DNA of 64,000 bases, taken from contig JBBECS010000050.1 in the NCBI GenBank assembly GCA_040881685.1, positions 9,779 through 73,778 on the forward strand. Direction: 5' to 3'. The translations under genes were made by a program, and so were the position numbers. This DNA comes from Acidimicrobiia bacterium. Its GTDB lineage: Bacteria > Actinomycetota > Acidimicrobiia > IMCC26256 > PALSA-555. The notes under the pieces are model-generated. The model saw only the letters and a program-made list of their open reading frames with translations. It did no database searches and was not told the origin of the DNA. Below are positions 1 through 64,000 of the stretch, one piece after another; positions within the stretch are counted from its first letter, which is position 1, and each line of letters starts with the position of its first letter.

Positions 1-1166
1 AACGTGGTCTTCTCCGGCATCCGGACCCCGGCCACGGCCGCGGCGCGGATCTGAGCGACCGACACGGGTTCGAGGAGCACCGCACCGTCCGCCCCCCCCT
101 TCTCGACCAACGATGCGCAGGTCGCGGCGTCGTCGCGATAGGACAGCTCCAGATCTCCGAGCCCCGGGCGCACACCGAGGTCGAACCGAACCGCGTCGAT
201 TCCGTGGAGCACGTCGGGTACGCCCGCGAGGTGGCGTTCGATGTGCTCTTCCTGAAGGTGGAGCAGCGCGAAGCCATCACGGTCGACGAAGCCGAGTGCA
301 CCGTCGGCGCGCAAGCGAGCACGGAGATCGTGCAACGCGTCGGGCCCGGCACCGAGCGCCTCGATCTCGACGTCGGGATGCGCGGCCAACCGCTCACGTG
401 CATGGCCACCGCCATGGACGAGTCGGTGGATCGCGTGGACCGACAGCTCGTCGTCGGTGAGCTCCACGACGAAGGCCATGATCGCCCTCGCGCCCGGCGC
501 GTCGGGGTCTTCGGCGCGATACGTGCATGCCGTGTCGAAGCGATGGTGTCCGTCGGCGATGACCACCGCTGCCGAGCGGATCACCGCGCGGACCGCATCG
601 ACCCGGTCTGCCGGGAGCGGCATGAGCTCATGGCTAGTGCCCCCGCCGTCGACGGCTTGCACGGTGAGCGCCGGGTCGAGGTCGCCGATCGCGTCGGTCA
701 GGCCTGTGCTGAGCGACAGCCCCCAGATCGGATCGAGGTTGGCCTTCGTCGCTTGGAGCAGCGCGAGGCGGTCGGACTTCGCCTTGGGCAGCGTGCGCTC
801 GTGAGGAAGGACGTCGGGATCTCCCGTTCCATCGGGGAGGCCGAGCGCGCCGATCACTCCCAACGTGTGCCGCGGGTCACCGTCGGCCGTCTCGTACCTC
901 ATCCGATACGCGTAGAGGCTCGGCTCGGCGTCGCGGGCGAGGATGCCTTCCGCCTCCCACTCGTTCAAGGAGCGTGCCGCGCGCTCGTAGCCGTCGGTGC
1001 CGTGCTCATGGCGGGGAAGGATCAGCTGCACCGCGTTCTGGGGATGTGATCGCTCCAGCGCAGCGCGGTCGTCTTCGTCGATGACGTCGTAGGGCGGCGC
1101 CGTGACCTTGCTGAGATCACTGGTCGCGGTGTACCGCAAGCCGCGGAAGGGGAACAGTTCGGGCAC
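1..1166 (-). CDS. DUF1015 family protein (3' end runs off the window)
   Basis: My translation of the minus strand from GTG 1166 (absent from the ORF track): MPELFPFRGLRY..VTAPPYDVI..PHERT..IADGHHR..RMPEKTT; no stop before base 1. Confidence 0.85.
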   Translation of the reverse strand, partial: MPELFPFRGLRYTATSDLSKVTAPPYDVIDEDDRAALERSHPQNAVQLILPRHEHGTDGYERAARSLNEWEAEGILARDAEPSLYAYRMRYETADGDPRHTLGVIGALGLPDGTGDPDVLPHERTLPKAKSDRLALLQATKANLDPIWGLSLSTGLTDAIGDLDPALTVQAVDGGGTSHELMPLPADRVDAVRAVIRSAAVVIADGHHRFDTACTYRAEDPDAPGARAIMAFVVELTDDELSVHAIHRLVHGGGHARERLAAHPDVEIEALGAGPDALHDLRARLRADGALGFVDRDGFALLHLQEEHIERHLAGVPDVLHGIDAVRFDLGVRPGLGDLELSYRDDAATCASLVEKGGADGAVLLEPVSVAQIRAAAVAGVRMPEKTT

Positions 1167-1262
1167 GGGCGCGGTTTCCGTTTCGTCGGTCGGCGCGGGT
1201 CAGTCTCGCATACGGTCTCGCGTGCACCCTGAACCGAGACAAGGAAGGGATGTTCGAAGCAG

Positions 1263-1646
1263 ATGAGCCAGAGAGAGACGGTGTCGTCGGGAGCCGAGGC
1301 GTACGAGGCGTTCCAGGAGGGGAGTCGCCTCCTGGCCTGCTCAGACCACCACGCCGCGGCCGTCGCGCTCGAGCGGGCGCGCGACCTCGAGCCGGAGAAG
1401 GGGTCGATCCGCGAGGCACTCGGTCGGGCGTACTTCAGCAGCGGTCGCTTCCCTCCGGCGCGCTCGGAGTTCGCGCGCGCCGTGGAGCTCGATCCGGTGA
1501 ACGACTACGCGCACTTCGGGCTCGGGCTCACGCTGTCACGCCTCGGCGACCGCGCTGGGGCTCGTCGCCACCTCAAGCTCGCCGTCGCGATGCGACCGCG
1601 CGAGGAGTATCGCCAGGCCCTCGACCGGGTTGCCGAGCGGCCCTGA
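1263..1646 (+). CDS. Tetratricopeptide repeat protein
   Basis: TPR-like helices (SIREALGRAYF, DYAHFGLGLTL); lies just upstream of the HAD hydrolase. Confidence 0.8.
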   Translation: MSQRETVSSGAEAYEAFQEGSRLLACSDHHAAAVALERARDLEPEKGSIREALGRAYFSSGRFPPARSEFARAVELDPVNDYAHFGLGLTLSRLGDRAGARRHLKLAVAMRPREEYRQALDRVAERP

Positions 1647-1647
1647 G

Positions 1648-2463
1648 ATGACGCGCCCCGGCGCAACCGACCCCGTCGTGTGCTGCGACCTCGACGGTGT
1701 GATCTGGCGGGGTGACGAGCCGATCGTCCCGGCGGTAGCCGGCATCGCCGAGCTGCGCGCCGCCGGGACGCGTGTCGGCTTCGTGTCCAACAACTCCAGC
1801 CACACGATCGCCGACGTCGTCGCCAAGCTCCGCGCCTGCGGTGTCGAAGCCGAGGCCGCCGACGTGCTCACGAGCGCGGTATCAGCCGCCCGGCTGCTCG
1901 CCGACGACCTGGACCCCGACGCGCGGGTGCTTGCCTGCGCTGGCCCGGGTGTCACCGAAGCCCTGGCCGAGGTCGGGCTCCAGCCCGTCGATCGTCTGCC
2001 GGCGGAAGCCGTCGTCGTCGGGTTCCATCGGGGCTTCGACTTCGCCGAGCTCGACATCGCGTCGCGAGCCGTGCGCGAAGGCGCACGCTTCGTCAGCACG
2101 AACCTGGATGCGACGTACCCGGTCGCCGATGGCCTGATGCCCGGCTCCGGTGCGATCACCGCCGCGGTCGCCACCGCATCGGGGCAGCGGCCCGACGTCG
2201 CGGGCAAGCCCGAGGCGCCCATGGTTGCGCTCGTGCGCGAGCGATTGGGGACGACCGGCATCGTGGTCGGCGATCGCCCGTCGTCGGACGGCGCGCTCGC
2301 CGACGCGCTCGGGTGGCCGTTCGCGCTGGTCCTGAGCGGCGTGACGACAGCCGTCGCGACACCCGGCGGCGAGGCGATCCCGGAACCCCCACCGCCTTTC
2401 GTTGCCGATGATCTCGGTGGTCTGGTCCCGGAATTGCTGGCCGCCCTCGCGCACTCCACGTAA
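1648..2463 (+). CDS. HAD-IIA family hydrolase (NagD-like)
   Basis: Motifs CDLDGVIW, VSNNS, STNLD, GKPE, VGDR..SD. Confidence 0.9.
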   Translation: MTRPGATDPVVCCDLDGVIWRGDEPIVPAVAGIAELRAAGTRVGFVSNNSSHTIADVVAKLRACGVEAEAADVLTSAVSAARLLADDLDPDARVLACAGPGVTEALAEVGLQPVDRLPAEAVVVGFHRGFDFAELDIASRAVREGARFVSTNLDATYPVADGLMPGSGAITAAVATASGQRPDVAGKPEAPMVALVRERLGTTGIVVGDRPSSDGALADALGWPFALVLSGVTTAVATPGGEAIPEPPPPFVADDLGGLVPELLAALAHST

Positions 2464-2471
2464 CCTGGCCT

Positions 2472-3254
2472 GTGTCTCGCCGCCGCCTCGACTCCGAACT
2501 CGTGCGGCGCGGTCTCGTCTCCAGTCGTGCGCGAGCGACGGAAGCGATCGCCGCTGGTCATGTCCTCGTCGCTGGCGCGCCCGCAATGAGCCCGGCTCGA
2601 CAGGTGAGCCCGGCGGAGCCGATCGCCGTTCAAGGCCCGAGTCCTCAGTTCGTGTCGCGAGGCGGCGACAAGCTGACACACGCGCTCGACGTGTTCGCGG
2701 TCGACGTGGCGGGGCGGCGGTGCCTCGACGCCGGCGCGTCGACCGGTGGATTCACCGATTGCCTGCTTCAGCGCGGTGCCGCTGCGGTCTACGCCGTCGA
2801 CGTCGGGCGCGGTCAGCTCGCATGGACGATGCGTGAAGACCCCCGCGTGCGCGTGTTGGAGCGCACCAACGTGCGCAACCTGGATCCGGCCGACATCGAC
2901 GGCGCAGTGCCCGTCACGGTGGCCGACCTCTCGTTCATCTCGCTCGTCACCGTGGCCGCGGCCCTGGCGCGCTGCACGACAGCCGATGGCGACCTGGTGC
3001 TGCTGCTCAAGCCACAGTTCGAGGCGGGTCGATCGAAGGTCGGGCGACACGGCGTGGTCACCGACCCGAGCGTGCACGAAGATGTCCTCATCACCGTCAC
3101 GACCCGGTTGACTGACCATGGGATCGTCGCGGTTGACGTGATCGAGTCGCCCTTGCGGGGCGCCGACGGAAATCGCGAGTTCCTGCTACATGGCCGGCGC
3201 GACGGCTCGCTCATCGGCACCGACGCCTTGAGCGCACTTGCGAGGAGCTCATGA
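2472..3254 (+). CDS. tlyA: TlyA family rRNA methyltransferase
   Basis: N-terminal S4 domain RRRLD, VSRGGDKL, LDAGASTGGFTD, DLSFISL, KPQFE. Confidence 0.95.
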   Translation: MSRRRLDSELVRRGLVSSRARATEAIAAGHVLVAGAPAMSPARQVSPAEPIAVQGPSPQFVSRGGDKLTHALDVFAVDVAGRRCLDAGASTGGFTDCLLQRGAAAVYAVDVGRGQLAWTMREDPRVRVLERTNVRNLDPADIDGAVPVTVADLSFISLVTVAAALARCTTADGDLVLLLKPQFEAGRSKVGRHGVVTDPSVHEDVLITVTTRLTDHGIVAVDVIESPLRGADGNREFLLHGRRDGSLIGTDALSALARSS

Positions 3255-4120
3255 GCGGTCAACGCGTTGCGGTGGTGGGGCTCGTTCCCCATCGGGACCG
3301 CCCGATCGCCCACGAGGTGGCCCGTCGTGCGGCGTATTGGCTCGCGGCGCGGGGGATCGAAGTGCGCGTGGAGGCTGACGACGCAGCGGCGTGCGGACTC
3401 GACGAGTGCGCGATCGACATCGGCGCGTTCACCCGCGGGCTCGATCTGGTGGTCTCGTTGGGTGGTGACGGGACGATGTTGCGATCGGTCGACCTCGTGT
3501 ACGAGATCGGTGCGGCTGTCCTCGGCGTCAACGTGGGACAGATGGGCTACCTCGCCGAGGTCGAGCCCACGGATCTGGAAGACGCGCTCGCTCGAGTGCT
3601 CGCGGGCGACTTCGAGATCGACGAGCGCATGGTGCTCGAGGTGGTCGTCAGCTCGGCATCACCGGCAGCCGGGCGATGGTGGGCGCTCAACGAGGCCGTG
3701 ATCGAGAAGACCAGAACCGGTCGGCTCGTTCGGCTCGAGGTGGCGATCAACGGTGCCTTCTTCACGACGTATGCGGCTGACGGCGTCATCGTCGCCACGC
3801 CAACCGGGTCGACGGCCTACTCGTTCTCGGCCCGCGGACCGATCGTGTCGCCGCGACACCGTTGCCTGCTTCTCACCCCGGTGTCACCACACATGCTCTT
3901 CGATCGATCCCTCGTCCTCGATGCCGACGAGGAGCTGCGCTTCACCATCGTCGATCAACGCAACGTCGTCATCACGCTCGATGGCAAGGAGCTGGGCGAG
4001 CTGGACTCGGGTGACACCGTGACATGCACCGCTGGCCCGAAACCCGCGCGGATGGTCACCTTCGGTCCCCGCGACTTCCATCAGATCCTGAAGGCCAAGT
4101 TCGGCCTCGCGGACCGGTAG
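3251..4120 (+). CDS. nadK: NAD(+) kinase
   Basis: SLGGDGT, ALNE, DGVIVATPTGSTAYS. Confidence 0.95.
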   Translation: MSGQRVAVVGLVPHRDRPIAHEVARRAAYWLAARGIEVRVEADDAAACGLDECAIDIGAFTRGLDLVVSLGGDGTMLRSVDLVYEIGAAVLGVNVGQMGYLAEVEPTDLEDALARVLAGDFEIDERMVLEVVVSSASPAAGRWWALNEAVIEKTRTGRLVRLEVAINGAFFTTYAADGVIVATPTGSTAYSFSARGPIVSPRHRCLLLTPVSPHMLFDRSLVLDADEELRFTIVDQRNVVITLDGKELGELDSGDTVTCTAGPKPARMVTFGPRDFHQILKAKFGLADR

Positions 4121-4125
4121 CGACG

Positions 4126-5745
4126 ATGCTCCGCGAGCTCCACGTGACCGACCTCGGCATCGTCGACGACGTGACCCTCCTCGTGAACCCCGGGTCCACG
4201 GCGATCACCGGTGAGACGGGCGCGGGGAAGACGTTGCTGGTCGAGGCGATCGAGCTCCTGCTGGGAGCGCGCGCCGACACGAGCCTGGTGCGTCAGGGAG
4301 CCAGCGAAGCTCGCGTCGAGGGACGCTTCGAGACCCACGACGGACGCGAGGTCGTCTTGGCGCGCGTGCTCCCCGAAGATGGCCGTACACGCGCATACGT
4401 CGACGGCAGACTGGCGACCGTCACCGAGCTGGCGGAGGTCGGCAGCACGCTGGTCGATCTGCACGGGCAGAACGCTCATCAGTCGCTGCTGGCGCCATCG
4501 GTGCAACGACGCGCGCTGGATCGGTTCGCCGGCGAGCCGGCTCTGGCCGCGGTGGCAGAGCTTCGGGCCGCGCGCAACGACGTGCGCCAAGCAGAGATCG
4601 AGCTCGCTGCGCTCGGTGGCGACGAGCGGGCGAGAGCGCGCGAGCTGGATCTCCTGCGATTCCAGATCGACGAGATCGAGAGCGCGGCCGTCACCGATCA
4701 AGGCGAAGAGGTCACGCTGGAAGCCGAGGAGGCGCTGCTTGCCGATGCGGTCGCCCACCGGGAGGCGCTCAGCGACGCCTTCGGCGCCATCGAAGGACCA
4801 GCGCTCGACGGCGTGGGCCGGGCGGTTGCCGCGATCGACGACCGGGCCCCGTTCACCGACCTCGCGGGGCGCCTGCGTTCCGTGCAAGCGGAGCTCGCCG
4901 ATCTCGAGCGCGAGCTGCGCCTCGCAAGTGACGTGGTCAACGAGGATCCGGCCCGTCTCGAGCAGGTTCGCGCCCGCCGCCAGCGACTGCGTGAGCTGTG
5001 TCGGAAGTACGGCGAGACGCTCACCGATGTCATCACGTACGCCGCAGACACTCACCAACGGCTGGACGAGCTCGAAGGCTTCGAAGCCCGCGCCGCGGAG
5101 TTCGAGGCCCAGCGCTACGCCGCGAACGAACGCTCGCAGACGGCCGCGCTCGATCTGTCCAATGAGCGTCGACGCGCGGCTGCTCCACTTGCAGATGCGG
5201 TGACCGCACATCTACGGGAGCTCGCGATGCCGGCCGCGCAGCTCGAAGTGCTGATCGCACCCGGGCCGCTGACCGATGACGGCGCGGACGACGTGACGTT
5301 CCTGCTGGCACCGAATCCTGGCGAACCGCCGAAACCGCTCGCAAAGGCCGCGTCGGGCGGCGAGCTGTCACGCGCGATGCTTGCCCTGCGTCTCGTGCTC
5401 TCCGAAGCGCCGCCCACATTGGTGTTCGATGAGGTCGATGCCGGTATCGGTGGCGAAGCCGGGATCGCCGTGGGCCGGCTGCTCGCCGACCTCGGCACCC
5501 GCCATCAGGTGCTGTGCGTGACGCACCTGGCCCAGGTTGCCGCCTTCGCGGACGCCCAGGTCGTCGTCGAGAAGCGTGAGGAGGCTGGGCGCACCGTGGC
5601 CGATGCCACACCGGTCGAAGCCGAGGAACGCGTGAACGAGCTGTCACGCATGCTCGCCGGGGTCGGCGAGTCCACCCACGCGCGCAGCCACGTCGCCGAG
5701 CTGCTCGAGCGGGCGGCCGACCGACGCGCCGAGGTCTCACATTGA
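4126..5745 (+). CDS. recN: DNA repair protein RecN
   Basis: ITGETGAGKT, DLHGQ, ASGGELSR, FDEVDAGIGG, CVTHLAQVA. Confidence 0.95.
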   Translation: MLRELHVTDLGIVDDVTLLVNPGSTAITGETGAGKTLLVEAIELLLGARADTSLVRQGASEARVEGRFETHDGREVVLARVLPEDGRTRAYVDGRLATVTELAEVGSTLVDLHGQNAHQSLLAPSVQRRALDRFAGEPALAAVAELRAARNDVRQAEIELAALGGDERARARELDLLRFQIDEIESAAVTDQGEEVTLEAEEALLADAVAHREALSDAFGAIEGPALDGVGRAVAAIDDRAPFTDLAGRLRSVQAELADLERELRLASDVVNEDPARLEQVRARRQRLRELCRKYGETLTDVITYAADTHQRLDELEGFEARAAEFEAQRYAANERSQTAALDLSNERRRAAAPLADAVTAHLRELAMPAAQLEVLIAPGPLTDDGADDVTFLLAPNPGEPPKPLAKAASGGELSRAMLALRLVLSEAPPTLVFDEVDAGIGGEAGIAVGRLLADLGTRHQVLCVTHLAQVAAFADAQVVVEKREEAGRTVADATPVEAEERVNELSRMLAGVGESTHARSHVAELLERAADRRAEVSH

Positions 5746-6914
5746 TCGAGCGCCTGCTTCGCCGGAACCGCGCACAGCACTCCACCGCTGTGGTCGGGCC
5801 GGCGCGTGTCGATCGGCGCACCAAGGATCTCGTGAAGCGACTGGAGCCCGGCGACATCGCCGTCATCGATCACCGCGACCTGGATCGCGTCGCGGCCGAT
5901 GGTCTCGTGGCCGGTGGTGCCGCCGCAGTGATCAACGCCGTGCCGTCGATCTCGGGCCGGTATCCCAACCTCGGACCCCGGCGCCTCATCGAGGCCGGCA
6001 TCCCCCTCATCGACGACGCGGGCTCCGACTTGATGCATCGAGTCCGGGAGGGGGAGACGCTCCGCGTGGACGGACGCGAGATCTGGCGCGGCACGGTCCT
6101 GCTCGCGACCGGCACGGTCCGTGAAGGCGACGAGGTCGAGGCCGCCATGGAGGACGCCCGCTCGTCGATCGGGATCGAGCTGGAGCGATTCGCGGTCAAC
6201 ACGCTCGAGTACGTCCAACAAGAAGCTCGACTCACCTTCGAGCCACTCAACCTGCCGCCGATCGTCACGCCCTGCAAGGGGCGACACGCGCTCGTCGTCG
6301 TGCGCGGCCACGATTACAAGAGCGATCTCGCCCACCTGCGGTCCTACATCCGCGAGTTCCGCCCGGTGCTCATCGGCGTCGACGGTGGCGCCGACGCGCT
6401 GTTGGAGATCGGGCTCAAGCCCGAGATCATCGTGGGCGACTTCGACTCGGTGTCACGCGAGGCGCTGAACACGGCGAAGGACCTCGTGCACCACGTGCAC
6501 CCTGACGGTCGCGCACCTGGACGCGAGACGCTCCTCGACTGGGGCGTCCGCTACCACGAGTTCGTGGCCGAGGGCACGAGTGAGGACGTCGCGATGCTCC
6601 TTGCGTACGAGGCAGGCGCGCAGCTCATCGTCGCGGTCGGCACTCACGCGTCGATGGTGGAGTTCCTCGACAAGGGCCGCAGGGGCATGGCGTCGACGTT
6701 CCTCACCCGCCTGCGCCTCGGCCCCGCGCTCGTCGACGCGAAGGGTGTGAGCAGCCTCTACGAGCAGCGCGTGCGTCGCCTCGACTGGTTCCTCCTGGTC
6801 GGCTCGGCTCTGGTCGTGATGATGGTCGTGGTGGCGGTGTCGAAGCCGATCCACACGCTGCTCGACGGCTTCTGGTTGACGCTCCGCGACCTCTGGTTCT
6901 CGATCACGGGATAA
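5742..6914 (+). CDS. steA: SteA-like cytokinetic ring protein (thiamine-pyrophosphokinase-like domain, C-terminal TM)
   Basis: RTKDLVKRL, IGVDGGADAL, VGDFDS, EFLDKGR..MASTFLTRL; follows recN. Confidence 0.85.
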   Translation: MIERLLRRNRAQHSTAVVGPARVDRRTKDLVKRLEPGDIAVIDHRDLDRVAADGLVAGGAAAVINAVPSISGRYPNLGPRRLIEAGIPLIDDAGSDLMHRVREGETLRVDGREIWRGTVLLATGTVREGDEVEAAMEDARSSIGIELERFAVNTLEYVQQEARLTFEPLNLPPIVTPCKGRHALVVVRGHDYKSDLAHLRSYIREFRPVLIGVDGGADALLEIGLKPEIIVGDFDSVSREALNTAKDLVHHVHPDGRAPGRETLLDWGVRYHEFVAEGTSEDVAMLLAYEAGAQLIVAVGTHASMVEFLDKGRRGMASTFLTRLRLGPALVDAKGVSSLYEQRVRRLDWFLLVGSALVVMMVVVAVSKPIHTLLDGFWLTLRDLWFSITG

Positions 6915-6926
6915 CGGAGCACTGTC

Positions 6927-7856
6927 GTGATCAACTTTCGCTTCCACCTCGTGTCGCTCGTCGCGGTGTTCCTCGCGCTCGCGGTCGGTGTCGTCATGGG
7001 GTATGGCGTACTCGGCCAACCGACCGTCGAGACCCTCGAGGACCGAATCAACACGGTCGAGGCCAAGGCAGAGGCGACGCGGCTGGAGAACGGCGCGCTC
7101 AAAGCCGGGGTCGAGCAGCTCGAGGAAACCCTCGATGCGCTCGAGCCGTTCACCGTCACTGACCGCCTCGCCGATGCGAGCGTGCTCGTCGTGGCTGTTC
7201 GCGGTGTCGACCCCGAGACGATGCAAGGAATCACGGAGCTGGCGCGACGTGCCGGCGCAAGTGCTCCGGGGATCCTCTGGATCGAGGCGCCATGGACGCT
7301 GGCCGAGGCCGAAGATCGTGGGGCATTGGCCGCCGCGATCGAGGTCGACTCCGCGCGGCGGTCCGCGATCCGAGAGCGAGGATGGCAGGCGCTGATCGAA
7401 CGGCTGAACCAGGGACCGGGGCTCGCGTCGGACCTGCTGAGCACGCTGACCGACGCGGGCTTCGTCTCCTTCGAGGGCGTCGACGGGAACGTCGCCCTCG
7501 GAGACGTGGGTGGCCTCGGGACCCAGGTCCTCCTCGTCGTCGGCACGGACGGGGTCGTCCAAGGCCGTCATGTGCTCGTCCCCGCGGCCCAGGCCGCAGT
7601 CGAGGCCGGCCTGCCGATCACCGCTGCCGAGGTGTACGGCGCGATCGAAGGTGGTCCGGAGCGTGGGTCCCTCGTGGGACTCGTCCGCAAGGACGAGGCC
7701 CTTGCCGCGGACGTGCCCACGGTCGATGACGTCGATCTCCCCTCGGGGTCTGCGGTGGCCCTGCTCGCGCTCGCCGACCTCGCTCGCGGCACGGTGGGTC
7801 ACTACGGAGTTGGCCAGGGCTCGACCGCAGCGGTGCCAGAGTGGTGGCAACCGTGA
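6927..7856 (+). CDS. steB: SteB / MctB-like membrane-anchored protein
   Basis: MINFRFHLVSLVAVFLALAVGVVMG N-terminus, then coiled coil, ends GHYG; follows steA. Confidence 0.85.
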   Translation: MINFRFHLVSLVAVFLALAVGVVMGYGVLGQPTVETLEDRINTVEAKAEATRLENGALKAGVEQLEETLDALEPFTVTDRLADASVLVVAVRGVDPETMQGITELARRAGASAPGILWIEAPWTLAEAEDRGALAAAIEVDSARRSAIRERGWQALIERLNQGPGLASDLLSTLTDAGFVSFEGVDGNVALGDVGGLGTQVLLVVGTDGVVQGRHVLVPAAQAAVEAGLPITAAEVYGAIEGGPERGSLVGLVRKDEALAADVPTVDDVDLPSGSAVALLALADLARGTVGHYGVGQGSTAAVPEWWQP

Positions 7857-7875
7857 TCCACGCAGCGAGCGCGCG

Positions 7876-8730
7876 GTGACCGTCGTCCTCGGCCTGGTGG
7901 TCGGGGCGATCACCGTGCAGTTCCTGAAGGTCGGCGCGGCCGGAACGCTTACGGCTCCGGCCATGCAACGAGCCAACTACCGCGGCCATCGGCTCCCGAC
8001 CGGCGGCGGCGTCCTCATCGTGATCGCCGTTCTCGTCATCGAGGCCGGCCGAGCCGCGTTCGGGGCAATCGGGATCGGGGACACGGTCGATCTCACGATC
8101 CAACGCAGCGAAGTGCTGTTCGCGGTCTTCGGCTTCGGCCTGCTGGGCTTGATCGACGACCTCATCGGCGACGACCGCCGCACGGGGTTTCGCGGCCACG
8201 TCAGTGCCCTCTTTCGCGGCGAGATCACGACCGGCTTCCTCAAGCTGTTCGGTGGCGCTGGCGTCGCGATGGTGCTGGTCGCCACGCCGGGCTTCGCAAC
8301 CGGCCGGCGCTTGCTCGTCGACGCGGTCCTCATCGCGCTCGCCGCCAACTTCTTCAACCTGCTCGACCGCGCCCCTGGTCGCACCATCAAGGCGGCGATC
8401 GTCGCCTACATCCCCCTGGCGGTCCTCTTGGGCACCGGACCCGTCGGACTCGCCATCGCGCCGGTGATGGGCGCCGCCTTCGGCTTGCTCGGCGACGATC
8501 TCAGGGAGCGGCTGATGTTGGGAGACGCCGGCGCGAACGTGATCGGCGCCACGCTGGGGCTCGGAGTGGTGCTCGGCCGCGGCGAGGTATCCCGGTGGAC
8601 GGCGCTCGGGCTCCTCATCGTCGCCAACCTGGCGGCTGAGGTGTGGTCGTTCAGCACGATCGTCGACCGGGTCCCGCCGTTGCGGTGGCTCGACCGCCTC
8701 GGCCAACGTCCGGAGCGCCGCGCTACCTGA
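7876..8730 (+). CDS. MraY/WecA-like (glycosyltransferase family 4) membrane protein
   Basis: Multiple TM segments; GLIDDL, ANFFNLLDRAPGR, MLGDAGAN; start chosen at GTG 7876. Confidence 0.75.
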   Translation: MTVVLGLVVGAITVQFLKVGAAGTLTAPAMQRANYRGHRLPTGGGVLIVIAVLVIEAGRAAFGAIGIGDTVDLTIQRSEVLFAVFGFGLLGLIDDLIGDDRRTGFRGHVSALFRGEITTGFLKLFGGAGVAMVLVATPGFATGRRLLVDAVLIALAANFFNLLDRAPGRTIKAAIVAYIPLAVLLGTGPVGLAIAPVMGAAFGLLGDDLRERLMLGDAGANVIGATLGLGVVLGRGEVSRWTALGLLIVANLAAEVWSFSTIVDRVPPLRWLDRLGQRPERRAT

Positions 8731-8765
8731 CCTCAGGCGCGATCACCAATGAACGTGTGCGCGAC

Positions 8766-8774
8766 TGATATGTT
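8766..8774 (+). promoter_or_regulatory. Extended -10 promoter (TGaTATGTT) 8 nt upstream of the pyrG start
   Basis: TG-N-TANNNT match directly before GATCTCCC-GTG. Confidence 0.5.
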
Positions 8775-8776
8775 GA

Positions 8777-11022
<2,246 letters not shown>

Positions 11023-11025
11023 CCG

Positions 11026-11982
11026 ATGGCGGCGATCACCGAGGCCGACCGACTCACTGAGCTGCTCGCAGAGCACGCGACGTGGCTGGCCGTCGAACGC
11101 GGCCTGCGCCCGAACACGCTCGCGGCCTACCACCGCGACCTCTCGATCTACGCGGCCTACCTGCGCGATCACGGTGTTCACGATGCTGCAGTGGTCAAGG
11201 AGCGGACCGTGGACGAGTACGTCACCTGGCTGCGCGCCACTCGAGACGACGACGGCCAGCCGCGCTGGTCGGCGTCGTCGATCGCGCGGTTGCTCGTCGC
11301 GGTGCGATCGTTCCACCGGTTCTGTGTCGATGAGGGACTTACCCGCGACGACCCGGCGCAAGACGTCCGGGCGCCGAAGGTCCCGGCCGGGATCCCCAAG
11401 GCGCTCACCGAACCCGAGGTAGAGGCGCTCCTGGACGCGGTGATCGTCGATGCGCCGACCGGATCGCGGGATCGGGCGATCCTCGAGACGCTGTATGCCG
11501 CCGGCCTGCGCATCAGCGAGCTGGTGGGACTGGATCGCAACGACCTCGACCTCGAAGACGGCCTGGTCCGCGTGTTCGGGAAAGGCGGCAAAGAACGCGT
11601 CGTGCCGATCGGTCGGCCCGCTCGAACCGCACTCGCGGACTACCTCACGCGGGGACGACCCGAGCTCGCACGATCCGGACGCGCCGCACTCGGCGCCCAG
11701 GACGCGGTGTTCCTCAACGCGCGGGGTGGTCGCCTCACTCGCCAAGGATGCTGGGGGATCGTGCGAGCCGCCGCGACAAGGGTCGGGCTCGCGGACAGGA
11801 TCTCGCCGCACGTGCTGCGACACTCGTGCGCCACCCACCTGCTCGACCACGGCGCTGATCTGCGCGTGGTGCAGGAGGTGCTCGGCCACGCCAGCCTGTC
11901 GACAACCCAGGTGTACACGAAGGTCACCGCTGAGCGCCTCAGGGCCGTCTACGACACCGCCCACCCCCGATCCCGTTCGTAG
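11026..11982 (+). CDS. xerD: Tyrosine recombinase XerD
   Basis: RDRAILETLYAAGLRISEL, GKGGKER, SPHVLRHSCATHLL, QEVLGHASLSTTQVY; usual position after pyrG-nudix. Confidence 0.93.
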   Translation: MAAITEADRLTELLAEHATWLAVERGLRPNTLAAYHRDLSIYAAYLRDHGVHDAAVVKERTVDEYVTWLRATRDDDGQPRWSASSIARLLVAVRSFHRFCVDEGLTRDDPAQDVRAPKVPAGIPKALTEPEVEALLDAVIVDAPTGSRDRAILETLYAAGLRISELVGLDRNDLDLEDGLVRVFGKGGKERVVPIGRPARTALADYLTRGRPELARSGRAALGAQDAVFLNARGGRLTRQGCWGIVRAAATRVGLADRISPHVLRHSCATHLLDHGADLRVVQEVLGHASLSTTQVYTKVTAERLRAVYDTAHPRSRS

Positions 11983-12044
11983 CAACGGTCCTGGGCTTCC
12001 CATCTCCCGAAGTGAACGAGGGGGTCCGGCGATACCATTCCCGC

Positions 12045-12383
12045 ATGCCCGAAGCCACCCAAGCGGTGTTGCGCGTCCAGCTCGAGGAAGAGCGCGATCG
12101 GCTTCGAATCAAGCTCGGTGAGCTCGGCCTCGGAGACAACGGCTCGCTGACCTTCGACGGGGGCTTCGCCGACTCCAGCCAGGTGACCGCGGAGCGGTCG
12201 GAGATCGAAGCGCTCACCGGGTCGCTCTCGGAGACGCTCCACGACATCGAGGACGCTCTCAACAAGATGGACGAGGGCACGTACGGACGATGCGAGTCCT
12301 GCGGCGGCGACATCGGCGAGGCGCGGCTCGAGGCGATGCCCGCTGCTCGTCTGTGCATCCGCTGCGCGTCAAAGTCCCGCTGA
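12045..12383 (+). CDS. TraR/DksA C4-type zinc finger protein
   Basis: Coiled coil plus GTYGRCESC..RLEAMP..LCIRC. Confidence 0.85.
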   Translation: MPEATQAVLRVQLEEERDRLRIKLGELGLGDNGSLTFDGGFADSSQVTAERSEIEALTGSLSETLHDIEDALNKMDEGTYGRCESCGGDIGEARLEAMPAARLCIRCASKSR

Positions 12384-12386
12384 AGC

Positions 12387-13034
12387 GTGCCCCTCGGCGA
12401 CGCGGCCATCCTGTTCGGATGTCTCGTCACGGCCGTGATCTTTCACGAGGTCAGCCACGGCGTCGTTGCATTGTGGTTCGGTGACGACACCGCCAAGCGC
12501 GCCGGTCGCCTCACGCTGAACCCCGTTCCCCATGTCGACCCGTTCGGGTCGATTCTGCTACCGGCCATGGGTGCACTCGCCGGACTTCCGATCCTCGGGT
12601 ACGCGAAGCCTGTTCCGGTGAACCCGGCGCGCCTGCGCCGTCCGCGCCGGGACCTCGTCTACGTCAGCCTCGCCGGCCCGACGACGAACTTCTTGTTGAT
12701 GGCCATAGCAGCGCTCGGCGCGAGGTGGAGACACTCCGCGGGCTACGAGCTCTCCGGTTCGTTCGATGACCTGCATGGGGACGTGCTCCTGAAGGTCCTC
12801 TTGTTCTTTGCGACGGTGAACCTGTTGCTCGGGTTGTTCAACTTCCTCCCGATCCCTCCGCTCGACGGGTCCGCGCTCATCGAGCGGGTGCTCCCGGAGG
12901 ATTGGCTCCCGGCGTGGTACCGATTCCGCCCGTACGGGCTCATCGTCCTCATCGTGCTGGTGTTCTCGACCAACATCATCGGGCACATCGCCGAACCGTT
13001 CTTCGACCTTCTCGACGGGTTCATCTTCCGGTGA
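12387..13034 (+). CDS. Site-2 protease (peptidase M50)
   Basis: HEVSH, GRLTLNP, SLAGP, NFLPIPPLDGS. Confidence 0.9.
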   Translation: MPLGDAAILFGCLVTAVIFHEVSHGVVALWFGDDTAKRAGRLTLNPVPHVDPFGSILLPAMGALAGLPILGYAKPVPVNPARLRRPRRDLVYVSLAGPTTNFLLMAIAALGARWRHSAGYELSGSFDDLHGDVLLKVLLFFATVNLLLGLFNFLPIPPLDGSALIERVLPEDWLPAWYRFRPYGLIVLIVLVFSTNIIGHIAEPFFDLLDGFIFR

Positions 13035-13567
13035 TGCGTCGTGCCCGTCACCTGGCCCGCCGGTTCGTCGGCACGCTCCGCCTTGGAGGACCAGCACCGC
13101 GGGACACAGAGTGGGTCAAGGCGATCCTCAGCCCGCCCGAGTGCGAACTCTGGGCCCGCATGCCCGATCACGACCGCCGCCATTCGGTCGGGGTCGCGCG
13201 TCGAGTCGAACACGCGCTGAGCGGAACCTCAGAAGCCGGCGACCCGCGCTGGGTGGCGGCGGCCCTGCTCCATGACGTCGGCAAGCTCGACGCGGGACTG
13301 GGCGTGTTGGGTCGCGTCGGTGCGACGCTCGCGGGAGCCGCGGCGGGGCACGACATGGCCGACGCGTGGTCGGCCAAACGCGGCGTCACGCGGCGGTTCG
13401 GCCTCTACCTCCGCCACGCGGAGCTGGGCGAGACGCGTTTGCGAGTGATCGGCGCCCGTGACGAAGCCGCGGCTTGGGCAGGTGCGCACCATGACGAGTC
13501 CGCATGGGGTGCGCTCGCGTTTCCAGCGGGCGTTGTCACGGCCCTCGACGAGGCCGACAACGACTGA
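13034..13567 (+). CDS. HD domain protein
   Basis: HDRRHS..ALLHDVGK; ATG overlaps the stop codon of the M50 gene. Confidence 0.75.
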   Translation: MRRARHLARRFVGTLRLGGPAPRDTEWVKAILSPPECELWARMPDHDRRHSVGVARRVEHALSGTSEAGDPRWVAAALLHDVGKLDAGLGVLGRVGATLAGAAAGHDMADAWSAKRGVTRRFGLYLRHAELGETRLRVIGARDEAAAWAGAHHDESAWGALAFPAGVVTALDEADND

Positions 13568-13580
13568 CGCACCCCCTGCG

Positions 13581-14570
13581 TCAGGCTCGGGGGAGGAGTC
13601 CGGTCGCACGTCGGACGCGCTCGAGCACTGCGGCCGACATCGCTTCGGCCTTCTCCGCACCGATCACGAGCTGCGCGGTCACGTGCTGCGGGTCGGCCTC
13701 GAGCGCGGCGTAGCGCTCTTGCAGGGGCTTGAGGAAGTCCACCACCGCGTCGGCAACCGCGCTCTTCAACGGTCCGTACCCGCCACCGACGAACTCCGCC
13801 GCGACGTCTGGAATGGTCCGCCCCGTGGTCGCGGCGAGGATCTCGAGCAGGTTCGACACACCGGGCTTGTCTTCGGGGGAGTACCGCACGCTGGTATCGG
13901 AGTCGGTGACCGCGCTCTTGATGCGCTTGGCGATCGCCTTCCCGTCGTCGAGCAACGGGATCGTGCCCTGAGGCGAATCGGACGACTTCGACATCTTCGC
14001 GGACGGGTTCTGGAGATCCATCACGCGCGCGCCGACCGGCGGGATGGTCGCCTCGGGCACGACGAGCGTGTCTCCGAACCGGTGGTTGAAGCGGATCGCG
14101 ATGTCCCGCGCCAGCTCCAGGTGCTGACGTTGGTCATCGCCCACCGGAACCTGGTCCGTGTCATAGGCGAGGATGTCCGCGGCCATCAGGACCGGGTAGT
14201 CGAACAGCCCGACGCTCACCGACTCCTGTCCGCCGCCCTTTTCCTTGAACTGGATCATGCGCCCGACTTCGCCGAACGTCGCGACACAGTTCAGGACCCA
14301 CGTGAGCTCGGTGTGCGCGGGCACGTGGCTCTGGACGAACAGCGTGCACTTGCTCGGGTCGATTCCTGCCGCGAGGAGCATGGCCGCAGTGCGCCAGGTT
14401 CGGTCGGCCAGCGTCGGTGGGTCGTAGGGGACCGTCATCGCGTGCAGGTCGACCACGCAGTAGATGGCGTCGTGCTCGGCCTGTTGCGCGACCCAGTGGC
14501 GAATCGCGCCGAGGAAGTTGCCGAGATGCAGCTCACCGGTGGGCTGGATGCCCGAGAACACCCTGACCAT
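13581..14570 (-). CDS. trpS: Tryptophan--tRNA ligase
   Basis: SGIQPTGELHLGN, VPVGDDQRQHLE, KMSKS. Confidence 0.97.
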   Translation of the reverse strand: MVRVFSGIQPTGELHLGNFLGAIRHWVAQQAEHDAIYCVVDLHAMTVPYDPPTLADRTWRTAAMLLAAGIDPSKCTLFVQSHVPAHTELTWVLNCVATFGEVGRMIQFKEKGGGQESVSVGLFDYPVLMAADILAYDTDQVPVGDDQRQHLELARDIAIRFNHRFGDTLVVPEATIPPVGARVMDLQNPSAKMSKSSDSPQGTIPLLDDGKAIAKRIKSAVTDSDTSVRYSPEDKPGVSNLLEILAATTGRTIPDVAAEFVGGGYGPLKSAVADAVVDFLKPLQERYAALEADPQHVTAQLVIGAEKAEAMSAAVLERVRRATGLLPRA

Positions 14571-14627
14571 CGCAGCCACGGTACTTGGCACAGCACCGAA
14601 TGAGCCGTCCGATACCCTGACGCGAGC

Positions 14628-15434
14628 ATGGGTTACGAGGTACGCACGTCGGTCTTCGAGGGGCCTTTCGACCTCCTGTTGCACCTCATCCTCCGCCAAG
14701 AGGTGGATCTCTGGGAGGTTTCCCTCGCGCCGATCATCGACGGATACCTCGCCGAGCTCGAGCGCATGCACGCGCTCGACCTCGAGCTGGCCACGGAGTT
14801 CCTCCTGATCGCGGCGACGCTCATCGAGCTCAAGACGCGGCGACTGCTGCCCGGACCGGCTGATCTCGAACTCGACGAGGAGCTCTTGCGGTTCGAAGAG
14901 CGCGACCTCCTCCTTGCCCGCCTGCTCGAGTGCAAGACCTTCAAGGACGCCGCGGCCGCGATCCAATCGCTCATGAGTCGCGCGGCGCTGTCCGTGCCCC
15001 GCCTGGCCGGCCCCGAGGAGCCATACCGCTCTCTCGTGCCTGACCCACTGGAACGGGTGCGCCTGCTGTCACTTCGCGATGCCGCCCGGCGCGCGCTCGC
15101 GCCGCGCCGCACCGAGATCGTCGACACCGAGCACATCGCGCCGATCCGCGCCAGCGTGGCCGAGGCGATCGTCGAGGTCCTCGGGCGTATGCGCGCCGGT
15201 AAGAGCATGCAGTTCCGCGAGCTCGTCGCCGACGCCGAGACCCGCCTCGACGTGATCGTGCGGTTCCTCGCGGTGCTGGAGCTCTTCAAGCAGGGACTCA
15301 TCGACCTCGAGCAGACCGAGAACTTCGGGACGCTCTCACTGCGGCGACTCGTCGCCGACGACTACTCGCTCGACGAAGCGAGCGTCGCCGATTGGGACGA
15401 GCCCGCGGCGCCGCCGGCAGGGAAGCGCTCATGA
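14628..15434 (+). CDS. scpA: Segregation/condensation protein A
   Basis: FEGPFDLLLHLI, EFLLIAATL, FLAVLEL. Confidence 0.95.
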   Translation: MGYEVRTSVFEGPFDLLLHLILRQEVDLWEVSLAPIIDGYLAELERMHALDLELATEFLLIAATLIELKTRRLLPGPADLELDEELLRFEERDLLLARLLECKTFKDAAAAIQSLMSRAALSVPRLAGPEEPYRSLVPDPLERVRLLSLRDAARRALAPRRTEIVDTEHIAPIRASVAEAIVEVLGRMRAGKSMQFRELVADAETRLDVIVRFLAVLELFKQGLIDLEQTENFGTLSLRRLVADDYSLDEASVADWDEPAAPPAGKRS

Positions 15435-16048
15435 ACGGCGATCACGTCGCGTCGGAAGATCGGCGCGCCATCGAGGCTGTGGTACTGGCGGCAATGGAGC
15501 CGGTCGAGCCGCGATTCCTTGCCGAGCTCGTCGAGCTCCCGGTGGCCGACGTGGAGGAGATCTGCGCCGACCTCGCCCGCGAGTACGAGGAGATGCAACG
15601 CGGCTTCGTGCTCACGCGCGTCGCCGGTGGCTACCGCTTCCAGACCCACCCCGACCTCGCGGCGTACGTCGAGCGGTTCGTGGTGGAGGGCCAGCATGTT
15701 CGCCTCTCGGGTCCCGCGCTCGAGACCTTGGCGATCGTGGCCTACAAGCAGCCGATCTCCCGTGGTCAGATCTCCGCCATTCGCGGCGTCAACGTCGAGT
15801 CGACGCTGGACACGCTCGTTGCGAGGGGGTACATCGAAGAGGTGGCCCGGGATCCGGGACCCGGGCTCGCGGTGCTGTACGGAACGACGAACCTGTTCCT
15901 GGAGCGGCTCGGCATCGATTCACATGACGACCTTCCCCCGCTCGGCGACTTCGTTCCCGACGCGAGCGTGGTCGAAGCGCTCGAGCGCGGCCTGCGGTTG
16001 TCGACCGATCCCGAGGCCGACCTCGAGGATGCCGACCGGCACGAGTAA
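15431..16048 (+). CDS. scpB: Segregation/condensation protein B
   Basis: VAGGYRFQT, ALETLAIVAYKQPISR, LYGTT..FL. Confidence 0.95.
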   Translation: MNGDHVASEDRRAIEAVVLAAMEPVEPRFLAELVELPVADVEEICADLAREYEEMQRGFVLTRVAGGYRFQTHPDLAAYVERFVVEGQHVRLSGPALETLAIVAYKQPISRGQISAIRGVNVESTLDTLVARGYIEEVARDPGPGLAVLYGTTNLFLERLGIDSHDDLPPLGDFVPDASVVEALERGLRLSTDPEADLEDADRHE

Positions 16049-16060
16049 GCGGCTCGGGGC

Positions 16061-16798
16061 GTGGTCGAACACGAACGGCTCCAGAAGGTGCTCGCGCGGG
16101 CCGGCATCGGCTCTCGGCGAGCGTGTGACGATCTGATCGCAACAGGACGCGTGGCGGTCGACGGGCACACCGCCGAGCTCGGGATGCGCGTCGACCCCGA
16201 GACCCAACAGATCACCGTGGATGGCACGCCGGTGACGACGCGCAGTGACGTCGTCTACTACTTGCTGAACAAGCCCACGCGGGTCGTCACCACCGCGGAC
16301 GACCCCGAAGGTCGCCATACGGTGCTCGAGCTCGTGCCCGCCGACCCACGTGTGTTTCCGGTGGGTCGCCTCGACTACGACACCGAAGGACTCTTGATCC
16401 TCACGAACGACGGCGATCTTGCCCAGCTGCTCACGCATCCGAGTCACGGCGTGGAGAAGACGTACCTCGCGGAGGTGAGCGGTGTCCCGACCGCCGCGAC
16501 GGTTCGCGCGCTCCGGCAGGGCATCGAGCTGGACGACGGACCGACGGCACCGGCGCGCGTCCGCATCGTCCAGCACGACGGCGGACGAACGGCGCTGGAG
16601 CTCACGATCCACGAAGGGCGGAACCGTCAGGTCCGACGGATGTGCGAAGCCGTCGGTCATCCCGTTCAGCGACTCGTCCGCACTCGAATCGGCCCGCTGC
16701 ACGACGACCGGCTCGCGCCGGGGGAGTGGCGGACGCTCGAACCAACCGAGGTGCGCAAGCTCTACGAATCCGCGACACACGAGCACCGCGATCGGTAG
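16061..16798 (+). CDS. rluB: 23S rRNA pseudouridine synthase (RluB/RsuA family)
   Basis: ERLQKVLARAG, FPVGRLDYDTEGL, EGRNRQVRRM. Confidence 0.9.
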   Translation: MVEHERLQKVLARAGIGSRRACDDLIATGRVAVDGHTAELGMRVDPETQQITVDGTPVTTRSDVVYYLLNKPTRVVTTADDPEGRHTVLELVPADPRVFPVGRLDYDTEGLLILTNDGDLAQLLTHPSHGVEKTYLAEVSGVPTAATVRALRQGIELDDGPTAPARVRIVQHDGGRTALELTIHEGRNRQVRRMCEAVGHPVQRLVRTRIGPLHDDRLAPGEWRTLEPTEVRKLYESATHEHRDR

Positions 16799-16808
16799 CC
16801 TCCAGGCC

Positions 16809-17171
16809 GTGAAGCTACGAGCGATCCGTGGCGCGATCACGTGCGACGCGAACACCAAGGCTGAGATTGATGCCAAGACCGCGCGCCTGATCGAAGAGAT
16901 CCTGTCGCGCAACGATCTCGACCACGAAGGTCTCGTCAGCATCATGTTCACCGCCACGGAGGACCTCACCGCCGAGTTTCCCGCGGCGGCGGCACGCGCG
17001 CTCGGGCTTGGTGACGTGCCGCTCCTGTGTGCGCGCGAGCTCGCGATCGACCACGGCATGGCGCATGTCGTCCGAGTGCTTGTGCACTGCTACACGGACA
17101 AGGATCGCAGCGACCTGCACCACGTGTACCTCGACGGTGCCCGCGCCCTGCGCGACGACCTGCCCGAGTGA
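16809..17171 (+). CDS. aroH: Chorismate mutase, AroH type
   Basis: RAIRGA, FTATEDL..FPA, RVLVH, YLDGARALRDDL. Confidence 0.93.
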   Translation: MKLRAIRGAITCDANTKAEIDAKTARLIEEILSRNDLDHEGLVSIMFTATEDLTAEFPAAAARALGLGDVPLLCARELAIDHGMAHVVRVLVHCYTDKDRSDLHHVYLDGARALRDDLPE

Positions 17172-17202
17172 CAAGCCGGACCGCGGAACGTCGGTCGAAG
17201 CG

Positions 17203-18495
17203 ATGACCCGCGCCGATGAGCTCGTCGTCGTGGGGCCCCGCCCGCTGCGAGGTCGGTTGCGGCTCCCGGGTGACAAGGGCATCTCGCACCGCGCGCTCTT
17301 CGCGGCGAGCCTCGCGAACGGCGCGAGCGCGATCACAGACCTTGCGCCGGGCGACGACGTGGCCCGGACCCAGGCCGCGCTTGATGCGCTCGGCGTTCGG
17401 GTGATGAGCGCGCCCGATGGTGTCTCGGTCGAGGGGGCAGGCGTCGAAGCCCTGCATGAGCCGGCGGCTGCGATCGACTGCGGGAACTCGGGCACAACGA
17501 TGCGGATGCTCGTCGGTCTGCTTGCCGGGCGGCCGTTCCGCACGGTGCTCACCGGCGACGCCTCTCTCAGCGAGCGACCGATGCAGCGCGTCGTGACGCC
17601 GCTTCGGACGTTGGGCGCGACGATCGACGGTCGTGACGGTGGAAACCGTGCACCGCTCGAGGTGTCCGGGGCTCAGCTCACAGGCGCGACCGTGGAGCTC
17701 GAGGTTGCCAGCGGACAGGTCAAGACCGCGCTCGTCCTCGCGGGCCTGCAAGCCAGTGGGACAACGGAGATCGTCGAGCCAGCACCGAGTCGCGATCACA
17801 CGGAGCGGCTGTTCGGCGCGCTCGCGGCGCCGGTCGAGCGGGTCGACGACCGGACGACGCGAGTGCGCGCGGGCGCCCCCGAAGCATTCACGTGCACGGT
17901 CCCCGGCGACCCGTCGTCGGCTGCATTCTTCGTGGTCGCCGCCACGATCACGCAGGGTTCAGAGCTCGTGCTCGAAGATGTGCTGCTCAATCCCGGCCGG
18001 ATCGCGTTCATCGACGTCCTGCGCTCGATGGGCGCCAGCATCGAGGTGCACGTCCGCGAGGATCGGCTCGGTGAGCCGGTGGGGGACCTCGCGATCCGGT
18101 CTGCACCGCTGCGCGGGACGACCTTCACGACCACCGAGGCGATCATCGACGAGATCCCGGTCCTCGCCGTGGCCGCGTCGTTTGCCGACGGACTCACCGA
18201 GATCCGCAATGTGGCAGAGCTGCGCGTGAAGGAGAGCAACCGCGCTGCGACGATCGAGCACGAACTGACGATGCTGGGCATTGGCGTCGAGGCGCATGGC
18301 GACGTCCTCGTCGTCCGCGGCGGACGACCCAGGGCCGCCACGCTCGAGAGCCATGGGGATCACCGCATCGCCATGGCCGCGGCCGTCGCCGCGAGCGCGG
18401 TCGAAGGCGAGAGCCGGGTTCGCGGTTGGTCGAGTGTCGCAGTGTCGTATCCGCACTTCGCCGAAGACCTCGATCAACTTGCAGGTATGTCGTGA
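17203..18495 (+). CDS. aroA: EPSP synthase
   Basis: PGDKGISHR, GNSGTTMR, ASGQVK, SRDHTER, KESNR, DHRIAMA. Confidence 0.95.
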   Translation: MTRADELVVVGPRPLRGRLRLPGDKGISHRALFAASLANGASAITDLAPGDDVARTQAALDALGVRVMSAPDGVSVEGAGVEALHEPAAAIDCGNSGTTMRMLVGLLAGRPFRTVLTGDASLSERPMQRVVTPLRTLGATIDGRDGGNRAPLEVSGAQLTGATVELEVASGQVKTALVLAGLQASGTTEIVEPAPSRDHTERLFGALAAPVERVDDRTTRVRAGAPEAFTCTVPGDPSSAAFFVVAATITQGSELVLEDVLLNPGRIAFIDVLRSMGASIEVHVREDRLGEPVGDLAIRSAPLRGTTFTTTEAIIDEIPVLAVAASFADGLTEIRNVAELRVKESNRAATIEHELTMLGIGVEAHGDVLVVRGGRPRAATLESHGDHRIAMAAAVAASAVEGESRVRGWSSVAVSYPHFAEDLDQLAGMS

Positions 18496-19160
18496 GCCTG
18501 GTCGTGGCGATCGATGGGCCCTCTGGATCGGGGAAATCGACCGTCGCTCGTGGCGTCGCGGATTCGCTTGGCTTCGACGTGCTCGACACCGGCGCGATGT
18601 ACCGCGCGGTGACCCTCGCCGCCCTCGATCGCGGCATCGATCTGAACGACGCCGACGCGTGCGCCGGCATCGCGAGCGACACCGAGCTCGACGTCGGGGA
18701 CCGCGTCATGCTCGACGGGCACGACGTCACGACCGCGATCCGCGGCCCGACCGTGACCACAGCGGTGTCGCAGGTCTCGGCACACCCGGCCGTTCGCCGC
18801 GAGCTTGTCAAGCGCCAACGGGCGTGGATCGCCGCGCGGGAGGGCGGTGTCGTCGAAGGTCGCGACATCGGGACGGTCGTGTTCCCGGATGCGACCGTGA
18901 AGATCTTTCTCACCGCGAGCGACGAGGAGCGGGCTCATCGACGTCAGCGCGACGAACGGGCAGCGGATCGCGCGGTCAAGGTCGATGATGTCAAGGAAGA
19001 CCTCGCTCGCCGAGATCGCGAAGACAGCAACCGCAAGGCGTCGCCACTTCGATCGGCACCTGATGCGGTCGTCATCGACACCACCGGACGCGTGGTAGCC
19101 GATGTCGTCGACGAGATTGTTCGTCTCGTCGCGGCCGCAACGACCCCGAACGATCGCTGA
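18492..19160 (+). CDS. cmk: Cytidylate kinase
   Basis: AIDGPSGSGKST, DTGAMYRA, VVEGRDIGTVVFP. Confidence 0.96.
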   Translation: MSLVVAIDGPSGSGKSTVARGVADSLGFDVLDTGAMYRAVTLAALDRGIDLNDADACAGIASDTELDVGDRVMLDGHDVTTAIRGPTVTTAVSQVSAHPAVRRELVKRQRAWIAAREGGVVEGRDIGTVVFPDATVKIFLTASDEERAHRRQRDERAADRAVKVDDVKEDLARRDREDSNRKASPLRSAPDAVVIDTTGRVVADVVDEIVRLVAAATTPNDR

Positions 19161-19819
19161 TGTTCTATCGGGTGTTTCGAGCGTTCGTACTGTCGATCTT
19201 CAAGCTCGTCTTTCGCGTCCGGGTCACAGGCCGAGAGCATGTGCCACGTCGCGGTGTGTACGTCGTCGCGCCATCACACCGTTCGATCCTCGACATCCCG
19301 TTCGCCGCGTACATCACCCGGCGGCGAATCCGGTTCATGGCCAAGAAGGAGCTGTTCAGCACCTGGCTCGGCCGGCGCTTCTTTCAAGCCCTTGCCGCGA
19401 TCCCGGTGGATCGCGCCGCCGCCGACCGATCGGCGTTGCGGGAGGCCCAAGCCGCGCTCGATGCGGGCGAGCCCGTCGGCGTCTTTCCAGAGGGCACGCG
19501 CAACAGCGGACCGACGCTCGGGGAGATGCACGATGGAGCGGCGTACCTCGCGCTGAAGCTCGGCGTCCCTATCGTGCCGGTTGGGATCGGCGGGAGCGAG
19601 GAGATCCTCGCCAGCGGCAAGCTCCTCCCGCGGATCAAACGGGTGGTCGTCGTGATCGGGCCGGCGATCTCACCCCCGGCGAGCGGTGATGGGCCGAAGC
19701 GGCGATCCGAAATACGCGAGCTCACGGAGGCGTTGCGCACGCAGCTCCAGAAGTGCTTCGACACGGCACGCCAAGTCGCCGGAACGTCAGCGGGCAACGA
19801 GGTCGGCGAGCGCCGCTGA
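19160..19819 (+). CDS. plsC: 1-acyl-sn-glycerol-3-phosphate acyltransferase
   Basis: SHRSILD, FPEGTR. Confidence 0.9.
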   Translation: MFYRVFRAFVLSIFKLVFRVRVTGREHVPRRGVYVVAPSHRSILDIPFAAYITRRRIRFMAKKELFSTWLGRRFFQALAAIPVDRAAADRSALREAQAALDAGEPVGVFPEGTRNSGPTLGEMHDGAAYLALKLGVPIVPVGIGGSEEILASGKLLPRIKRVVVVIGPAISPPASGDGPKRRSEIRELTEALRTQLQKCFDTARQVAGTSAGNEVGERR

Positions 19820-20857
19820 CGCGTCGACGCTGCGGTCGTCGACGAACGGACCACCGGCGCGTCGTGCGGTGGCAGGATCACCCCCGAGCATCACCGCCAC
19901 GAGCGAGTCGACCGCCGGCACGAGCTCACGAAGCTCACGTGGCGGCGGGAAGTACTCGTCCTCGTCGGTCACGTAGACACGCTCGACGTCATCGCGAGGA
20001 TCGAGCTTCTCGACGACGGCCATGACGACGTCCTCGGGCGCGCTTGCACCCGCGGTGACGCCGACGACTCGGGCTCCGCCCAGCGCCGCGAGGTCGAGCT
20101 CGTCGGGACCGTCCACGCGCAGCACGAGCTCACATCCGGCTTCCTCGGCGACCTTGGCCAGGGCGATGGTGTTCGAGGAGTTCGAGCTCCCGATCACGAT
20201 CACGGCATCGGCCGAAGCTGCGATCGCTCGGAGCGCGGCTTGGCGGTTCGTCGTCGCGAAGCACAGGTCATCGCGGGTGGCGGTCCAGAGCTCCGGGAAG
20301 CTTGCACGGGCCTCGCCCATGATCCCTTCCCAGTCGTGCAGCGCGAGCGTCGTCTGGGCCAGCAGCGCAACCCGCTGTGGGTCCCCGACGGTGGACACCG
20401 CACGTTCGAGGTCCTCTGGACGTTCGACCAGACGGATGCTCTCCGGAGCCACGGCGAGCGTCCCGACCGCCTCGTCATGACCGGCATGGCCGACATAGAG
20501 GATCGTGTAGCCCTTGCCCGCGCGCACCTTGGCCTCGTGGTGCACCTTGGTCACCAACGGGCAGACCGCGTTGACGACGAATCGATTGCCCTCGCGCGCG
20601 GCATCGACCACGTCGGGTGCCGAACCGTGCGCCGACAACATCAACGGAGCCCCCGAAGGAACCTCGGTGACGTCGTCGACGAACACCACTCCAAGTCGAC
20701 GAAAGCGCTCCACGACGAGTCGGTTGTGGACGATCTCGTGGTAGCAGTAGACCGGCGGGTCGAAGGCGCGAACCATCCAAGCGAGTGCCTTGATCGCCAT
20801 CTCGACGCCGGCGCAGAAGCCGCGCGGCTCCGCGAGCAGCACACGTTCGACAGCCAT
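19787..20857 (-). CDS. ispH: 4-hydroxy-3-methylbut-2-enyl diphosphate reductase
   Basis: PRGFCAGV, HEIVHN, SAHG, CPLVTKVH, GHDE, CFATTNRQ, SSNS, TAGASAP. Confidence 0.96.
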   Translation of the reverse strand: MAVERVLLAEPRGFCAGVEMAIKALAWMVRAFDPPVYCYHEIVHNRLVVERFRRLGVVFVDDVTEVPSGAPLMLSAHGSAPDVVDAAREGNRFVVNAVCPLVTKVHHEAKVRAGKGYTILYVGHAGHDEAVGTLAVAPESIRLVERPEDLERAVSTVGDPQRVALLAQTTLALHDWEGIMGEARASFPELWTATRDDLCFATTNRQAALRAIAASADAVIVIGSSNSSNTIALAKVAEEAGCELVLRVDGPDELDLAALGGARVVGVTAGASAPEDVVMAVVEKLDPRDDVERVYVTDEDEYFPPPRELRELVPAVDSLVAVMLGGDPATARRAGGPFVDDRSVDASAALADLVAR

Positions 20858-20902
20858 TCGGGCGAGGGTACCCGTGGGCTCATGGCCTCGTAGACTCGTC
20901 GG

Positions 20903-22279
20903 ATGCCGACCGCACGCGTGGTGGCGGTCGCGCCCGCCTCGCCTGCCGCGACCGCAGGGCTGGTCGCCGGCGACGAACTCCTCAGGGTCAATGGCGAGGC
21001 CGTGCGCGACGTCATCCGCTATCACCTGCACGTTGACGACGCGCACCTCGACCTCGAGGTTCGACGAGGTGGGATCGAACGCGCCGTCGTCATCGAGAAG
21101 CGCGCCGGAGAGCCGCTCGGGTTGGAGCTCGCGAGCCCGGTGTTCGACCGAGTACGGACGTGCGACAACCACTGCCCGTTCTGCTTCATCTACCAGCTGC
21201 CGAAGGGCATGCGGCGCAGCCTCTACGTGAAGGACGACGACTACCGGTTGTCGTTCCTCTACGGAAACTTCACGACGCTCACCCGGTTCACCGAGGCCGA
21301 CCTCGAGCGAGTCGTCACCGAACGGCTCGGCCCGTTGTACGTGAGCATCCACGCGACCGACCCGAAGCTCCGCGCCCGCCTCCTGCGAAACCCGCGCGGC
21401 GCCACCAGCCTGCGTTGGCTGCGAGCGTTGCTGGAGGCCGACATCGAGGTGCACGGACAGGTCGTGGTCTGTCCCGGTCTCAACGATGGTGACGTGCTCG
21501 GGGAGACCCTGCTGGGGGTGCTCGATGAGTACCCCGCCCTCGCGTCACTAGGCCTCGTGCCGCTCGGGGTCAGCGCCCACACCACCGAGCCTGACCTCCG
21601 CCCGCACACCACGGCCGACGCGCTCGCGGCGATCGACACGGTGGAGCGGTGGCAGCCGCGATTCCTGGAGGCCGTAGGCCGGCGTCTCGTGTTCGCAGCC
21701 GATGAGTACTACCTCCTCGCGAGCTCAGCGTTCCCGGAAGGCGAGGAGTACGACGGCTACCCGCAACACGAGAACGGGATCGGGATGGCGCGCACCTTCG
21801 CGGCACAAGTAGCAAGCGCGCTCGCCGGGGATGCCGCGGCGCCGGGCCCGCACCGCACCGGCTTCTTCGACTGGGTGGATGGCGCTCCCTCGTGGGGCTA
21901 CCGCGCGCCTCGCGGACTTGCGGTGCGCGACGCCCGCGATGAGGTGCGGCCGATCACGATCGTGACCGGGGAGTACGGCGCGAGTGTGCTCGAGCCGATG
22001 CTCGACGCGCTGAGAGGGGCGTCGGATGCCAGCATCCACCTGCTCCCCGTTCGCAACCACTTCTTCGGTGGGAACATCGCCGTCACCGGACTGCTCACGG
22101 GGAGCGACATCGCCGCCGCGCTCGAGGGCGAGCCGACGAACAGCCGCGTGCTGCTTCCCGACGTCGTGCTGTCGAACGGGCGATTCCTCGACGGCACCGG
22201 ACTCGATGACCTGCCGATGCCGGTCGAGGTCGTCCCGACCGACGGTGTCGCGTTGGTGTCGACCGTGCGCTCGTCATGA
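20903..22279 (+). CDS. PDZ + radical-SAM-like DUF512 protein
   Basis: N-terminal PDZ-like segment; CxxxCxxC motif (CDNHCPFC); KDDDYRLSF, ENGIGM. Confidence 0.85.
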   Translation: MPTARVVAVAPASPAATAGLVAGDELLRVNGEAVRDVIRYHLHVDDAHLDLEVRRGGIERAVVIEKRAGEPLGLELASPVFDRVRTCDNHCPFCFIYQLPKGMRRSLYVKDDDYRLSFLYGNFTTLTRFTEADLERVVTERLGPLYVSIHATDPKLRARLLRNPRGATSLRWLRALLEADIEVHGQVVVCPGLNDGDVLGETLLGVLDEYPALASLGLVPLGVSAHTTEPDLRPHTTADALAAIDTVERWQPRFLEAVGRRLVFAADEYYLLASSAFPEGEEYDGYPQHENGIGMARTFAAQVASALAGDAAAPGPHRTGFFDWVDGAPSWGYRAPRGLAVRDARDEVRPITIVTGEYGASVLEPMLDALRGASDASIHLLPVRNHFFGGNIAVTGLLTGSDIAAALEGEPTNSRVLLPDVVLSNGRFLDGTGLDDLPMPVEVVPTDGVALVSTVRSS

Positions 22280-23622
22280 GCACGATCGTGGCCATGTTGC
22301 CCGTGGTGGCGGTCGTCGGGCGTCCGAACGTCGGTAAGTCCACGCTCGTGAACCGCCTCGTCGGTCGTCGTGCCGCCATCGTCGAAGAACGGCCCGGCGT
22401 GACCCGCGACCGCAAGGAGCTGGTCGCGGACTGGCGAGACCGCGGGTTTCGGGTCGTAGACACCGGTGGCTGGCTCCCCGACGGAACGGCCACTGAGGAG
22501 TCGCGTGCGCTCACGCGGCAGGTCAGCGCACAGGCGGAGCGGGCAATCCGCGAGTCCGACGTGGTGATCCTCGTTGTCGACGCGGCTGTGGGTGTGGTCG
22601 AAGAGGACGCGCAGGTCGCGCGCATCCTCCAGCGCGCGAAGAAGCCCGTCCTCGTGGTGGCCAATAAGGTCGATGGGCAACGCCAGGAGGCCGACGCGTG
22701 GGCGTTCAGCCGCCTCGGGTTGGGCGAGCCGCTGCTCGTGTCGGCGGCACACGGTCGAGGCGCGGGAGACCTCCTCGATGCGATCGTGGCTGCCCTCCCT
22801 CCCGTCGTGCAGGACACGCCGGTCGAGGAAGACCCGGCATTCGCGGTGGCCATCGTCGGGCGCCCCAACGTCGGCAAGTCCACGCTGTTCAACCGCCTGG
22901 TCGGCGACGAGCGGGTGGTGGTGCACGACGAGCCCGGCACTACTCGCGATGCCATCGACACATTGCTCGACACACCAGATGGCCCGCTTCGCGTGGTCGA
23001 CACCGCGGGCATGCGACGGCGCAGCCGGGTCGATGAAGCCACCGAGCACTTCGGCGTCCTCCGCGCCCTCGAAGCCGTCGACCGTGCCGACGCCGCACTC
23101 TTCGTGATCGACGCGTCCGCCGGGGTCACCCACCAAGACCAACGCCTGGCCGAGCGCGTCGACGGGGCCGGCAGCGCCATCGTCGTCGTCTTGAACAAGT
23201 GGGACCTCCTCGACGACGACGCCGATCGCCGACGCGAGGTGCTGATCGACATTGCGGATCGGCTCTCCTTCCTGTCGTATGCGCCGGTCCTCAAGGTCTC
23301 GGCGCACACCGGCCGCGGCGTGGGGCAGCTGCTCCCCGCATTGCGCGAGGCCGAGGCCGCGTACCACCGGCGGATCCCGACGTCGGCGCTCAACAAGGTG
23401 CTCCAGGACGCCCAGGCGAGTCACGCACCCCCACCCACCAAGCGCCACCGACCGAAGATCCTCTACGCCACCCAAGGCGCGACGGACCCCCCGACGTTCA
23501 CGATCTTTGCCACCCATGACCTCCCAAAGCCGTACCTGCGCTACCTGGAGCGCAAGCTCCGGGAGGCCTTCGAGCTCGGCCCCACGCCCGTGAAGCTCCG
23601 GGTCCGGCGGCGCACGTCCTGA
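22276..23622 (+). CDS. der: Ribosome biogenesis GTPase Der/EngA
   Basis: Two G domains (GRPNVGKS twice, DTGG/DTAG, NKVD/NKWD) plus a C-terminal KH-like domain. Confidence 0.97.
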   Translation: MSTIVAMLPVVAVVGRPNVGKSTLVNRLVGRRAAIVEERPGVTRDRKELVADWRDRGFRVVDTGGWLPDGTATEESRALTRQVSAQAERAIRESDVVILVVDAAVGVVEEDAQVARILQRAKKPVLVVANKVDGQRQEADAWAFSRLGLGEPLLVSAAHGRGAGDLLDAIVAALPPVVQDTPVEEDPAFAVAIVGRPNVGKSTLFNRLVGDERVVVHDEPGTTRDAIDTLLDTPDGPLRVVDTAGMRRRSRVDEATEHFGVLRALEAVDRADAALFVIDASAGVTHQDQRLAERVDGAGSAIVVVLNKWDLLDDDADRRREVLIDIADRLSFLSYAPVLKVSAHTGRGVGQLLPALREAEAAYHRRIPTSALNKVLQDAQASHAPPPTKRHRPKILYATQGATDPPTFTIFATHDLPKPYLRYLERKLREAFELGPTPVKLRVRRRTS

Positions 23623-23626
23623 TCTC

Positions 23627-23659
23627 TTTCGGGGCCGGTTCAAGTCCGAGGCCCCGAAA
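23627..23659. terminator. Perfect 10-bp inverted repeat after der (terminator-like)
   Basis: TTTCGGGGCC-N13-GGCCCCGAAA. Confidence 0.5.
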
Positions 23660-23668
23660 TGCCGAAAC
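23640..23668 (+). promoter_or_regulatory. Possible sigma28 (FliA/WhiG)-type promoter for the tad cassette
   Basis: TCAAG-N16-GCCGAAAC. Confidence 0.4.
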
Positions 23669-24324
23669 CTCCGGAAAGTGGCGCGCGGCAGGAGTCGCAA
23701 CCGAGGGTCCGAGAAGACGTGGTTCGCAGGCGAGATCCAGAGCGGGGTTCGAGTCTCGTGGAGGCAGCGATCATCGCGCCCCTCGTCCTCCTCTTGATCT
23801 ACGGAGTGATGGAGACCGGCTACGCCTTCTTCGGTCGCCTCACGGTGAACAACATGAGTGTGGTCGGCGCCCGCTCAGGCTCCGGCGAGGCCAACGACGT
23901 CCTCGCGGACTTCGCGATCCTCCAAGCCGTCGAGAACGGCGCGACCGGCATGGGGACCAACGACATCACGATGGTGGTCGTCTATCGAGCGACGAGCCCC
24001 GACGACCGGGTGCCGGCCGCGTGCAAGACGGCCAGTGTGACGAACACTTCGGGGACACGGGGATGCAATCGCTATGTGAGCGGCGACCTGGCCCTCGACT
24101 CGGATCAGTTCGGTTGCATCGGCCCTCCTGGCCCGGGCACGAAAGTGGACAACTTCTGGTGCCCGACGACGCGGAAGACCGCACTCCAGGGAGCGAACGG
24201 CCCGCCGGACTACATCGGCGTGTACGTGGAGGCCGAGCACCAGAACCTGACCGGGATCATCGGGGAGAGCTTCACGTTCACGACCGACACGGTGATCCGC
24301 ATCGAGCCTCGGACGTTGACGTGA
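23659..24324 (+). CDS. tadE: TadE family pseudopilin (true start may be GTG ~23718)
   Basis: ERGSSLVEAAIIAPLVLLLIYG prepilin-like N-terminus; Cys-containing C-terminal domain. Confidence 0.85.
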   Translation: MPKPPESGARQESQPRVREDVVRRRDPERGSSLVEAAIIAPLVLLLIYGVMETGYAFFGRLTVNNMSVVGARSGSGEANDVLADFAILQAVENGATGMGTNDITMVVVYRATSPDDRVPAACKTASVTNTSGTRGCNRYVSGDLALDSDQFGCIGPPGPGTKVDNFWCPTTRKTALQGANGPPDYIGVYVEAEHQNLTGIIGESFTFTTDTVIRIEPRTLT

Positions 24325-24911
24325 GAAGGCGTCGCCGGTGGGGCGACGAGCGGGGAGCCGCCCTGATCGAGGTCGCCGTCACCCTGCCGCTGCTCGTGCT
24401 GATCGTGCTCGGGATCATCGAGTTCGGATCGGCATGGAGCAACAAGCTGAAGGTCGAGACCGCGGCTCGCGGCGGTGCGCGGGTGGGGAGCGGTCTCGGC
24501 GCCGACCGGATGGCCGACTACGGCGCGCTCCAGAGCGTCAAGTCGGTGCTCACCGACTTGGGGCTCGACAACGTCGACTACGTCGTTGTCTACAAGGCGT
24601 CTGATGCCGACGGCGACATCCCCACCGGATGCACTGGCTCAACACCGACGTCGCAGACGGGGAAGTGCAACGTGTACAGCGGCGCACAGCTCGGGAGCCT
24701 CACGCAGGCAGACTTCACCGGCACCACGAGCTGCGGTGGGGGCGCGCCCGATCACTTCTGGTGCCCGACTTCGCGCCAGAGCGTGCAGCACCTCGGGAAT
24801 GACTACGTCGGGGTGTGGATCAAGGCCAACTCCCAGACCCTGACCAACTTCTTCGGATCGCCGCTGGGTCTGCAGTCCGCTGCAGTCATGCGCCTCGAGC
24901 CGAAGGGGTAG
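24321..24911 (+). CDS. tadE: TadE family pseudopilin
   Basis: ERGAALIEVAVTLPLLVLIVLGIIEFG. Confidence 0.85.
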   Translation: MRRRRRWGDERGAALIEVAVTLPLLVLIVLGIIEFGSAWSNKLKVETAARGGARVGSGLGADRMADYGALQSVKSVLTDLGLDNVDYVVVYKASDADGDIPTGCTGSTPTSQTGKCNVYSGAQLGSLTQADFTGTTSCGGGAPDHFWCPTSRQSVQHLGNDYVGVWIKANSQTLTNFFGSPLGLQSAAVMRLEPKG

Positions 24912-24913
24912 CC

Positions 24914-26434
24914 GTGCGAGAGCGTCGATTTCTACGCAAGCGTTGCCGCGAAGAAGACGGGTTCGTGCTGGTGCTCGTCGCGATCATGTTGACGACGCTG
25001 CTGCTGTTCGCCGGGTTCGCGGTCGACTTCGGGAGCTGGTATGTGCGGGCCGGGGAGATCAAGCGCACAGCCGACGCGGCGGCACTGGCCGGCGTCGTGT
25101 GGATGCCTCAGTTCGATTCGGCTGAACAAGCGGCACTCGACGCCGCCGCTCGGAACGGCTTTGAGGACGGCGTAGAGAACATCCGCATCTGGGTGGAGGC
25201 GGTGACCGGGAACAACCGCCAGCTGCGGGTCACGATCACAGATACGGACGCCAAGCAGTTCTTCTCCAGCTTGGTGGCCCAGAGTCAGGCGATCTCGCGC
25301 GGTTCGCTGGCCGAATACGTCCTCCCGGTTCCGCTCGGGAGCCCGAAGAACACCTTCGGGACGGGCAACCTCCTCTCCACGGACCGGGAGAACTTCTGGG
25401 CGGCAGCCAACGGATACTGCGCGGGTCATGAGAGCGGCGACGACAAGCTCGCGTTCCACGAGTCGTATTCGACGTCGTCGGGTGCCAGCCAGTGCAACAA
25501 CGGATCCGAGGACTCGACCAGCTACGACCCGAGTGGCTACCTCTACGCGATCGAGCTGCCCTCGAACGCGTCGTCTCTCAACCTCGAGGTCTACGACGCG
25601 CCCTATTACACCTCGGGGTCACCCTCGGACCTCTCGGTCGCGAGCGGGTCGCAAGCCGTGACGACGATCTTCGAGGTCTACGACCGCAACACCACGCCTC
25701 TCGACCTCTCGAACCTGACGTTGCTCAGCACCTTCACGTACACCACGAACCAGTCGTCGTCGACGCTTCAGAACAATTGGGTGAGGCTCCAGACCTGGAC
25801 AAACCCGTCGGCTGGTCAGTACTACCTCCGAGCGCGGACGCTCGGAGGGCAGCTCAACAGCCGCGCCTCGAACGGGTTCGGCATCCGCGCGTTCACCGGG
25901 AGCTCGTTCTCGCAATGCACCACGATCATTGGTGCGACCGGCTACTCGGCGTCATGCCCGCAAGTGCACGGCGTCAGTGACATCTCGATCCTCGCGAACG
26001 GTCCGAGCACCACCGCCGACTTCTACCTGGCGCAGATCGATCCTGTGCATGCCGGGAAGACGATGCGCGTAACCCTGTTCGACGCCGGTGAGGGCTCCGA
26101 CACGCTGCGGATCATCGATCCCAACGGCAATGCCACGACCTTCGGCTGGTCCACACCGTGCAACCCGCCGACGCCGCCGACGGGAGGATGCAGCGGGAGT
26201 GGTACCTCCCTCAGCGTGTCCGGCACCGGAACCCAGCCGTACAGTGGCCTCAACAGCACGAGCAAGTACAACGACCGCTACATGGTCCTCGACATCGCTC
26301 TGCCCGCCAACTACGTGGGCCTCTACGGCACGAAGACGTGGTGGAAGGTGCGGTATACGGCGGGGAGCAACCCGACCGACCGAACGACCTGGTCGGTCAA
26401 CATCGTCGGTGACCCCGTCCACCTCGTGAAGTAG
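24914..26434 (+). CDS. TadG-like pilus-associated protein with a large Ser/Thr-rich C-terminal domain
   Basis: EDGFVLVLVA..FAVDFGSWY..ADAAALAG; C-terminal region rich in S/T/G/Y with several Cys. Confidence 0.8.
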   Translation: MRERRFLRKRCREEDGFVLVLVAIMLTTLLLFAGFAVDFGSWYVRAGEIKRTADAAALAGVVWMPQFDSAEQAALDAAARNGFEDGVENIRIWVEAVTGNNRQLRVTITDTDAKQFFSSLVAQSQAISRGSLAEYVLPVPLGSPKNTFGTGNLLSTDRENFWAAANGYCAGHESGDDKLAFHESYSTSSGASQCNNGSEDSTSYDPSGYLYAIELPSNASSLNLEVYDAPYYTSGSPSDLSVASGSQAVTTIFEVYDRNTTPLDLSNLTLLSTFTYTTNQSSSTLQNNWVRLQTWTNPSAGQYYLRARTLGGQLNSRASNGFGIRAFTGSSFSQCTTIIGATGYSASCPQVHGVSDISILANGPSTTADFYLAQIDPVHAGKTMRVTLFDAGEGSDTLRIIDPNGNATTFGWSTPCNPPTPPTGGCSGSGTSLSVSGTGTQPYSGLNSTSKYNDRYMVLDIALPANYVGLYGTKTWWKVRYTAGSNPTDRTTWSVNIVGDPVHLVK

Positions 26435-26523
26435 CGGACTCGGTCTGCTCGCGCCATTCGGGCGAGCATGTGACGAACATCGGTCACATCCAGGCTTTGA
26501 TCGACACATGCTGGAATGCGGGC

Positions 26524-26742
26524 ATGCCCTGGTGCACCGAGTGCGACCGCTTTCTGTCACCGTCGACGGTCCGCGCCGACGGTGCGTGCCCGGTCTGCGG
26601 CAAGCCCGTCGATCCCGAAGGCGGACGCGCCCGAGCGTTGCGGCGCATCCCATGGCATCTCAAGCTGCTGCTCGGCGTGTTCGCGCTCTACCTCGGATAT
26701 CGCATCGTGCAGGGCGTCGAGTGGCTGATCGGCGAGCTCTGA
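26524..26742 (+). CDS. Small zinc-ribbon membrane protein
   Basis: CTEC..CPVC followed by a C-terminal TM helix (PWHLKLLLGVFALYLGYR). Confidence 0.7.
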   Translation: MPWCTECDRFLSPSTVRADGACPVCGKPVDPEGGRARALRRIPWHLKLLLGVFALYLGYRIVQGVEWLIGEL

Positions 26743-26796
26743 GGAACGCAGTGAGCGGCCGGTAGCATCGTCGTCCCGGTGCGGCACCGAGCACCG

Positions 26797-26871
26797 CGGG
26801 CTGTGGCGCAGCTTGGTTAGCGCGTTGGTCTGGGGGACCAAAGGTCCCGGGTTCGAATCCCGGCAGCCCGA
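26797..26871 (+). tRNA. tRNA-Pro (GGG)
   Basis: CGGGCTG/CAGCCCG acceptor stem; TTGGT-CTGGGGG-ACCAA anticodon arm; GGTTCGAATCC T-loop; CCA not encoded. Confidence 0.97.
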
Positions 26872-26916
26872 CTCAAGACATCGCCCCCTTGTACGACGCG
26901 GGGAGACGTGGCTAGG

Positions 26917-26980
26917 TTCTCCACAGAAAGCGAGCCTTCGCTCACACGTCGTCCCCAGGTTGTCCACATGGCTGTCCACA
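26917..26980 (+). promoter_or_regulatory. Cluster of same-orientation DnaA-box-like 9-mers
   Basis: TTCTCCACA 26917, TCGTCCCCA 26949, TTGTCCACA 26960 (perfect actinobacterial box), CTGTCCACA 26972. Confidence 0.6.
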
Positions 26981-27408
26981 ACTCGGCACTCCCGTTGGGG
27001 AACGAGCGCGGCTGGTCGGCTCTGGCCCCCGCGGCCCGGCGCTGTCGCCGCTGCGGGATCGTGATCGGGTACGGCGACCGCTGCGACTTCTGCCTCGAGC
27101 ACCGGGGTGACCACTCGGACGAGCCGGGCCAGCACTTCGGCCGGCATCACACCGAGTGGATCCCCACCGTGGAGGCGCTCATCGGCCAAGGCGACCTCGA
27201 CGCGGCCGAGTTCCTGCTGTGGCGCCTCGTCGAGGCGACCGAAGCCGAGTCGCTCGTCGCGCAGGTGCCACCGCTCGAGCTGCACTTCCGCCGCCTCGGT
27301 TGGATCGCGCGCCAGCGCGGCGACGAGGCGCTCGCGACACGACTGCGGCATCGCATCGCCGAGTGCAAGGACGCGGCGGCTCGCGCCGCCAACCCCGACG
27401 CGAGCTAG
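26968..27408 (+). CDS. Hypothetical protein: CxxC-x9-CxxC knuckle plus helical domain (start uncertain; TTG 26995 is an alternative)
   Basis: CRRCGIVIGYGDRCDFC, then HHTEWIPTVEALIGQGDLDAAEFLLWRLVEATEAE. Confidence 0.65.
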   Translation: MAVHNSALPLGNERGWSALAPAARRCRRCGIVIGYGDRCDFCLEHRGDHSDEPGQHFGRHHTEWIPTVEALIGQGDLDAAEFLLWRLVEATEAESLVAQVPPLELHFRRLGWIARQRGDEALATRLRHRIAECKDAAARAANPDAS

Positions 27409-27433
27409 GAGACCGACTTCTAGGCTGCTCGTC

Positions 27434-28978
27434 GTGCCGTTGAGTCATCGATACCCGCGCGCCGCGTTGGCGACTCCGCACTACCTCGCGTCGGCAGCCG
27501 GCTACGCCACCCTCGCCGACGGCGGGAACGCAGTGGACGCAATCGTGGCCGCGAACCTCGCGCTCGGCGTGGTCGCGCCGTACTTCTGTGGCTACGGGGG
27601 CGACCTGTTCGTCATCGTGTGGGACGGCTCGCTCAGTGGCTACCTCGGGTCGGGACGGTCTCCCGCGGCGGCGACGATCGAGCGGGTGCAGGCTCGGGCG
27701 GGGCAGGCAGGGATGCCCGTGTTCGGTCCCGATTCGGTCACGGTCCCGGGTGCGGTGGCCGGCTGGTTCGACCTCCTCGATCGCTGGGGAACCCGAACCT
27801 TCGAGCAGCTGGCCCAGTTCGCGCTGCGCTATGCCGAAGACGGGTTCGAAGTCACGCCCGGCGGCGCGCGAGCCATCGCCGAGGGGCGTCAGATGTACCC
27901 CGGCTCGACGGCATGGCACGGCGTGTACGGCGACATGCAACGTGGTGACGTGCTGCGTCAGCCGGCGCTGGCCCGAACGATCGCGCGCCTGGCGAGCGAC
28001 GGACCCGACTCCTACTACCGAGGGCCGATCGGGGAGGCCATCGCCGTCGCGGTGAGCGAGAGCGGCGGCGACCTCGCACCGTCCGACCTCTCGTCGCACA
28101 CCGGCGAATGGGCAGACCCACTCCTCGCGCAGTACCGCGAGGTGGAAATCGCCGAGCTTCCCCCGCCGACCCAAGGTGTCACTGCGCTCGAGGCTTTGCG
28201 CATCCTCGACGCCGTGGGCTTGCCGACCGCGGCTGGCGAGCGTGAGCACGTGATGATCGAGGCGACGAAGCTCGCGCTCGCCGACCGCGACCGTTGGGTG
28301 ACCGACCCAACGACGATGCCGAGATCCGCGCTCGACTTGCTCACCGACGAGTGGGTGAAGTCCCGCGCGGACGAGATCGATCCGGCCCGAGCGACAACTC
28401 CCAGCGGAGGTGAACCGCAGCCCGGAGGGACCGCGTACCTGTGCGCGGCAGACGGCGACGGTCTGCTCGTGAGCCTCATCCAGTCGAACTTCGTCCACTT
28501 CGGATCGGGCGTCCACGTGGCGGAGTGGGGGATCAACCTCAACAACCGCGGCTTCTCGTTCTCACTCGATCCGCACCGCGTAAACGCGTATGCGCCGGCC
28601 AAGCGGCCGATGCACACCTTGATCCCGGCCATGGTCCTCCGGGACGGACAACCGAGCCTGGTGTTCGGGAGCATGGGTGGCGATGCGCAGGTGCCGGTGC
28701 ATGTGCAGCTGCTCGCGCGGATCATCGAGGCAGGGGAGGATCCCGCCGACGCCGTCGCGGCTCCGCGGTGGCGAGTCGATCCCGGTTCGTGGCACGTGCG
28801 CGCCGAGACGCGCTTCGAAGCGGACACGCTGGAGGCGTTGCGCGCGAAGGGCCACGCGGTCACCGAGACGAGCGCGTACGACATCAGCATGGGGCACGCA
28901 CACGCCGTCTGGCCGACTGGCAGCGGATGGGGTGCCACGTTCGATCCTCGCTCGGAGGGTGCCGCGCTCGGCTTGTGA
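27434..28978 (+). CDS. ggt: Gamma-glutamyltransferase family protein
   Basis: GGNAVDA, GYGGDLF, TVPG, SLIQSN, KRPMHTLIP, GSMGGDAQ, DPRSEG. Confidence 0.9.
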   Translation: MPLSHRYPRAALATPHYLASAAGYATLADGGNAVDAIVAANLALGVVAPYFCGYGGDLFVIVWDGSLSGYLGSGRSPAAATIERVQARAGQAGMPVFGPDSVTVPGAVAGWFDLLDRWGTRTFEQLAQFALRYAEDGFEVTPGGARAIAEGRQMYPGSTAWHGVYGDMQRGDVLRQPALARTIARLASDGPDSYYRGPIGEAIAVAVSESGGDLAPSDLSSHTGEWADPLLAQYREVEIAELPPPTQGVTALEALRILDAVGLPTAAGEREHVMIEATKLALADRDRWVTDPTTMPRSALDLLTDEWVKSRADEIDPARATTPSGGEPQPGGTAYLCAADGDGLLVSLIQSNFVHFGSGVHVAEWGINLNNRGFSFSLDPHRVNAYAPAKRPMHTLIPAMVLRDGQPSLVFGSMGGDAQVPVHVQLLARIIEAGEDPADAVAAPRWRVDPGSWHVRAETRFEADTLEALRAKGHAVTETSAYDISMGHAHAVWPTGSGWGATFDPRSEGAALGL

Positions 28979-29018
28979 ACCGCACCGAGCCGGCTCCCGC
29001 GGCGGTTACCATCGACGC

Positions 29019-29918
29019 GTGACCGACGTGAAGAACGTCGACGAAGTGCGCGAGGCACTCGCCGCGCACGACTATCTCGCCGACGAGGGCCTCGCCACGG
29101 CGATCTTCCTCGCGCTTCGACTCGAACGGCCGCTGCTGCTCGAAGGTGAGGCCGGTGTCGGCAAGACCGAAGTCGCCAAGGTGCTCGCACGCTGGACCGG
29201 CGGTGAGCTCGTTCGCCTCCAGTGCTACGAGGGCATCGACGCGGCGCAGGCCGTCTACGAATGGGACTACTCGCGTCAGCTGCTCCATCTCCGGGCGAGC
29301 GAGGCTGGTGGAGGCCCGGTCGACGAGGACGAGCTGTACTCCGAGCGGTTCCTCGTGCGGCGCCCGCTCTTGCGCGCCATCGCCCACAGCGGGAACCAGC
29401 CGCCGGTGCTCCTCGTCGACGAAGTCGACCGGGCGGACGACGAGTTCGAGGCGTTCCTGCTCGAGATCCTGTCTGACTACGCGATCACGATCCCCGAGCT
29501 CGGCACCTTCCGAGCCGAATCACCTCCGATCGTGGTGGTCACGTCGAATCGCACGCGCGACGTCCACGATGCGCTGAAGCGCCGCTGCCTGTACCACTGG
29601 ATCGGACACCCCGACTTCGAGCGCGAGCTTGCGATCCTCAGAGTGCGGGCGCCGGACGTGCGCGAGGAGCTCGCGCGCCAGGTCGCGGGTGCCGTGGAAG
29701 CACTGCGCGACCTCGACCTCTACAAGCCACCCGGCGTGGCCGAGACGATCGACTGGGCCCAAGCTGTCGCCGCGCTCGGGTCGACCACGCTCGATGCGGC
29801 AACCGTCGACGTCACGCTCGGCACGGTCCTGAAGTACCGCGAGGATCAGGAGCGCGCCCGCGCCCATGGGCTCGAGCTGCTGGTCCAGGCCGCAGCCACC
29901 ACCAACCGTGCCTCCTGA
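29019..29918 (+). CDS. MoxR-family AAA+ ATPase (CoxD-like)
   Basis: LLLEGEAGVGKTE, RLQCYEG, LVDEVDRAD, TSNRTR..DALKRRC. Confidence 0.92.
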   Translation: MTDVKNVDEVREALAAHDYLADEGLATAIFLALRLERPLLLEGEAGVGKTEVAKVLARWTGGELVRLQCYEGIDAAQAVYEWDYSRQLLHLRASEAGGGPVDEDELYSERFLVRRPLLRAIAHSGNQPPVLLVDEVDRADDEFEAFLLEILSDYAITIPELGTFRAESPPIVVVTSNRTRDVHDALKRRCLYHWIGHPDFERELAILRVRAPDVREELARQVAGAVEALRDLDLYKPPGVAETIDWAQAVAALGSTTLDAATVDVTLGTVLKYREDQERARAHGLELLVQAAATTNRAS

Positions 29919-31023
29919 GGCCGACGCCGACCGCGTCGCAGTTGCGTTCGCCCGCGTGCTGCGCGGTGCTGGCCTCGACGTGCCCGTCGGTTCGACCATC
30001 GCGTTCGGCGAAGCCCTCGCAGCAGTCGGCCTCGATCGCCGGGACGGGGTGTACTGGGCCGGGCACGCAACCCTGCTCCGGGGCCCGGAAGACCGCGAGA
30101 CTTACGACCGCGCGTTCGGCGTGTTCTGGGACGGCAAGGTCGGCATTGACGGGAGCACCGCCGAGCCCACGCCCTTGACGCTCGCGTTCGATGCCGATCA
30201 GGACGACGCCGACCACAACGCCGAGCCCGACGACGACGCGGCCGTGACGCTCGAGGTGCGATGGAGCCGCGCCGAGGTGCTGCGCCACCACGACTTCGCC
30301 GCTTACACGCATGCCGAGCTTGTCGAGGCACGTCGGATGATGGCCGACCTCCGACTCGCCGGTGCGTTGCGGCGCTCACGCCGGCGTCGACCGACCCGCC
30401 GCGAGCGCGGCCGTCCCGATCTGCGCCGGACGGTTCGCCGATCCTTGCGCTCGGCGGGCGAGCCGATCGACCGCGCGTTCTCGAGCCCGTCGCGGCGGCC
30501 GCGTCGGGTCGTCTTGCTGTGCGATGTGAGCGGCTCGATGGAGCCGTATGCCCGGGCGTTCCTGCGTTTCGTGCAAGCGGCGGTCGTCGGTCGGGGACGG
30601 GTCGAGGCCTTCGCCATCGGCACCCGACTCACGCGCATCACGCGGGAGCTGTCGTCGCGCGATCCCGACGCCGCACTCACCGCCGCGGCGCAACGTGTCG
30701 TCGACTTTTCCGGCGGCACCCGACTCGGCGAAGGCCTGCGGGCATTCAACGACCAATGGGGTGTGCGCGGCATGGCGCGCGGCGCGGTGATCGTGATCCT
30801 CTCTGACGGCTGGGATCGCGGCGATCCCTCGGTGCTCGGAGAGGAGATGGCCCGACTCGGACGCGTCGCGCACCGGATCGTGTGGGTGAACCCACTCAAG
30901 GCAACTCCCGAGTACGCCCCGCTCGCGCGCGGGATGGCTGCCGCCCTGCCCCACGTCGACGAGTTCGTCACCGGGCACTCGCTTGCCGCGCTCGAAGAGC
31001 TCGCCGAGGTGATCGGCAAGTGA
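29908..31023 (+). CDS. VWA domain protein (CoxE-like)
   Basis: PDLRRTVR, LCDVSGSM, SGGTRLG, LSDGWDRG, VWVNP. Confidence 0.9.
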   Translation: MPPEADADRVAVAFARVLRGAGLDVPVGSTIAFGEALAAVGLDRRDGVYWAGHATLLRGPEDRETYDRAFGVFWDGKVGIDGSTAEPTPLTLAFDADQDDADHNAEPDDDAAVTLEVRWSRAEVLRHHDFAAYTHAELVEARRMMADLRLAGALRRSRRRRPTRRERGRPDLRRTVRRSLRSAGEPIDRAFSSPSRRPRRVVLLCDVSGSMEPYARAFLRFVQAAVVGRGRVEAFAIGTRLTRITRELSSRDPDAALTAAAQRVVDFSGGTRLGEGLRAFNDQWGVRGMARGAVIVILSDGWDRGDPSVLGEEMARLGRVAHRIVWVNPLKATPEYAPLARGMAAALPHVDEFVTGHSLAALEELAEVIGK

Positions 31024-31090
31024 GCCAGCGCGAACGGAGCGAATGGAGCGAACGCACTGAGCGGGGTAGCGGAGTGGGAGCGAACAAAGG
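31024..31090 (+). repeat. Purine-rich intergenic segment with three GGAGCGAA(T/C) direct repeats
   Basis: GGAGCGAAT 31036, GGAGCGAAC 31045, GGAGCGAAC 31077, partial GCGAAC 31030. Confidence 0.55.
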
Positions 31091-31408
31091 GTGAAAGAGA
31101 TCCTCGACGACATCGACCGGTGGCGGGCCCTCGGACAGCGGGTCGCGGTGGCGCGCGTGGTCGGTCTCGATGGCTCTGGTCCGCGCGATCCCGGCGCCGC
31201 GATGGCGGTGAGCGAGAGCGGCGAGGTTGCCGGCTCGGTGTCCGGGGGTTGCGTCGAGGGCGCGGTCGTCACCGAGGCGCTCGCGGTCCTCGCAGGAACG
31301 CGCCCGCGTGGCGTCGTGTCGTTCGGCTACTCCGACGACGAGGCCTTCGCCGTCGGTCTCACGTGTGGCGGCACGATCCACGTGTTCGTCGAGCCCCTCG
31401 ACTGGTGA
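31091..31408 (+). CDS. XdhC/CoxI N-terminal domain protein
   Basis: GSGPRDPGAAM, GSVSGGCVEG, VGLTCGGTI. Confidence 0.88.
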   Translation: MKEILDDIDRWRALGQRVAVARVVGLDGSGPRDPGAAMAVSESGEVAGSVSGGCVEGAVVTEALAVLAGTRPRGVVSFGYSDDEAFAVGLTCGGTIHVFVEPLDW

Positions 31409-32214
31409 CCTCCGGCGCGGGCGATCCGGCGACTCCGGTCTTCCAAGCGCTCGAGGACGCCCTTCGCGCCGACGAGCCGGTTGCGTTGGCCACGGTGATC
31501 AACGGCAACGGCGTCGGCGCCAAGCTGCTCGTCACCCCCGGCGGCAAACCCATGGGTACCCTCGGAGATCCGGATCTCGATCGCGTCGTCACTCGCGATG
31601 CGCTCGGTGAGCTCGAAGCCGGGTTGACGGTGACCCGTCACTACGGCCCGCACGGTGAGGCACGCGAGCGTGACGTCGAAGTCTTCGTCGAGTCGTTCGT
31701 GCGCCAACCGCAGATGGTGATCTTCGGCGCAGTCGACTTCACCGCGGCGCTCGCTCGAGCGGCGAAGCTGCTCGGCTACCGCGTGACGGTCTGTGACGCG
31801 CGTGAGGTGTTCGCCACTCCCGCGCGCTTCCCGATGGCGGACGAGGTCGTGTGTGATTGGCCCGACCGTCACTTGAGCCGAATCGGTGACAACCTGGGAC
31901 CACGTGACGCGGTGTGCGTGCTGACCCATGACGCCAAGTTCGACGTGCCCGCCATCGTTGGTGCACTCGGCACGCGAGTCGGGTATCTCGGCGCGATGGG
32001 AAGTCGCTCGACGCATGCCAAGCGGGTCGTGCGACTGCGCGAGGTCGGGGTGACCGACGCGGAGCTGACGCGGGTCATGGCGCCGATCGGCCTCGATCTC
32101 GGGGCGCGAACACCTGAAGAGACGGCCGTCTCGATCTGCGCCGAGATCATCGCGACCCGCACGGGCCACGCGGCGCCATCGCTGCGCGACACCGACGGCC
32201 CGATCCACGCCTGA
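31405..32214 (+). CDS. XdhC/CoxF family protein (second CoxI-like domain plus Rossmann domain)
   Basis: IFGAVDF, VCDAREVFA, LTHDAKFD, YLGAMGSR, PIGLDLGARTPEETA; GTGA overlap with the upstream gene. Confidence 0.88.
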   Translation: MTSGAGDPATPVFQALEDALRADEPVALATVINGNGVGAKLLVTPGGKPMGTLGDPDLDRVVTRDALGELEAGLTVTRHYGPHGEARERDVEVFVESFVRQPQMVIFGAVDFTAALARAAKLLGYRVTVCDAREVFATPARFPMADEVVCDWPDRHLSRIGDNLGPRDAVCVLTHDAKFDVPAIVGALGTRVGYLGAMGSRSTHAKRVVRLREVGVTDAELTRVMAPIGLDLGARTPEETAVSICAEIIATRTGHAAPSLRDTDGPIHA

Positions 32215-32238
32215 GCCGCTCACATCAGGGGAGGAGCC

Positions 32239-32970
32239 ATGGACCTGGGCATCACCGGCCGCCGTGCCGCGGTCGCCGCGGCATCCCGCGGTCTCGGCCT
32301 CGCTTCGGCGGTGGCACTTGCCGCCGAAGGCGCACAGGTGGCGATCTGTGGCCGCGACCGAGGCGCGGTCGAAGCCGCCGCGTCCACGCATGATCTCGTG
32401 CCGCTCGTGGCCGACATGAGCACGCCCGACGGCGCTCGCGGATTCGTGCAGGCGACGAGAGAAGCGCTCGGCGGGATCGACATCCTGGTGCCGAACGCCG
32501 GTGGGCCGCTGCCGGGGCGGTTCGCGGACGTCTCCGACCTCGAGGAGTACACGCGTGCCTTCCAGCTCAACTGCCTCTCGACGATCGCGATGTGTGCAGA
32601 AGCGATCCCGGCCATGCAGGCACAGCAATGGGGACGAGTCGTGGCAATCACATCGATCGCCGTCCGCCAGCCGATGCCGCATCTCATCCTGTCGAACACC
32701 GCGCGCGCCGGCGTGACCGGATTCTTGAAGACGCTCGCTCGCGAGGTCGCACCCGACGGGATCACGGTGAACTCACTTCAACCCGGTCTGCACGACACGG
32801 AGAGACTGCGCGCGCTCGGTGGCGCGGACGCGTCCGGCATTCCAAGCGGAACGCTGGGTCAGCCGGCGGACTTCGGTGCGATCGTTGCGTTCGTGTGCTC
32901 CGAGCAAGCTCGCTCCCTCACGGGTGTGGCAATCCCTGTCGACGGCGGCGCATACGCCGGCCTGCAATAG
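32239..32970 (+). CDS. SDR family oxidoreductase
   Basis: AASRGLG, DILVPNAGGP, SNTARAG, VDGG. Confidence 0.9.
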   Translation: MDLGITGRRAAVAAASRGLGLASAVALAAEGAQVAICGRDRGAVEAAASTHDLVPLVADMSTPDGARGFVQATREALGGIDILVPNAGGPLPGRFADVSDLEEYTRAFQLNCLSTIAMCAEAIPAMQAQQWGRVVAITSIAVRQPMPHLILSNTARAGVTGFLKTLAREVAPDGITVNSLQPGLHDTERLRALGGADASGIPSGTLGQPADFGAIVAFVCSEQARSLTGVAIPVDGGAYAGLQ

Positions 32971-32994
32971 CCGTCACGTCACGCCGCAGCCAGA

Positions 32995-33633
32995 GTGGAA
33001 GAGCGCGATCAGCCGCCTACGCTGGCGATTGTGGACGATCGCCGGGTTCTCACGGTCCCGAACGCGATCTCGGTGATCCGGCTCCTCTGCGCACCGCTGT
33101 TCCTCTGGCTGCTCTTCGAGGCCGAGGAGCGCGCGGTTACGTTCGGCCTTCTCGCGGTCCTCGGCGCCACCGACTGGGTCGACGGTTGGATCGCCCGACG
33201 CTTCGACCAGGGCAGCCTCGTGGGGAAGGTGCTCGATCCCGTGGCCGACCGGATCCTCCTGCTCACCGCCGCGATCGCCTTGACCATCGACGGCGTGGTC
33301 CCCACCTGGGTGGGTGTGCTGGTCCTGGTCCGTGAGGCGCTCGTGAGCGCGGCCACGCTCGCGCTCGCCGTGGCCGGCGCAGCCAGGATCGATGTGCAAT
33401 GGGCCGGCAAAGCGGGCACGTTTGCATTGATGTTCGCGCTGCCCGGCTTCCTTCTCGTCGACGTGCTCGATCCCGGCACCGGTCGCGATGCGGCCCAAGT
33501 CACCACCTGGGTTGCCACGGCCGGGGGTCTCGTCCTCGGATACCTCGCAGTCGCGCAGTACGTGCCGATCGCTCGTGACGCGCTGCGCGCCGGTCGCAGT
33601 GCCCGCGCGGGCACGTCAGGAGCTGCGGTATGA
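32995..33633 (+). CDS. CDP-alcohol phosphatidyltransferase (PgsA2-like)
   Basis: TVPNAIS..R, TDWVDGWIAR, GKVLDPVADR. Confidence 0.92.
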   Translation: MEERDQPPTLAIVDDRRVLTVPNAISVIRLLCAPLFLWLLFEAEERAVTFGLLAVLGATDWVDGWIARRFDQGSLVGKVLDPVADRILLLTAAIALTIDGVVPTWVGVLVLVREALVSAATLALAVAGAARIDVQWAGKAGTFALMFALPGFLLVDVLDPGTGRDAAQVTTWVATAGGLVLGYLAVAQYVPIARDALRAGRSARAGTSGAAV

Positions 33634-33636
33634 AGA

Positions 33637-33698
33637 CCGAGCAGCCGACCGTCCCGCAGGGCGGCAGCGGGTATCCCGCTGCCGAGGGAGCGCGACCA
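33637..33698 (+). repeat. 62-bp structured intergenic element, copy A
   Basis: CCGAGCAGCCGA-N11-GG-CGGCAGCGGG-TAT-CCCGCTGCCG-AGGGAGCGCGACCA; matches copy B at 41259. Confidence 0.75.
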
Positions 33699-36193
33699 TG
33701 AAAGCCGTCATCCTCGCCGGGGGAGAAGGCACGCGGTTGCGTCCGCTCACGAGCAACCAGCCGAAGCCGATGATCCCCCTCGTCAACCGTCCGCTGATGG
33801 AGCACATCGTGACGCTCCTGGCTCGCCACGGCTTCGACGACGTTGTGGTGACCGTCGCGTACCTCGCCAACCAGATCCGTGACTACTTCGGCGACGGCTC
33901 CGACTTCGGGCCCCGCATGCGCTACGCGACCGATGAGACACCCCTCGGCACTGCAGGCTCGGTCCGCAACGCCGCCTCCGAGCTCGACGACACGTTTCTG
34001 GTCATCTCCGGCGACGTGCTCACCGACATCGATCTCACCGGGTTCATCAAGGCACATCGTGAGAGTGGGGCCACCGCGTCGATCGCACTCATGCGCGTCG
34101 AGGATCCGCTGGAGTTCGGGATCGTCATCACGCGCCCCGACGGCAGCGTGGAGCGGTTCCTCGAGAAGCCGAGCTGGGGCCAGGTCTTCTCCGACACCAT
34201 CAACACCGGGATCTACGTGCTCGAGCCCGAGATCTTCGACCTGATCCCAGAGGGCGAGGTCGTGGACTTCGCCCAAGACGTGTTCCCCGCAGCGCTCGAC
34301 AAGGGCCTTCGGATCCACGGCCATGTCGTCGACGGCTATTGGGAGGACATCGGCACCACCGACGCGTACCTGCGCGCGCACGCCGATGTGCTCGACGGCC
34401 GGGTCAAGGTCGACATCACCGGCTTCGAGATGAGCAAGGGGGTCTGGCTGGGCGAGGGCGCAGAGATTGATCCCGCCGCCGTGGTCGAGGGTCCGGCCGT
34501 CATCGGCGACAACTGCAAGATCGAAGCCGGAGCGAGGATCAGCGAGTACACCGTGCTCGGCACCGACGTGGTCATAAAGAACGACGCGACCCTCGAGCGT
34601 GCGCTCTGTCACGACCACGTCTACATCGGGCGCAACGCCCGGCTCCGCGGTTGTGTCATCGGACGGTCCACCGACCTGCGCGGCCATGCTCGCCTGGAGG
34701 AAGGCGTCGTGGTCGGCGACGAGTGTTTCATCGGCGAGCACGCGGTCGTCAACGCCGGCGTGCGGATCTACTCCTTCAAGACGGTTGAAGCCGAAGCCGT
34801 CGTCAACTCCTCGATCGTTTGGGAAAGTCGCGGTGCCCGAACCTTGTTCGGTCGACGGGGCGTACGAGGGCTCGCAAACGTCGACATCACGCCGGAGGTC
34901 GCGGTGCGCTTGGCCATGGCGTACGGCACCGCACTCAAACGGGGCTCGACGGTCACGACGAGCCGGGACACCAGCCGTGCGGCCCGTGCGCTGAAGCGTG
35001 CGGTGATCGGTGGCTTAAACCTTGCCGGAGCGAACGTCGAGGACGTCGAGCTCGCGACCGTCCCGGTCACCCGCTTTCAGGTTCGCAACAGCCAGGCGCG
35101 CGGTGGCATCACCGTCCGCCTCGACGCCGACGATCCAGACAGCGTCGAGATACGGATCTTCGACGCGGATGGGCGCGACATCGACGAAGGGATGCAACGA
35201 AAGCTCGAGCGGCTCCTCGCGCGCGAGGACTACCGACGTGCGTTCGCAGGGGACATCGGCGACATCGTGTACCCGCCGCGCTCGATCGAGTTCTACACGG
35301 CCGCCCTCGCGCGCTCCGTCAACGCCGAGAAGCTGCACGAACGCGCCTTCAAAGTGGTGCTCGACTACTCGTACGGCGCGGCGTCGATCGTGATGCCGTC
35401 GGTGCTGGCAAAGCTCGGCGTGGACGCGCTCGCGATCAATCCTTACGCCAGCACCGCCGCGAGCTCCGCCACCGAGCTTGACCAGCAGGTCGTCCGCATC
35501 GCCGAGCTCGTTCGCGCATCGGGAAGTCACCTCGGCTGCGTGATCTCGCCCGACGGAGAGACGATCGCCCTGGTGGACGACGAAGGTCACGCACTCTCAC
35601 GCACCGAGGCGCTCCTGGCGCTCGTCACCCTCGTGGCCGAAGCCCGCCCGCACGCCCGCATCGCGCTGCCGGTATCCGTCACACAAGCAGCCGAGCACCT
35701 CGCGATGGCGCACGGCGGGGAGGTCGTGTGGACCAAGCGCTCCGATACTCACCTCATGGAGGTGGCCGCGCTCGGTGACATCGCCTTCGCCGCATCGCCG
35801 GAGGGCGGGTTCATCTGGCCGGAGTTCCTCCCGGCCTACGACGCCTCGGCATCACTCGCGCATGTGCTCGACCTGCTCGCGACGACCGGTCGAACCCTCT
35901 CGACCGTCGTCAAAGAGCTCCCACGGGTGCACGTCGCGCACGAGACGGTGCCGACAGCCTGGGAACGGAAGGGCGCGGTGATGCGTGAGCTCGTCGAGCT
36001 CCTGACGCGTGATGCCGAGCACGAGTTCCTCCTCGTCGATGGCGTCAAGGTCCTGCGCCCGGACGGCTGGGCGCTGGTGATGCCCGATCTCGAGCAGCCG
36101 ACCACGCACGTCTGGGCCGAGGCCGAGAATGACGAGGCGGCCCACCGTCTCGCGCACGACTACGCGCTCGTGATTCGCCAGCTGCTTCGCTGA
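33698..36193 (+). CDS. Mannose-1-phosphate guanylyltransferase fused to a phosphomannomutase-like module
   Basis: ILAGGEGTRLRPLT..PKPM, hexapeptide repeats, LFGRRGVRG. Confidence 0.9.
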   Translation: MKAVILAGGEGTRLRPLTSNQPKPMIPLVNRPLMEHIVTLLARHGFDDVVVTVAYLANQIRDYFGDGSDFGPRMRYATDETPLGTAGSVRNAASELDDTFLVISGDVLTDIDLTGFIKAHRESGATASIALMRVEDPLEFGIVITRPDGSVERFLEKPSWGQVFSDTINTGIYVLEPEIFDLIPEGEVVDFAQDVFPAALDKGLRIHGHVVDGYWEDIGTTDAYLRAHADVLDGRVKVDITGFEMSKGVWLGEGAEIDPAAVVEGPAVIGDNCKIEAGARISEYTVLGTDVVIKNDATLERALCHDHVYIGRNARLRGCVIGRSTDLRGHARLEEGVVVGDECFIGEHAVVNAGVRIYSFKTVEAEAVVNSSIVWESRGARTLFGRRGVRGLANVDITPEVAVRLAMAYGTALKRGSTVTTSRDTSRAARALKRAVIGGLNLAGANVEDVELATVPVTRFQVRNSQARGGITVRLDADDPDSVEIRIFDADGRDIDEGMQRKLERLLAREDYRRAFAGDIGDIVYPPRSIEFYTAALARSVNAEKLHERAFKVVLDYSYGAASIVMPSVLAKLGVDALAINPYASTAASSATELDQQVVRIAELVRASGSHLGCVISPDGETIALVDDEGHALSRTEALLALVTLVAEARPHARIALPVSVTQAAEHLAMAHGGEVVWTKRSDTHLMEVAALGDIAFAASPEGGFIWPEFLPAYDASASLAHVLDLLATTGRTLSTVVKELPRVHVAHETVPTAWERKGAVMRELVELLTRDAEHEFLLVDGVKVLRPDGWALVMPDLEQPTTHVWAEAENDEAAHRLAHDYALVIRQLLR

Positions 36194-36233
36194 GCCACCT
36201 ACGATGCGCCGACCCTGACACCGGAGTGGAGCA

Positions 36234-36617
36234 ATGGAGTTTCCCGACAACCTGAGGTACAGCAAGGAGCACGAGTGGGTCGCGGTCGACGGCTCGCGTG
36301 CGCGCGTCGGGATCACGGACTATGCGCAGGACGCGCTCGGCGACATCGTCTACGTGCAGCTCCCGACGGTCGGCAAGGCAGTCGAAGCGATGGCCACGTG
36401 CGCCGAGGTCGAGTCCACGAAGTCCGTCTCCGACATCTACGCGCCGGTGTCGGGAACCATCACAGCGGTGAACGAAGCGCTCAACGATTCTCCGGAGCTC
36501 GTCAACCAGGAGCCCTACGGGGTGGGTTGGATCTTCGAAGTTGATCTGAGCGATCCGTCTCAGATCGACTCCCTGCTCGACGCGAGGGCATACCGCGCGT
36601 TGGTTGAGAGCGGTTGA
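36234..36617 (+). CDS. gcvH: Glycine cleavage system H protein
   Basis: [25 protein letters not shown] (lipoyl Lys). Confidence 0.97.
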
Positions 36618-37375
36618 CCACTCGCGACCATCGACCACCCGCGGGTGCGCCTCGCTGGCGCTTGATCGACGACATCGGTAGCGACGCGTCCACCGATCAC
36701 ATGCGGACCGATGTCGAGCTGCTCGAGCAGGTCGTTGCCGATGGACAGCCAGCGTTGCGCCTGTACACTTGGTCCGAGCCGACGCTGTCACTCGGCCGGT
36801 TCCAGGACCGCGCGGATGTCGACGAGGCCGCCTGCGAAGAGCTCGGTGTTCGCATCGTGCGCCGCCCGACCGGCGGAGCCGCGCTCCTGCATGGCGCCGA
36901 CCTCACCTACTCGGTTTCGCTGTCGCTTCCTTCGGGTGCGGACGGTGGTGTGCGCGCCGTCTACGACGTGATCGCACGAGCGCTGATCGCCGGCCTCGAG
37001 CTCATCGGCGTCACCGCGGCGATCGCCCGAAACGACGGGCCGCCAGGAGCAGTGTGCTTCGCCGGGCAACAGGGAGCCGACCTGCGGGTCGGCGATCGCA
37101 AGGTGTGTGGATCGGCACAGGTACGACGCGACGGCGCCGTCCTTCAGCACGGTTCGATCCTGCTACGACGTCTCGAGATCGACGAGTGTGACGTCGTTCG
37201 CACCGACTGCGACCATGACGCGCTCCTCCGCGCGACGGTCACGCTCGAGGAGCTCGCCGCGCCGAGTGATCCGCGCTCGGTTGCCGACGCGATCGTGAAG
37301 GGTTTCGCCAGATCCCTGCCCGTTTCCTTCGACCCTGCAGTGCTTGTGCCGCAGCGTTCCTACGCGCAGCATTGA
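36614..37375 (+). CDS. Lipoate-protein ligase / LipM-like octanoyltransferase
   Basis: [31 protein letters not shown]. Confidence 0.85.
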
Positions 37376-37408
37376 TGCAACCGGGCTCGCGTCGGTACCC
37401 TTGTAAGG

Positions 37409-37882
37409 GTGCGTTGTCGGCGCTGTGGCCACGAGAACGAAGTCGAGGCGAATTTCTGCTCGTCATGCGGTGAGCCGCTCGGCGAAGAGGACACCACCGT
37501 CTCCTTGGAGCTGATCGAAGGACGTCGCGCCCTCGAGCAGGAGATCGGGCACCTGCTCGATCAGCTCGCAGACGGAATGGGGATGCTCATCGTGCGGCGC
37601 GGACCCAATGCCGGGAGCACCTTCGTGCTCGCCTCGGACAACACGACGCTCGGTCGAGACCCGGAGTCCGACATCTTCCTCGATGACGTCACCGTGTCAC
37701 GTCATCACGCCGTCATCGAGCGCGAAGAGGGCCACTACGAGGTCCGCGACGCGGGGTCGCTCAACGGTACCTACGTCGACCGCGAGCGCATCGAGACGTC
37801 CAAGCTCGGCGACATGAGCGAGCTCCAGGTGGGGCGATTCGTACTCACGTTCGTGGTCGGCGGCTCGGGGGAGCAGGCATGA
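37409..37882 (+). CDS. Zinc-ribbon + FHA domain protein (GarA/OdhI-like)
   Basis: [39 protein letters not shown]. Confidence 0.9.
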
Positions 37883-38934
37883 CCACCGAAGCCACCGCGA
37901 GCTCAGGCGCGCACCTGTCGATCGGCGAGGTGCTCGATCAGCTGCGCAGCGAGTTCCCCGACGTCACGATCTCGAAGATCCGATTTCTCGAGAGTCAGGG
38001 CCTCATCGACCCCGAGCGCACACCGTCAGGTTACCGACGGTTCTACCCACCCGACCTGCAGCGACTGCGTTGGATCCTCGTGCAGCAGCGCGATCACTTC
38101 TTGCCGCTCCGTGTGATCAAGGAGCGACTCGACGCGTTCGGGCCGAACGGTGCGCCCCGCATCGGCTCTGCCAACGGGGGCTCGCAGCCACCATCCACTG
38201 GCACGACGGCGACCCGACCCGTGTCGACGTCGCCCGGTGTCGCACCAGCACCGAGCACCCCTTCACCGCCCCAGACCGCACCGGCCGCGACCGCGCCGAG
38301 CACTTCCACTGCTTCGAGCGCGCCCGCGCCGGCCGCACGTCCACCCGCGCCGGCTACGCCCGTCGCCCCGCGTCCGACATCACCACCAGGGCCACAAGCC
38401 CAACCGTCGTCACCGCCGCGGCCGCAGGGTCCGCCGTCGTCACCCCCACGCGCACCGCGATTGCCGCTCGCCGAGCTCGACGATCACATCGACACCGAGG
38501 ACGACGAGGAGCAGGTCGGCAGCATCCGCAACGGGCGCGACGTCGCAACGTCGACCGACCTGACACGCGGCGAGCTCCTCGAGGCGACCGGACTCACGAA
38601 CCCGCAGCTCGACGCGCTCGAGTCCTTCGGAATCATCGTGGCGATGCGGTCCGACGACGACATCGACCGGTACGACGACGAGATGCTCGCCGTCGCCGAG
38701 CTCGCCGTCGGCTGCTACCGGCGGGGGATCGAGCCTCGGCACCTGAAGATGTACTGGCACTTCGCCCAGCGCGAAGCCGCGCTGTTCACCCAAGTGCTGC
38801 TGCCGTACGTCAAGCAGCGCAACCCGGCGTCGCGCGCCAAGCTCCAGGGCGAGCTGGAGGAGCTGGCTCGGCTGGGGCGTCGGCTGCGGACTGCGATGCT
38901 CAGGCGCGCGTTGCGCAGCACGCTCGCGGAGTGA
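37879..38934 (+). CDS. MerR-family regulator (Rv1828/FtsR-like) with a long Pro-rich linker
   Basis: [30 protein letters not shown]; C-terminal GIEPRHL. Confidence 0.88.
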
Positions 38935-39557
38935 CTCAGCGCCAAGGCGCAGAGCCGGTCACCATCCTCGACGAGTCGGAGCTCGCCGAGTGCGCCGAAC
39001 GCCTCGCCGCCGCGATCACGGCCGACCATCCAGAGGGTGTCGTGCTCGTCGGCGTGCTGAAGGGCGCGCTCGTGTTCCTCGCCGACCTGGTGCGCCGAAT
39101 GCGCGGGATCGACGTGTGTGTCGACTTCCTTGCCATCTCGCGCTACGCGCCCGACTCCGGTCGGGTACGTCTGCTCAAGGATCTCGATCTCGACGTCACC
39201 GATCGTGACGTCGTCCTCGTCGAGGACCTCGTCGACACCGGACTCACGGTCGCGTACCTCGTCGAGCACCTCAACGTGCGCGGCGCGCGTCGAGTGGACA
39301 TCTGCACACTGCTTGATCGCAGCGAACGGCGCATCGTCCCGGTGCCGGTCCGCTATGTGGGCCTCGAGATCCCCGGGGATGCGTACGTGCTCGGCTACGG
39401 CCTGCATCACGGCGAGCAGTACCGGAACCTGCCGATGATCGTGCGAGCAGATCCGGCGACGCTCGCGTCCCATCCCGACGCGTACCTGTCGCTGTATCCC
39501 GGTCCTGAACCGGCGAGACCAGGGTCTAGGGTGACCGCGAGGAGGACTACGCCGTGA
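38931..39557 (+). CDS. hpt: Hypoxanthine phosphoribosyltransferase-like protein (divergent)
   Basis: [37 protein letters not shown]. Confidence 0.8.
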
Positions 39558-40057
39558 TCCAGATGTCACTGGTGGGTGTCCGGGTCGAGGTCCCCACGAA
39601 CCAGCCGATCGTGCTTCTCCGCGAGGAGGAGGGGCAGCGCTACCTGCCGATCTTCATCGGCCCGCCCGAGGCGACTGCGATCGTCTACGCGCTCCAGGGG
39701 ATGGAAACACCGCGGCCGATGACCCACGACCTGTTCAAGGCCGTGCTCGACGACCTCGCCGTCGAGCTCCAACGAGTCGTGATCACCGAGCTCCACGACG
39801 GCACCTTCTACGCCGAGATCGAGCTCGGCGGGAACGGCGAGACCCGCCGCATCTCGTCCCGCCCGTCGGACGCGCTCGCGCTCGCCGCGAGGTACCCGGA
39901 GCCGGTGCCGATCTTCGCCGCCGAGGCAGTGCTCGAAGAGGCCGGCATCCTGTTCGACCAGGACGAGGAAGAGGCCCAGATCGAGGAGTTCCGGGAGTTC
40001 CTCAACCAGGTCCAACCCGAGGACTTCGCCTCCGGGGAAGGCGGCTCACCGGGCTGA
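39554..40057 (+). CDS. Bifunctional nuclease family protein (DUF151, Rv1829-like)
   Basis: LPIFIG..EA, RPMTHDL, GTFYA, SRPSDALAL. Confidence 0.92.
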   Translation: MIQMSLVGVRVEVPTNQPIVLLREEEGQRYLPIFIGPPEATAIVYALQGMETPRPMTHDLFKAVLDDLAVELQRVVITELHDGTFYAEIELGGNGETRRISSRPSDALALAARYPEPVPIFAAEAVLEEAGILFDQDEEEAQIEEFREFLNQVQPEDFASGEGGSPG

Positions 40058-40087
40058 TCGGCCTGACCTGGCTCCGGACCGAAACCG

Positions 40088-40116
40088 TTGACTCTCAGGC
40101 GGACGAGGAGTAGCGT
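40088..40116 (+). promoter_or_regulatory. SigA-type promoter
   Basis: TTGACT-N17-TAGCGT upstream of the MerR gene. Confidence 0.7.
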
Positions 40117-40203
40117 CACATGGCCGTAACTACGCCTGTGTGACTCCCTGAGGCCCGCCCCGCGGGCCCGAGCCACCGGGGATGCGACCGGGAGGCGGCC
40201 TCG

Positions 40204-40785
40204 ATGAGCACGAGCCAGGGGACCTTCGACGAGGCACGCGAAGGCGGCGGCTCTGCCGACCGCCAAAGCACGAGTCCGAGCCTGCGGGGGCGACCAGACG
40301 AAGTTGGTGATGGGCTGGGCTGGAGCGGGCCCAACGTCTGCGACATCGTCGGGATCACGTACCGCCAACTCGACTACTGGGACAGCACCGACCTGCTGAA
40401 GCCCTCGTTGGCTCCGGCGGCCGGGAGCGGGACCCATCGCCGGTACTCGTATCGCGACCTGGTGCAGCTCAAGGTCATCAAGGGCCTGCTCGATGCCGGC
40501 GTGCGCCTCCAGACCGCTCGCAAGGTCATCGAATCGTTGCGCAGCGAGCGCGGCGGCGACTGGCAAACCGCGAGCCTCGTGATCGACGGCACCAACACGG
40601 TGCTCGCACGCGACGGCGAGCACCTCTTCGATCTCGTGCGCACCGGCCAGGGCGTCTTCAACGTGGTCCCGGTCGGCAACATGGTGCAAGAGCTCGACGC
40701 CGCCATCCACCGGCTCGCGTTGCCAGGGTCGGCCGGTCACGCGACGGCGACCGAGCCCGAGCAGCGGGCAGCCGACGGGGGCTGA
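40204..40785 (+). CDS. MerR-family regulator (Rv1830-like)
   Basis: GITYRQLDYW, GSGTHRRYSYRD, LVRTGQGVF. Confidence 0.9.
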   Translation: MSTSQGTFDEAREGGGSADRQSTSPSLRGRPDEVGDGLGWSGPNVCDIVGITYRQLDYWDSTDLLKPSLAPAAGSGTHRRYSYRDLVQLKVIKGLLDAGVRLQTARKVIESLRSERGGDWQTASLVIDGTNTVLARDGEHLFDLVRTGQGVFNVVPVGNMVQELDAAIHRLALPGSAGHATATEPEQRAADGG

Positions 40786-40795
40786 ACGCGACCCG

Positions 40796-41233
40796 ATGAG
40801 CACGGACCTGCCGCACGAGCAGGTTCGGTTCGCGCACAACTCGGAGCGGCAGTTCGCGAAGCTGCTCGACTTCTACGGCATCGCGTGGGAGTACGAACCG
40901 CGCACGTTCACGTTGGAGCGTGACCGCCAGGGCAACCCGGTGCAGGCGTTCACCCCCGACTTCTACCTCCCGACGTACGACGTCTTCATCGAGATCACCA
41001 CCCTCAACCAGAAGCTCGTCACAAAGAAGAACCGAAAGGCGCGCCGGCTCCAGGAACAGCACCCGGAGGTCCAGGTGAAGGTGCTCTACCAACGCGACTA
41101 CCTCCACTTGCTGGTGAAGTACGGCCTGGAGCCACCCGAGCAGCTCAGTGACATCGGCGGGGCTCCACCGACGCGTCTCGACCTCCGCCCGGAGCCGCGT
41201 CGAGCGCCAGGATCCGCGGCCGAGACCGCCTGA
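40796..41233 (+). CDS. Hypothetical PD-(D/E)XK-like protein
   Basis: FAHNSERQFAKLLD..WEYEP..FTPDFYLP..FIEIT, resembling the T7-endonuclease-I-type core. Confidence 0.7.
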   Translation: MSTDLPHEQVRFAHNSERQFAKLLDFYGIAWEYEPRTFTLERDRQGNPVQAFTPDFYLPTYDVFIEITTLNQKLVTKKNRKARRLQEQHPEVQVKVLYQRDYLHLLVKYGLEPPEQLSDIGGAPPTRLDLRPEPRRAPGSAAETA

Positions 41234-41257
41234 GTCATCCCTCCTGAGTCATCCCTC
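41229..41257 (+). repeat. Exact 14-bp tandem duplication (CTGAGTCATCCCTC twice)
   Basis: Seen directly; overlaps the stop codon of the upstream gene. Confidence 0.85.
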
Positions 41258-41258
41258 T

Positions 41259-41320
41259 CCGAGCAGCCGAGCGCCCCGTTGGGCGGGCTCGGGTACCCCG
41301 AGCCCGAGCGAGCGCGACCA
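41259..41320 (+). repeat. 62-bp structured intergenic element, copy B
   Basis: CCGAGCAGCCGA-N11-GG-CGGGCTCGGG-TAC-CCCGAGCCCG-AGCGAGCGCGACCA. Confidence 0.75.
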
Positions 41321-41340
41321 GGGATTTAGGCTCCGACGCC

Positions 41341-42408
41341 GTGAGTCAACTGCGCCACAGCCCGCTCGACGCGGAGCATCGTGCGCTCGGCGCGCGCCTG
41401 GTCGAGTTCGGCGGCTGGGAGATGCCGATCCAGTACACGAGCGTGCTCGAAGAGCACCGCGCGTGCCGCCAGCACGCGGTGGCGTTCGACGTCTCGCATC
41501 TCGGATCGCTCCGGGTCACGGGCGCTGGCGCGCACGCACTCCTCCAACAGGCCTTCACGAACGATCTCGGTCGGATCGGGCCGGGCCGGGCTCAGTACAC
41601 CCACTTGCTCGACCCCGACGACGCCCACGTCGTGGACGACATCATCGTGTGGTGGCTCACGGACGACGACTTCATCGTCATGCCCAACGCGTCGAACACG
41701 GCTCGGATCGTCGACGCGTTGGGCGATCCGGGCGGTTGCTCGGTCGAGGACATCACCTCGTCCCGGGCGATCATCGCGGTCCAAGGTCCAGAGGCGCGCG
41801 CGAAGCTGACGGCAGCGGTGCCCGCCGCGGCCGACGTCCCGCACTTCGCCGTCGAGGCGGTCGACTACGACGGAGCGCCCGGTTTCGCAGCCGGCACCGG
41901 GTACACGGGCGAAGACGGTGTCGAGCTGCACGTGCCAGTCGAAGCTGCGGCCAGCGTGTGGCGCGCCGTGTTGGCGGGCGGTGTTCAGCCGGCCGGGCTC
42001 GGTGCTCGTGACACGCTGCGCCTCGAGGCAGGCCTCCCACTCCACGGCCACGAGCTCGGGCCGGGCATCACGCCGCTCCAGGCCGGTCTGTCCTGGGTCG
42101 TGCGGTTCGACAAGGGCGACTTCCGCGGGCGCGATGTGTTGCTCGCCGAGAAGGAGCGCGGGGTCGAGCGCCGGTTGCGCGGCCTTCTCGTCGACGGCCG
42201 CCAGATCCCACGCGAAGGCTGCGCGGTCATGATCGACGGCACGGAAGTCGGCCAGGTCACGAGCGGCAACTTCTCACCGATGCTCGAGCAGGGGATCGCG
42301 CTGGCGTTCCTCCCGCCCGACGCCGCCGAAGGCACCAAGGTCGAGATCGACGTGCGCGGCCGCACCATCTCCGCACAGGTGGTGAAGCCGCCGTTCTTCG
42401 GCCGGTGA
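41341..42408 (+). CDS. gcvT: Glycine cleavage system T protein
   Basis: [39 protein letters not shown]. Confidence 0.97.
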
Positions 42409-42444
42409 GGGGCCGCGGCTAGCCTCGGGGCTGCACAGCCGTCG

Positions 42445-42620
42445 ACCCTGGGCGGGAGAGCCCGCTGCACGCGGGCGCCGAAGGAGCAACCACTCCCCGG
42501 AACCTCTCAGGCACCAGGACCGCCCGGGCGAGGCAACGCTGGAGAGTAGGTGCGAGAGCACCTCACCGAAGGGGAAAGCCGGCGAGCGCCGGCGAATCTC
42601 TCAGGTACCGCGACAGCGGG
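42445..42620 (+). ncRNA. Tandem glycine riboswitch
   Basis: Two aptamers, each GGAGAG..CCGAAGG..CTCTCAGG, directly upstream of gcvP. Confidence 0.95.
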
Positions 42621-42676
42621 GGAGCCGAGGGTCACGACGAGTGGCTCGCTGGCACGTCGCGGACGGAGATCCCCAG

Positions 42677-45547
42677 ATGACCACACTCCCGGAGCTGGAA
42701 GAGCCCGACGCCTTCGTGCGTCGGCACATCGGTCCGGACGACGCCGAGCAGCGCGAGATGCTCGACCTGCTCGAGTACACGTCACTCGACGGGCTCACGG
42801 ACCACGCCGTGCCCGTCACGATCCGTGATCGAACACCGCTGGCGCTACCGGACGCGTGCGACGAAGTCACCGCGCTCGAGCTGTTGCACGAGCTCGTGGC
42901 GCGCAACACCATCGCGACCTCACTGATCGGCATGGGCTACTCGGGCACGGTCACGCCCAACGTGATCCTGCGCAACGTGCTCGAGAACCCAGCCTGGTAC
43001 ACCGCGTACACGCCGTATCAGCCCGAGATCTCCCAGGGTCGTCTCGAAGCGCTCCTGAACTTCCAGACCATGGTGACGGACCTGACGGGGATGGAGATCG
43101 CCAACGCCTCGCTGCTCGATGAGGGCACCGCCGCCGCCGAAGCCATGACGTTGTGCCACCGCATGAACCCCGACGCGGGCACGACGTTCTTCGTCGATGC
43201 CGACTGCCATCCTCAGACGATCGCGGTCGTCGAGACGCGCGCGATGCCGTTGGGGCTCGACGTTCGCGTCGGTAATGCCGAGGCCGACGTCCCGCCCGAC
43301 GGGGTGTTCGGCGCGTTGATCCAGCAGCCCGGCAGCAGCGGCGTGCTGCGCGACCTCAGCCCCCTCGTCGACCGCCTGCACGGCCAAGGCGCGCTCGCGG
43401 CGGTCGCGGCCGATCTCCTCGCGCTGGCGGTGATCGTTCCGCCGGGGGAGCAGGGCGCCGACGTCGTCGTCGGGTCATCGCAACGGTTCGGCGTGCCCCT
43501 TGGCTACGGCGGCCCGCACGCCGCGTTCATCGCCACCCGCAGCGAGTACCAGCGGAGCCTGCCGGGTCGCCTGGTCGGCGTCTCGGTGGACTCGGGCGGC
43601 CGCCCCGCGTTCCGGCTCGCGCTCCAGACTCGGGAGCAGCACATTCGTCGTGAGAAGGCGACGAGCAACATCTGCACCGCGCAGGTGCTGCTGGCCGTGA
43701 TGGCCGGGCTCTACGGCGTGTACCACGGACCCGACGGGATCCGCGCGATCGCGCGCCGAATCCACCGGTTGACCGCTGTGCTGGCCACCGGGCTGCGCGA
43801 CGCCGGGATCGACGTGATGCACGACGCCTTCTTCGACACCGTGACCGTGCGTGTGCCTGGTCGAGCGGCGGCGATCGCCACCGGTGCGCGCGCACGCGAA
43901 ATCAACCTCCGCGAGGTGAACCGAGACACGCTCGGCATCTCACTGGACGAGACGACCACCCGCCGCGTGGTGCAACAGGTGTGGGAGGCATTCGGGATCT
44001 CGGCCGCGGTCGACGACGTCGACGCTCACACCGAGGTTGCGATCCCTGCGGCCCTTGCACGCACGTCCGACTTCATGACCCACCCGGTGTTCCACTCGCA
44101 CCGTTCGGAGACCGCGATGCTGCGCTACCTCCGACGGCTCGCGGATCGCGATCTCGCGCTGGACCGCACGATGATCCCGCTCGGTTCGTGCACGATGAAG
44201 CTGAACGCGACCGTGGAGATGATCCCGGTCACCTGGCCGGGGTTCGGGTCGATCCACCCGTTTGCGCCGGTCGACCAGGTCGGCGGCTACCTCGAGCTGT
44301 TCGCCGACCTCGAGACGTGGTTGTGCGAGATCACCGGGTACGACGCGGTGTCGCTCCAGCCCAACGCGGGCTCACAGGGGGAGCTCGCCGGTCTCCTCGC
44401 GATCCGCTCGTACCACCGCAGCAGGGGGGAGGAGCACCGCAACGTCTGTCTCATCCCGGCATCCGCGCACGGGACGAACGCGGCGAGCGCAGCCATGGCC
44501 GCCATGCGCGTGGTCGTCGTGAGCTGCGACCACCACGGCAACGTCGATGTCGACGACTTGAAGACCAAGGCCCACGAGCACGCCGACACGCTGGCCGCGC
44601 TGATGGTCACATACCCATCGACGCACGGCGTCTTCGAGGAGCAGATCCGAGACGTGTGCGCGGTCGTGCACGAGCACGGCGGCCAGGTGTACCTCGACGG
44701 CGCCAACCTGAACGCGCTCGTCGGCGTCGCGAAGCCGGGACACTTCGGTGCCGACGTATCGCACCTCAACCTGCACAAGACCTTCTGCATCCCTCACGGC
44801 GGGGGTGGACCCGGCGTCGGACCGGTGGCAGTGCGCGCGCACCTTGCGCCGTTCCTGCCCAACCACCCACTCGTGGCCGAAGCCGGACCAGCGACCGGCG
44901 TGGGCCCGATCTCCGCGGCGCCGTGGGGATCGGCCGGCATCCTGCCGATCTCGTGGGCGTACATCCGCTTGATGGGCGGGCCCGGACTGCTGCGCGCCAC
45001 CCAGGTGGCGATCCTGAGCGCCAACTACGTCGCCCGGCGGCTCCACGAGCACTACCCGGTCCTCTACGCGGGCCCCGAAGGACTCGTCGCCCACGAGTGC
45101 ATCCTCGACCTGCGCGCGATCACTCACGACACCGGCGTCACTGCCGAGGACGTGGCGAAGCGGCTCATCGACTTCGGCTTCCACGCGCCGACGATGTCGT
45201 TCCCGGTCGCAGGCACGCTCATGGTCGAGCCGACCGAGTCGGAGAGCAAGCACGAGCTGGATCGCTTCTGCGACGCGATGATCGCCATCCGGTCGGAGAT
45301 CGGGCGGGTCGAGCGAGGGGAGTGCTCCGTCGAGGACAGTCCCCTGCGTCACGCGCCGCACCCGGCCGGCGACGTCGTCACCGACCAATGGTCCCGCGCG
45401 TACTCGCGTGACGAGGCCGCCTTCCCAACCGGCGGATCGCCCGATGACAAGTACTGGCCACCGGTCAGCCGCATCGACAACGCGTACGGGGACCGCAACC
45501 TCTTCTGCTCATGCCCGCCGATTGAGGCCTACGCCGAAAGGGAATGA
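42677..45547 (+). CDS. gcvP: Glycine dehydrogenase (decarboxylating), P protein
   Basis: [51 protein letters not shown]. Confidence 0.98.
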
Positions 45548-45554
45548 CGGGTTC

Positions 45555-46445
45555 GTGATCACCGCACAGCCAGGAATCTTCGCTCAGGGCACGCGCTCGC
45601 AGTACCACCTCGAGTTCGACGTGCGTCCCGGCACCAAGCCGGCAGCCGTCGCCGCAGCCGTCGCCAAGCTGCGCGAGCCGCTCGTCACCTCAGGCGGCAC
45701 GAACATCGTGGTCGGGTTCCGCGCCGACCTCTGGCGCAGCATCGCGCCGGACAACACGCCCGAGAACGCGCACGACTTCGCAGGCATCGAAGGCGACGGA
45801 CGGCGCGTGCCGGCGACACCGCATGACCTGTGGGTCTGGCTGCACGGCACCGGCCCCGACGTGCTGCTCGACAACGCCCGCGCCGTGGGGGCCGCGCTCG
45901 CACCGGTCGCGGAGCTCGCGCAGGAAGAGCCCTGCTTCGTGTACCTCGACAGCCGTGACCTCAGCGGCTTCATCGACGGCACCGAGAACCCTCCGGTCGA
46001 AGACGCACCGGACGTCGCGCTCGTCCCCACCGGTGCACCAGGGGAGGGCGGCTCCCACGTCATCACCATGAAGTGGGTCCACGACCTCGCCAAGCTCCAC
46101 GCCCTCTCCGTCGAGGAGCAGGAGGCCGTCATCGGCCGCACCAAGCCCGACAGCCAAGAACGCGACGACAAGCCCGACACCGCCCACATCAGCAGAGTCG
46201 TCGTAGAAGACGAGAACGGCGAAGAGCTAGAGATCTACCGCCGCAGCGTCCCCTACGGCCGCATCAACGAGCTCGGCCTCTACTTCGTAGCCTTCAGCAA
46301 CGACCCCACAAAGTTCGAGATCATGCTCGCCAGAATGTTCGGCACAGCCGACGACACACACGACCACCTCACCGACTTCACCAAACCAGTCAGCGCAGCC
46401 TTCTACTTCGCCCCGTCACTCACAGCCCTACGCGACCTGGCGTAG
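45555..46445 (+). CDS. Dyp-type peroxidase
   Basis: GFIDGTENP, HISR, IYRRSVPYG, GLYFVAF. Confidence 0.92.
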   Translation: MITAQPGIFAQGTRSQYHLEFDVRPGTKPAAVAAAVAKLREPLVTSGGTNIVVGFRADLWRSIAPDNTPENAHDFAGIEGDGRRVPATPHDLWVWLHGTGPDVLLDNARAVGAALAPVAELAQEEPCFVYLDSRDLSGFIDGTENPPVEDAPDVALVPTGAPGEGGSHVITMKWVHDLAKLHALSVEEQEAVIGRTKPDSQERDDKPDTAHISRVVVEDENGEELEIYRRSVPYGRINELGLYFVAFSNDPTKFEIMLARMFGTADDTHDHLTDFTKPVSAAFYFAPSLTALRDLA

Positions 46446-46495
46446 CGGCGCATCTCGCCCTCCCGCGTTCTCCAGCAGCCCGCCAAAGTCTGGCA

Positions 46496-46523
46496 ACTTG
46501 ACATAACGAGGCTTATCGGCACT
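46496..46523 (-). other. dif: dif site (XerCD chromosome-dimer resolution site)
   Basis: Minus strand AGTGCCGATAA-GCCTCG-TTATGTCAAGT (11-6-11), matching the actinobacterial dif pattern; lies between convergent genes at the strand-bias switch. Confidence 0.9.
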
Positions 46524-46530
46524 TCGGCGC

Positions 46531-46947
46531 TCAGCCTTCACCGGCCAGCACGCCGCAGTCCCCCAGGAAGTCGAGCAGGCCGGGCGCCAGGTTCTGGTCA
46601 CCGAGCTCGTCGACAGGCGTCCAGGCGGCTTCTGTGGCGTCGTCGCCGGCGATCAGTGAGGTGTCTGGTTCGAGGACCGTGACGGCAAAGTCCAGGATCA
46701 CGAAGTGCGGCCCGCCCGGCGCGTCGTGGATGCGCTCGACCCAGCCGAGGAAGCGGTCGACGACCACGGGGATCCCGGCTTCTTCCGCCACCTCTCGGAT
46801 CACCGCCTCGTGCAGGGTCTCGCCGAGCTCGACCCGCCCGCCCGGTACCGACCATGTGCCCGCCGCGGGGCCGTGACCACGACGCACCAGGAGGATCCGC
46901 CCGGCGTGGAGCGCCACAGCGCCCACGGCGACCTGCGGCGCGTTCAC
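46531..46947 (-). CDS. NUDIX hydrolase
   Basis: WSVPGGRVELGETLHEAVIREVAEEAG, AGDDA. Confidence 0.9.
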   Translation of the reverse strand: MNAPQVAVGAVALHAGRILLVRRGHGPAAGTWSVPGGRVELGETLHEAVIREVAEEAGIPVVVDRFLGWVERIHDAPGGPHFVILDFAVTVLEPDTSLIAGDDATEAAWTPVDELGDQNLAPGLLDFLGDCGVLAGEG

Positions 46948-47420
46948 TCTGAGGAGCGCAGGGATCGGTGCATCACGAGTGACCGCGCGGTGAAACCCTG
47001 CTCTTCGAAGAAGTTCTTGGTCGCGCGGTGGCCGGGGAGTGCCATCGTGTCGATGCCGATGCACCCGCGCTCGGTGCAGAAGTCGATCAACGTCGCGGCC
47101 ATCGCCTCCCCCACACCCACCGACCGTGCGCCGGCCTCCACGAACAGCTCGGTCACGCGACCGAGTCGCTCCCCCGTACGCATCGTCTCGATCTCAGCGA
47201 CGCCGAAGCCCACGGCCGAGGCATCGATCGCGCCCACGACGACCAGCGCATCCTGGTGGTCGATCAGCGGCTGATACGTCTCGTCGAGCGGCTCGGGTCG
47301 TGCTTCACGGGCGAGCCACACGTCACCGCCGCGCATCGATCCGAGCTCTTCGCGCAACCCCTGCGCGAGGCGAACGATCTCCTCGAGATCGTCGGGGGTC
47401 GCGCGCCGGCAGCTCTCCAC
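46944..47420 (-). CDS. GNAT family acetyltransferase
   Basis: ELFVEAGARSVGVGEAM, ALPG.RATKNFFE..GF. Confidence 0.85.
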   Translation of the reverse strand: MESCRRATPDDLEEIVRLAQGLREELGSMRGGDVWLAREARPEPLDETYQPLIDHQDALVVVGAIDASAVGFGVAEIETMRTGERLGRVTELFVEAGARSVGVGEAMAATLIDFCTERGCIGIDTMALPGHRATKNFFEEQGFTARSLVMHRSLRSSE

Positions 47421-47422
47421 GG

Positions 47423-47971
47423 TCAGGAGCCGCGCGTGAGCTGTTCGATCTTCCCGAGGATGGTGTTGCGCGCGCGGTGTGCGGCCTCGTACTCGCGGAT
47501 CGCCTCGAGGTCGGTGCTGGACAGGTCGTCGAGGTGGTCCACGACCTGGGATGCCGAGAGGTCGTCGTACCCCGGGATCGCGAGGTCGCCCCGATCGCGG
47601 TTCCGGGTGACGGCACCCGCCGCGTCCCGGTCGGCGCATTCGGCCACGTCGGCCGCGTCGGACGTGCCTGCGTCCGTCACTCCGAGCGCTACGAGCGCTT
47701 CCTCGGCTTTCTCGCGCAGCGCAGCAAGGCCGGTCGAGAGCACCCGCAGGACCTCTGGTCCGCCGTCGGTCGCCGCGGTCTCGCCAAGCGTGCGCACCTG
47801 ATCGATCTGCTCACCGACCGACTTGCGGCGTTGGTCGAGCTCGGTGCGGCCGCGGGCCACGAACATGCGCATGAACTGGGGCGCGCTGTCGCGCAGGAAG
47901 AGCGCCAAGCCGACGGGTCCGTAGACGAGCAGCTCCTTGGCCCGCTCGACGGTCGCGTTTTCGTCGCTCAC
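47423..47971 (-). CDS. Hypothetical protein with a C-terminal actinobacterial helical domain
   Basis: IPGYDDLSASQVV..L..LEAIREYEAAHRARNTILGKIEQL. Confidence 0.7.
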   Translation of the reverse strand: MSDENATVERAKELLVYGPVGLALFLRDSAPQFMRMFVARGRTELDQRRKSVGEQIDQVRTLGETAATDGGPEVLRVLSTGLAALREKAEEALVALGVTDAGTSDAADVAECADRDAAGAVTRNRDRGDLAIPGYDDLSASQVVDHLDDLSSTDLEAIREYEAAHRARNTILGKIEQLTRGS

Positions 47972-49458
47972 GAGCCGGAGTCTACGGCTGTCCTCCAGCG
48001 AGCTCGTACTCCCCCGAGCACCGTCACGGCGACGAGCGCGAGCCCGCACACGACCAGCGCCCAATCACCGAAGCGCACATACGGCGTCTGGCCGGTCGTC
48101 GTCTGCACGGTCCCCGACGTGATCCGGTTCTCGAAGAGTTCGCTGGTGTCGTGAACGCGACCATCGGGTTCGATCACGCCGGTGATCCCCGAGATCGAGG
48201 CGTGGAGCACCGGCCGGCCCGTCTCAGCCGCGCGCATCTGACTCAGCGCAAGATGCTGCGCCGAGAGTCCTGATCGCCGGTATGACCGGTTGTTCGTCGT
48301 GACGACGATGAGCTCGGCGCCGTCGCGGACGAAGCCGCGAACGAGGGGCGCGAACGCGGACTCGTAACAGATCACCGTTCCGAAGTCATGGCCACCTGCT
48401 CGGAACATCACTCGCTCGGTCCCTCGTTCGTAGTCGAACGGGATCCGATCGAGCTCCTCGATGAACGGGAGCAGATCTCGCAGCGGGACGTACTCGCCGT
48501 ACGGGACGAGGTGCTGCTTGGCGTAGATGCCTTGGAGCTCTCCATCGGGGTCGTACGCGAGATTGCTGTTGGAGAGCCTCCCGCGAGCGGTCAGGACCCT
48601 GGCGTTTGCCAGCACGACGGCATCGTGGGCTTCGGCGACCGCGAGCAGCGCCGCTCGGACGTCGCGAAACCGCGTGGGATCCCGCTCGAGCGCGGACTCT
48701 GGGAACACGATCAGGTCGTATTCTCCGCGCAGCCGCGCTGCGAGCTCGAGGTGGTGGCGCATCAGAAAGTCACTGCGGATCTCAGCGGTCGTCAGATCGC
48801 GGTTCTGATCGAGCCCCTGCAGCAGCGCGAACCGCAGATCGCCCGTGACCTCCGGCTCGTAGCGCGCGACGCTCGCAACCACGGTGCACGCGACCAGCGC
48901 CGAAAGCCCCACACCAGCCCAGGCCAGACGCGTCTGCGTTCTGTGACGCACCGAATCGATCGCGTCGAGCACCAAGCCGTTGAACACGACGACGACGAAC
49001 GAGACGAGCGTGACCCCACCGAGGCTAGCGAACACCCGCGCGACCGGGATGTCGTGCAAAGCCGCGCCGATCTCACCCCAGGGCACGCCTCCGAATGGAA
49101 TGCGTCCCCGCGCCCCTTCGACCACCACCCAGACCGCGCCGATCAGCCAGGGCGTGCGCAGGCCTCGCCGCTCCAACACGGCGACGATCCCTCCCGCGAT
49201 GGCAATGAATGCGGCCTCACCAACGACAGCCACGAGGACCGCGACAACGCCGAAGTACCGAGTCCACTCGAGCAGGACACCGAAGAACGCGAGGCCGAAC
49301 AAGAACCCGTACAACGCGGCTCGCGCCGGGGTCGAACCGCGCCACGCCCACAGGAGTGGGACCAGAGCGACGAGCGCGGCCGGCCCGAGATCAACCGGTG
49401 GAAAGGAGATGCCGAGAACGATTCCTGCGGCGACACACGCGAGCGCGCGATCTCGCAC
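47968..49458 (-). CDS. lnt: Apolipoprotein N-acyltransferase
   Basis: PFGGVPW, FPESA, KQHLVPYGEY, VICYES (E-K-C triad). Confidence 0.95.
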   Translation of the reverse strand: MRDRALACVAAGIVLGISFPPVDLGPAALVALVPLLWAWRGSTPARAALYGFLFGLAFFGVLLEWTRYFGVVAVLVAVVGEAAFIAIAGGIVAVLERRGLRTPWLIGAVWVVVEGARGRIPFGGVPWGEIGAALHDIPVARVFASLGGVTLVSFVVVVFNGLVLDAIDSVRHRTQTRLAWAGVGLSALVACTVVASVARYEPEVTGDLRFALLQGLDQNRDLTTAEIRSDFLMRHHLELAARLRGEYDLIVFPESALERDPTRFRDVRAALLAVAEAHDAVVLANARVLTARGRLSNSNLAYDPDGELQGIYAKQHLVPYGEYVPLRDLLPFIEELDRIPFDYERGTERVMFRAGGHDFGTVICYESAFAPLVRGFVRDGAELIVVTTNNRSYRRSGLSAQHLALSQMRAAETGRPVLHASISGITGVIEPDGRVHDTSELFENRITSGTVQTTTGQTPYVRFGDWALVVCGLALVAVTVLGGVRARWRTAVDSGS

Positions 49459-49487
49459 GCCCGAAGCGCTCTTCGTGGTGCTCCGGC

Positions 49488-49973
49488 TCAGGCGCAGTCG
49501 CGGCAGAGCATCCGCGGTTCGTCAGCGAGTTGGGTTCGTGGGAGCACGAGGAAGCACGACGAGCACAGGAACTCACCCGGACGGCGGGGCATGATCTTGG
49601 TCGGCCCCTCGCCGCGGTCGTCGAGCTCAACCTCCTCCTCCTCGACCTCCTCTTCCTCGTCCTCCATCGTGGCGGCCGCGGTCTTCTCTTTGAGCAACGC
49701 ATCCAGCGGCGCTTCGACGTCGTCGGGATGCAGCTCCTCGTCAAGGTCGAGACCGTCCTCTTCCTCGTCGTCGTCGCTCTTGGGCTCGGGCACAGCGACG
49801 ACCGCGGCCACGACGGCTTCACCGTCGACCACCGGGATCACGTCGGGGTCGAGCGCTTCATCGAGATCCACGACATCGATGTCATCGTCGAGCGCATCGT
49901 CGTCGAGATCCTCCTCATCGAGATCCTCGTCGGGCGCATCGTCTTCGGCGTCCTCGAACTCTTCGTCGCTCAT
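49488..49973 (-). CDS. DUF4193 family protein (very acidic N-terminus, C-terminal Cys cluster)
   Basis: D/E-rich run, then PRRPGEFLCSSCFLV..QLAD..CRDC. Confidence 0.8.
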   Translation of the reverse strand: MSDEEFEDAEDDAPDEDLDEEDLDDDALDDDIDVVDLDEALDPDVIPVVDGEAVVAAVVAVPEPKSDDDEEEDGLDLDEELHPDDVEAPLDALLKEKTAAATMEDEEEEVEEEEVELDDRGEGPTKIMPRRPGEFLCSSCFLVLPRTQLADEPRMLCRDCA

Positions 49974-50082
49974 GTGCTCGATCTCCGGCCCGGTGCCGGG
50001 CTCATCAGGGGCCGGAGCATAATCCCGCGCCCGGTCCGCGACGCCGGAACCCGGGGATCGCCACGCACATTCCCGCGGCGCC

Positions 50083-50185
50083 AAAAGAAAGGAGGCCCAG
50101 GAGACCGTTGGGGCAACTGCTTAGCCCACCTCGCCGTTGGCGAGCGGGTTATCGCAGCCTTCTCTACTTGGTCTCCTGAGCCCCC
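50083..50185 (-). ncRNA. Candidate rod-shaped structured RNA / attenuator with U-tract
   Basis: 16-bp outer stem, internal bubble, inner stems, then UUUCUUUU; imperfect pairs are G-U only on the minus strand. Confidence 0.55.
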
Positions 50186-50205
50186 GGTGCCCGCGTGTCC
50201 GGCAC
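50164..50205 (-). CDS. Candidate 13-aa uORF MPDTRAPGAQETK
   Basis: GAGGAGGAG Shine-Dalgarno 9 nt before GTG; stop codon lies just past the 5' arm of the hairpin. Confidence 0.35.
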   Translation of the reverse strand: MPDTRAPGAQETK

Positions 50206-50362
50206 GCCGGCGCGCTCCTCCTCGAGGTCGCGACGACAACCGGGGTCGGGACGACAGGTAGTACGCCCGAAGAACCGCTCCGCTGTCAAGCGCGCGATCA
50301 CCGGCCTGACCTGCACTGTCGCGCGTTGATGCTGGTCACCGCCTCGCGATTTTCGTGGTCCG

Positions 50363-51961
50363 TCAACGAGCAGCGCGCTTGGCCTCGGCCGCGCGCTCGG
50401 ACTCGAGCCGCTCGAGCCCGTACGTCTCGTGATCGACGTGGCGCATCGCCGCGGCAAGGGCCCGGTGGCCCGCCTGCTGTTCGATGAGGTGGTGCATCTC
50501 CTGGCAGACCCGACGGTACGCCGGATGGCCCTGAGGCGACGTCCGCAGCTCGAGCATGTGCATCGCCTCACGAGCGTTCAGCTGCATCGCGAAGCGCACT
50601 CGGTGCGCGAGCGCGACCGCGTACGGAGCCTCGCGTGGGAAGAGGTCGAAGATGTCGTCGTGCAGAGCCGCCGATCGCTCCATGGTCTCGTCGAACTCCG
50701 CCGTCAGCCCAGCGTCCCCCACCTCGTCCGGCACCTCGTAGCCGTGCTCGGGCGTGAGCGCCTGCCATTCGATGGTCAGCATCCGGTGGCGCTGGAGGTC
50801 GCGGAAGGCCCCGTAATCGGTCAGCACGTCGAATCGGTAACCGGTCCGCTCGAACGCGCGCCCGGGCTTGTGTCGCCGGTTGGCGCGGTCCCCCACGTAT
50901 GCGTCGAGCAGGGCCAACCGATCGTCGGCGCCAAGCGCGCGGACCCGCCGCAGCACCTGGTCGTCTGGCATGGCGACGTTCGGATAACAGATCGCGGCCA
51001 GGACCTTGTCTTCGCCCTCCGGGTCGAAGTCGGTCAGCGCGACGGCCGGACGCGGCTCGGGATCGACGTCCGCGAAGATCCGCGCGACCACCGCCTCGGT
51101 CTCGACGCGCGTCTGCTCGAGGTAGTCACTCCACGCGATACCACGATCTTCGCGGTCGACTCGTGTGAGGAACGAAGGGATCACCTTGCGCAGCTCGTCG
51201 AGCATCATGGCGGCGTAGACGCGGGCTTCGGGCAAGGGATGCGCGCGCATCCGCAGCAGCAACGCCTCGAAGGCTTGGCCGGTCCCGTAGATGCCCACGT
51301 TCGAGAGCGTCGCCGCGGGGAGCAACCCACGCGCGGCATCGCACGCCTTCGCCTTGATCGTCTGCTTGTAGACGAAGTCGGTGTCACCAGCCTGCTTCGG
51401 GAACGCCTCTCGGGCCCAGTCGGTCAGCAGCGGGAGACATCGTGAATAGGTGTCGAAGCTGGCGTCCATGTCGGCGATGTACCGGAGACCGAGTTCTGAC
51501 TCGAGCACGCTCCGCGGGCGGTAGAAGCGGTACCGGCCGTCGAGGCGAGTGTCGTATGGGATGTAACGAGTGGACTGCTCGAGGTACGCCATGAGGCGCC
51601 CCCACTCAAGGATCTTCGTCAACACGTTCGACGCCTGCTCGCACGCCAGGTGCACACCACCGAGCTGCGCGACCGAGTCGTCGCCGTATTCGAGGAACAC
51701 GCGGTCGTAGAGCTCCTCGGCTCGAGTCAAGCCGATGCTCGCGTCGACCGTGAGGTCGCCGGTGAGGTCAAGATCGCCGACGAACTCGTCGAGGAAGAGC
51801 CGGCGGAGGCTCTTCGGCGACCGCGAGTACCGCGCGAACAAGGCCCCCTTGACGACCTCGGGCAGGTTGACCAACGCGAACACCGGGCAGTCGAGGCTCG
51901 TGAAGTACGGCCGGAGCGTCGTCTCTTCGTCGGCGGTGAAGCGCTCGACCGCGTACTGCAT
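50363..51961 (-). CDS. thyX: FAD-dependent thymidylate synthase, tandem-domain type
   Basis: ALFARYSRS, EQSTRY, ARGLLPA in the N-half; DLQRHR, NARE in the C-half; 532 aa. Confidence 0.85.
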   Translation of the reverse strand: MQYAVERFTADEETTLRPYFTSLDCPVFALVNLPEVVKGALFARYSRSPKSLRRLFLDEFVGDLDLTGDLTVDASIGLTRAEELYDRVFLEYGDDSVAQLGGVHLACEQASNVLTKILEWGRLMAYLEQSTRYIPYDTRLDGRYRFYRPRSVLESELGLRYIADMDASFDTYSRCLPLLTDWAREAFPKQAGDTDFVYKQTIKAKACDAARGLLPAATLSNVGIYGTGQAFEALLLRMRAHPLPEARVYAAMMLDELRKVIPSFLTRVDREDRGIAWSDYLEQTRVETEAVVARIFADVDPEPRPAVALTDFDPEGEDKVLAAICYPNVAMPDDQVLRRVRALGADDRLALLDAYVGDRANRRHKPGRAFERTGYRFDVLTDYGAFRDLQRHRMLTIEWQALTPEHGYEVPDEVGDAGLTAEFDETMERSAALHDDIFDLFPREAPYAVALAHRVRFAMQLNAREAMHMLELRTSPQGHPAYRRVCQEMHHLIEQQAGHRALAAAMRHVDHETYGLERLESERAAEAKRAAR

Positions 51962-52082
51962 CTTGGTGCTGTCCTCGATCCTCGATCGGGTCTCGTCTCG
52001 CCGCCTCGGCTCCCGTCGGCCGGGACGGTCGCCGATGGTACCGACGGCCCCCCGCTGCCCCAGGGATGGAGCCAGGAGGCGG

Positions 52083-52757
52083 CTACGGAACCAGCGTCAG
52101 GGCACCGGGCGCCAACGCCACCCGGGCCGTCCGGGCCCGGCCACCCCTCACCCCGTCGACCTCACATCGAACCGGGCGGTCCCAGCGGACGGTGACCGAC
52201 GACCCCTGGGTCGTGTGGATCCCTGGGTGCGGAAGGTGGGTCCCGGTGGCCAACCGCGCGCGCATCTGCTTGGCCTGCGCGGAACCCATCGCGTACACGT
52301 GCACTTCGAGGCGGCCGTCGCCAGGATGGCCACGCGGAACCACGTCGAGGCCACGCAGGTACTCACCGTTGGCGACGACCACGCCGGTCGCACCGTTGTC
52401 CCACACCACTCGACCGTCCACTTCCACCCGGCACTTCCGAGATCGAAAGACCGCGCGCCGACGGTCAGGGGCCGTGCCCAGCACCACCATGTTGACCGCT
52501 GCGCCGATCGTGTCGACCATGAGCACGTCCAGTGAGACTGGAGCACGCAGCCCCGCTCCAGCAGTGAGCCCGAGCGCGCGCGCGATGTCGCTCGTGGAGT
52601 CGGGCACAAAGCGCACGCTGGCACCTGGCTGAGCCATCGCCGCCTCGGCCAATCGTGCATCACCGCCGACGACCCCGATGACGTGATCGCCCTCGAGCCC
52701 GCCGTCGGTCGTCACGAGGCCACAACGGTGGCGGCGCGGATCACCCCTCGCAAGCAC
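52083..52757 (-). CDS. Degenerate diacylglycerol-kinase/YegS-like protein (start uncertain)
   Basis: VGGDA, VVVANGEY, HPGDGRLEV, EVDG, LAPGALTL. Confidence 0.65.
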   Translation of the reverse strand: MLARGDPRRHRCGLVTTDGGLEGDHVIGVVGGDARLAEAAMAQPGASVRFVPDSTSDIARALGLTAGAGLRAPVSLDVLMVDTIGAAVNMVVLGTAPDRRRAVFRSRKCRVEVDGRVVWDNGATGVVVANGEYLRGLDVVPRGHPGDGRLEVHVYAMGSAQAKQMRARLATGTHLPHPGIHTTQGSSVTVRWDRPVRCEVDGVRGGRARTARVALAPGALTLVP

Positions 52758-55330
52758 GCGTCAATGCCCGAACGAGCCGTCGCCCTGGTCGTCTCGTCCG
52801 GCGCGCCGTCGGCGATCTGACCGAGCAGGTCGACGCACTGCTTGATGTTGCGGACGAAGTCGCCGCCGGCGAGCTCGTCATCGTCGAGGATCGCCACCAG
52901 CTCGTCACCGTTCGCCCATTCGTATGCGTACGGCGTGAAGCCGGGATCCGGCGCTCGGGTCTGCGGCAACCCTGCGTCGCTCTCCGCCGCGCTGAGCGAA
53001 CGCCACAACCGCTCCACCCCGCGTGCGCGCTCGGCCACGCGACCGCTCGGCCATCGCATCGGAGGCGCGGGATCCCCACCGTCCGACCCCCGGCGCTCGT
53101 AGGCAAAGCACGACACGACCGCCACGGTCTCGGGCACCGTGAGACCGTCGAGCAAACCCTCGCGCAACGACTCGGCCAGCAACAGGTCGGTCTCGGTGTA
53201 CAGCCGCGCCAGCAGCTCCCCTGCCGGTGCCAGTGTCCATCCATCGACGTAAGCCCACGACTCGAGCAGCTGACGAACCTGGTCCAGCTGACGGGCCAGG
53301 CTCTCGTTCCGACCGCGAACGCGCCGCTCGATCCGCTGAATGTCACGTTCGAGCCGTTCGATCGCTATTACCGCGCGCACGCGCGCTTCCCGTTGCTGGT
53401 CGGAGTTCACGGGATGATCCGCGATCGCGTCGGAGAGCTCCTCCACCCGGTCCGCGCTCGAACGCCCCCGCGACTGGCGCGCACGTACACGTCGCAAGGC
53501 ATCGCCGGCCTCCCGTTGGAACGCACGGCTGCGCGGGGCGAACGGCTCGGGCAGCTCGATGCGAGCGACCGCCTCCGGAACATGCTCGAAGTCGTCGGTC
53601 CCGAGGCGAACGAGTTGCCGCGATGGTGACAACGCGAGCAAGCGCGGACCGCTCCGGCGCTCGTCGTGCGCGAGGACGACCACCTTGCCGCGCCGGCGCG
53701 TCCAGACAACGTCTCCTGGTTGCAGCGCGAGCAGCGCATTCGCAGCCCGGCGGTTCGAGCCTCGGTCCCGCCGGACTTCGTCGAGCTCGAGCCGCAGCTT
53801 CCGGTACTCAGCGACGTCGCCGTGCGGACTCTTCGCCCGCTCGTGCTCGCGCTCGAGGTCGACCCGGGCGCGCTCGAGCTGACGCTCGAGCGCCACGACG
53901 TCGCGGTCGGCATGGAACTGAGCGAATGACAGGTTGAGCAGGTGGTGCGCGGCTCCACTCGTGTAGCGCCGCACGAGGTTGACGGTCATGTTGTACGTGG
54001 GTCGGAACGACGACCGCAGCGCGTCGGTTCGGCGTGAGGCCAATCCCGCGACCTGCTCGAAGGGCACCCACGGGCTCCAGCACACGACCGCGTAGCCCAC
54101 GTCGTCGATCCCCCGCCGGCCGGCTCGCCCGGTGAGCTGCGTGTACTCACCGGGCGTCAGCATCTCGTGGCGCTCCCCGGTGAACTTCGTCAGCTTTTCG
54201 ATCACCACCGAGCGCGCCGGCATATTGATGCCGAGCGCCAGGGTCTCCGTTGCGAACACGACCTTGATGAGTCCGGCCGCGAATGCCTCCTCGACCGCTT
54301 CCTTCATCGGCGGCACGAGACCGGCATGGTGCGAGGCCAAACCGGCTTCGAGTCCGGCTCGCCACGCCGGGTATCCCAACGCGTGCAAGTCGTCCTCGGC
54401 GATGCCCTCGGTGTGAGCGTCGGCAATGGCCCGGATGCGCGCGGCCTCGTCCGGCGTTGTGAGTCGCGTACCGCTGGCCCGGCATTGTTCGACCGCCTGC
54501 TCACACCCGGCCCGACTGAAGACGAACACGATCGCGGGGAGCAGCCGCTCCTGCACCATCAGATCCAGCATCTCGACGCGCTGAGGAGGGCGGAGACCAC
54601 TGGGCACCCGGCCCCGCACGCGGGGGCCGCGCCCCATTCGCCGATCGAGCTTAATCACCTGTGGATTCGGCGCGAGGTCGTCTTCGCTCCCCACGAAGGT
54701 AGGCAGAAGGTGGAGCGCGTCAACACCCCGCTCCCCCACGAGGTACCGGTGGTGGAGCACGACCGGCCGGCGCTCTTCGATCACCGCAGCGGTCGAGCCG
54801 CGAACAGTCTCGATCCACTCCGCGAGCTCCTCGGCGTTCGACACCGTGGCGGACAGACACACGAGATCGATCTCCGGCGCCAGATGGATGATCACCTCTT
54901 CCCAGACGGCACCCCGATACCGGTCCTGGAGGAAATGCACCTCGTCGAGCACGACGTAGCGCAGACCCTCGAGCGTCCCCGATGCTGCGTAGATCATGTT
55001 GCGCAGCACCTCTGTGGTCATCACCACGATCGGCGCGTCACCGTTCACCGAGTTGTCGCCCGTCAGCAGACCGACGCGATCCTGGCCGTATGCCTTGCGA
55101 AAGTCACCGAACTTCTGGTTCGACAACGCCTTGAGCGGGGTCGTGTAGAACACCTTGCCGCCGAGCGCGAGCGAGCGCTCGATCGCGTACTCGGCGACGA
55201 GCGTCTTGCCCGACCCGGTCGGCGCGGCGACGAGGACCGAGCGACCCGCGTCGAGCGCATCGATCGCCTGGCGCTGGAACTCGTCGAGCGGAAATCCCCG
55301 CGCCGCCTCGAACTCGGCGCGGTGGCTCAC
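52712..55330 (-). CDS. helY: Ski2-like DEAH RNA helicase HelY
   Basis: APTGSGKT, PLKALSNQK, DEVH, SAT, ATETLALGINMP, QLTGRAGRRG, GDFVR. Confidence 0.95.
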   Translation of the reverse strand: MSHRAEFEAARGFPLDEFQRQAIDALDAGRSVLVAAPTGSGKTLVAEYAIERSLALGGKVFYTTPLKALSNQKFGDFRKAYGQDRVGLLTGDNSVNGDAPIVVMTTEVLRNMIYAASGTLEGLRYVVLDEVHFLQDRYRGAVWEEVIIHLAPEIDLVCLSATVSNAEELAEWIETVRGSTAAVIEERRPVVLHHRYLVGERGVDALHLLPTFVGSEDDLAPNPQVIKLDRRMGRGPRVRGRVPSGLRPPQRVEMLDLMVQERLLPAIVFVFSRAGCEQAVEQCRASGTRLTTPDEAARIRAIADAHTEGIAEDDLHALGYPAWRAGLEAGLASHHAGLVPPMKEAVEEAFAAGLIKVVFATETLALGINMPARSVVIEKLTKFTGERHEMLTPGEYTQLTGRAGRRGIDDVGYAVVCWSPWVPFEQVAGLASRRTDALRSSFRPTYNMTVNLVRRYTSGAAHHLLNLSFAQFHADRDVVALERQLERARVDLEREHERAKSPHGDVAEYRKLRLELDEVRRDRGSNRRAANALLALQPGDVVWTRRRGKVVVLAHDERRSGPRLLALSPSRQLVRLGTDDFEHVPEAVARIELPEPFAPRSRAFQREAGDALRRVRARQSRGRSSADRVEELSDAIADHPVNSDQQREARVRAVIAIERLERDIQRIERRVRGRNESLARQLDQVRQLLESWAYVDGWTLAPAGELLARLYTETDLLLAESLREGLLDGLTVPETVAVVSCFAYERRGSDGGDPAPPMRWPSGRVAERARGVERLWRSLSAAESDAGLPQTRAPDPGFTPYAYEWANGDELVAILDDDELAGGDFVRNIKQCVDLLGQIADGAPDETTRATARSGIDACLRGVIRAATVVAS

Positions 55331-55560
55331 CCCGGAGCTGTGCTCGGCGTGGTCGTGGATGAGGGCGGGGGGGTCGTCGTGGCGGTGATCGGCGGTGGGG
55401 TGAACTCGGGTATGTCCGCGTCGGGGTCATCGGGCGCGAGGAGCCAGATGAGGGCTGACGCCACGGCTACGACGAGAGCAACCCCGAGCACGGCGGTGAG
55501 CACCTCACCGCGGGGGCGCGGCGGGCGGTATCCACGCGCGGGCGCGCGCGACGGGCTCAT
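55327..55560 (-). CDS. Small single-TM protein with Pro/Thr-rich tail
   Basis: ATGA/GTGA overlaps with tatC and helY; one hydrophobic helix. Confidence 0.65.
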   Translation of the reverse strand: MSPSRAPARGYRPPRPRGEVLTAVLGVALVVAVASALIWLLAPDDPDADIPEFTPPPITATTTPPPSSTTTPSTAPG

Positions 55561-56288
55561 CGCTTGAGCGCCTTCCCGATCAGGATGCTGCCCTCGTAGA
55601 AGAAGTACATCGGTAGAGCCATGAAGAACAGAGAGTAGGGGTCCTGGCTCGGCGTGATCACCGCAGCGAAGGCGAAGATCAGCACGACGGCCCACCGACG
55701 CCACTTCACCAGCCGCTGCACGCTCAGCACCCGGGCGATCAGCAGGAACACCAGGATGACCGGAAACTCGAAGGCCAAGCCGAACGCGAGGATCATCAGT
55801 GTGACCAGCGAGATGTACTTGTCTGCGGTGAGCAGGGGCTGGAGATCCTCACCACCAGCGCTGAGGAGGAAGTCGAGCGCCTGGGGCAACGTGATCAGCG
55901 CGACGACACCGCCGAGCACGAAAAGCAGCACCGACGTGAGGACGAACGGCACCGCGTAGCGCTTCTCGCGTACGTGCAGGCCAGGCGTGATGAAGCGCCA
56001 CAGCTGCCAGAGCCACACCGGGACCGCGAGCAGGATGCCGCCGTACGTCGCCACGCGCAGGCGGGTGACGAAGGCGTCGACGGGCCCGGTGAAGATGAAG
56101 TAGTGCTTCGTGCCCTTGGGGGCAGCGTCGATGTAGAAGTCCAGCAGCTCCCTGATGACGTCGGGGGCGAACACGTAGGCGACCACCGCGAACGCGATGA
56201 CCGCAACGAGCGAGATCATGATCCGCCGCCGGAGCTCAGTGAGGTGCTCGACGACGGTCATGCGGCCGTCGTGGGCGCGTGGAGCCAC
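55557..56288 (-). CDS. tatC: Twin-arginine translocase TatC
   Basis: MTVVEHLTELRRR, WQLWRFITPGL, FGLAFEFP, ITPSQDP. Confidence 0.96.
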   Translation of the reverse strand: MAPRAHDGRMTVVEHLTELRRRIMISLVAVIAFAVVAYVFAPDVIRELLDFYIDAAPKGTKHYFIFTGPVDAFVTRLRVATYGGILLAVPVWLWQLWRFITPGLHVREKRYAVPFVLTSVLLFVLGGVVALITLPQALDFLLSAGGEDLQPLLTADKYISLVTLMILAFGLAFEFPVILVFLLIARVLSVQRLVKWRRWAVVLIFAFAAVITPSQDPYSLFFMALPMYFFYEGSILIGKALKR

Positions 56289-56291
56289 GGG

Positions 56292-56606
56292 TTACTGCGG
56301 GTCGGTCGGTGTCGCCGGGTCGGGAGGTGGCCCGGCGTCATCGATGTCGGGCGTCGACACCGCGTCACCGGCCTGGGCAGTCGGCGTGTCCTCAGCGAGG
56401 GGCGGGAGGGTTGGCGCGGGCTCGACGTGGTCCGACTCGTCGTCGGCGAGCACGTCGTCGAAGTCGCTCCGCAGGGTCTGCTGGAACTTCCGGATCTCGC
56501 GCACGCCTTTGCCGACCTGCCGACCGATCTCGGGGAGCCGGTTCGGTCCGAACACGAGCAGCGCGATCACGAAGATCACGAGGATCTCGGCTGGGCCGAG
56601 CGACAC
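56292..56606 (-). CDS. tatA: Twin-arginine translocase TatA/TatB subunit
   Basis: LGPAEILVI..LLVFGPNRLPEIGRQVG. Confidence 0.9.
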   Translation of the reverse strand: MSLGPAEILVIFVIALLVFGPNRLPEIGRQVGKGVREIRKFQQTLRSDFDDVLADDESDHVEPAPTLPPLAEDTPTAQAGDAVSTPDIDDAGPPPDPATPTDPQ

Positions 56607-56707
56607 GCAGCGCTCCTTGTCCCCTGGGTTTCAGCGCACCTTGCTCCGCGGGATCGTACCGCCGCGGGTCTGGGTAGCTGCCTTGGGCGCGAGCCGAAGG
56701 CGGAGGC

Positions 56708-57046
56708 TCAAGCCGGTGTGTCGCCGACGAGGGCGTTGAGATGGTCGGCCCAGTCGCCACGTTCGAGAAGGAGGTGGAAGTCGAGGAGATCGTCGGGCGT
56801 GAGCGCGGGCCCGTCGTGGGCCTCCTGGAGCTCGGCGGGCAGCCGCCAGACCTCCTCGCGGACTCCTACCGAGACCAGCAGGGCACAGATCGCCGGGGTC
56901 GCCTCGTGGACGACGGCGCCGGCGCAGCGCGGGCAGCGGAAGCGATAGGCACCGCGGTCGTCGTCGACGCACACCCGGACGGTGAGGTCGACGACCCGCA
57001 AGCGGACCGCTCCGCAGCTCTGGCACTCGGCCTTGATCGTTGCCAC
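56708..57046 (-). CDS. Hypothetical Cys-motif protein (CxxC..C..CxxC)
   Basis: CQSC, YRFRCPRC, C-terminal LTPDDLLDFH. Confidence 0.75.
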   Translation of the reverse strand: MATIKAECQSCGAVRLRVVDLTVRVCVDDDRGAYRFRCPRCAGAVVHEATPAICALLVSVGVREEVWRLPAELQEAHDGPALTPDDLLDFHLLLERGDWADHLNALVGDTPA

Positions 57047-57055
57047 ACAGGGTCC

Positions 57056-57081
57056 ATCGGCACGGCCCCAGGGGCCCTTGA
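57056..57081 (-). promoter_or_regulatory. Sigma28 (FliA/WhiG)-type promoter, probably leaderless
   Basis: TCAAG-N15-GCCGATGG, then 7 nt, then the GTG start at 57046. Confidence 0.6.
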
Positions 57082-57142
57082 GGCCCGGTTCCGGGGCCTA
57101 CGGTCAAGATCCGCCCAACGGCGCCCGTACGATGCGGCCTCC

Positions 57143-57850
57143 GTGACCCCCATCACTTTCGCCCATCGCGGGGCAAGAGCCCAGCACCCCGAGAACACGC
57201 TCCCCGCCTTCCGGTATGCCATCGAGCACGGCGCTCGAGGCCTCGAGACCGATGCCTGGCTCTCGGGCGACGGGCAGGTGGTCCTCGTGCACAACAGCTG
57301 GGTACGGGGCGCCCGCCTGGGTGTGGTCCCCCGCCGGATCCCGGTTCCGACGACCAGCGCCGCCCGTCTCCACGACCTGGGGGTGCCCCGGCTGGCCGAC
57401 CTGTACGAGAAGCTCGGGTCGGCCTACGAGCTCTCGATCGACCTGAAGGACGGCGGCGTGGGCGAGCGGATCGTCGAGCTCGCCCGCGAGTCGGGCGACC
57501 CGGGCCGGCTCTGGCTGTGCTCGCCGTCCCGGCGCGCGTTGCGGGCGCTGCGTGACGTGGCTCCGGATGTGCACCTCGTGCACTCGCAGACGAAATCCCG
57601 CCTCCAGACGCCACTCGAGCGACACGCCGCTGACCTCGCCGAGGCGCGCATCGAGGTGATGAACATGCACCACTCGGAGTGGACCGCGGGCTTGGTCGCG
57701 CTGTTCCACCGCTTCGAGGTCAAGGCGTTCGCATGGGACACACAAGAAGTGCGTCACCTGCAAGCCATGCACACGATCGGCATCGACGCGGTCTACTCCG
57801 ACCACGTCGCGCGCATGGTCGAGACAATCGACGGGCCGGCCGCTAGCTAA
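57143..57850 (+). CDS. Glycerophosphodiester phosphodiesterase family protein
   Basis: FAHRGA..PENT, LETD, VLVH, IDLK, VYSD. Confidence 0.9.
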   Translation: MTPITFAHRGARAQHPENTLPAFRYAIEHGARGLETDAWLSGDGQVVLVHNSWVRGARLGVVPRRIPVPTTSAARLHDLGVPRLADLYEKLGSAYELSIDLKDGGVGERIVELARESGDPGRLWLCSPSRRALRALRDVAPDVHLVHSQTKSRLQTPLERHAADLAEARIEVMNMHHSEWTAGLVALFHRFEVKAFAWDTQEVRHLQAMHTIGIDAVYSDHVARMVETIDGPAAS

Positions 57851-58599
57851 AGAAAACCAATATCACCGATGGGCCAGATGCGGACGAAGACGCGGCCGAT
57901 GATGAGGTCCTGATCGATCGGGCCGAACACGCGGCCGTCGCGGGAGCTCAGGCGATTGTCACCGAGCACGAGCACTGTGCCCGCCGGGACGACGCATCCT
58001 GCCTCGGCGCCGGCTGGTTCACCGCACGGCTTGGTCCCGGCGTCGTTCACACAGGACGGCTCCGACGGCGTCTGCTCGTCGAAGTCTGTCCGGGCGCCCT
58101 CGGGCAGGTAGGGCTCTTTCAGGACGCGTCCGTTGATCAGCACGGACCCGTTCGCATCCGCGGTCACGGTGTCACCGGGGAGTCCGATCACCCGCTTCAC
58201 GAAGTCCTCCACGTCGTCGGTGCGAGCGCACGCCGGTGCCTCGAAAACGACGATGTCGCCACGGTTCACATCGTGGAACTCGTAGCTCAGCTTGTTCACG
58301 AGGACGCGGTCCTTGACGTCGAGCGTGGGCTGCATCGAAGCCGAGGGGATGTAGAAGGCCTGAAAGAGGAAGGTCTTGATGAGCACCGCGATCGTGACGG
58401 CTGCCACGATCAGCAGCACCCACTCGACCACGATGCGCTCGAAGCGACTCAGACGTCGTCGGGACTTCGGCGGCGACCCGTCGTCGATCCCACTGCCTTG
58501 AATCCTCGACGCGGGGAGGACCGCGGTCGCGTCTCCGTCGTATCCTCCAGGCCCCGTCGGGCCAGCATTGGTCACGAAGGGTGCTCCACGGCGGCCCAT
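57847..58599 (-). CDS. lepB: Signal peptidase I (start uncertain)
   Basis: IPSASMQPTL, VKRVIGLPGD, LGDNR..SRDGR.FG. Confidence 0.95.
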   Translation of the reverse strand: MGRRGAPFVTNAGPTGPGGYDGDATAVLPASRIQGSGIDDGSPPKSRRRLSRFERIVVEWVLLIVAAVTIAVLIKTFLFQAFYIPSASMQPTLDVKDRVLVNKLSYEFHDVNRGDIVVFEAPACARTDDVEDFVKRVIGLPGDTVTADANGSVLINGRVLKEPYLPEGARTDFDEQTPSEPSCVNDAGTKPCGEPAGAEAGCVVPAGTVLVLGDNRLSSRDGRVFGPIDQDLIIGRVFVRIWPIGDIGFL

Positions 58600-58642
58600 C
58601 CTCGCACGTCGGGGCGCGTGCTCCGGGCTCGGGTCGAGGGCG

Positions 58643-59602
58643 TCACCGTGTCGATTCGTACCGCGCCAGGACGCGCGCGGCCGCAGAACCGACGACCTGA
58701 CGCGCTTCGGGCGGGTCCAGTACCTCGACCGCAGGTCCGAGACCCAGGACGAGCCGCTCGAGGAACCCCGCGGCGCTCACGGGGAGCACGACGTCGACAC
58801 GGCCGCGCGTTCGCGGGGTCACCGACTCGGTCGGCAGGTTCTCGACAACCCACGCGGCCTCCGGTGCGAGGCGCAGCTTCACCCGGAGATCACCAGGATC
58901 GGGTCGGTACACGAGGTCGCTGAAGTCCTCGTCCGTGCTAGCAGGCTTGATCGGGGTCGTGATCGTCTCCCCGGTTGAGCGAACCGACCGGATCCGATCC
59001 ACGCGGAAGAGTCGATCCCCGCCCGCGGCGTGGCAGTACGCGGCGAGGTACCACTCGCCGAACGCATGGAACACGCGCGCGGGGTCAACGACGCGGGTCG
59101 TCATCTCGTCGCGGGCAAACGAGTAATACTCGATCTCCAGCTGTGCGTGAGCCGCGACGGCTTCCCGGAGCTGTTGGAGATCTCCTGCGTCGCCCACGTC
59201 GACCGCCACCCCACCGCGCGCCCCGAGGGCGTGCTCGACCTTGTCCAGCGCGCTGGCCAGCGGGCCCTCGGCGTCAGCACCGGGGACCGCGAGCAAGGCT
59301 CGGCCTGCCGCCAACAGTGCGATGCCCTCGGCCGGTGTGAGTCGGAGCGGCCGCTCGAAGTACTCAGCGAGTCGCAGCGATACGGCGCCGTCGTCAGCGA
59401 CCCACACATCGATCAGTCGGTCGGCCGTGTACGGCGGGAGCCCGCACATCGGCAGCAGCTCGAGATCGCGCTCGATCTCGTGCGCGTCGATCTCGAAGCG
59501 CTGCGCGAGCTCGGGAATCGTCACCCCGGGATGGGTCAGGATCCACGGCACGAGCGCGAGCATCCGCTCGAGGCGCGGGCCGGACGGCGGAGTGCGGGTC
59601 AT
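58643..59602 (-). CDS. pafC: WYL-domain transcription factor PafC
   Basis: RMLALVPW wHTH; WYL motif (GEWYLAAYC..RLFRVDRI). Confidence 0.9.
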   Translation of the reverse strand: MTRTPPSGPRLERMLALVPWILTHPGVTIPELAQRFEIDAHEIERDLELLPMCGLPPYTADRLIDVWVADDGAVSLRLAEYFERPLRLTPAEGIALLAAGRALLAVPGADAEGPLASALDKVEHALGARGGVAVDVGDAGDLQQLREAVAAHAQLEIEYYSFARDEMTTRVVDPARVFHAFGEWYLAAYCHAAGGDRLFRVDRIRSVRSTGETITTPIKPASTDEDFSDLVYRPDPGDLRVKLRLAPEAAWVVENLPTESVTPRTRGRVDVVLPVSAAGFLERLVLGLGPAVEVLDPPEARQVVGSAAARVLARYESTR

Positions 59603-60528
59603 TGCGATGCCGCCACCAGGTTGCGAAGCCACTCGATGACGTCGCTCCGAAGCTCCTCGGGCGCGATCACCTCGGCGTGCTCCAACAGGCCGAGGACCCA
59701 GGTGCGGAAGGCGGCACGGTTGACGACCGAGAGACCGACGACGACCGCGCCGTCCTTGCGCCGTTCGACGACCGCGTCTTCACCCAGCTCGTCGACCACC
59801 CACGCGGCGCGGGTTGCATCCACCAACACGCGCGCTTGCACCGGCTGTTCGTCGCCGTACGTGAGAGGGTCGGCTCGTAGGTACTCGGCCGGGTCGACAT
59901 CGGGCGGTGAGACGAACGCGCCGGCATCTCCGTACGCGGGTGATCCTTCGATGCGCTCCACGCGAAACGCGCGTGGCGCTTGACGCTCTTGGTCGCGTCC
60001 GACGACGTACCAGTGCCCGAACCGGTGCACGACTCCGTACGGCTCAAGGCTGCGCGTCTCGCCCCGGTACTCGAACGTCACGACGCGGCGCTTCGTGACG
60101 GCGTCGAAGAGATCAGGGAGCGCGGGAGTCGCCTCCAGCTCCGCCAGTGGCGTAGCGGCAGATCCCTCGAACCCACCCAGCTTGCGCAGACCTTCACGAC
60201 CCGCGCCGCCGACGAGTCGGACCGCGGTGATCGCCACGTGCAGCGCCGCCCGCTCGTCCGCGCTGAGACCGAGGTCGGGCAGGTAGTAGTCCTCCGGGCG
60301 GATCCGATACCCGGGTTCCCCGCCCAAGCCGTCGATCGTCTCCACGGCAACGGGCACGCCCAGATCCCGCAGGGTCTCCTTGTCGCGCTCGAACGCGCGG
60401 CGCCGCGCGCTCTTTTCCGTCGGGTAAGCCGGCTCCAGTCGTTCGGCCAGCTCTTCGAGCGAGAGTGGTCGTCGCGTGTCGAGGAGCGTCGCCGTCAGGT
60501 TCACGAGCCGTTCCACTCGGTCGGTCAT
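59599..60528 (-). CDS. pafB: WYL-domain transcription factor PafB
   Basis: ERLVNL, RRAFERDKETLRDLGVP, GHWYVVG..RAFRVERI. Confidence 0.92.
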   Translation of the reverse strand: MTDRVERLVNLTATLLDTRRPLSLEELAERLEPAYPTEKSARRRAFERDKETLRDLGVPVAVETIDGLGGEPGYRIRPEDYYLPDLGLSADERAALHVAITAVRLVGGAGREGLRKLGGFEGSAATPLAELEATPALPDLFDAVTKRRVVTFEYRGETRSLEPYGVVHRFGHWYVVGRDQERQAPRAFRVERIEGSPAYGDAGAFVSPPDVDPAEYLRADPLTYGDEQPVQARVLVDATRAAWVVDELGEDAVVERRKDGAVVVGLSVVNRAAFRTWVLGLLEHAEVIAPEELRSDVIEWLRNLVAASQ

Positions 60529-61595
60529 GGGTTCGTCTGCATCGCATCCACCGCGACGATGCCGGCGGCGGCAGCCGCTAGGAACAAAACCGGATCGTCG
60601 GCGGCGCTTCGCCCCATCGAGACGATGTCGAGCTGGTGCTGAGCGAAGAGCTTCAGCACGTCCGGCGGGTCGACTTCGACCAGGTCGTGACGGGTATCGA
60701 TGCCTGCTGTCGCGAGGTCCGCTCGCAACCGCTCCTCCTCCGCACCGCCGACGAGCGGGAACGCCACCCGCACTCGCTCTCGACATGCAAGCCGCAGCGC
60801 GGTCGCGCTGTGGTGCGACAAGCCGTAATGGCGCGGTCTCGGATCGGCGAACGACACGCGCAGCGCGGCGATGGGAATCCCTTGGAGCGCCGCAACGGCG
60901 TCGAGCACCGGACCAACCTCCATGCCCGAGAAGCCCAGGCGGGTGTTCGTGCCCACGATCCCTGGCCCCATCGCGACGACAGCAACGTCGGCCTCGGCGA
61001 CATGCTTGGCGACCGCCAACGCCGAGAAGATCGACACCGCTTCGAAGTCGCCACCGAAGGCGTGACCGCAGGTCACCGTCGCATCGACGAGTGCACGGTC
61101 GCGAAGCTCGTACACGAGATCCGACATCGCGATCGGGAGCCCGGCGCCATCGGTCATGACGTAGACGACACGCGCCGTCGGGCACCGTTCCTTCACGGCG
61201 ACGGCCACGGCCGGTAGCTGGCTGTGCAGGGCCGCCGCGACGACAGGCAGGCCGTCGATCGACTCGACCTCCGCGAGGCTTTCGATGTGCTCTTCGCTGC
61301 TGCCGACGTCTGCCTGCAGGCTCGTGTAGCGACTCTTGATGATGTGGCCGGGGCCGCGCTCGCTCCAGCCTTCACGTTCGAGGTTCCAGTGCACGACGTG
61401 CCAGCCGCCCGTGCCCAGCCCCAGCTCGACGGCCGTCGTGTTCACGACCACGCGATCCCCGAGGGCGACCGTTCCCGTGAGCTGGAGCAGCACGTATGCC
61501 TGCTCCGGCCCGCTGCCGAGATCGACCTCCACCCTCTGGAGCCCCGAGCGCTCCTCGAGGAGGCGGGTCACAGTCCCCGATCGGAACGACGGCAT
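60525..61595 (-). CDS. DUF3866 family protein
   Basis: NTTAVELGLGTGG, GHIIKSRY, LHSQL, MTDGAGLP, TCGHAFGGD, MGPG..GT. Confidence 0.85.
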   Translation of the reverse strand: MPSFRSGTVTRLLEERSGLQRVEVDLGSGPEQAYVLLQLTGTVALGDRVVVNTTAVELGLGTGGWHVVHWNLEREGWSERGPGHIIKSRYTSLQADVGSSEEHIESLAEVESIDGLPVVAAALHSQLPAVAVAVKERCPTARVVYVMTDGAGLPIAMSDLVYELRDRALVDATVTCGHAFGGDFEAVSIFSALAVAKHVAEADVAVVAMGPGIVGTNTRLGFSGMEVGPVLDAVAALQGIPIAALRVSFADPRPRHYGLSHHSATALRLACRERVRVAFPLVGGAEEERLRADLATAGIDTRHDLVEVDPPDVLKLFAQHQLDIVSMGRSAADDPVLFLAAAAAGIVAVDAMQTNP

Positions 61596-61611
61596 CCGCG
61601 GTGAGCGACGG

Positions 61612-62970
61612 CTACAACGAAGCGATGAGCCGTTCGACGCGCTCGTCACGCGCTTTGAACGGGTCCTTGCAGAGCACGGTGCGCTGCGCCTGGTCGTTCA
61701 GCTTCAAGTGCACCCAGTCCACCGTGTAATCGCGCTTGCGCTCCTTGGCCCGCTTGATGAACGCGCCGCGCAGTCGCGCTCTCGTCGTCTGGGGAGGCGT
61801 GCTGACCGCGGTGTCGATCGCTTCATCGGTCGCCGTACGGTCGACCTGGCCGCGTCGCTCGAGCAGGTAGTACAGCGAACGTGAGCGAGTGACGTCGTGA
61901 TATGCGAGGTCGACCAAAGCGACGCGGGGATGCGTGAGCGGAAGGTCGTGACGCTCTCGATACGCCTCAATCAGGTGGTATTTCACGACCCAATCGATTT
62001 CGGTGCGCAGCTTGAGCGGGTCGTTCTCGAGGTGCGTCATGACGTGCTCCCACATGTCGAGCGCTTGCTGCTCGAGGGGTGAGAGACCGCGCTTCTTCGC
62101 GAACTTCATCGCTCGGTTCAGGTACTCGGCTTGCATCTCCACCGCCGAGAGCTCGCGACCGTTCGCAAGTCGCACACGACGCCTGCACGTCATGTCATGA
62201 CTGATCTCGCGGATGGCGCGAATCGGGTTCTCGAGCGACAGATCGCGCCAGGGACCGGGATCTTCCTCGAGCATGCGGAGGAGGATCGACGTGGTGCCGA
62301 CCTTCAGGAACGTCGTGTACTCGCTCATGTTCGAGTCGCCGACGATCACGTGCAGGCGCCGGAACCGCTCCGCGTCGGCGTGCGGCTCGTCACGGGTGTT
62401 GATGATCGGCCGTGAGCGGGTGGTGGCGCTCGACACGCCCTCCCAGATGTGCTCGGCCCGCTGTGAGATGCAGTACATGGCGCCGCGGGCCGTCTGGAGG
62501 ACCTTCCCGGCGCCGGCGTACACCTGGCGGGTGACCAGGAACGGGATCAGCACGTCGGTGAACTTGGTGAAGTCGCCTTCCCGTTCGACGAGGTAGTTCT
62601 CGTGGCAGCCATACGAGTTGCCCGCGGAGTCGGTGTTGTTCTTGAAGAGGAACACCTCGCCCCGGATGCCCTCCTCACGAAGCCGCTGCTCGGCGCTGCG
62701 GACCAGGCCCTCGAGAATGCGCTCCCCCGCCTTGTCATGGACGACGAGATCGTCGATCGCGTCGCATTCCGGCGTCGCGTATTCGGGATGGCTCCCGACG
62801 TCGAGGTACAACCGCGCGCCGTTCTCGAGGAAGACGTTGCTCGAGCGGCCCCACGACACGACGCGTCGGAAGAGGTAACGCGCGACCTCGTCAGGGCTCA
62901 GACGTCGCTGCCCACGCAGTGTGCACGTGACGCCGTACTCGTTCTCGAGCCCGAAGATCCGCCGTTCCAC
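61612..62970 (-). CDS. pafA: Pup--protein ligase PafA
   Basis: [51 protein letters not shown]. Confidence 0.97.
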
Positions 62971-63025
62971 ACCCCGAGCGTACCGGGCGGGCAACCCCGT
63001 CCTGGTGCAGTCCGTGGCGCCGCTC

Positions 63026-63592
63026 TCAGGTGCCGAAGATCGTCACCACGTCCTTGCAGGACTTCTCGTCATCGAACGCCTGCAGGAGATCCTGGTCGTT
63101 GAGCTCGCTGAACGGATCCGTGCGCTTCAAGTCCAAGAGATTGATCGCGACCTCGAACGCCGAGATGTCCGCCTGGAACGCGACACCGGTCGCGTCCGCA
63201 GCTCGGAACGACTCGAGCGCGTCGGACACCTCGCTGTGCACCGTCTTGAGTCCCGTGACGAAGAGCTTGGAGATCTTCTTTCCGTCATCGAGGTCGGGGC
63301 GCACCTTCTTGAGCTTCGTCTGGGCGCTCAACACATCGTCGAGCAGCGTCTCGGTGAGGTCGACGACCTGGCCCTGGAACTCCTCGGGGTCGGTCGAGGA
63401 CGTGTCCTGGTTGTAGGAGTCGATGAAGGTATTCACCTTGGCGGTCACGCTGCCGTACACGCCGCACACGGTCTTGGCGTACTTCGCGGTCGACACCGGC
63501 TTCGACTTGGCGCCGACCGAGGCGGAGGCAGTTCCCGCCAGCGCGATCACACCGACGACGGCTCCCGCCACACATGCCCGCCACGACTTCAC
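63026..63592 (-). CDS. Hypothetical secreted protein
   Basis: Sec-type signal peptide (..ALAGTASA), helical mature region with two Cys. Confidence 0.75.
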
Positions 63593-63691
63593 AGTGGTCC
63601 CCTCTCGAAGGCGAACGTTCTACCCCGGATAGACGAACGAACCGCGCCAGCGCTGTCACCCACCCGCGGGAGGCGGCGTGGGCTCATCTCG

Positions 63692-64000
63692 TCAGCCGGC
63701 GAGTAGCACTTCGAGCTCGGCGCCTCGGACGCGCTGGAAGGCGCGGCGGGTCCGTGCGCGATCGAGGAACGCGACCTCGAGTGCGCCGGCCCCGAGCGGC
63801 GGCTGGTCGGGCGCGGAGAGGACAGCGGCGCCGAGCTTCACCGCCGCAGCCCGCTCGGGCGCCAACTGGTACTGCGCACCGAGGGCCTCGGCAACCTGGT
63901 CCGACTGGCCACCGAGAACGCTGAAGCCCTCTTCGTCCATCACGGTGCCGTCGTAGAGGATGTGGAACAGCTCGTCCTCGGCGGGCGACTCCCCCACCTG
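63692..64000 (-). CDS. prcA: Proteasome alpha subunit, 3' part (5' end outside the window)
   Basis: LFHILYDGT, LEVAFLDR..RRAF; upstream of pafA. Confidence 0.85.
   Translation of the reverse strand, partial: QVGESPAEDELFHILYDGTVMDEEGFSVLGGQSDQVAEALGAQYQLAPERAAAVKLGAAVLSAPDQPPLGAGALEVAFLDRARTRRAFQRVRGAELEVLLAG

What the first reader, a model, noticed from the sequence alone, without database searches (positions are those of the whole stretch)
33637..33698. Unnamed 62-bp structured element in two copies (33637 and 41259) with compensatory stem changes
Seen: both copies are exactly 62 bp, intergenic and on the same strand. They share CCGAGCAGCCGA at the 5' end and AG(G/C)GAGCGCGACCA at the 3' end. 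Each has a perfect 10-bp stem closed by GGG-TAY-CCC, and the stem interior differs but stays paired (CAGC/GCTG versus GCTC/GAGC). A smaller overlapping hairpin (CGCCC/GGGCG) precedes it. Copy A ends on the A of the mannose-1-P guanylyltransferase ATG; copy B ends 20 nt before gcvT. Inference: covariation with fixed length implies selection on structure. It may be a REP/MITE-like element mobilised by an HUH (RAYT-type) transposase, or a cis-regulatory RNA/ssDNA motif. I cannot match it to a named family.
Basis: partly seen in the sequence, partly recalled or inferred. Interest (0 to 1): 0.7.

Follow-up and report, generated by a model that had tools for sequence, protein, structure and literature searches.

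The report
Hairpin repeat family at gene starts
The two 62-base copies belong to an apparently undescribed family of roughly 50 to 90 short hairpin-forming repeats per genome, found across one order of Acidimicrobiia, that are gained and lost immediately upstream of gene starts; they combine features of mycobacterial MIRU and enterobacterial REP repeats and are not a dedicated regulatory RNA.

Summary
Its genome, an Acidimicrobiales MAG from sediment, holds 47 clear copies and about 90 covariance-model hits. Matches occur in 26 of 41 relatives, and in a 201-genome sample of the class all 17 positives lie in this order.

The 10-bp hairpin is strongly supported. It is 95% paired in 38 own-genome copies and 99% paired in 69 copies from other genomes. 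Double changes are four to five times more frequent than in shuffles.

Copies lie between genes, mostly in the sense direction (26:6), and often within 30 nt of a downstream start. Every copy surveyed in congeners is missing from at least one of them.

- **Copy A:** a 68-nt insertion into an RTGA stop/start overlap. It duplicates that overlap, creating a 23-codon relay frame that is kept open in three genomes. This is the MIRU principle.
- **Copy B:** lies 6 nt upstream of gcvT's own -10 box, which serves a leaderless start. It is absent from the five relatives aligned across this spacer and from 80 more distant gcvT loci.

I found no Rfam match, no plasmid or phage match, and no RAYT gene. 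The downstream genes are unrelated housekeeping genes. My verdict is a new family of a known general kind. How it moves is unknown.

The parts
33637..33698 (+). Copy A of the repeat (62-nt core)
   Evidence: R1 score 78.8 bits. Orthologous copies are present in G004 and G008 and absent in G001, G002, G003, G005 and G009.
33630..33701 (+). 23-codon relay frame through copy A. Its ATG (33630-33632) overlaps the upstream gene's TGA (33631-33633). Its own TGA (33699-33701) overlaps the manC ATG (33698-33700).
   Evidence: In three occupied genomes two RTGA lie exactly 68 nt apart with an open frame between them. In five empty genomes there is a single RTGA.
33619..33622 (+). GGAG ribosome-binding site, native to the locus, 7 nt before the relay ATG
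   Evidence: Read from the sequence. Empty relatives have a purine-rich ribosome-binding stretch (GGAG, GGGAG, GGAGG, GAGG or GGGG) at the same distance before manC.
33653..33661 (+). Hairpin 1 of copy A: CCC-GCA-GGG (GNA triloop)
   Evidence: The outer pair covaries between C-G and G-C across genomes.
33662..33684 (+). Hairpin 2 of copy A: 10-bp stem with a TAT loop
   Evidence: Two compensated pair changes separate it from the orthologous copy in G008.
33684..33690 (+). GAGGGAG inside copy A, 7 nt before the manC ATG. The family consensus here is GAGCGAG; the C-to-G change gives a Shine-Dalgarno-like site.
   Evidence: Alignment A1. The same change is present in the orthologous G008 copy but not in G004. 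A ribosome-binding function is inferred.
41259..41320 (+). Copy B of the repeat (62-nt core)
   Evidence: 78.4 bits. The five relatives aligned across this spacer (G001, G002, G003, G005, G008) lack it, as do 80 more distant gcvT loci.
41275..41283 (+). Hairpin 1 of copy B: CCC-GTT-GGG
   Evidence: Alignment A1 and pair counts.
41284..41306 (+). Hairpin 2 of copy B: 10-bp stem with a TAC loop
41327..41332 (+). TAGGCT, gcvT's own -10 box, 8 nt before the GTG start at 41341 (leaderless). It is not part of the repeat.
   Evidence: TAGGCT followed by 7-8 nt and a start codon is conserved in G001, G002, G003 and G005, which lack the repeat. Genome-wide, TANNNT lies 6-9 nt before 393 of 2901 predicted starts.
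41229..41256 (+). Two tandem copies of the 14-nt unit CCTGAGTCATCCCT just 5' of copy B. The first contains the upstream stop codon (41231-41233).
   Evidence: Read from the sequence. G001 has a single CCTGAC there. Its relation to the insertion is unknown.

Best explanation
Both copies belong to a family of short (about 62-68 nt), non-coding, non-autonomous interspersed repeats specific to one order of Acidimicrobiia.

**Anatomy.** Each unit has a conserved 5' block ((R)TGGAGCAGCCGAGCG) and a small CCC-GNA-GGG hairpin. A 10-bp hairpin follows; its middle is free to vary provided it stays paired and its top is GGGTAYCCC. The unit ends with a conserved 3' block (CGAGCGAGCGCGACCA, often followed by TG).

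**Behaviour.** Units are inserted and lost over evolutionary time at gene boundaries, mostly in the sense direction and immediately upstream of a gene's start signals. They persist there because their layout does little harm to expression.

**Copy A.** This is a 68-nt insertion into the 4-nt stop/start overlap (RTGA) between the upstream gene and manC, and it duplicates that overlap. A ribosome finishing the upstream gene, or binding the native GGAG, can translate a 23-codon frame through the hairpin. It then terminates on a TGA that overlaps the manC ATG, so translational coupling is relayed. A GAGGGAG has also arisen inside the element.

**Copy B.** This copy was inserted 6 nt upstream of the native -10 box of the leaderless gcvT promoter, leaving the -10 box and the start codon intact.

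**Shown versus inferred.** Shown: family size and taxonomic range, stem covariation, sense bias, presence/absence at orthologous sites, and the duplicated overlap with a conserved open relay frame. Inferred: that the relay frame is translated, that the hairpin is needed for spread or tolerated as RNA, and that a trans-acting enzyme, still unidentified, moves the element.
For: **Family size and range**
- 47 copies by iterated nhmmer and about 90 covariance-model hits in the genome.
- 10-112 copies in most of the 26 positive genomes among 41 relatives (a few have only 1-5 hits).
- 17 of 201 genomes sampled from the class are positive, and all 17 lie in the same order.

**Structure**
- In the own genome, hairpin 2 is 95% paired, with 55 double-change cells against 9.9 in shuffles (0 of 500 shuffles reach it). 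Slid-partner controls give 35-57% pairing.
- In 69 copies from other genomes, pairing is 99%, with 130 double changes against 31.
- The orthologous copies at site A differ by two compensated pairs.

**Position and orientation**
- 26 sense against 6 antisense copies between co-directional genes (p = 0.0005).
- 23 of 47 copies have a same-strand start within -6 to +60 nt of their 3' end.
- CCA followed by TG occurs in 14 of 45 copies against a 5.6% background (p = 9e-8).

**Turnover**
- Site A is occupied in 3 genomes and empty in 5.
- Site B is occupied only in this genome.
- At all 13 further sites, at least one congener lacks the copy, and the patterns disagree between sites.
- One site carries an inverted copy in G003, and another a half-deleted remnant in G001.

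**Relay**
- Five empty genomes have one RTGA junction. Three occupied genomes have two RTGA exactly 68 nt apart with an open 23-codon frame.
- Start or stop letters are also duplicated at the hemL site (GTGA/ATGA) and the uvrA site (GATG).
- Tandem pairs with a 68-nt period recur in six genomes.
- MIRUs are described as inserting at start codons with a -4 coupled ORF (PMC12548453).

**Not a regulon**
- Downstream genes include uvrA, an acetylglutamate kinase, GDPD, hemL, pgk, tyrS, aspartokinase, transketolase, fpg and manC.
Against: - No transposase or other mobilising enzyme was identified, and no autonomous longer version was seen.
- Target duplications are short and differ between sites (RTGAA, GTGA, GATG, CTAG). 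Many copies show none, so the insertion mechanism is not defined.
- Dispersed copies within this genome are at most 93% identical, with a median of 70%, so there is no sign of recent activity.
- Contigs from the source metagenome show no form lacking either copy. Contigs drop rare variants, so this is weak evidence.
- No RNA data exist for this organism. Transcription and translation of the relay frame are therefore untested.
- The conserved flanks and in-situ compensatory changes could equally reflect a host-level function of the folded RNA.
- Gene calls came from my own crude caller, which made at least one error at a copy counted as antisense.
- Alignment A5 was fitted to the model, which inflates its pairing percentage.
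Confidence: 0.72

Rival explanations
1. A host-beneficial cis-acting RNA module. The folded hairpins in the mRNA would act as a stabiliser, a processing site, or a translation or transcription insulator between cistrons. The host would retain copies for that function, and mobility would be incidental or long past.
For: - Strong sense bias.
- Orientation follows the local gene rather than the regional majority strand.
- Wobble asymmetry: G.T 18 against A.C 6 on the sense strand.
- Compensatory changes between orthologous copies.
- The flanks are about as conserved as neighbouring coding DNA.
Against: - Copies are not conserved at orthologous sites even within the genus.
- Empty sites work with ordinary junctions.
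- The downstream genes share no function.
- Six copies are antisense, and one site carries opposite orientations in two species.
- There is no T-tract, so the hairpin is not a classical terminator.
Confidence: 0.17
2. A REP/REPIN-type element mobilised as single-stranded DNA by a RAYT (Y1 HUH) transposase.
For: - It is a G+C-rich hairpin repeat in extragenic DNA.
- C-GNA-G mini-hairpins are known to be very stable in single-stranded DNA (my own knowledge, not tested here).
- Stems are kept paired.
Against: - PF01797 is absent from G000 (100% complete) and from G001, G002, G004, G008, G009 and G029 (112 copies), while 6 of 14 control genomes gave hits.
- There is no conserved GTAG or CGTC tag at the foot of the hairpin (alignment).
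- Copies are not arranged as inverted pairs.
- Orientation follows genes rather than the regional strand.
Confidence: 0.04
3. A family of genes for a small 21-23 aa peptide (consensus M-E-Q-P-S-V-P-x-G-G-x-G-Y-P-x-x-E-R-A-R-P). The DNA repeat would be a by-product of selection on the peptide.
For: - The frame is open and bounded by start and stop codons at site A in three genomes.
- The same is true in the tandem array at C36:301738 and at the uvrA site.
Against: - Length differences between copies are not multiples of three (62, 64, 66, 57 nt), so the frame is not preserved across the family.
- Variation is concentrated in paired stem positions and is compensatory, not synonymous.
- Many copies lack any start codon or stop early.
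Confidence: 0.03

Closest known systems
MIRU (mycobacterial interspersed repetitive units)
   Same: Both are short (tens of nt) interspersed repeats lying between genes of operons, in the same direction as the genes. Both insert at start codons so that a small internal ORF becomes coupled to the downstream gene with a -4 overlap (PMC12548453). Both are sometimes tandem, with a period of 3n-1 (68 nt here). Neither has a known transposase. Site A reproduces this design exactly.
   Different: The host class differs (Acidimicrobiia, not Mycobacterium). I did not compare the sequences directly. This family carries two hairpins with extensive stem covariation, which is not a defining MIRU trait to my knowledge. 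Only a minority of copies form complete relay frames. Several sit against the -10 boxes of leaderless promoters or between convergent genes.
REP / BIME / REPIN elements of proteobacteria
   Same: Both are G+C-rich imperfect palindromes in tens to hundreds of extragenic copies. In both, stems are kept paired, copies are gained and lost between strains or species, and copies are occasionally found inside genes.
   Different: No RAYT gene is present. There is no GTAG or CGTC tag and no inverted-pair (REPIN/BIME) arrangement. Long conserved single-stranded flanks are part of the unit here. Copies prefer the 5' side of genes and the sense strand rather than 3' ends.
MITEs (e.g. Correia, RUP, Nezha)
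   Same: Both are small, non-autonomous, dispersed and polymorphic in presence. Both sometimes bring or alter expression signals next to genes.
   Different: There are no terminal inverted repeats: the two ends are unrelated and partly direct repeats of GCCGAGCG. There is no uniform target duplication. No parent insertion sequence was found.
Rickettsia palindromic elements (RPE)
   Same: Both are palindromic repeats that can sit in frame within reading frames and be tolerated. One copy here lies inside a DnaE-like gene.
   Different: RPEs are longer and mostly intragenic. This family is overwhelmingly intergenic.

Membership tests
MIRU-like relay repeats (functional class) | Located between co-directional genes, in the same orientation as the genes | tested here: met
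   26 sense against 6 antisense in co-directional pairs (p = 0.0005). Copy A lies between two + strand genes.
MIRU-like relay repeats (functional class) | Inserted at a start codon, with an internal ORF whose ends overlap the stop and start codons of the flanking genes (-4 spacing) | tested here: met
   Met for copy A in three genomes. Also met for the tandem array at C36:301738 and the uvrA copy. Not met for copy B or for most other copies.
MIRU-like relay repeats (functional class) | Tandem arrays whose period keeps the chain of overlapping ORFs (3n-1) | tested here: met
   A 68-nt period is seen in G000, G001, G003, G008, G019 and G063. G036 has 69 nt and G021 has 70 nt.
MIRU (the mycobacterial sequence family itself) | Sequence homology to the M. 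tuberculosis MIRU consensus | not tested
Model R1 matches only within one order of Acidimicrobiia, but no Mycobacterium genome was searched, so sequence relatedness to MIRUs remains untested.
REP/REPIN | Associated RAYT (Y1 HUH transposase) gene in the genome | tested here: not met
   PF01797 gives 0 hits in G000 and in 37 of 41 relatives, while the control genomes are positive.
REP/REPIN | Conserved GTAG or CGTC tetranucleotide at the foot of the palindrome, with inverted-pair arrangement | tested here: not met
   Alignments A1 and A5 show no invariant GTAG. CGTC occurs 5' of hairpin 1 in only about half of the copies. Copies are single or direct tandem, not inverted pairs.
MITE | Terminal inverted repeats and a fixed-length target-site duplication | tested here: not met
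   The two ends are not complementary. Duplicated letters vary between 4 and 5 nt with different sequences, or are absent.
Any Rfam family (riboswitch, leader, sRNA) | Score at or above a family's gathering threshold | tested here: not met
   A gathering-threshold scan of the window finds only a tRNA and two glycine aptamers. E-value scans over both copies give only chance hits of 17 bits or less.
Intrinsic terminator | G+C-rich hairpin followed by a T/U tract | tested here: not met
   The consensus scan flags neither copy. The 3' flank is CGAGCGAGCGCGACCA.

The most novel reading that the evidence does not exclude
The family may be, or may recently have been, an active order-wide mobile cassette. 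It would home to the first few bases of genes: stop/start overlaps, ribosome-binding sites and the -10 boxes of leaderless promoters. An enzyme unrelated to RAYT or classical DDE transposases would move it, recognising the C-GNA-G mini-hairpin and the GGGTAYCCC-topped hairpin in single-stranded nucleic acid. Promoter or junction DNA melted during transcription or replication is one possible substrate. The element's own start codon, open frame, stop codon and Shine-Dalgarno-like tail would make each insertion nearly neutral.
Probability: 0.2. Interest if true: 0.75.

Novelty: new variant of a known kind. Interest (0 to 1): 0.55.

Why it matters
- **Annotation.** Acidimicrobiia are abundant in soils, sediments and waters but are almost all uncultured. 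Their genomes evidently carry a sizeable repeat family that gene callers and RNA-family scans do not recognise. These repeats break assemblies (contigs fork inside them). They also create spurious or real mini-ORFs and shift apparent gene starts.
- **Biology.** The family is a second, independent example of the MIRU solution, in which a repeat inserts into a stop/start overlap and relays translation. Here it is combined with a REP-like hairpin maintained by compensatory change. That gives a natural data set for asking how such elements move without a known transposase. It can also address how leaderless promoters tolerate replacement of their upstream DNA.
- **Practical use.** Presence/absence at defined junctions could serve as strain or species markers, as MIRU-VNTR typing does for mycobacteria.

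Tried and rejected
- **Rfam.** Gathering-threshold and E-value scans found no family.
- **Plasmid and phage collections.** No match.
- **RAYT/Y1 transposase.** Absent.
No covariation.
- **Outer helix proposed by RNAalifold (CGAGCG with GCGCG).** The apparent covariation (GAACG with GAGTGAG) is a subfamily signature and not a helix. The columns do not form a consistent antiparallel pairing.
- **TAGGCT as part of the element, or an outward promoter carried by it.** Rejected because empty orthologous sites already have the same -10 box at the same distance from the start.
- **The element's 3' end as a -35 box.** The spacing to the -10 box is 5-7 nt, far too short.
- **Replication-strand bias as the cause of orientation bias.** Copies follow the local gene even where the regional majority strand is opposite. 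This is a weak proxy on draft contigs.
- **Search for a long autonomous version.** Only variants of 80-100 nt with an extra hairpin module were found.
- **RNA evidence.** No RNA run holds the locus.
- **Insertion polymorphism within the source population.** No skip joints were seen, but only assembler contigs were available.
- **MAFFT alignment of occupied against empty sites.** Misleading for several sites, so I replaced it with flank-anchored local alignments.

Full report
**1. The observation**

Both 62-nt stretches are present as described, on the + strand (33637-33698 and 41259-41320). They are identical at 50 of 62 positions. Each folds into a perfect 10-bp stem topped by GGG-TAY-CCC, at 33662-33684 and 41284-41306.

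The folding energies are only 1.3-2.1 SD below shuffles, which is unremarkable in 68% G+C DNA. Structure therefore has to be argued from comparison between copies.

Copy A ends on the A of the ATG of an NTP_transferase/hexapeptide (manC-type) gene. Copy B ends 20 nt before the gcvT GTG.

**2. The element is a large family, not a pair**

The window lies on contig C50 of a 3.11-Mb, 54-contig, 67.9% G+C genome. The genome is an Acidimicrobiia/Acidimicrobiales MAG from sediment.

- A loose pattern search found ten further copies at once.
- Iterated nhmmer converged on 47 copies.
- A covariance model built from 38 of them (R1) gives about 90 hits at E <= 0.01 in the genome.
- R1 matches 26 of 41 relatives, spread over several families of the order, with 10-112 copies in most of the positive genomes (a few have only 1-5 hits).
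- In an even sample of 201 genomes of the class, 17 are positive and all belong to the same order.
- Within the order the distribution among genera is patchy.
- Nothing similar exists in Rfam 15 or in the plasmid and phage collections. I found no description in the held literature.

**3. Anatomy**

The consensus is (R)TGGAGCAGCCGAGCG - yCCC-GNA-GGG - CGG-NNNNN-GGGTAYCCC-NNNNN-CCG - AGCGAGCGCGACCA(TG).

*Main hairpin.*
- In 38 own-genome copies it is 95% paired, with 55 cells changed on both sides against 9.9 in shuffles (0 of 500 shuffles reach it). Sliding the partner column by 1-3 positions gives 35-57% pairing.
- In 69 copies taken from ten other genomes it is 99% paired, with 130 double changes against 31. 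That alignment was fitted to the model, which favours pairing.
- There are 28 different stem sequences among the 38 own-genome copies.

*Small hairpin.* It is CCC/GGG closed by a GNA triloop, plus one outer pair that switches between C-G and G-C across genomes.

*Strand asymmetry.* Mismatches are G.T 18 times and A.C 6 times on the sense strand (p = 0.023). This is a modest hint that the sense strand, as RNA or as single-stranded DNA, is the one that folds.

**4. Where copies sit**

I called genes with a simple codon-usage caller (2929 genes, 92% coding).

- Copies are intergenic. Between co-directional genes 26 are sense and 6 antisense (p = 0.0005).
- At least one "antisense" copy is a gene-calling error. 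By eye, a formiminotransferase-like start follows C28:68169 in the sense direction.
- Orientation follows the local gene even where most neighbouring genes lie on the other strand.
- Of 47 copies, 23 have a same-strand start codon within -6 to +60 nt of the 3' end, mostly within 30 nt.
- CCA is followed directly by TG in 14 of 45 copies, against 5.6% genome-wide (p = 9e-8).
- The downstream genes are unrelated housekeeping genes: uvrA, an acetylglutamate kinase, GDPD, hemL, pgk, tyrS, aspartokinase, transketolase, fpg and manC. A riboswitch-like regulon is therefore excluded.

**5. Copy A is a relay insertion into a stop/start overlap**

In five relatives without the element (G001, G002, G003, G005, G009), the upstream gene's TGA overlaps the manC start as RTGA, preceded by a purine-rich ribosome-binding stretch.

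In the three genomes with the element (G000, G004 of the same genus, and G008 of another genus) there are two RTGA exactly 68 nt apart. The upstream gene ends on the first. From that RTG a 23-codon frame, (M/V)K.EQ...P.G.G.YP..E.ARP*, runs through both hairpins. It stops on a TGA that overlaps the manC start.

The three copies share diagnostic variants, so they are orthologous. They nevertheless differ by two fully compensated base pairs in the main stem.

G000 and G008 also carry GAGGGAG where the family has GAGCGAG. This creates a Shine-Dalgarno-like site 7 nt before the manC start.

Other evidence for the same design:
- The same duplication of start or stop letters appears at the hemL site (GTGA/ATGA) and the uvrA site (GATG). 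A convergent-gene site shows CTAG.
- Direct tandem pairs recur with a 68-nt period (3n-1) in six genomes. That period keeps a chain of ATGA-linked mini-frames.

**6. Copy B sits against a leaderless promoter**

TAGGCT followed by 7-8 nt and the start codon is conserved upstream of gcvT in G001, G002, G003 and G005, none of which has the element.

Genome-wide, TANNNT lies 6-9 nt before 393 of 2901 predicted starts, against about 5 per position elsewhere. Leaderless transcription from such -10 boxes is therefore common here, and TAGGCT is gcvT's own signal.

Copy B was inserted 6 nt upstream of it. The five relatives aligned across this spacer lack it, as do 80 more distant gcvT loci. The copies before the GDPD and tyrS genes have the same placement, 5-6 nt upstream of a native -10 box.

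**7. Turnover**

I searched joined flanks of 13 further G000 copies in three congeners and aligned the recovered sites.

- Every copy is missing from at least one congener.
- The patterns disagree between sites: G000+G004; G000+G001; G000+G003; G000 alone.
- At one site G003 carries the element in the opposite orientation while G004 is empty.
- At another site G001 keeps only a 3' remnant.

This indicates repeated gain and loss rather than one ancient set of insertions. On the other hand, dispersed copies in G000 are at most 93% identical. The source metagenome contigs also show no form lacking either copy. There is thus no evidence of current activity.

**8. What moves it**

This is unknown.

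- PF01797 (Y1/RAYT) is absent from G000 and from almost all carriers, while the control genomes are positive.
- The ends are not inverted repeats, and the target duplications are short and varied.
- No kilobase-scale version bounded by the element's ends was seen. Only 80-100-nt variants with an extra hairpin module were found.

**9. Verdict**

It is an order-wide, apparently undescribed family of hairpin repeats that combines a REP-like stem maintained by compensatory change with MIRU-like placement at gene starts.

- Copy A is a clean relay mini-ORF.
- Copy B is a promoter-proximal insertion.
- The RAYT idea and the regulatory-RNA idea are not supported.

Earlier notes from this scan describe the same family from another window of this genome and reach a similar reading. 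I treated them as leads and repeated the key tests on different copies.

Noticed in passing
window 42443-42626: Two tandem glycine riboswitch aptamers (65 and 55 bits) lie between gcvT (stop at 42408) and the 968-aa glycine dehydrogenase ORF (42641-45547). In this genome the riboswitch therefore controls gcvP, while gcvT has its own leaderless promoter.
   Followed up: no
window 41229-41256: A 14-nt unit, CCTGAGTCATCCCT, occurs twice in tandem immediately 5' of copy B. The first copy contains the stop codon of the upstream ORF. The congener G001 has a single CCTGAC there. It could be a slippage event or a footprint of the insertion.
   Followed up: partly
whole genome (G000): TANNNT (most often TAGCCT, TACGCT, TACCCT or TAGGCT) lies 6-9 nt upstream of about 13.5% of predicted start codons. 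This is a strong signature of leaderless mRNAs in this Acidimicrobiales genome.
   Followed up: partly
G000 C1:23853-23917 (outside the window): One copy lies inside a DnaE-like reading frame. Three congeners have 23 nt where G000 has 65 nt. The difference is 42 nt, or 14 codons, so the insertion is in frame.
   Followed up: partly
L125 (G003:C110:2091-2420) versus G000 C36:179444: The same intergenic spacer holds the element in opposite orientations in two congeners and is empty in a third (L124). This suggests recurrent insertion at one spot.
   Followed up: partly
L117 (G001:C10:52615-52973) versus G000 C28:69295: G001 keeps only the 3' part of an element (GCCGCCGAGCAGAGCGAGTGCGACC) at the orthologous site, showing decay by internal deletion.
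   Followed up: partly
G000 C36:301738-302015 (outside the window): A tandem array of at least three 68-nt units lies upstream of an amino-acid kinase (argB-like) gene. Each unit reads ATG...CCATGA. The array is interrupted by a run of N, so the assembler could not resolve the copy number.
   Followed up: partly
G000: 5' flanks of about ten copies (e.g. C53:144583, C39:26939, C28:69295, C28:68169): A second conserved module, GCGAGCGAGCGAAGCGAGYGAGCTCGC, directly precedes some copies. Other genomes have their own 5' extensions: GATTGC in G029 and GTCGAGCGAG in G063. The family is therefore modular, with lineage-specific ends.
   Followed up: no
window 41278-41322 in runs X1-X4: Assembler contigs from the source metagenomes fork or end inside the 3' half of copy B, and summed depth rises three- to four-fold there. 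The repeat fragments short-read assemblies of these organisms.
   Followed up: no

What the first reader, a model, noticed from the sequence alone, without database searches (positions are those of the whole stretch)
46070..46495. One-sided, strand-specific mutational footprint in the ~400 bp next to dif
Seen: in the last ~125 codons of the dyp gene, third positions become almost only C or A. By hand count I find about 13 A-ending Val/Thr/Pro/Ala/Ser/Leu/Arg codons (GTA, CTA, ACA, AGA, CCA, TCA), only 3 G-ending ones (all in the last 11 codons) and no T-ending codons. The 5' half of the same gene uses G-ending codons freely, and the protein stays intact. This corresponds to C-to-T and A-to-G change on the minus strand, the signature of single-strand deamination. 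It lies on the XerD-arm side of dif; the other side shows at most a weak echo. Inference: a recurrent process at dif (FtsK/XerD activation, fork fusion, or gap/resection repair) exposes one strand over a defined tract. I know of no description of this.
Basis: partly seen in the sequence, partly recalled or inferred. Interest (0 to 1): 0.75.

Follow-up and report, generated by a model that had tools for sequence, protein, structure and literature searches.

The report
G-poor gene tail running into dif
The last 120 codons of a peroxidase gene that is transcribed straight into the chromosome's dif site are recoded so that synonymous positions are almost only C or A; this looks like selection on the transcript, probably to stop RNA polymerase before dif, and not like DNA damage.

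Summary
From 46047 to 46412 the dyp gene has 55 consecutive four-fold sites without G or T. That is the longest such run in the 3.1 Mb genome; the next is 28. The same sequence occurs in three independent assemblies.

The deamination reading fails on five counts:
- Two-fold A/G sites keep G (14 G to 5 A).
- Most lost G became C, not A.
- The 50-bp spacer beside dif is little affected.
- Congeners that lost dyp show nothing beside dif.
- Genes beside dif that read away from it show nothing.

The link to dif is nevertheless real. In 94 dif loci of the order, tails of genes reading toward dif are extremely G-poor far more often than 584 control tails in the same loci (5/69 vs 1/584). This occurs on either side of dif and in at least seven gene families.

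The genome's second most G-poor tail, rsmG, stops 16 nt before its only two parS sites.

Best reading (about 0.45): selection for a C-rich, G-poor, unstructured RNA tail, like a Rho loading site, that stops or clears RNA polymerase before XerCD-dif and ParB-parS. No transcript data could be obtained.

The parts
45555..46445 (+). dyp, a DyP-type peroxidase gene (296 aa), transcribed toward dif
   Evidence: Pfam Dyp_perox_C 1.1e-43 and Dyp_perox_N. Orthologues lie beside dif in G003, G007, G009, G010 and G025.
46047..46412 (+). Recoded tract: 55 consecutive four-fold sites that are only C or A, and all two-fold C/T sites are C. The protein is intact.
   Evidence: Longest G-free run in the genome (next 28). 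RNA of the last 300 nt is the least structured of 1432 windows.
46446..46495 (+). 50-nt spacer between the dyp stop codon and dif. It is C-rich but contains G and T. It lacks the hairpin that all six close relatives have here.
   Evidence: Sequence. Fold z = +0.2 to +0.9 here, against -2.6 to -5.1 in G001, G002, G003, L048, L049 and L050.
46496..46523 (-). dif site. XerD arm 46496-46506, central region 46507-46512, XerC arm 46513-46523.
   Evidence: Unique in the genome. Conserved and single-copy in relatives, with almost no hits to the control pattern (0, 2). Gene orientation switches here.
46531..46947 (-). NUDIX hydrolase gene, convergent with dyp, stop codon 7 nt from dif. Its tail has an ordinary G/C mix.
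   Evidence: Pfam NUDIX 1e-20. Gene call in L045. Four-fold string.
42677..45547 (+). gcvP (glycine dehydrogenase) upstream of dyp, used as an internal control with ordinary codon usage
   Evidence: Gene call with GDC-P Pfam. Four-fold, Y2 and R2 strings.

Best explanation
The tract is a product of selection on the transcript, not of DNA damage.

In this lineage the 3' tail of the gene that is transcribed into dif has been recoded so that every site where C is synonymous carries C, with A as second choice. The result is a C-rich, G-poor and almost unstructured RNA of about 360 nt that ends 50 nt before dif.

I infer that this works as a loading tract for the termination factor Rho, or an equivalent RNA-level termination aid. 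RNA polymerase coming out of dyp would then be stopped, or removed when it stalls, before it runs into the XerCD-dif complex and the convergent NUDIX gene. The same logic applies to rsmG, whose similarly recoded tail ends 16 nt before the genome's only two parS sites.

Shown: the composition, its extremeness, its persistence across diverged relatives, its enrichment at dif-adjacent tails that read toward dif, its association with hairpins, and the presence of Rho.

Inferred: that Rho or termination is the selective agent, and that protecting dif and parS is the benefit.
For: 1. The rule is 'C wherever C is synonymous'. Four-fold sites are C44 A11 G3 T0 and two-fold Y sites are 36C:0T, but two-fold R sites are still 14G:5A. 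That fits selection for C content, not a G-to-A mutation pressure.
2. The tail is C-rich in all five members of the clade: tail G counts are 3, 7, 10, 11 and 15 of 58, against 34-45 of about 110 in the heads. Synonymous sites between them are close to saturation. A persistent force is therefore needed.
3. In 94 dif loci, tails reading toward dif have G<=6 of 40 four-fold sites in 5/69 cases against 1/584 control tails in the same loci (Fisher 6e-5). For G<=8 it is 10/69 against 9/584 (4e-6). This holds on both sides of dif and in DyP, GcvP, DUF1697, C26 peptidase, GNAT, NUDIX and M3 peptidase genes.
4. Dif-adjacent genes reading away from dif show nothing (n=48). The effect follows the transcript, not the DNA strand.
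5. G-poor tails go with stronger hairpins between the stop codon and dif (Spearman 0.56, p 1.6e-6). This is a terminator-like architecture.
6. Genome-wide, tails of convergent genes gain C (+3.3%) and lose G (-3.4%) relative to their own bodies. Operon-internal tails do not (+0.3%, -1.6%; p 1e-5).
7. The two most G-poor tails among about 2200 genes are dyp (into dif) and rsmG (into the only two parS sites). The rsmG tail is kept in all four congeners.
8. The tail RNA is the least structured coding stretch sampled.
9. A Rho gene is present.
10. Nucleoprotein-induced pausing is known to aid Rho termination (PMC4337669).
Against:
- In M. tuberculosis, full-length Rho with an N-terminal insertion selects Rut sites without a significant C>G bias (PMC13650167). 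This genome's Rho has such an insertion.
- Whether Rho acts on polymerases stalled at protein roadblocks is unsettled (PMC10310618).
- About 360 nt is longer than a rut site needs, and it lies inside a translated region.
- Several G-poor tails in relatives are not unstructured RNAs.
- This genome has the most extreme tail yet has lost the hairpin that relatives keep.
- Only one side of dif is affected in each locus, and most dif loci show nothing.
- The excess of A over T (11:0), seen strongly only here and in L129, is not predicted by Rho's YC preference.
- Gene calls were crude, and related genomes are not independent: four of the ten extreme tails are from one genus.
Confidence: 0.45

Rival explanations
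1. A recurrent process at dif (XerD/FtsK activation, fork fusion or resection) exposes the minus strand as single-stranded DNA over about 400 bp on the XerD side. C-to-T and A-to-G deamination there gives G-to-A and T-to-C on the plus strand.
For: - The strand asymmetry is extreme, and A greatly exceeds T.
- Changes specific to this lineage in the tail are enriched for changes to A: 17 of 30 against 10 of 50 in the head.
- A becomes denser toward dif.
- In L048 an unrelated gene inserted next to the XerD arm also ends in C/A-only codons.
- dif is a known fragile site in E. coli (PMC8213236).
Against: - Two-fold purine sites are not converted: 14G:5A against 3G:11A at four-fold sites, with a baseline ratio that is equal in both classes.
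- Most G was replaced by C, and this genome's A sits opposite C in relatives.
- The spacer and the last 11 codons beside dif are the least affected.
- There is no bias beside dif in G001 and G002.
- There is no XerD-side specificity across 94 loci, and no effect when the neighbouring gene reads away from dif.
- Third-position substitution counts per codon are not higher in the tail than in the head.
- Dif-linked breakage in E. coli is two-sided and spans kilobases.
- The rsmG tail has the same style far from dif.
Confidence: 0.06
2. A transcription-dependent but non-adaptive mutation bias. RNA polymerases queue or stall at tightly bound XerCD-dif or ParB-parS complexes. Repair or damage in the last few hundred base pairs then becomes strand-asymmetric, and this drives the coding strand toward C and A.
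For: - The effect needs transcription toward the site.
- It occurs at both dif and parS.
- It spans a few hundred bp, about the length of a polymerase queue (inference).
- In this genome the left arm of the ancestral hairpin has decayed in the same G/T-to-C/A direction.
Against: - The known asymmetries go the wrong way. The exposed non-template strand loses C by deamination and loses G toward T or A, which would make the coding strand T/A-rich rather than C-rich (established knowledge of transcription-associated mutagenesis).
- Two-fold purine sites are spared.
- No rate increase is seen in the tail.
- Most dif and parS neighbours show nothing although the sites are conserved.
Confidence: 0.17
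3. The tract is a DNA-level signal for the segregation machinery. It would be a polar composition or motif array read by FtsK, SMC or ParB next to dif and parS, and not an RNA feature.
For: - The two top tails abut the two unique segregation sites.
- Polar guide motifs for FtsK are known to concentrate near dif (PMC2680272, PMC3384302; listed, not read).
Against: - Known FtsK guide motifs are G-rich on the strand that runs toward dif. Here that strand is G-poor (recalled from established knowledge; the papers listed were not read).
- A DNA signal should not depend on gene orientation, yet dif-adjacent genes reading away show nothing.
- The tract is anchored to the stop codon, 42-265 bp from dif, and not at a fixed distance from dif.
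- No repeated motif was looked for.
Confidence: 0.1
4. Ordinary codon optimisation. C-ending codons are the translationally preferred ones, and the tail is simply the best-optimised part of a well-expressed gene, with some drift.
For: - Highly expressed gene clusters in this genome are C-rich at four-fold sites (G4 about 0.2, C4 about 0.7).
- The whole dyp gene almost lacks T at two-fold sites in all orthologues.
Against: - The tail is more G-poor (0.05) than any other gene tail; apart from rsmG the next is 0.17.
- It is confined to the 3' part of the gene.
- It carries 13 of the rarest A-ending codons (GTA, CTA, ACA, AGA, CCA, TCA).
- G is also lost at non-synonymous positions.
- The affected genes are unremarkable enzymes.
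Confidence: 0.08
5. The 3' half of dyp is a recent recombinant or foreign piece from a donor with that composition, or a remnant of an element integrated at dif.
For: The dif flank is an insertion and deletion hot spot in this clade: DUF222-HNH and lipoprotein gene insertions, and dyp deletions.
Against: - The tail protein aligns colinearly with all orthologues.
- Nucleotide identity to G003 is no lower in the tail (0.81) than in the head (0.77).
- All clade members share the C-rich tail.
- I know of no organism with C/A-only synonymous sites (my own knowledge; no donor search was run).
Confidence: 0.03

Closest known systems
Rho utilisation (rut) sites of Rho-dependent terminators
   Same: Both have a C>G bias, few G, weak RNA structure and a position at the end of a transcription unit, often followed by a pause hairpin. 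A Rho gene is present.
   Different: This tract is about 360 nt long and lies wholly inside a translated gene. It is visible as complete recoding of synonymous sites and is tied to dif and parS. Rho with an N-terminal insertion in M. tuberculosis does not select C>G sites (PMC13650167). No termination has been shown here.
Replication-associated strand skew that switches at dif
   Same: Both are strand-asymmetric compositions located at the terminus next to dif.
   Different: The sign is opposite to the usual leading-strand G/T excess. The magnitude is about ten times the genome's four-fold skew (-0.87 against about +/-0.1). It covers 0.4 kb of one gene and depends on gene orientation.
Single-strand deamination gradients (vertebrate mitochondrial DNA; clustered strand-coordinated mutation)
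   Same: Four-fold sites on one strand are almost free of G and T.
   Different: In those cases all purine-ending synonymous sites shift to A, and non-coding DNA shifts too. Here two-fold A/G sites keep G and the adjacent spacer is little affected.
Terminus fragility at dif in E. coli (division-induced breaks, RecBCD resection)
   Same: It is a recurrent DNA transaction centred on dif.
   Different: It is two-sided, spans 7-90 kb, and no local composition footprint is reported (PMC8213236).
Nucleoprotein-assisted Rho termination (bridged H-NS filaments)
   Same: DNA-bound protein complexes pause RNA polymerase and favour Rho termination (PMC4337669).
   Different: Here the proposed obstacles are XerCD-dif and ParB-parS, and the evidence is only comparative sequence composition.

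Membership tests
Rho-dependent terminator / rut site | C>G bias with few G over at least about 80 nt of RNA | tested here: met
   GC skew is -0.21 to -0.27 over 46100-46600. Four-fold sites are C44 G3.
Rho-dependent terminator / rut site | Weak RNA secondary structure | tested here: met
   The last 300 nt has MFE -73.6 against -135 +/- 13 and is the least structured of 1432 windows. This is not general in relatives' G-poor tails.
Rho-dependent terminator / rut site | Rho encoded in the genome | tested here: met
   Pfam Rho_N, Rho_RNA_bind and an ATPase domain; 574 aa with an insertion of about 150 aa.
Rho-dependent terminator / rut site | Transcripts end downstream in a Rho-dependent way | not testable with these tools
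Rho-dependent terminator / rut site | Downstream pause element or hairpin | tested here: not met
   There is no significant hairpin between the stop codon and dif in this genome (z +0.2 to +0.9). It is present in six close relatives and correlates with G-poor tails across the order.
Single-strand cytosine/adenine deamination footprint | G-to-A shift at all synonymous purine sites of the complementary strand | tested here: not met
   Two-fold R sites are 14G:5A and four-fold sites are 3G:11A. The genome baseline A:G is equal in both classes.
Single-strand cytosine/adenine deamination footprint | Acts on DNA regardless of coding status and gene orientation | tested here: not met
   The spacer is little affected. 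G001 and G002 show no bias. Genes reading away from dif show none.
Replication strand skew | Leading strand enriched in G and T, with magnitude similar along the replichore | tested here: not met
   The plus strand left of dif is co-oriented with the genes yet is C/A-rich. The local four-fold skew is about -0.87 against about +/-0.1 in 10-kb bins.
dif (XerC/XerD chromosome dimer resolution site) | 28-bp site with two 11-bp arms and a 6-bp centre, one per chromosome, at the convergence of the replichores | tested here: met
   Unique in the genome. Single-copy in 127/185 genomes of the order with almost no control hits. Gene-strand switch at the site. Recombination itself was not tested.
Translational codon optimisation | Use of the codons preferred in highly expressed genes along the whole gene | tested here: not met
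   The bias is restricted to the 3' 40% of the gene. It includes 13 rare A-ending codons and is more extreme than any other tail in the genome.

The most novel reading that the evidence does not exclude
Genes transcribed into a chromosome's unique segregation sites (dif, parS) are recurrently recoded at synonymous sites into C-rich, G-poor tails. These tails would act as transcription insulators, by Rho loading or an equivalent mechanism, that protect XerCD-dif and ParB-parS complexes from incoming RNA polymerase. If so, a functional requirement of chromosome segregation would be readable directly in codon usage.
Probability: 0.35. Interest if true: 0.7.

Novelty: new variant of a known kind. 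Interest (0 to 1): 0.6.

Why it matters
If the reading is right, codon usage at the ends of certain genes records a conflict between transcription and the chromosome-segregation machinery. That gives a purely sequence-based way to find where cells must keep RNA polymerase off DNA-bound complexes.

It would also give a concrete, testable case for an open question: whether Rho acts on polymerases meeting protein roadblocks (PMC10310618 calls this unclear).

It would further show that synonymous sites can be under strong local selection in high-GC Actinobacteria that have not been cultured.

If instead a local mutational process is at work, it would be a new strand-specific footprint of protein roadblocks.

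Tried and rejected
- **Overlapping genes.** The alternative-frame ORF 46073..46501 is a by-product of having no T at dyp third positions. I reasoned through the other sense and antisense frames, and they contain stops or would need impossible amino-acid alphabets.
- **Known RNA families.** No Rfam match at E<=1 in 45400-46800.
- **Promoters and terminators.** No sigma-70-like promoter or U-tract terminator in 45300-47300, so an antisense promoter at dif is unsupported.
- **Raw GC-skew scan**. The tract ranks fourth among 300-nt windows, but the scan is confounded by amino-acid composition. The four-fold-site statistic is the specific one.
- **Mean third-position skew in 44 relatives**. No average difference between the XerD side, the XerC side and distal windows. 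The effect sits in the extreme tail of the distribution and needed the larger sample with in-locus controls.
- **Hairpin compensation.** I supposed that the extreme tail compensates for the lost hairpin in this genome. This is contradicted across loci, where G-poor tails go with stronger hairpins.
- **Parsimony direction counts**. These are biased at near-saturated sites, so I used them only as a description of composition differences.
- **Scripts.** YC-dinucleotide content, motif discovery in the tails and phylogenetic correction were therefore not done.

Full report
**1. What is there**

The finding lies in the 3' part of a DyP-type peroxidase gene, window 45555..46445, plus strand (Pfam Dyp_perox_C 1e-43). 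Fifty nucleotides after its stop codon lies a 28-bp dif site at 46496..46523, with the XerD arm facing dyp.
- The site is unique in the 3.1 Mb genome.
- It is single-copy in 44 of 61 and in 127 of 185 related genomes, with almost no hits to the control pattern.
- It sits where gene orientation flips from mostly plus to mostly minus.

On the other side a NUDIX gene (46531..46947, minus) ends 7 nt from dif. The organism is an uncultured member of the Acidimicrobiia (source names).

**2.

| Four-fold sites | C | G | A | T |
|---|---|---|---|---|
| dyp before 46080 | 59 | 34 | 13 | 5 |
| dyp from 46080 on | 44 | 3 | 11 | 0 |
| Genome-wide (fraction) | .454 | .391 | .072 | .083 |

- All 36 two-fold C/T sites are C.
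- The run of 55 consecutive four-fold sites without G (46047..46412) is the longest in the genome. The next is 28.
- In windows of 50 four-fold sites the minimum G count is 0 here and 3 in the next best genes.
- The RNA of the last 300 nt folds at -73.6 kcal/mol, against -135 +/- 13 for 716 other gene tails and 716 gene bodies. It is the least structured of all windows sampled.
- The DNA is identical in two NCBI assemblies and a Logan contig, so it is not an artefact.
- In this genome the NUDIX tail across dif and the upstream gcvP tail are ordinary.

**3. It is not a deamination footprint**

A minus-strand C-to-T pressure appears as G-to-A on the plus strand, and it should act on every synonymous purine site.
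- In the genome the A:G ratio is the same at four-fold sites (0.18) and at two-fold A/G sites (0.19).
- In the tract it is 11:3 at four-fold sites but 5:14 at two-fold sites.

So G was removed only where C is an allowed synonym. The rule is "C wherever C is synonymous", with A as a minor second choice.

Comparison with the closest orthologues points the same way (G003 at 82% aa; metagenome contigs L048, L049 and L050 at 86-87%).
- Where this genome has A, relatives mostly have C (six of seven sites against G003).
- Against the majority state of the four closest relatives, the tail of this genome shows C>A 11, G>A 6, G>C 5 and C>T 0.
- Third-position differences per codon are no more frequent in the tail than in the head.
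- The non-coding spacer beside dif still has about 12 G and 8 T in 50 nt (my count from the sequence).

**4. It is not tied to the XerD arm or to DNA position**

- All five clade members have a C-rich dyp tail. G counts in the last 58 four-fold sites are 3, 7, 10, 11 and 15, and these do not follow distance to dif.
- In L048 another gene has been inserted between dyp and dif. The dyp tail is still C-rich 0.8 kb away, and the inserted gene itself ends with 12 C, 6 A, 1 G and 0 T.
- Two congeners that lost dyp (G001, G002) show no bias in the 400 bp beside the XerD arm.

**5. But it is tied to dif in another way**

I fetched +/-6 kb around dif in 94 genomes of the order. I compared the last 40 four-fold sites of genes that end within 300 bp of dif and read toward it with 584 other gene tails in the same loci.

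| Threshold | Tails beside dif | Control tails | Fisher p |
|---|---|---|---|
| G<=6 | 5/69 | 1/584 | 6e-5 |
| G<=8 | 10/69 | 9/584 | 4e-6 |

(the window's own gene is excluded)

- The extreme cases lie on the XerC side: GNAT in one genus, NUDIX in G038, and an M3 peptidase in G175 with C31 G2 A7 T0.
- They also lie on the XerD side: DUF1697 in G013, gcvP in G029, a C26 peptidase in G062, and dyp in G003.
- Only one side is affected per locus.
- Four of the ten extreme cases come from one genus, so the number of independent lineages is about six.
- When the dif-adjacent gene reads away from dif, the strand running toward dif shows no C excess (n=48; mean equal to distal controls).

The effect therefore follows the 3' end of a transcript that runs into dif. 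It does not follow a DNA strand defined by dif.

G-poor tails also go with stronger hairpins between the stop codon and dif (Spearman 0.56, p 1.6e-6).

**6. A parallel at the origin**

The second most G-poor tail in the genome belongs to rsmG on another contig: G4 is 0.08 in the last 120 codons and the next gene is at 0.17. Its stop codon lies 16 nt before two perfect parS palindromes, GTTCCACGTGGAAC. These are the only two in the genome.

The rsmG tail is C/A-rich in all four congeners and one further genus, although the proteins are only 65% identical. It is ordinary elsewhere in the order, even though parS follows rsmG there too.

About three gene tails point at these sites, out of some 2200 genes. 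That both top-ranked tails are among them is very unlikely by chance; my estimate is of order 1e-6.

**7. A weak general trend**

In this genome the last 60 codons of convergent genes gain C (+3.3%) and lose G (-3.4%) at four-fold sites relative to their own bodies. Operon-internal genes do not (+0.3%, -1.6%; p 1e-5).

**8. Most likely mechanism**

The pieces fit selection for a C-rich, G-poor RNA tail at the ends of transcription units. It is strongest where the polymerase would otherwise run into a tightly bound segregation complex.
- The closest known device is a Rho loading (rut) site. Rho is encoded here.
- Nucleoprotein-induced pausing is known to help Rho (PMC4337669).
- RNA polymerase can dislodge bound proteins (PMC10310618).

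I put this reading at about 0.45. The reasons for caution are these:
- There are no transcript data.
- Rho with an N-terminal insertion in M. tuberculosis does not prefer C>G sites (PMC13650167).
- Whether Rho acts at roadblocks is unsettled.
- Some G-poor tails in relatives are not unstructured.
- This genome has lost the hairpin that its relatives keep.
- The strong A-over-T excess seen here and in G175 is not explained.

**9. Rivals**

- A transcription-dependent mutational asymmetry at roadblocks (0.17) would explain the dependence on orientation. However, the known asymmetries predict loss of C from the coding strand, not gain.
- A DNA-level polar signal for FtsK, SMC or ParB (0.10) conflicts with the orientation dependence and with the G-rich nature of known guide motifs.
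- Codon optimisation (0.08) conflicts with the rare A-ending codons and with the restriction to the tail.

**10. Verdict**

The link to dif is real, but it is neither sided nor a damage footprint.

I found no description of dif- or parS-adjacent recoding of gene tails in the papers searched. I file it as a new variant of a known kind, a terminator-type composition signal, pending transcript data.

Noticed in passing
L049:1025-1127, L050:1950-2052, L048:4655-4723; also G001, G002 and G003 (L032, L034, L033); window 46446-46523 for comparison: In all six close relatives the XerD arm of dif (plus the start of the central region) is the 3' arm of a long inverted repeat. Its 5' arm is a mirror copy of the XerD arm 20-75 bp upstream (fold z -2.6 to -5.1). 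It could be a second XerD binding half-site or a terminator-like hairpin. This genome has lost it (z +0.2).
   Followed up: partly
L048:4900-6017 and L049:1289-2416; L048:3973-4596: A DUF222 gene (HNH-endonuclease type by my reading of the G000 copies; Pfam gives DUF222) is inserted between dif and the NUDIX gene in two relatives. In one of them a lipoprotein-like gene is also inserted between dyp and dif. The dif flanks are an insertion hot spot in this clade.
   Followed up: no
L032:4500-5000 (G001), L034 (G002), L031 (G026): dyp is reduced to a 33-codon N-terminal remnant in G001 and is absent in G002, where gcvP is followed by a strong hairpin and then dif. In G026 it is apparently broken into several frames.
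   Followed up: partly
Own genome contig C17:114022-114091 (outside the window; L051:1413-1482): The genome's only two parS sites (GTTCCACGTGGAAC) lie 16 and 72 nt after the rsmG stop codon, upstream of parA. The 297-nt spacer folds better than shuffles (z -2.7).
   Followed up: partly
Own genome C29:685-1773 and C53:189358-190806 (outside the window): Two DUF222-type HNH endonuclease genes (family inferred from their sequence, not scanned) also end in C/A-rich, G/T-poor codon tails; for example the last 50 four-fold sites of the C53 gene are C40 A4 T0 G6. The cause is unknown.
   Followed up: no
Own genome C37:14203-15927 (outside the window): Rho carries an insertion of about 150 aa, rich in Asp, Ser, Gly and Arg, between Rho_N and the RNA-binding domain. 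Codons 130-211 of the gene are themselves G-poor at four-fold sites (5 G in 50).
   Followed up: partly
L094 (G120), both sides of dif: The XerD-side gene tail is G-rich (C11 G28) and the XerC-side tail is C-rich (C27 G8). The same DNA strand is therefore G-rich across dif. This is the only locus where the bias looks strand-continuous.
   Followed up: no
window 46073-46501 (+): A 142-aa ORF in another frame spans exactly the tract. It is open only because dyp third positions lack T, and all of its codons would start with C or A. It is not a gene.
   Followed up: yes

What the first reader, a model, noticed from the sequence alone, without database searches (positions are those of the whole stretch)
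50083..50290. Candidate novel rod-shaped RNA with a 13-codon uORF running into its 5' arm
Seen on the minus strand: GGGGGCUCAGGAGACC pairs with GGUCUCCUGGGCCUCC over 16 bp. Inside are an AAGUAGAGAA/GCCCCAAC bubble, then GGCUGC/GCAGUU, CCC/GGG and CUCGCC-AAC-GGCGAG stems; UUUCUUUU follows. All non-Watson-Crick pairs in these stems are G-U on this strand and would be A-C on the other, which fixes the orientation. Upstream are GAGGAGGAG-N9-GTG, opening MPDTRAPGAQETK with its stop just past the 5' arm, and a perfect TTGACA at 50284-50289 with no clean -10. DUF4193 has its own TATGCT at 50016-50021. It lacks SRP and known riboswitch signatures. Inference: either a translation-coupled attenuator (a ribosome on the uORF blocks the terminator stem) or a stand-alone sRNA with 6S-like stem-bubble-stem shape.
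Basis: partly seen in the sequence, partly recalled or inferred. Interest (0 to 1): 0.65.

Follow-up and report, generated by a model that had tools for sequence, protein, structure and literature searches.

The report
Conserved small RNA beside DUF4193 gene
The hairpin is the conserved core of a small RNA gene absent from Rfam; it has its own promoter and sits next to the DUF4193 gene (homologue of an essential mycobacterial gene) in many Actinomycetota, and the proposed 13-codon upstream frame is a chance feature.

Summary
The rod-shaped hairpin is real (window 50185-50091, minus strand, U-tract 50090-50083). It is single-copy in this Acidimicrobiia genome and matches no Rfam 15 family. In 82 non-redundant relatives, 94.8% of cells pair and 22 of 32 pairs show compensatory changes. 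G-U outnumbers A-C 198 to 25, which fixes the minus strand.

It is not the thyX terminator. A promoter-like element (TTGACA-N17/18-CGTACT) lies upstream in 140 of 144 loci. In other classes the same position reads TTGACA-N18-TAnnnT, and there the upstream gene can be divergent.

It is probably not a plain DUF4193 leader either. DUF4193 has its own conserved promoter-like elements downstream of the rod: GGAAT-N18-GTT and TATGCT.

The 13-codon uORF is not conserved. 59 of 114 relatives have no in-frame start, the same as control frames, and two same-genus relatives lack the UAG.

A broader covariance model finds the family in 99 of 401 sampled Actinomycetota genomes, usually upstream of DUF4193-lnt and sometimes stand-alone. 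It co-occurs with canonical 6S RNA in 18 genomes, so it is not 6S.

Best reading: an independently transcribed structured small RNA of about 170 nt whose rod also acts as its terminator. Function is unknown; a protein-binding role is inferred. No expression data could be obtained.

The parts
50284..50289 (-). -35 box TTGACA of the small RNA's own promoter
   Evidence: TTGAC[AGT] is present upstream of the rod in 140 of 144 Acidimicrobiia loci. It is also present in other classes as TTGACA-N17/18-TAnnnT. TTGACA occurs only 217 times in the 3.1-Mb genome.
50260..50265 (-). -10-like hexamer CGTACT, 18 nt after the -35 box (overlapping TACTAC at 50263-50258)
   Evidence: Commonest hexamer at this spacing (CGTACT, CTGACT, CTCACT). 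It is positionally equivalent to TAGCAT and TACAGT in other classes. It resembles this genome's tRNA-gene -10 boxes, cGTAnnnT. The predicted transcription start near 50251-50253 is an inference.
50186..50253 (-). Variable 5' domain of the RNA. It starts with the conserved CGUCCC and contains the non-conserved 13-codon frame at 50205-50164.
   Evidence: Its length varies from 6 to about 97 nt among relatives. CGUCCC and GGUCGUGG motifs and a local hairpin recur. No consensus structure was obtained. The uORF is not conserved.
50170..50185 (-). P1 5' arm, GGGGGCUCAGGAGACC
   Evidence: Covariation in 9 of 14 P1 pairs within the class and 13 of 14 across the phylum.
50160..50169 (-). Internal loop, 5' strand, AAGUAGAGAA (near-invariant; UAG at 50166-50164)
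   Evidence: At least 90% conserved columns in 82 relatives. Kept in the mini paralog and in other classes.
50115..50159 (-). P2 (GGCUGC/GCAGUU), AAUAA-type loop, P3 (CCC/GGG) and apical P4 hairpin (CUCGCC-AAC-GGCGAG)
   Evidence: All P2-P4 pairs show compensatory changes. The apical part is replaced or shortened in other lineages.
50107..50114 (-). Internal loop, 3' strand, GCCCCAAC (near-invariant)
   Evidence: Invariant or at least 90% conserved columns. Conserved in all subfamilies.
50091..50106 (-). P1 3' arm, GGUCUCCUGGGCCUCC
50083..50090 (-). U-tract UUUCUUUU; likely 3' end and intrinsic-terminator tail
   Evidence: At least 5 of 8 T within 22 nt after the rod in 24% of relatives, against 2-8% in control windows. 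At least 6 of 8 T in 12.6% against 0-0.8%. The tail is 74% pyrimidine.
50048..50073 (-). GGAAT-N18-GTT, an ECF (SigH/SigR-type) promoter-like element of DUF4193, downstream of the RNA
   Evidence: Present in many Acidimicrobiia loci, and as GGAAC/T-N17-18-GTT in other classes. The sigma assignment rests on established consensus knowledge and was not tested.
50016..50021 (-). TATGCT, -10 box of a proximal DUF4193 promoter, followed by CCGGCCCC
   Evidence: TA(T/C/G)(A/G)NT + CCGCGGCC is conserved in nearly all loci, and reads TACAAT or TAGAAT in other classes.
49488..49973 (-). DUF4193 gene (161 aa), the conserved downstream neighbour
   Evidence: Pfam PF13834, E = 3.4e-10. Downstream of the RNA in about 130 of 144 class loci and 15 of 23 phylum loci.
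50363..51961 (-). thyX (long form, 532 aa), the upstream neighbour in this order only
   Evidence: Pfam Thy1. Synteny. It is not the upstream gene in several class loci or in other classes.

Best explanation
The finding is the conserved 3' domain of an independently transcribed small RNA gene.

Proposed anatomy in this genome:
- RNA polymerase starts about 7 nt after a sigma-A-type promoter: TTGACA at 50289-50284, an 18-nt spacer, then CGTACT at 50265-50260.
- It transcribes a poorly conserved 5' domain of about 65 nt.
- It then transcribes a rod of about 95 nt (50185-50091).
- The rod's 16-bp G+C-rich basal helix plus UUUCUUUU (50090-50083) ends the transcript, giving an RNA of roughly 165-175 nt.

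What selection preserves is the rod: the upper part of P1 (purine-rich 5' strand, pyrimidine-rich 3' strand), an internal loop with near-invariant AGUAGAGAAC opposite GGCCCCAAC, and P2. The apical part and the 5' domain are free to vary or disappear.

A pattern of invariant loop bases held between covarying helices is what a specific protein-recognition (or tertiary-contact) module looks like. I therefore infer that the RNA works as a stable protein-binding small RNA.

The gene is genetically linked to DUF4193-lnt across Actinomycetota. DUF4193 has its own promoters downstream of the rod.

Status of each step:
- Shown: the structure, the strand, conservation, single copy, synteny, promoter-like and terminator-like sequence elements, and non-conservation of the uORF.
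- Inferred: the transcript ends, independence from the DUF4193 mRNA, and the protein-binding function.
For: Structure and strand:
- Covariation is strong: 94.8% of cells paired, 22 of 32 pairs with double changes, 0 of 500 shuffles reach this.
- At phylum level: 96.1% paired, 27 of 28 pairs with double changes.
- Strand: 198 G-U against 25 A-C cells.

Identity:
- Single copy in the genome.
- No Rfam family in the window or in relatives.

Own promoter:
- TTGACA-N17/18-(C)GTACT in 140 of 144 loci.
- Canonical TTGACA-N17/18-TAnnnT in other classes.
- In L010 and L231 the promoter abuts the rod, so the rod alone is the RNA.
- In other classes the upstream gene is divergent.

Terminator-like 3' end: U/C-rich tail enriched after the rod.

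DUF4193 has its own promoter-like elements between the rod and its start codon, in all classes examined.

Copies with no co-oriented downstream gene to regulate lie between convergent or divergent genes.

Breadth:
- 64 of 301 class genomes with model R1.
- 99 of 401 phylum genomes with model R2.
Against: - No expression data.
- The -10 hexamer in Acidimicrobiia lacks the canonical A at -11.
- Only about a quarter of relatives have a clear U-tract, so read-through into DUF4193 is possible.
- Phylum-wide placement immediately upstream of, and co-oriented with, one gene is more typical of cis-regulatory RNAs than of trans-acting small RNAs.
- A mini paralog has no promoter of its own and sits at the 3' end of a CoA-transferase gene.
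- No binding partner or target was identified. A search for sites complementary to the loop found nothing telling.
Confidence: 0.6

Rival explanations
1. Cis-acting leader or attenuator of DUF4193-lnt. The upstream promoter makes a long leader. The rod is a terminator whose efficiency is set by a factor that reads the invariant internal loop. That factor could be DUF4193 itself, a zinc-ribbon protein predicted in a preprint to bind RNA polymerase, which would give autogenous control. Read-through adds to transcription from the proximal promoters.
For: - The RNA is co-oriented with and directly upstream of DUF4193 in about 130 of 144 class loci and 15 of 23 loci from other classes. In L212 only 33 nt separate the rod from the ATG.
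- The U-tract is imperfect in most relatives.
- The segment after the proximal -10 box can pair with the Shine-Dalgarno region in many relatives, which would matter only for long transcripts.
- The DUF4193-RNA polymerase link is predicted in preprint 10.64898/2026.07.15.738315.
Against: - DUF4193 has its own conserved promoter-like elements downstream of the rod.
- Stand-alone copies have no downstream co-oriented gene.
- P1 is 16-24 bp and G+C-rich, and no conserved competing antiterminator was found.
- The pairing with the Shine-Dalgarno region was seen only in single-sequence folds and was not tested for covariation.
Confidence: 0.25
2. RNA-polymerase-directed decoy: a 'mini-6S' or Ms1-like RNA. 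The P1-bubble-P2 geometry imitates an open promoter, and the RNA acts together with the polymerase-associated DUF4193 protein.
For: - Helix of 16-24 bp, a 10/8-nt bubble, then a second helix of about 12-15 bp.
- Strong consensus promoter, as for stable RNAs.
- Linkage to DUF4193, which a preprint predicts to occupy the downstream-DNA channel of RNA polymerase.
- No RF00013 hit in this genome or in any Acidimicrobiia, f62 or f75 genome of the sample.
- Negative association with 6S: odds ratio 0.48, not corrected for phylogeny.
Against: - No similarity to RF00013.
- The rod is half the length of known 6S RNAs.
- The 5' and 3' ends do not form a closing stem.
- 18 genomes carry both a 6S RNA above Rfam's cut-off and this RNA at different places.
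- Nothing here tests polymerase binding.
Confidence: 0.1
3. Translation-coupled attenuator: a ribosome on the 13-codon uORF masks the 5' arm of the terminator.
For: In this genome a GTG with an upstream GAGGAGGAG opens a frame that stops at the UAG in the loop. In three mini-paralog loci a real gene's stop codon is that same UAG.
Against: - No in-frame start in 59 of 114 relatives, equal to control frames (53 and 57).
- An SD-like motif in only 3 of 114.
- Frame lengths of 8-29 codons.
- L010 has no room for a uORF.
- L018, L024 and the f62 lineage lack the UAG.
Confidence: 0.02
4. Elaborate intrinsic terminator or 3' stabiliser of thyX.
For: It lies 179 nt downstream of the thyX stop, on the same strand, and has a G+C-rich stem plus U-tract.
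Against: - A conserved promoter lies between thyX and the rod.
- thyX is missing or more than 1 kb away in about a dozen class loci that keep the RNA and its promoter.
- In other classes the upstream gene is divergent.
- The invariant loop sequences are not explained by a terminator role.
Confidence: 0.03

Closest known systems
6S RNA (Rfam RF00013) and mycobacterial Ms1 RNA
   Same: A rod-like small RNA with an internal bubble between two helices, made from a strong sigma-A-type promoter, in a phylum where 6S or Ms1 is often hard to find.
   Different: - No RF00013 match.
- The rod is about 95 nt, against about 180 nt for 6S and about 300 nt for Ms1.
- There is no closing stem formed by the two ends.
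- It co-occurs with canonical 6S in 18 sampled genomes.
- Polymerase binding was not tested, and Ms1 was not compared by a model.
Bacterial small SRP (4.5S) RNA, RF00169
   Same: A single-copy hairpin of about 100 nt with conserved asymmetric internal loops and covarying helices.
   Different: The genome's true SRP RNA is elsewhere (contig C2, 80.3 bits). This RNA has no RF00169 match, and its apical loop is variable rather than a conserved tetraloop.
Leader-peptide transcription attenuators (trp, his, pheA type)
   Same: In this one genome, a short frame runs into the 5' arm of a terminator-like hairpin upstream of a gene.
   Different: The frame, its start codon and its stop codon are not conserved, and no conserved antiterminator pairing was found.
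Orphan structured ncRNA motifs found by comparative genomics (for example raiA, and the 6C RNA of Actinobacteria)
   Same: Conserved sequence and covarying structure, lineage-wide distribution, conserved gene neighbourhood, function unknown. Like 6C, it exposes a C-rich single-stranded segment.
   Different: - No Rfam match to any of them.
- The architecture is one long interrupted hairpin, not two C-loop hairpins.
- It is linked specifically to DUF4193.
Autogenous leader control of transcription factors (rho leader attenuation, the NusA-dependent terminator upstream of nusA in Bacillus subtilis; from my own knowledge)
   Same: A terminator-like element directly upstream of a gene for a (predicted) RNA-polymerase-associated protein.
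   Different: No evidence that DUF4193 affects termination or binds the RNA, and DUF4193 has promoters downstream of the element.

Membership tests
6S RNA (RF00013) | Match to the RF00013 covariance model | tested here: not met
   No hit at E <= 10 in window 49900-50450. No hit at E <= 10 anywhere in the genome.
6S RNA (RF00013) | RNA of about 180 nt whose 5' and 3' ends pair into a closing stem around a large central bubble | tested here: not met
   The rod is a local 3' hairpin of about 95 nt. In full-length folds of 23 relatives the 5' domain folds on itself and does not pair with the 3' end.
6S RNA (RF00013) | It is the genome's 6S RNA (no other canonical 6S present) | tested here: not met
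   18 genomes have a 6S above Rfam's cut-off plus this RNA at another place. No 6S was detected in Acidimicrobiia, f62 or f75.
6S RNA (RF00013) | Binds sigma-A holoenzyme and templates product RNA | not testable with these tools
   Needs biochemistry.
Bacterial small SRP RNA (RF00169) | Match to RF00169 and being the genome's only SRP RNA | tested here: not met
   No hit in the window. The SRP RNA is at G000:C2:180257-180356, 80.3 bits.
Leader-peptide attenuator | Conserved short ORF with a start codon and ribosome-binding site | tested here: not met
   59 of 114 relatives have no in-frame start, against 53 and 57 in control frames. An SD-like motif is present in 3 of 114. The UAG is absent in L018, L024 and f62.
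Leader-peptide attenuator | Conserved alternative (antiterminator) pairing | tested here: inconclusive
   The GGUCGUGG motif could pair with the P1 5' arm on paper. Folds of truncated transcripts do not use it consistently, and no covariation is visible.
Intrinsic terminator of the upstream gene | Directly follows the upstream gene with no promoter between, and travels with that gene | tested here: not met
   A promoter-like element lies between them in 140 of 144 loci. The RNA is kept where thyX is absent or the upstream gene is divergent.
Intrinsic terminator (as the RNA's own 3' end) | G+C-rich stem followed by a U-rich tract | tested here: met
   In the window: a 16-bp stem plus UUUCUUUU. 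The U-rich tail is enriched in relatives but clear in only about 24%.
Known riboswitch classes (Rfam 15) | Match to any riboswitch covariance model | tested here: not met
   No match for the element in the window or in 15 related loci.
Stand-alone structured small RNA gene | Covarying secondary structure on one strand | tested here: met
Stand-alone structured small RNA gene | Own promoter | tested here: met
   At sequence level only: a conserved -35/-10 pair at fixed spacing.
Stand-alone structured small RNA gene | Discrete transcript with defined ends | not testable with these tools

The most novel reading that the evidence does not exclude
The RNA is a miniature open-promoter mimic that binds RNA polymerase and acts together with the neighbouring DUF4193 protein. 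DUF4193 is a homologue of M. tuberculosis Rv2699c, which a preprint reports as essential and predicts to insert into the polymerase's downstream-DNA channel. Together they would form a previously unknown RNA-protein pair regulating transcription across non-model Actinomycetota.
Probability: 0.1. Interest if true: 0.85.

Novelty: new member of a known kind. Interest (0 to 1): 0.62.

Why it matters
Several observations make this worth attention.

- It is a covarying RNA with near-invariant loop bases, its own promoter, and 1-2 copies per genome, found in about a quarter of sampled Actinomycetota genomes and absent from Rfam 15. That makes it a solid candidate for a new functional RNA class.
- Its fixed position beside DUF4193 gives an experimental handle on a small protein that a preprint reports as essential in M. 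tuberculosis. The protein's role is only now being guessed at: predicted RNA polymerase binding, and rifampicin sensitisation on depletion.
- Whether the RNA acts in trans or as a leader, it probably reports on how this protein is controlled or what it does.
- For annotation, the thyX-DUF4193 gap in Acidimicrobiia should carry an ncRNA gene and not a small ORF.

Tried and rejected
- **Rfam 15.** Scanned at gathering and at permissive E-values on the window and 15 related loci. Nothing matched the element.
- **Repeat family or mobile hairpin.** Rejected: one copy in the genome, and 1-2 per genome elsewhere.
- **SRP RNA.** Rejected: the true one is on contig C2.
- **6S RNA.** Rejected as membership.
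- **uORF attenuator.** Rejected.
- **thyX terminator.** Rejected.
- **Antiterminator pairing between the 5' GGUCGUGG motif and the P1 5' arm.** No support.
- **Consensus structure for the 5' domain.** None obtained.
- **Trans targets complementary to the two loop strands in this genome.** Only scattered, unremarkable hits.
- **Other promoters of the TTGACA-N-GGGCGTACT type in the genome.** None found, so no regulon.

Full report
**The observation.**

- A 16-bp basal helix P1 (50185-50170 with 50106-50091) contains two G-U pairs.
- An internal loop has AAGUAGAGAA (50169-50160) opposite GCCCCAAC (50114-50107).
- Three further helices follow (GGCUGC/GCAGUU, CCC/GGG, CUCGCC-AAC-GGCGAG), then UUUCUUUU (50090-50083).

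The fold is much better than shuffled sequence: -64.8 kcal/mol, z = -4.5. The opposite strand folds just as well (-66.9 kcal/mol, z = -5.5), so energy alone does not fix the strand.

The flanking genes are confirmed by Pfam:
- a long-form ThyX (50363-51961)
- DUF4193 (49488-49973)
- Lnt (47968-49458)

**It is a conserved, structured RNA on the minus strand.**

The element is single-copy in its own 3.1-Mb genome. It is found at 67-87% identity in most relatives of the order. A degenerate pattern retrieved more than 120 further loci, whose titles place them in Acidimicrobiia and unclassified Actinomycetota MAGs.

An alignment of 82 sequences below 93% identity gives one consensus hairpin:
- 94.8% of cells are paired.
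- 22 of 32 pairs have compensatory double changes.
- No shuffle out of 500 reaches the observed values.
- Pairing collapses when the 3' partners are slid by one column.

G-U pairs outnumber A-C 198 to 25. The covariance model R1 scores 102-116 bits on this strand against 27-36 on the other. The RNA is therefore read in the same direction as thyX and DUF4193.

The near-invariant positions are the top of P1 (CAGGAGACC/GGUCUCCUG) and both strands of the internal loop (AGUAGAGAAC and GGCCCCAAC). The apical part varies freely, carries insertions in some lineages, and is replaced in others.

**It is not a known family.**

Rfam 15 gives nothing for the element, neither at gathering thresholds over the whole window nor at E <= 10 over 49900-50450. 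It also gives nothing in 15 related loci.

The genome's SRP RNA lies on another contig. RF00013 (6S) finds nothing in the genome.

**It has its own promoter and is not the thyX terminator.**

Right-aligning the upstream sequences shows a striking element. TTGAC[AGT] is present in 140 of 144 loci and is followed at 17-18 nt by a hexamer ending in ACT, most often CGTACT. In the window these are 50289-50284 and 50265-50260.

The hexamer lacks the canonical A at -11. However, in other classes of the phylum the same position carries perfect boxes, such as TTGACA-N18-TAGCAT and TTGACA-N18-TACAGT.

For comparison within this genome:
- The tRNA genes use cGTAnnnT boxes with no -35.
- The rRNA operon uses TTGACT-N17-TAGGAT.
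- TTGACA is rare, at 217 sites in the genome.

Further points against a thyX-terminator role:
- In one same-genus relative (L010) the promoter abuts the rod, so the rod alone is the transcript.
- thyX is more than 1 kb away or absent in about a dozen class loci that keep both RNA and promoter.
- In two loci from other classes the upstream gene is on the opposite strand.

**The 3' end.**

The sequence after P1 is 74% pyrimidine. At least 5 of 8 T occur within 22 nt in 24% of relatives, against 2-8% in four control windows. At least 6 of 8 T occur in 12.6% against 0-0.8%.

The window has one of the clearest U-tracts. The rod therefore looks like the RNA's own intrinsic terminator, though in most relatives an imperfect one.

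**DUF4193 has its own promoters downstream of the rod.**

Two elements are conserved between the rod and the DUF4193 start:
- GGAAT-N18-GTT (window 50073-50048). This matches the established SigH/SigR-type ECF consensus, which I state from knowledge and did not test.
- A TAnnnT box followed by CCGCGGCC (window TATGCT, 50021-50016).

Both recur in other classes as GGAAC-N17/18-GTT and TACAAT/TAGAAT-CCnCGGCC.

Single-sequence folds often pair the segment after the -10 box with the Shine-Dalgarno region. This would matter only for transcripts that start further upstream. I did not test it for covariation.

**The uORF is a chance feature.**

Among 114 non-redundant relatives that have the UAG, 59 have no in-frame ATG, GTG or TTG inside the predicted transcript. 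The two other frames give 53 and 57. An SD-like motif precedes the start in 3 relatives, against 6 and 4 in the controls. Frame lengths scatter from 8 to 29 codons.

L010 has no room for a frame. L018 and L024 (same genus) read GGGCGAGAG and GGGAGAGAG where the UAG should be. The f62 lineage reads GAGGACAAC there.

**The family is much wider than the class.**

- R1 finds one copy in 64 of 301 class genomes, mostly in the window's order.
- R1 also finds, unexpectedly, 56 genomes of other classes.
- R2, a second model built from class, phylum and paralog sequences, finds 99 of 401 sampled Actinomycetota genomes in 15 families outside the window's class, with 1-2 copies each.
- On the 60-sequence phylum alignment, 27 of 28 pairs show compensatory changes. 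That alignment is fitted to the model, which favours the structure.

In 15 of 23 fetched loci from other classes DUF4193 again lies downstream, followed by lnt.

The remaining copies form a second subtype with a GGGGAAGG apical loop. They lie between convergent or divergent genes, namely an ABC ATPase, a polA-like gene and a tRNA, behind canonical TTGACN-N17-TAnnnT promoters. They have no co-oriented gene to regulate.

**A mini paralog.**

In 14 of 401 class genomes a version of about 80 nt keeps P1, the loop and a short P2. It sits at the 3' end of a CoA-transferase III gene and upstream of an AMP-binding (FadD-like) gene, with no promoter of its own.

In three of six loci examined in detail the CoA-transferase stop codon is the loop's UAG. 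In the others it is not, so this overlap is incidental.

**Is it a 6S RNA?**

RF00013 was run on the same 401-genome sample and found 135 genomes. 22 of these also carry the new RNA, 18 with a 6S above Rfam's cut-off, and at different places in the genome.

The RNA is therefore not the 6S orthologue and does not simply replace it. There is a negative association (odds ratio 0.48, p = 0.007, not corrected for phylogeny). No 6S was detected in Acidimicrobiia, f62 or f75. The idea of a functionally related RNA is therefore not excluded.

Preprint 10.64898/2026.07.15.738315 states the following about the DUF4193 protein ML1026/Rv2699c:
- It is essential.
- It is predicted by AlphaFold3 to bind the beta' jaw and shelf, with its N-terminus in the downstream-DNA channel.
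- Its depletion sensitises cells to rifampicin.

Rv2699c is also listed as induced about 10-fold in starved M. tuberculosis (PMC3898074). These facts make the linkage interesting but prove nothing about the RNA.

**Verdict.**

The element is the core of a conserved small RNA gene that matches no Rfam family.

I favour an independent transcript of about 170 nt that ends at the rod and works as a protein-recognition RNA (0.6). A leader or attenuator of DUF4193 is the main rival (0.25), and a polymerase decoy is the boldest reading (about 0.1). The uORF attenuator and the thyX terminator are rejected.

An earlier agent of this scan reached the same 'undescribed small RNA' conclusion from another genome. 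Here I add:
- the promoter
- the downstream DUF4193 promoters
- the phylum-wide spread
- the paralogs
- the uORF test
- the 6S co-occurrence test

Noticed in passing
L189-L209 (for example L191:1554-1638, L198:1476-1555): A mini paralog of the rod, about 80 nt, keeps P1, the AGUAGAGAAC/GCCCCAAC loop and a short hairpin. It sits at the 3' end of a CoA-transferase III gene and upstream of an AMP-binding (FadD-like) gene in 14 of 401 Acidimicrobiia genomes. It is not present in the window's genome.
   Followed up: partly
L196-L209, about 15-60 nt after the mini paralog: A conserved palindromic, operator-like sequence, GGTTTTCCAGAG-N5-6-CTGTGGA(A/C)AA, preceded by CAGTATCCACCA, lies upstream of the FadD-like gene. 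At first sight it resembles DnaA boxes. It is more likely a transcription-factor site.
   Followed up: no
window 50048-50073 and 50016-50021; L213-L229: DUF4193 genes in several classes of Actinomycetota share two promoter-like elements: an ECF-type GGAA(C/T)-N17-18-GTT, and a TAnnnT box followed by CCGCGGCC. This suggests stress-sigma plus housekeeping control of this gene.
   Followed up: partly
window 50306-50315 (minus strand, TGCAGGTCAG): A (T)GCAGGTCA(G) motif recurs upstream of the small RNA's -35 box in many Acidimicrobiia loci (in the window it ends about 16 nt upstream of TTGACA). It may be a regulator site or an upstream promoter element.
   Followed up: no
L053, about 110-150 nt downstream of the rod: A partial tandem duplication of the rod's 3' arm (GGGCCCCAACGGTCTCCTGGACCCC). 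This matches an earlier agent's remark about strain-variable 3' duplications in another genome.
   Followed up: no
L025:1999-2045: A Guanidine-II (mini-ykkC) hit of 35.8 bits (cut-off 32) lies inside a tandem-repeat region between the RNA and DUF4193. It could be a repeat artefact.
   Followed up: no
phylum sample: RF00013 (6S) finds no match in any sampled Acidimicrobiia genome, nor in families f62 and f75, although it finds 135 of 401 Actinomycetota genomes overall. Those lineages may lack a recognisable 6S RNA.
   Followed up: partly
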